From contig CAWEDJ010000019.1 in the NCBI GenBank assembly GCA_963807635.1, positions 1 through 14,850 on the forward strand: a stretch of DNA of 14,850 nt. The letters are read 5' to 3'. A model generated the notes under the pieces. It made no database searches, had not been told where the DNA came from, and was given only the letters and a program-made list of their open reading frames with translations. This DNA comes from an uncultured cyanobacterium (lineage in GTDB: Bacteria; Cyanobacteriota; Cyanobacteriia; Cyanobacteriales; Microcystaceae). A program made the position numbers and the translations under genes. Positions 1 to 14,850 of the stretch are shown piece after piece (within the stretch, counting starts at the first letter, position 1; every line of letters starts with the position of its first letter).

Positions 1-108
1 TATTTATGATGACTATGACACGATTAAACCTAACTCCTAAAAGAGGTGACACAAGTTTTAGTTCTCTTTCCGAACTCCGACTTATTAACTGCAAAAAAAC
101 GTCCTGCA

Positions 109-1534
109 TTAATTTTTAGTTTGTAAACGTTGCACTAACTCTTCAAACGATCGCCAATCATCATGATCCGCGATCGCATCCCAAACCTCTTCAATCAAAG
201 GACGTAACAGAGCCGTTTTAGGATTAGCACTTTTTAGGCGATCGCCGACTTGAATAAACTCATCTTTTGGCAAAGACATTAAAACTAAATGATAAAGAAC
301 TTTCCAACTAGTCCAATCTGCCTTTCCTAAATCCGTATTTTCTAAAATTTTAGTCGGATCTTCTCGCCAGCCTAGATTAAAATTCTCCGTTAATTCCGTA
401 AAAAATTGATGATAACCAACCTGACTTTCCTGTAATAATTCAATCGTTTTTTGGAGCAAATCTTGGTCATTAGGAATCTCTGCGGTCGATAATCCTAACT
501 TTTGCAACATCAAAATTTGATAATAACTCTGATAATCTTCTTCAAAATTAGCTAATACTGAATCTAATTCTGAGGCAGGAATAATCATACTTAGGGGAAC
601 TTGCAATAATTCCAAATTCAGACGACAAATCAACGGTTGATTGGCATAGCAATATCGTCCGCCATAGTCGAAATAGGCCGCCGTAAAACCAGGATTATAG
701 GTAGGAATAAACACATACGGGCCATAATCAAAATTTTCCCCCGTAATCGGCATATTATCCGTATTCAAAACCCCATGACAAAAGCCTGCCGCCATCCATT
801 GAGCCGCCAATTGAGCGACACGCCTAACCAATTCTCGATAAAACCGAAGATAACGCTCTGGATTCTGACCCGTCACTTCGGGATAATAAACCTCAATCAC
901 ATGATCTAATAATTTTTCAATCAGATCAGGGCGTTTGATATAGTACAACCGTTCAAAAGTTCCAAACCGAATATGCGATCGGCTAAACCGAATCATCACC
1001 GACGATCGCGTAGGAGACGGTTCATCCCCGCGCCAGAGTCCTTCCCCTGTTTCAATTAAACTCAAACAACGAGAAGTGTTTACCCCTAATGAATGCAACG
1101 CTTCTGCGGCTAAAACTTCTCTCACACCACCTTTTAACGTTAACCTTCCATCGGCACTACGAGAATAGGGCGTTCTTCCCGATCCTTTGGTGCCAAAATC
1201 GTAGAGTTGTCCATCAGTTCCCCTCACCTGACCATATAAAAAAACCCCTACCATCGCCCAAATAGGGGTTATATTCTCCAAATTGATAGCCATGATAGCG
1301 AAGAGCCAACAGGGGAGTCACGCTCTCAAATTTACCAAAAGCCTCGATAAAATGCTCATTTGTTACCGCTTGGCTTTCTAAATTAAGTTTAGGTAATAAA
1401 GCATCATTACGGAAGCGGAGGATTTGCTGGGGAAAGTCGGCGGCAGTGACGGCATCAAAGTAATCATTCCCTAAATTTTCTAAGGCTGGTTCGTAGGGAA
1501 GAGATAAAAAAGGATTGGGAGAGTTATCTGTCAT
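109..1534 (-). CDS. selO: YdiU/SelO family protein adenylyltransferase, frameshifted (about 474 aa if repaired)
   Basis: ATG at 1534 (MTDNSPNPF...[19 protein letters not shown]) joins the 109..1293 frame (LYGQVRG...[15 protein letters not shown]...HGVLNTDNM...DYGPY) if one A is removed from the A7 run at 1238-1244. Confidence 0.92.
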
Positions 1535-1670
1535 TGAGAGATTGAAGGATTTAGGGAGCGGGCGATTTAATGTTATATTCAATCTGAATTTAACACGCTT
1601 TTCGTGGATAAATTTGAGAGAAATTGCTGTAATCCTACGTTTAAATTGACCAACGTTTAAAAAACTTGTT

Positions 1671-2440
1671 ATGTTAGCCAAAAGAATTTTGCCTTGTTTG
1701 GATGTGAATGCTGGCCGAGTCGTGAAAGGGGTGAATTTTGTCGATCTCAAGGATGCGGGCGATCCTGTGGAATTAGCGCGGATTTATAACGAGGCGGGGG
1801 CGGATGAGTTGGTGTTTCTCGATATTACTGCCACCCACGAAGGACGGGACACCATGATTGATGTGGTTTATCGCACGGCTGAAGAAGTTTTTATTCCCCT
1901 GACGGTTGGCGGTGGCATTCAATCCTTAGAAAATATTAAAAATTTGTTACGGGCAGGAGCCGATAAGGTCAGTATTAATTCTGCCGCCGTTCGTAATCCT
2001 GATTTGATTAATCAAGCCAGCGATCGCTTTGGGTCTTCCTGCATTGTGGTGGCGATCGATGCCAGAAAACGGAATGATCCGCAAAATTCAGGCTGGGATG
2101 TGTATGTACGAGGCGGTCGGGAAAATACGGGCATTGATGCGATCGCCTGGGCGAGGGAACTCGCGCAACGGGGAGCAGGAGAATTATTAGTCACCAGTAT
2201 GGATGCGGACGGAACCCAGGCGGGCTATGATTTACCCCTCACCAGGGCGATCGCCGATCAAGTAGAAATTCCCGTCATTGCTTCTGGTGGTGCAGGCAAT
2301 TGTGAACATATTTATCAAGCTCTCACAGAAGGTAAAGCCGAAGCGGCCCTTTTGCCTCTTTGTTGCATTACGGTCAGTTAAGCATTGCGGAAGTTAAAAC
2401 CTACCTCCAGCAAAACCAAGTCCCCATCAGACCAACCTAA
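1671..2440 (+). CDS. hisF: Imidazole glycerol phosphate synthase cyclase subunit HisF, frameshifted near the 3' end (256 aa if repaired)
   Basis: [12 protein letters not shown]...[12 protein letters not shown]...[13 protein letters not shown]...VIASGGAG. Adding one base at about 2353 restores [32 protein letters not shown] ending at 2440. Confidence 0.96.
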
Positions 2441-2536
2441 GATCCAATACGAAAGAAAAGCTTAAGCTCTGTTCGTCTTCCTTGCATTGTTCATAAGTTG
2501 TATTAAAATAGAATTAAAGTTAACAATTTTTAATAT

Positions 2537-2731
2537 ATGTTAGTTCCAATTCTCATTTTTGATGTAGCTCTGGTGGCTTGGTCTCTCCATCTCATGCAAC
2601 AAGCAGTGGAAGATCAGGAGTTTTCCCTGATGTTAGCGGGATTTCTGGTGGCGGCGGCGGCGGCGGCCATGCTTGTGGTTTACTTCTTGATGGGAAACTG
2701 CATTGCTCATCTAAGCAACATTTCTTACTAA
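2537..2731 (+). CDS. Small hypothetical membrane protein (64 aa, two hydrophobic segments)
   Basis: ATG-started ORF between AT-rich flanks; two hydrophobic helices (MLVPILIFDVALVAWSL; MLAGFLVAAAAAAMLVVYFLMG); a hairpin terminator follows. Confidence 0.7.
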   Translation: MLVPILIFDVALVAWSLHLMQQAVEDQEFSLMLAGFLVAAAAAAMLVVYFLMGNCIAHLSNISY

Positions 2732-2802
2732 AACAGAATTCTATTGAATTGAGATAATTGTTACGATATTTTTATAAAATTTTAAAAAAGTTATTTTTTG
2801 TC

Positions 2803-2839
2803 AAAAGTTGGCCCTATGGAAAATTAGCCAACTTTTTTT
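2803..2839. terminator. Probable bidirectional intrinsic terminator
   Basis: AAAAGTTGGC...GCCAACTTTTTTT inverted repeat with A/T tails, between convergent genes. Confidence 0.65.
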
Positions 2840-2858
2840 AATCCTTTTTAACATTCAT

Positions 2859-3628
2859 TTACCAAGGCAACCGACTACCATCCCATGAGAAAAATTCCCC
2901 GCTATCTTTTTCTGTGAGTTGGTCTAACACTTCTAATAATTGCGTGACCGTGCGATCGCGGTCAAACAATTTTTCAGGGGGAACATTACGCTGAAAGGGT
3001 TTAGACAATTGGGTATCTGTCGTCCCAGGATGGAGCATCACCATAATGGTCTGGGGAGACGTGCGTTTATATTCGATCGCCGCCGTCCGTAAAAACATAT
3101 TTAGAGCCGCTTTTGAAGATCGATAACCATACCATCCCCCGATCTGATTATCCCCAATACTGCCAATTTTTGCGGATATGGTCGCCAAAATACTTCTTTC
3201 TGGGTGTTTTAACAAAGGAATAAGATGTTTAACCAATAAAATTGCCCCAATACTATTAATTTCAAAATATCTCAATAAATTTTCAGGCTGAATTTGTCGT
3301 AAACTTTTTTCGGGTTGAAAATCTCCGTCATGCAAAATCCCCACGCAATTAATCACTAAATGGAGGCGTTTCACCTGTTCACCGATTTTCTTCGCGATCG
3401 CAGAAACCTGAGCTTCTTGGGTAATATCTAGGGATAAAAGTGCTAATTTTTCGGGATATTCCTGCTTTAGTCCCCTTAAATCTGTCATTGAACTGGATTC
3501 TCGATGGTGGCAAACACTCGCTCCACCTTATCCTCTGCCAACAACTGTCGAGTAAAAGCTAGACCAATTCCCCCCGAAGCCCCCACAATCAAAACATTGA
3601 TGCCCTGGGGATAACGATTCAAGCTCAT
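2859..3628 (-). CDS. Short-chain dehydrogenase/reductase, C-factor (CsgA)-like, frameshifted (256 aa if repaired)
   Basis: ATG at 3628 gives MSLNRYPQGINVLIVGASGGIG (Rossmann motif). One missing base at about 3505 restores ATYRESSSMTDL and links to ISAKIGSIGDN...GWYGYRSSKAALNM (YxxxK)...LHPGTTDT...WDG..LPW. Confidence 0.9.
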
Positions 3629-3766
3629 AGTTTTATGCTAACAAGATTTTACGAGGACAAAACCAGTCTAACGAGCAACAGCGATTGTCGGCAAAATTAA
3701 CTCAACGCTAGGGGCAAAGCATTTGATATCATAGGCATGATCTACGTCATATCAATCGCTTTAGTT

Positions 3767-4123
3767 ATGTATTATTTGCCTGAGCCGCCTTATTTTTTGA
3801 TTTTTGTGGGATTATTTGTGGGTCTTACCTGTGGTGCGGCTTTTGAAGCGACACTCAAACAAAAGGTCAGGGTGTGGTTGAATACGCCCACTAGTACGTT
3901 GCAGGACTTGGATTTGCAACTTCCTTTTCTGGGAATTTGTGTCGGAATTTGTGTGTTTTTATCGTCGGGAGTCGAAGTTTTTTTAGGTAGTCGTTTAGTG
4001 TCCTACGCAATTTCTTTACCTGTCACTATTTTTATTGCGGCTTTGGTTTGGAGACAATTGGATAGCCTATTAAAACAATTAAAAGCAGGGGGGTCTAAGG
4101 CGATCGATTTAGACGTATTTTAA
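3767..4123 (+). CDS. Hypothetical membrane protein with about three transmembrane helices
   Basis: ORF MYYLPEPPYFL...GLTCGAAFEATLKQ...PFLGICVGICVFL...GGSKAIDLD. An alternative upstream ATG lies at 3737. Confidence 0.8.
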   Translation: MYYLPEPPYFLIFVGLFVGLTCGAAFEATLKQKVRVWLNTPTSTLQDLDLQLPFLGICVGICVFLSSGVEVFLGSRLVSYAISLPVTIFIAALVWRQLDSLLKQLKAGGSKAIDLDVF

Positions 4124-4217
4124 AAATAAAATAACCTTGTAGGGGCGAATTGCGTTCGCCCTTTTCCTATTTTTAAAAATAAAATAACCCTGTAGGGGCA
4201 AATTGCGATCGCCCTTT
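4118..4217 (+). repeat. Two-copy tandem duplication (53-bp period), each copy with a GTAG-tagged REP-like hairpin
   Basis: TTTTAAAAATAAAATAACCyTGTAGGGGCrAATTGCGwTCGCCCTTT at 4118 and 4171. Copy 1 stem is GGGCGAA(4143-4149)/TTCGCCC(4155-4161). Confidence 0.85.
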
Positions 4218-4240
4218 CTCTCCTTATTTTTAATAGCAAA

Positions 4241-5246
4241 TTAAACAAATTTAACTTCATGTTCCAAGGGTTTATCTTGCTCAAAATCCGTCAGATTCCT
4301 AATGGTTGTTAGGGAAATATCTTTTAACGCATTTTCCGTAAAAAAGGCTTGATGGGCCGTAATCACCACATTAGAAAAAGATTGAAGTAATTGAAAAGTA
4401 TCATCTTGGATAATGGTATCGGAAAGATCTTCAAAGAAAAGATGTTCTTCTTCTTCATAAACATCAATGCCCACATAACCAATTTTTCCTGTTTTAATTC
4501 CTTCAATTACCGCTTTGGTGTCAACTAATTTACCCCGACTGGTATTAATTAACATGACCCCTGGTTTCATTCTTGCGATCGCGTCTTGATTAACAATATT
4601 TTGGGTTTCAGGAAATAATGGACAGTGGAGAGAAATAATATCTGAACCTTGCCATAGTTCCTCTAAAGAAACATATTTCGCGTTGCCCATTTTCTCGAAA
4701 TTCTCATTAGGATAGGCATCATAGCCCAACAGATGACAGCCAAAACCTGACATAATTTGAGCAAAGATTTGTCCAATTTTCCCTGTTCCAATGACACCAA
4801 CCGTGCGATCGCGCAGATCAAACCCTAATAACCCATCAAGAGAAAAATTATCATCCCGAACTCGATTGTAAGCCCGATATAACTTACGATTGAGCATAAG
4901 GATTAGACCAACCGCGTGTTCTGCTACTGAATAGGGCGAATAGGTGGTTACTCGAACAACTTTAATTCCTAATTTGGCCGCACTTTCGAGATTGACATTA
5001 TTAAATCCCGTGCAACGAAGGGCAATTAATCTTATACCGTCCTTTGCCAAAATTTCTAAAGTTTCCGTTCCCAGATCATCATTCACAAAGACACAAACCG
5101 CCTCAAAACCCGTTGCCAGGGATGCAGTTTTTGGTTCTAGCCGTGACTCAAAATAAACTAACTCATGGTTAGCCTGGGATTCCCTATTCTCTAGATCGAG
5201 AAATTGGCGATCGGTAAGCTTTCGTACTAAAAACAGCGACTTTCAT
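4241..5246 (-). CDS. ldhA: D-lactate dehydrogenase / D-2-hydroxyacid dehydrogenase, frameshifted near the 5' end (334 aa if repaired)
   Basis: ATG at 5246 gives MKVAVFSTKAY. Removing one base at 5213-5214 gives DRQFL...AVCVFVNDDL, continuing to ALRCTGFNNV, YSPYSVAEHA, GVIGTGKIG, INTSRG, DVYEEE and TAHQAFFT. Confidence 0.92.
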
Positions 5247-5493
5247 GATTTAGATTGATTAAATTTTACAACTTCTAATTTTGTAATAGATACAGCAGAT
5301 TACGTTGTGATAACAGACAAAATATTGGCAGAAAATATATTATGTCCTTACGTTATGAGCAACAAAAATATTATAAAAGTAAGGGTTTAGTTGCCAAATC
5401 AAAAAACATTAAGACTTGATAAACAATTAACTAAGTAGATGGGTCTTAAAATTTATAAGATCCCCCCGTCCTACGAACACCCCCCTTATCAAT

Positions 5494-5617
5494 CTACCGT
5501 TTACACACAAGTCTTTCTGTCTAAGTTTTGATCCCCCCAACCCCCCTTTATAAGGGGGATGCCGTAGGCAGGGGGATCAAACTTTTAGGCATACAAGGAG
5601 ATGTGTCTACACAGTAG
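5494..5617. mobile_element. 124-bp MITE with 19-bp IS4-family (IS50/Tn5-like) terminal inverted repeats and a degenerate 10-bp target duplication
   Basis: Left end CTACCGTTTACACACAAGT (5494-5512) versus reverse complement of the right end CTACTGTGTAGACACATCT (5599-5617): 14/19 identical. Flanks CCTTATCAAT (5484-5493) and TCTTATTAAG (5618-5627) match 7/10. Confidence 0.75.
5523..5585. repeat. Inner REP-like palindromic element carried inside the MITE
   Basis: AAGTTTTGATCCCCCC-AA-CCCCCCTTTATAAGGGGG-A-TGCCGTAGGCA-GGGGGATCAAACTTT; near-identical to the repeat at 14581-14618. Confidence 0.85.
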
Positions 5618-5725
5618 TCTTATTAAGTGGGTCAGGGGGGATCGAGTAAAAAACTCTTGTTCGGTTTAATTGTAACTACTTATTTATACTAAACTAAACG
5701 CCTACTGAATCAAGGAGATCGCTAT

Positions 5726-8154
5726 TTAATAAGGCCACTTAAAGTGAGTTAATTCATCCTTATCCGTTCCATGTTCATAGGCATAATTACGGGCATCAAT
5801 TTGGAGATTTTTGAACTTCTCCTTAGCATGGGCCCCTGCTACCTGTAACTCAGGAACTCGGTCAATCACATCGATCGCCAAACTAAAGCGGTCAATCTGA
5901 TTACTAATGGCTAATTCCAAAGGAGTATTAATATTCCCCTTTTCCTTATAACCGCGAACATGGAAATTATCGTGGTTTGTCCGACTATAGGCTAAACGGT
6001 GAATCAACCAGGGATAACCATGAAAATTGAAAATGACAGGTTTATCAATGGTAAACATACTGTCAAAATCCTTATCCGATAATCCATGAGGATGTTCCGT
6101 TTCAGGGACTAATTTAAACAGATCCACCACATTAATAAAGCGAATCAACAAATCAGGAAATTCTTCCCGTAATAAAACCACTGCGGCCAGAGCTTCTTTC
6201 GTTGGAATATCTCCCGCTGTTGCCATCACCACATCAGGTTCATAGCCTTGATCATTACTCGCCCAATCCCAAATTCCCAAACCTTTGGTGCAGTGTTGAA
6301 TAGCCGCATCCATGTCTAGATATTGCAAATGTAACTGCTTGTCGCAAACAATCACATTGATATAGTTCCGACTCTTTAAACAGTGATTCGCAACAGACAG
6401 CAAAGAATTCACATCGGGTGGTAAATAAATCCGTGTTACCGAAGGACTTTTATTGACGACTAAATCTAAAAAGCCAGGATCTTGGTGGGTAAAGCCGTTA
6501 TGATCTTGTCGCCAAACCGTTGAGGTAATCAACATATTTAGGGAAGAAATATCTGCCCGCCAGGGAATATGACGACAAATATCCAACCATTTTGCGTGTT
6601 GATTAAACATGGAATCAATCACATGGACAAAGGATTCATAGGTCAAAAAAATCCATGCCGTCCTGTCAGTAAATACGCTTCAAGCCAGCCCTCTAGGGTA
6701 TGCTCAGACAGCATTTCCATGACGCGACCATCGATCGCTAATTCTCCACCATCGGCATCTTCTTCCAGATATTCTTCAATCCAGAATTTTTTGCTGACTT
6801 CGTAAATATCTTGCAGTTTATTGGAGGTGTTTTCATCGGGGCCAAAAACCCGAAAATTAGTCATGTTATTGGCCATGACATCCCGTAGAAATTTACCCAA
6901 CGGACGGGTATTTTCCGCTTCAACTTGACCTGGATGGGGTAAATCTAGGGCATAGTCCCGAAAATCTGGCATTTTGAGGGCTTTGCGCAATAAGCCGCCA
7001 TTGGCAATGGGATTCGCCCCCATGCGTTTTGAACCTGTAGGAGCTAATTCCTTGAGTTCAGGAATCAGGATTCCATTTTCGTCAAATAATTCTTCGGGCT
7101 TATAACTGCGTATCCAGGCTTCTAATTGCTCGAAGTGGGCAAGATTTTCTTTGACACCAGCCAACGGGACTTGGTGCGATCGCCAAAAACCTTCAACCTT
7201 TTTACCATCAACGAAATCGGGGCCAGTCCACCCCTTAGGACTCCGTAGAACAATCATCGGCCAACGAGGACGAGTGGCTTTACCCGTACTGCGGGCTTCC
7301 TGTTGGATTTTATGAATTTCTTCGACACAATAATCCAAGGTCGCCGCCATCGCCTGGTGCATACTTTCGGGATCGGAACCTTCCACAAAATAGGGCGTAT
7401 AACCGTAGCCAATAAAGAGAGATTCCAGTTCTTCGTGACTAATACGGGATAAAAGAGTCGGATTGTTAATTTTATAACCATTCAAGTGCAGAATCGGTAA
7501 AACTGCCCCGTCTCGAATGGGATTAATAAATTTATTAGAATGCCAAGAAGTTGCCAGAGGCCCCGTTTCCGATTCCCCATCTCCCACCACTGCCACACTA
7601 ATCAAATCAGGATTATCAAAAACCGTTCCAAAAGCGTGGGAGATGCTATAACCCAATTCACCCCCTTCATGAATAGACCCAGGGGTTTCAGGCGTGCAGT
7701 GGCTCCCTATTCCGCCAGGAAAAGAAAATTGTTTAAAAAACTTCTTTAATCCCTCTTCATCTTCACTTTTATCGGGATAGGTTTCCGAATAGGCTCCTTC
7801 TAGATAAACTGGCCCCAAAACCCCAGGCGCACCATGCCCTGGCCCTGCCAAATAAATCATGCTTTGATCATATTTTTTGATGACGCGATTCAGGTGAGTG
7901 TAGATAAAAGATAATCCTGGACTCGATCCCCAGTGACCCAAAAGACGATTTTTGATGTGTTCAATTTTTAAAGGCTCTTTAAGGAGGGGATTGTCCTGCA
8001 AATAAATCATTCCAACTGCTAAATAGTTGCAGGCTTGCCAGTAAGCATGGGTTTTACGCAAGTCTTCCCCAGTGAGAGGGGTTCCTTTAACCGTTGATCT
8101 GGCTTGACCGAAGGCACTAATGGCCGAAATCGTCTTTTCTGGTGCTGCGACCAT
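5726..8154 (-). CDS. xfp: Phosphoketolase (xylulose-5-P/fructose-6-P), frameshifted (about 809 aa if repaired)
   Basis: [47 protein letters not shown], then [16 protein letters not shown] and HVRGYKEKG. One base is missing at about 6644-6651 (expected GFFsTYESF). GGAG RBS lies upstream of the ATG at 8154. Confidence 0.95.
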
Positions 8155-8340
8155 AAACAATCACTCCAAGTTAAATAATCAATTTCTAGGGTAATAGGAA
8201 AACTGCCAACTTGAACATCTAATTTTGATAAGTTGCCTGTTTGATCAAACCTTAAGAAATAGTTAAGCAGAAGATTAAAGATAAAAATAAGCGGCGATTA
8301 CAAATAAAAAATTTGATTTTCCTAACATTTTTCAGGAAAC

Positions 8341-8356
8341 TGTTACAAAATTTACA
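8341..8356. promoter_or_regulatory. Candidate NtcA/CRP-family site (TGT-N10-ACA) in the divergent xfp/gap1 promoter region
   Basis: TGTTACAAAATTTACA contains GTT-N8-TAC, one mismatch from the NtcA consensus GTA-N8-TAC. The background is AT-rich. Confidence 0.35.
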
Positions 8357-8485
8357 GAAAAATTCGTCTGAGAGAATAAATCTTTTCAAAAGATAAAAAA
8401 TATTTAAAAAAATCAAAAAATCGCTCGTTAATTCTTAAATTACTTGTATGCTTTAAAGAATCTAAGTCATCAATCCTAAAAATAG

Positions 8486-9517
<1,032 letters not shown>

Positions 9518-9540
9518 TTTTTCTGAAATCACCTAGAATA

Positions 9541-9592
9541 AAAGGGTTGGCGATCGCCTACGTTTGCGAATCAGGCGATCCAACTTTTTTTA
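9541..9592 (+). terminator. Intrinsic terminator after gap1, with a HIP1-containing stem
   Basis: GTTGGCGATCGCCT...AGGCGATCCAAC followed by a T-run. Confidence 0.65.
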
Positions 9593-9613
9593 ACCTACAC
9601 AAAAGGAATTCCT

Positions 9614-10024
9614 ATGGCTGAACTCGAAACCTATGTCCGTATGGCAGAAGATGAACTGACGGAATACAGCAGTGAAGCCCGAAAAATCGAGAAATTGCGC
9701 CGTAAATTTGCCCTAGCTCTCAATTACCAACAGCAACAAGAGCTTAAGAAACAATTACTGGAAATTATGCCCAAGGGACTTTTACCCCGATTGGTAGAAG
9801 AGAATCGACAAACAGTTGCTTTACCTTTTTGGGGTATTGCGGGCTTGGGTTTATTATTTGGGATTTCTCTGCGTCAACCCCTAGATTTTTTGGCGGTGGC
9901 GATTGCTTTACCCTGCGCTATTCAAATTCAACGGTGGGGATGGCAATTAGAAGCAAAACGTTTGGTACTTAAAACTTTCGATCAATTAGAAGAACGGATG
10001 AAAAATCCGAGTGCCATTAGTTAA
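9614..10024 (+). CDS. Hypothetical protein with an N-terminal coiled coil and two hydrophobic segments
   Basis: 136-aa ORF with an AAGGA RBS. Confidence 0.8.
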   Translation: MAELETYVRMAEDELTEYSSEARKIEKLRRKFALALNYQQQQELKKQLLEIMPKGLLPRLVEENRQTVALPFWGIAGLGLLFGISLRQPLDFLAVAIALPCAIQIQRWGWQLEAKRLVLKTFDQLEERMKNPSAIS

Positions 10025-10122
10025 CTTTAAAATTAGTTCAATTTTTCTATAAAAATAAGGACAGAAAAAATCTGCCCTGCTTTTTCTTGATTAAATTAAC
10101 CGCAATTATTGAAATAAAAATT

Positions 10123-10434
10123 CTAATTGCTGCCACTAAACACAACTTCTTTAAACTTGCCTTGAGCTTCTGCCATCGGAACCAGTTTATTTTGATTTTT
10201 CAAATCTTGCCAGTAATTGATAACTTCGGTTGCTTGATTTAGCACATCAATGCGGTCTGATTCTTCAATCCAGTGCTTAGCATCTAATTTATCTTTGAGT
10301 TGTTGCCAAGCATCATGACGTGGCCAGAAAAAATATTCCGTCAACGGACTTGTTCCTTTCCCTACGATCTGATCGACGGCGATCGCAACATTTTGATCTA
10401 ACCAAAGAACCTTGAGAATAAATTTTGTCTCCAA
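10123..10434 (-). CDS. ycf65: 30S ribosomal protein PSRP-3 (Ycf65)
   Basis: [39 protein letters not shown]...[15 protein letters not shown] start with a GGAGG RBS. Confidence 0.92.
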
Positions 10435-10505
10435 ACGACCCCTCCGGCGAATTCATTATTAATGGGATGACTTAAAAAAATCATCTGACAATCCCCTATC
10501 TTAAC

Positions 10506-11117
10506 CTAAGTAATGACCGTGCGGCCATTGTAAAGACTCATCGCTTTTTCGATCCCACTTTTTAGCCCTAATTCTAGGGATTCAATGGCTAAATCCAGGC
10601 TTTTTTGCACAATCGGGCCATCTTCTGGGGAAAATTTGCCTAATACGTGGGAAACCGTTTCGCCTCCCCCCTTAGAGCGACCAATCCCTAACCGCAAACG
10701 AGGAAAATCTTGGCTATTGAGATGACTAATGATCGATTTCATTCCATTGTGACCGCCCGCAGAGCCAGACAGCCGCAAGCGCAACCGCCCCAACTCTAAA
10801 TCCATATCGTCATAGACCACTAACAAGGATTCAGGGCTTAACTTATACCAATCCATCACCGCTCGCACCGATTGACCCGAACGATTCATATAGGTCGTCG
10901 GTTTGAGTAAGCCGATTTTGTGACCCAGGACTTCCCCTTCCGCAAAAAAACCTTGAAAACGTCGATTTTCTTGTAACTTAAATTGCCAGCTATGGGCTAG
11001 GGCATCCACGACTTCAAAGCCGATGTTGTGGCGGGTTTGGTTGTATTTTGCTTCAGGATTCCCCAATCCCACAATCAAACGGGGAATAATCAAGGGTTTA
11101 GCGTTTGCGTCTGTCAT
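10506..11117 (-). CDS. pth: Peptidyl-tRNA hydrolase
   Basis: LIVGLGNP...TRHNIGF...KPTTYMNRSG...VVYDDMDL...GSAGGHNGMKSII...HVLGKF. ATG at 11117 is the preferred start. Confidence 0.96.
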   Translation of the reverse strand: MTDANAKPLIIPRLIVGLGNPEAKYNQTRHNIGFEVVDALAHSWQFKLQENRRFQGFFAEGEVLGHKIGLLKPTTYMNRSGQSVRAVMDWYKLSPESLLVVYDDMDLELGRLRLRLSGSAGGHNGMKSIISHLNSQDFPRLRLGIGRSKGGGETVSHVLGKFSPEDGPIVQKSLDLAIESLELGLKSGIEKAMSLYNGRTVIT

Positions 11118-11125
11118 TTTTAAAA

Positions 11126-11350
11126 TCAATCAGGTCTTTGAAAAAGCGTTTCTAGATAAACCCTGGAACAAGCACGATAGTCTCTGGAAGCTTGTCCTCC
11201 GTAGCTCCCTTCATTTTGTAACAGAAAAAGGGACAGAGATGCGGCAAACACTCGGTCTAGATCCCAATTGGGATGACTTTCTAGGTATTTGGTCAGGGTT
11301 TCGTGTAAATCTTCTGGTATTTCAGCAAAAATACTAACGGACGTATTCAT
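11126..11350 (-). CDS. DUF2811 family small protein (74 aa)
   Basis: MNTSVSIFAEIPEDLHETL..YLESHPNWDLDRVFAASLSLFLLQN matches the DUF2811 pattern as I recall it. GAGG RBS precedes the ATG at 11350. Confidence 0.8.
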   Translation of the reverse strand: MNTSVSIFAEIPEDLHETLTKYLESHPNWDLDRVFAASLSLFLLQNEGSYGGQASRDYRACSRVYLETLFQRPD

Positions 11351-11681
11351 AATAACCTCAATCGATGGGAGATAAGTCCTCACGCTTCTTTTGATAACTG
11401 CACTAAACTAGCGGCGATCGGTGAGGGGTGTAAGGGGTGAACATTATTTTTAACGGCGAATCGGGTTGCTTGTCAATGCTAAGAAATATTACAGAGATTT
11501 TAAGATTCTCTTTCGACTTACGACAGAATAAGGGTTTTGCCCTAGTTTTTGTTGCAAAACTTAACAGTAACTCAGTGTTTGCTGGAGTTGGTCGTAAAGA
11601 AACCTGGATTCCCCAAGTAAATCGCCCTAAAATTTTTTGACCTACTACCACTAGGGATCGGTCAGTGGGATGGACTCTATC

Positions 11682-11800
11682 TGTGGGGATTGGGGATAAC
11701 TTGGCGATAACCTTCTGGGGAAAAGTCGGGCATAACCTGTGGAAAACCTAGCCTATGGAGGTTAAGTCTGGGGAAAACGTGGGGAAGAGTCGGGGGAAAA
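11682..11800 (+). promoter_or_regulatory. Array of co-oriented DnaA-box-like 9-mers
   Basis: TGGGGATAA 11691, TGGCGATAA 11702, TGGGGAAAA 11716, CGGGCATAA 11727, TGTGGAAAA 11738 (reverse complement TTTTCCACA), TGGGGAAAA 11769, TGGGGAAGA 11780, GGGGGAAAA 11792. Confidence 0.6.
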
Positions 11801-11882
11801 GTCAGCAAAAAATAAGAATTGCAAAATTTTGAGGGTATGTAACAATTTACAAAAGAATCATTCGTCACGGGATAAAAAAATC

Positions 11883-12104
11883 ATGGTAGCTACAGTCATT
11901 AAAAAGGGGTCGTTAGTCCGAGTACTTCGGGAGCAATTGGATGATAGTCTAGAATCTAAGGCCAGCGATCGCCGTTTTCCGAATTATCTCTTCGACAGCA
12001 AAGGTGAAGTCGTGGATCTCAAGGATGAATACGCCTTGATTCGCTTCTATGTACCAACTCCCAACGTCTGGTTACGGGTGGATCAACTCCAATCAGTCGA
12101 TTAA
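11883..12104 (+). CDS. ndhO: NAD(P)H-quinone oxidoreductase (NDH-1) subunit O
   Basis: IKKGSLVRVLREQLDDSLESKASDRRFPNYLFDSKGEV...PTPNVWLRVDQL; ATG at 11883. Confidence 0.92.
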   Translation: MVATVIKKGSLVRVLREQLDDSLESKASDRRFPNYLFDSKGEVVDLKDEYALIRFYVPTPNVWLRVDQLQSVD

Positions 12105-12125
12105 AAAGCCCATCTCCCAAAATTT

Positions 12126-13094
12126 ATGAATGCTTTCTTACACTCAGCAACGGCCTATCAATTTTTTAAGGTTGCCGTGATCGGGGCGGGCAATGTCGGC
12201 CGTGCCCTGGCTCAACGCATCATTGAAAAAAATGTTGCCGATGTTGTTTTGTTAGACATTGTGCCAGGTTTGCCCCAGGGGATTGCCCTGGATTTGATGT
12301 CGGCCAGAGGAATCGAAGGTCAAGATAGCCAAATTGTCGGCACAAATAACTACGAAGACACGGCTGACGCGAATATTGTCGTTATTACCGCAGGATTGGC
12401 CCGTAAACCTGGCATGAGTCGGGATGATTTATTGGCGATTAATGCCAAAATTGTCGCCGAAGCTGCCGAAAAAGCACTCAAATATTCCCCCGATGCCATT
12501 TTTCTGGTTATTACCAATCCCCTAGATGTAATGACCTATTTAACATGGAAAGTCACGGGTTTACCGACCCAACGGGTGATGGGGATGGCGGGGATTCTAG
12601 ATTCTTCAAGATTACAACTCTTTATTGCTATGCAATTGGGGGTTTGTTCTGCTGATATCAGTACGATGGTTTTGGGCGGTCATGGGGATTTGATGTTACC
12701 TTTACCCCGTTATTGCACCGTTCGAGGTGTCCCGATTACGGAACTATTGGATACCTCAACCATTGACCAATTGGTAGAACGCACCCGCAATGGAGGAGCC
12801 GAAATCGTCAAATTATTGCAAACAGGAGGGGCCTATTACGCACCCTCGTCCTCTGCCTGTGTGATGATTGAGGCCATTTTACGCAATCAATCCCGTCTTT
12901 TACCCGCCGCGACCTATCTTCAAGGAGAATATGGACTAGAGGATGTTTTTCTGGGGGTTCCCTGTCGGTTAGGCTGTCATGGGGTGGAATCGATTCTGGA
13001 AGTGTCATTAACAGAGTCGGAAAAAGACGCTTTACACATCTCGGCCCAATCCGTCCGCAAAAATGTGGAGTTGGCGATCGCGAGTTTAGGCTGA
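12126..13094 (+). CDS. mdh: Malate dehydrogenase (LDH-like)
   Basis: VIGAGNVG, ITAGLARKPGMSRDDLL, ITNPLD, GMAGILDSSR, LGGHGD, RTRNGGAEIV. Confidence 0.95.
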   Translation: MNAFLHSATAYQFFKVAVIGAGNVGRALAQRIIEKNVADVVLLDIVPGLPQGIALDLMSARGIEGQDSQIVGTNNYEDTADANIVVITAGLARKPGMSRDDLLAINAKIVAEAAEKALKYSPDAIFLVITNPLDVMTYLTWKVTGLPTQRVMGMAGILDSSRLQLFIAMQLGVCSADISTMVLGGHGDLMLPLPRYCTVRGVPITELLDTSTIDQLVERTRNGGAEIVKLLQTGGAYYAPSSSACVMIEAILRNQSRLLPAATYLQGEYGLEDVFLGVPCRLGCHGVESILEVSLTESEKDALHISAQSVRKNVELAIASLG

Positions 13095-13139
13095 AATAGT
13101 TTTATGATCAATCAACAGATTTTTTAAAGAGCAACTATC

Positions 13140-14183
13140 GTGACGGACACCCATTCTCCCCATTGGCCCACGCTTCTACAGCAATTACTTGATCGCCATT
13201 CCCTTTCTCAAGTACAAGCTTCCCAACTGATGCAAGGTTGGCTAAAGGAAGAAATTCCCGCTGTTCTCTCTGGAGCAATTCTCGCCGCCATTCAGGCTAA
13301 GGGCGTTTCGGCAGAGGAATTAGCAGGCATGGCCCAGGTTTTGCAGGGTCAATCCTTACAACAAAATCTGATTGCCCATTCCCAACCCCTAGTCGATACC
13401 TGTGGTACGGGAGGCGATGGCTCATCTACCTTTAATATCTCCACCGCAGTCGCCTTTGTGGTCGCCGCCGCAGGGGTCAAAGTCGCCAAGCATGGTAATC
13501 GTTCGGCATCCAGTAAGGTGGGTTCCGCCGATGTCCTAGAGGCTCTAGGCATTAATTTAACTGCCCCTTCTGAAAAAGTCTCCGCCGCCGTTGAAGCCGT
13601 AGGCATTACTTTTCTCTTTGCTCCTGGTTGGCATCCCGCCCTCAAAAGTGTGGCCGCCCTCCGCAAAACCCTCAATATTAGAACGATTTTTAATTTGCTC
13701 GGCCCCTTAGTGAATCCTTTACGCCCAACAGGTCAAGTTATTGGGGTGTATGATGCCCAATTTTTAACGCCTTTAGCGGAAGCCTTGGCAGTTTTGGGAA
13801 CCTCAAAGGCAATGATTGTTCATGGTAGGGAACGCTTAGATGAAGCAGGTTTGGGAGATATAACGGATATTGCTTTACTCACGAATAATCAAGTAAATCT
13901 AAGTACCTTAAATCCTCAAGAGTTAGATCTAACACCTGTCTCCATTTCTGAGTTAAAGGGGGGAAATTTAATCGAAAATACGGATATTCTGCGAAATGTG
14001 TTACAGGGAAAGGGGACTCTGGCTCAATTGGAGGCTGTGGCGTTGAATGCGTCGTTGGCTCTACAGGTGGGTGAAGCGGTAACCTGGGGAAATCATCAGC
14101 AGGGCATTGAAACAGCGAAAGATATTTTGAAGAGTGGCTTGGCTTGGCAAAAGTTAGAGGCTTTAGTTGATTTTTTAAGGTAA
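13140..14183 (+). CDS. trpD: Anthranilate phosphoribosyltransferase
   Basis: [54 protein letters not shown]. Confidence 0.96.
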
Positions 14184-14191
14184 GTTTTAGC

Positions 14192-14230
14192 AGCCCCCCT
14201 TATCAAGGGGGGTAGGGGGGGATCAAACCT
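14192..14230. repeat. Left inverted repeat of the DUF559 cassette (internally palindromic)
   Basis: AGCCCCCCTTATCAAGGGGGGTAGGGGGGGATCAAACCT is the reverse complement of 14581-14618 apart from one extra G. Confidence 0.92.
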
Positions 14231-14580
14231 CCAATCACCCCACAAATACCCTCAAAATTAGTCAAAACTTCTTCATTTGTAAATCTGATTACTGTTAACC
14301 CATAACCTTCTAAAATTTGAGTTCTTTCTAAGTCGTAAGTCTGAGCATTTTCGCTGTTATGGCTATCTCCATCAATTTCAATCACTAATTTTAATTGAGG
14401 ACAATAAAAGTCAACAATAAATTGACCAATGGGTCTTTGGCGATGGACTCTATATTTGAAGTTTCTTAAATATTCATACCAAAGTTTTCTTTCAGCCTTG
14501 GTCATGTTTTTGCGGAGTTCTTTGGCGCGTTCTACGAGTTTGGGATTGTAGGGTAGATGGTGATGATCTGTTAGTTGCAT
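14203..14580 (-). CDS. DUF559 family (Vsr-like, PD-(D/E)XK) endonuclease
   Basis: RAKELRKNMTKAERKLW..LR...RQRPIGQFIVDFYC..LKLVIEIDGDSH...D.ERT..LE..G..VIRFTNEEV. If the G7 run is really G6, the ORF ends IPPTPLDKGGC* at 14187. Confidence 0.9.
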   Translation of the reverse strand: MQLTDHHHLPYNPKLVERAKELRKNMTKAERKLWYEYLRNFKYRVHRQRPIGQFIVDFYCPQLKLVIEIDGDSHNSENAQTYDLERTQILEGYGLTVIRFTNEEVLTNFEGICGVIGGLIPPYPP

Positions 14581-14618
14581 AGGTTTGATCCCCCCTACCC
14601 CCCTTGATAAGGGGGGCT
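14581..14618. repeat. Right inverted repeat of the DUF559 cassette
   Basis: AGGTTTGATCCCCCCTACCCCCCTTGATAAGGGGGGCT directly abuts the ATG at 14580. Confidence 0.92.
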
Positions 14619-14661
14619 TTTTTCTGATTTAAAATTTACTAAATCTGTGATATATTACAGG

Positions 14662-14850
14662 TTACAAGTCGTTGCGCGAAAAAAAGAGACACCACCCCCA
14701 GTCATTACCACACTTCACCCTCCCCACCCAACTCCAACCTATTGGAAGGTGTGCCTTTTCACTTCCATCTAATAAAAAAGTTAGCTCGTCATAGCTCAAC
14801 CAGTTTCCGCTCCGCCGCCAACCCACTTGGCCAGCAAATTTTTTATAGAC
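14662..14850 (-). CDS. C-terminal part of a GUN4-domain protein (partial; not in the ORF track)
   Basis: Open frame from the window edge: VYKKFAGQVGWRRSGNWLSYDELTFLLDGSEKAHLPIGWSWVGRVKCGNDWGWCLFFSRNDL*. The VGWR..W..Y..LTF....HLP pattern is typical of the GUN4 domain. Confidence 0.8.
   Translation of the reverse strand, partial: VYKKFAGQVGWRRSGNWLSYDELTFLLDGSEKAHLPIGWSWVGRVKCGNDWGWCLFFSRNDL

Follow-up and report, generated by a model that had tools for sequence, protein, structure and literature searches.

The gene for a DUF559 (Vsr-like, YcjD-family) endonuclease described here, from an uncultured cyanobacterium of the Microcystaceae, lies between inverted copies of a short repeat that has the layout of an intrastrand DNA triplex. 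On balance we favour the view that the protein is the cognate, structure-specific nuclease of this repeat, cutting at the triplex motif and leaving the copying to host repair, in a partnership resembling the RAYT/REPIN systems but with a different chemistry. Recognition, cutting and repair-based copying are all three steps that we infer. The unit would be one member of a widespread nuclease–repeat partnership, in which the nuclease usually lies between two inward-facing repeats. When replication or transcription leaves the strand unpaired, the motif would fold; the nuclease would recognise this fold while the DNA is transiently single-stranded, and nick or cut there; and host break repair would copy the repeat, and occasionally the whole cassette, to new places, reshuffling the ends. 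The nuclease gene itself, like that of a RAYT, would persist as one or two intact copies and seldom move, and the copy described here may have come to the flank of trpD along with a NACHT-GUN4 gene.

The nuclease gene and its flanking repeats

In the window (the whole 14,850-nt stretch of DNA analysed), the nuclease gene occupies positions 14203..14580 on the minus strand and is intact, its product being a free-standing single domain of 125 aa (Pfam match to PF04480, E 3.7e-31). At its 5' end, the right repeat (14581..14618, minus strand, 38 nt), whose G-rich strand is the sense strand of the gene, stops directly at the ATG (14580), and a run of G some 10 nt ahead of this start codon could serve as a ribosome-binding site. 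At its 3' end, the left repeat (14192..14230, 39 nt, with its G-rich strand on the plus strand), of which the right one is an inverted copy, encodes the C-terminus GLIPPYPP, with the stop codon TGA inside the hairpin loop. The left repeat and the reverse complement of the right are identical except for one base (G7 versus G6). The initial annotation had reported this framing, including the abutted start codon and the repeat-encoded C-terminus, and had seen no target duplication; all of this holds, no direct repeat being present in the flanks of the unit. It had also placed the unit between two unrelated convergent genes. Both neighbours are indeed convergent, and the one at 13140..14183 (plus strand), a Glycos_transf_3 host gene that we take to be trpD from what we know of the family, and whose stop codon lies 9 bp before the repeat–nuclease block, is unrelated; but the other, of which the 3' end (14662..14850, minus strand, cut by the contig end) encodes a GUN4 domain and which in relatives is a NACHT-GUN4 gene, accompanies the nuclease, on its upstream side, in nine of nine close relatives.

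The extra G (position 14215) falls in a homopolymer and is absent from contigs of related populations, so that it may be a polymorphism or an assembly slip; with G6, the frame would continue through the hairpin, as in Microcystis copies. Apparent housekeeping genes elsewhere in the window (109-1750, 1671-2381, 4241-5086 and 5726-8160) look frameshift-split or truncated, which suggests indel errors in the assembly and so bears on this difference. A stop codon within the hairpin was considered as a rule for the family and rejected, since it holds at only 12 of 98 loci. The window gave no Rfam matches; at 4118-4217 it has two tandem 47-nt copies of a GTAG-tagged palindrome, a RAYT-type REP unrelated to the DUF559 unit.

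Read on its G-rich strand, the repeat comprises a C-stem (CCCCCCTT), the loop ATC, a G-stem (AAGGGGGG), a second loop TA(G) (TAG in the left repeat) and a third strand (GGGGGGAT), giving C6TT-ATC-AAG6-TA(G)-G6AT in full, with stems C6TT/AAG6. The third block is a mirror copy of the purine stem in which A is faced by either T or A, and eight of eight triads are possible at both ends of the window unit (at least six being the criterion). To judge from its sequence, the repeat thus has the layout of a class II intrastrand triplex, as in the BoxC/PIT/TM class, which is more than a REP hairpin; the earlier description of a palindromic, REP-like repeat was right about the hairpin (of unremarkable stability, z -1.4 to -2.0, in a folding model of duplex stems only) but incomplete about the layout, and the terminal GTAG/CGTC tag of REPs is lacking. 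BoxC/PIT/TM motifs (TMECO in E. coli) have the same succession of C-stem, loop, G-stem, loop and mirror G-rich third strand, and are likewise dispersed, often in inverted pairs, patchy between strains, rich in cyanobacteria and locally unstable (PMC4666352, in part). They differ in that the window stems depart from the TMECO consensus, CCCTCNCCC N3-6 GGGNGAGGG N3 GGGNGAGGG, which the window repeat does not match, and in that the window has a nuclease gene between its motifs. TMECO proper is present at other DUF559 loci and at E. coli ycjD. According to the accessible part of Holder (2015; PMC4666352), triplex folding of TMECO was demonstrated in vitro (CD/NMR) and no triplex footprint was seen in vivo; BoxC/PIT/TM motifs are abundant in Microcystis and other cyanobacteria and are linked to instability; and no transposase or integrase was found near the E. 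coli TMECO motifs.

The protein itself looks like a working Vsr-type nuclease. All 39 homologues in the alignment (those of the loci fetched that entered it) share residues D57, E68, D70, G71 and H74 without exception, and from their place in the D...ExDGxxH motif, D57 and H74 probably correspond to D51 and H69 of Vsr. Foldseek matched the Neisseria DUF559 structure 3hrl (E 1.7e-5; by sequence, E 1.3e-15), 3r3p (E 7.4e-4) and 1cw0 (E 0.15), and the protein combines this Vsr-like fold with the intact motif residues; E. coli YcjD is 44% identical to it. With dN/dS at 0.09-0.27 in 14 of 17 pairs (the other three being saturated), the gene is under purifying selection, with its active site intact. 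An active site of the Vsr/EDxHD type hydrolyses DNA, and strand transfer in the style of a RAYT is impossible for it. The accessible text of PMC3239194 likewise describes Vsr-type chemistry as hydrolytic, without a covalent strand-transfer step. Vsr and the EDxHD enzyme I-Bth0305I have the same fold and the same conserved acidic and histidine residues as the window nuclease (PMC3239194 and PMC3424549, both in part), and I-Bth0305I offers a precedent for selfish spread by cutting and repair (Taylor, 2011, PMC3239194; Steczkiewicz, 2012, PMC3424549). Unlike EDxHD homing endonucleases, the window nuclease is framed by repeats and has no intron, intein or separate DNA-binding domain; unlike Vsr, it has no adjacent cytosine methyltransferase, and no methyltransferase partner is present at its locus.

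Repeats beside DUF559 genes in other genomes

The checks proposed in the initial annotation included enrichment of the repeats beside DUF559 genes and co-phylogeny of repeat and nuclease, and both were borne out. Among 92 DUF559 loci (106 had a match, and 14 were dropped for short or masked flanks), an inverted frame with a score of at least 30 in 250-bp flanks was found at 56, versus 1 of 290 offset controls, and after dereplication at 85% at 45 of 72; a strong inverted frame is missing at 36 of the 92. The triplex motif occurs in the expected orientation at 64 of 90 DUF559 loci (33 at both ends) versus 0 of 586 control strands, and opposite-orientation motifs are also frequent (29 and 27 of the 90); at these loci, which were not dereplicated for either count, the third block fitted a mirror repeat better than a direct repeat at 60 flanks and worse at 6, with 36 ties. 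When TMECO, as published, served instead as the starting pattern, 4 of 124 metagenome loci (131 kb) proved to hold a DUF559 gene, again in the same polarity, and none was found in an unmatched background of 84 loci (278 kb).

In a nuclease tree of 103 rows (three broken rows having been dropped), one supported clade has the CCCCTT repeat type in 31 of the 32 rows listed, and another cyanobacterial supported clade has the CCCCTCC type in 25 of the 27 listed. The two clades share host families, and one Snowella genome has one of each (L078 and L133). Protein identity tracks repeat similarity (Mantel rho 0.37, or 0.55 for the 41 cyanobacterial loci; 0 of 500 permutations), and the two ends of a locus are strict mutual best matches in only 22 of 45 cases. 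Among 40 relatives, the cognate nuclease clade is present in 11, all 11 of which have at least seven repeats, whereas 11 of the 29 without it have at least five (the kin in both sets being not independent). The association as a whole spans many phyla, with repeat types that are specific to clades.

A survey of programmed inversions found DUF559 genes enriched among them (odds ratio 14.3; PMC9881135, in part), which fits their framing by inverted repeats. At three loci (L015, L021 and L028), the DUF559 cassette, repeats included, is part of a longer open frame, of 1400, 975 and 389 aa, respectively, with which it is in frame.

The repeat class and the protein family were both known already, and their pairing was found in no open-access paper searched: in open-access text we found no paper that pairs DUF559 or ycjD with BoxC/PIT/TM repeats, and the main text of Holder (2015; PMC4666352), as far as it was accessible, has no occurrence of 'ycjD' or 'endonuclease', although its supplementary tables of flanking genes may list ycjD.

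Dispersal of the repeat and possible movement of the unit

A fuzzy search of this genome gave 59 copies of the repeat, confirming the dispersal that the initial annotation had proposed to check by a genome-wide count. Only two inward-facing pairs within 1 kb occur among the 59 (0.2 would be expected from random placement), and both enclose intact DUF559 genes; the repeat pattern read backwards had no matches in all 41 genomes. The second intact DUF559 gene (in contig C73) is likewise bounded by a matching pair, made up of another variant of the repeat, and three decayed DUF559 fragments in the genome have no repeat nearby.

Much of the copy number in this genome is a matter of hitch-hiking in MITEs. 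MITE shells, of which there are three kinds, enclose at least 43 of the 59 copies; type A has TAAGTAG-type ends, and type B, with CTACCGTGTACAC-type ends and 9-bp target duplications, inserts into the repeat hairpin itself. In the window, gene-less repeat copies lie in nested MITEs at 5443..5690 (boundaries approximate), where a type B element (~5493-5627, with its repeat at 5530-5558) has entered the hairpin of a type A one, and such nesting of B in A recurs at C32, C36, C49 and C105. Four repeat-rich genomes, each about 99% complete, are without PF04480: G011 (43 copies), G004 (21), G009 (8) and G020 (6). Of five G011 loci, four were inspected, and three of these are type A MITEs.

These shells, with the target duplications of type B and the existence of repeat-rich genomes without DUF559, would be expected if the repeats spread through MITE transposases, replication slippage and triplex-induced instability, DUF559 being cargo or a tolerant landing site that keeps acquired repeats. 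The motif is itself tied to instability (Holder, 2015; PMC4666352, in part), and DUF559 was found within 700 bp of the window's motif at none of 135 viral loci, both of which agree with such a passenger role. We nevertheless think it unlikely. The three shells differ while the core is common, so that the core entered each separately, and solo copies bear no shell. The association extends over many phyla, with clade-specific repeat types and two types in one genome, and the two RAYT-like genes of this genome bear other repeats. Nor does another mobility family recur beside TMECO: among the 185 ORFs nearby, 137 were scanned with Pfam (the two longest at each locus, which leaves small ORFs aside), yielding one IS110 and no recurring rival enzyme family.

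The solo, in-frame copies without a MITE shell (G000:C22:24733, C75:66340 and C7:2619; L177-L179) occupy variable loops of conserved genes, two of the glutamate-synthase type and one of the glycine-decarboxylase type, presumably gltB and gcvP to judge from the translations. In one glutamate-synthase-type gene, the in-frame repeat is present in G000 and G001 and absent from G003 and G004, which means that a bare repeat does arise de novo; the insertion adds 39 bp as a local replacement, without duplication. In G014, roughly the same C22 site holds another variant of the repeat. A repeat-bearing region at G000:C3:11598 and 13004 is duplicated in inverted orientation and almost without change, a gene end being doubled along with it; either an assembly fold-back or a rearrangement driven by the repeat might explain this.

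The genome also has three PF01797 genes, none of them at this locus, two being RAYT-like and one IS200-like. The RAYT-like genes (G000:C55:32581-33252 and C83:43122-43673) are each framed by palindromic repeats of their own. A RAYT was considered as the mobiliser of the repeat described here and ruled out, as the RAYT-like and IS200-like genes bear other repeats.

As for the unit as a whole, the initial annotation had proposed a 427-bp autonomous mobile element, a claim that found no support. In its full form, this would be a mini-transposon in which a repeat–gene–repeat unit of 0.4-0.5 kb excises or copies itself and mobilises gene-less copies in trans. Some observations are of the kind that such an element would leave: the tight inverted framing and matched ends; the 15 of 24 other clade members that share neither flank with any other locus; and the break of synteny at trpD, where the outer edge of the left repeat is the point at which similarity to the congeners' trpD flank stops. 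But differing neighbourhoods across genera are also predicted by ordinary loss of synteny, and the nine closest homologues (86-100% identity) all lie behind the same NACHT-GUN4 gene, with only the other flank varying. Intact DUF559 copies number one or two per genome, and ycjD occupies a median of one place, and never more than two, across 3378 E. coli genomes. MITE shells account for at least 43 of the 59 repeat copies, and four genomes have 6-43 copies without PF04480. A target duplication is lacking; an autonomous IS/TIR transposon would be expected to leave near-identical copies in contexts unrelated to one another, and none were found; and neither trpD nor pntB nor the C73 copy offered a clean empty site. 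A look at the trpD 3' flank in relatives had been suggested as a check, and its outcome was mixed: all five congeners searched lack the repeat–nuclease unit, but what lies beyond their trpD flank is unrelated sequence, which does not amount to an empty site. Four public runs (contigs only, from relatives, at a word share of 0.2-0.3) showed no joint of the kind that excision or inversion would leave, and it is established knowledge that a nuclease fold of this kind has no strand-transfer chemistry. The window's 427-bp unit is therefore probably not autonomous, and we regard a mini-transposon of this sort as distinctly improbable.

One further locus, L004 (G006:C155), has its cassette between direct duplications of about 75 bp of host coding sequence. 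So long a duplication of host sequence could be counted in favour of a mini-transposon, but as a footprint it suggests repair rather than transposition.

What the window's locus does look like is a rearrangement hot spot that travels with its NACHT-GUN4 neighbour. The GUN4-side repeat occurs without the nuclease in G003 and G014; at five loci, repeat and ATG are separated by a spacer and additional repeats, direct abutment being one of several arrangements; and the repeat ends are often tandemly amplified (at both ends in L002/L062 and L072-L077), in part as units that take in the beginning of the nuclease gene (~25 nt). Footprints free of duplication, amplified ends and changes of flank at the repeat edge all fit the cut-and-repair partnership that we favour. 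Two further ideas were tried and rejected. A composite of the form repeat–NACHT/GUN4–repeat–DUF559–repeat failed because the repeat that precedes NACHT in G015 belongs to a type A MITE and lacks a conserved counterpart there in five Microcystis-labelled genomes; and a putative relic of a DUF559 3' end, inverted and decayed, which seemed by eye to follow the GUN4-side repeat, beat shuffles in only one of eight comparisons (9/1000).

ycjD of E. coli and comparable systems

The E. coli homologue permits a comparison far from cyanobacteria. In K-12, the ycjD stop codon falls in a degenerate BoxC-like hairpin, and a full TMECO lies 168 bp from ycjD, with none upstream; at this locus (L282), a 39-bp duplication of the ycjD 3' end precedes the TMECO. 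The gene was found in 3378 of 5426 E. coli genomes; in those without it, a TetR gene follows in its place. TMECO counts, made in 10 of the 17 strains fetched, were 23, 29, 14 and 12 in ycjD-positive strains and 1, 11, 8, 2, 3 and 1 in ycjD-negative ones, with ycjD status determined genome-wide by protein in four strains and from the locus in the others; this contrast follows phylogroups (PMC12817139, in part). Throughout phylogroups A, B1 and C, ycjD (fabI-ycjD-sapF) keeps to a single locus. Other phylogroups have a TetR gene and an efflux operon instead, according to the accessible part of PMC12817139, in which the word 'repeat' is absent.

Such stability across phylogroups, together with single-copy status, purifying selection and the Vsr-like fold, might indicate a domesticated host enzyme that resolves triplex or hairpin structures or repairs mismatches, with repeats that regulate or protect the gene. 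Of the readings considered here we find this the hardest to credit, given the patchy distribution (the cognate clade in 11 of 40 relatives), the decayed copies, the unstable and tandemly amplified ends, and the absence of a methyltransferase partner at the window locus.

The proposed nuclease–repeat partnership has its nearest analogues in systems built around a transposase. In RAYT/TnpA-REP REPtrons and in TIRYT/TIRtrons, as here, a low-copy enzyme gene lies within inverted repeats that are also dispersed without the gene (Di Nocera, 2013; PMC3733652, in part). The analogy to RAYT/REP drawn in the initial annotation thus holds for the arrangement, the window gene having its cognate repeats in inverted order on either side and further copies of them across the genome, but not for the chemistry: the enzyme of RAYT/REPIN systems is an HUH/Y1 tyrosine transposase (PF01797), whereas that of the window is a Vsr-like hydrolytic nuclease (PF04480), with no strand transfer. 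Cyanobacterial small dispersed repeats (SDR), reportedly described by Elhai et al. in 2008, and Rickettsia palindromic elements are likewise tiny repeats, nested in MITEs and in frame in genes, and we know of no link to DUF559 for either. The window repeat may already bear an SDR name. The SDR of Elhai (2008) are cited in PMC4390886, and the Rickettsia elements are mentioned in PMC3733652.

DUF559 is, to our knowledge, a common nuclease family with no known substrate. BoxC/PIT/TM repeats, for their part, have been known since the 1990s, occur in thousands across bacteria and mark unstable loci, without a known function or spreading enzyme (Holder, 2015; PMC4666352, in part). DUF559 is thus a candidate partner for this long-known class, and the pairing gives the repeat class and the nuclease family each one specific prediction. 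More speculatively, DUF559/YcjD proteins in general might be triplex-specific endonucleases and the missing enzyme of BoxC/PIT/TM, forming a selfish cut-and-repair class without a transposase that causes local instability from E. coli to cyanobacteria; we put this forward as a tentative extension only. If the partnership proposed here is real, it would mean that a DNA triplex is what this nuclease cuts in nature, and that the repeat spreads by break repair in place of transposition.
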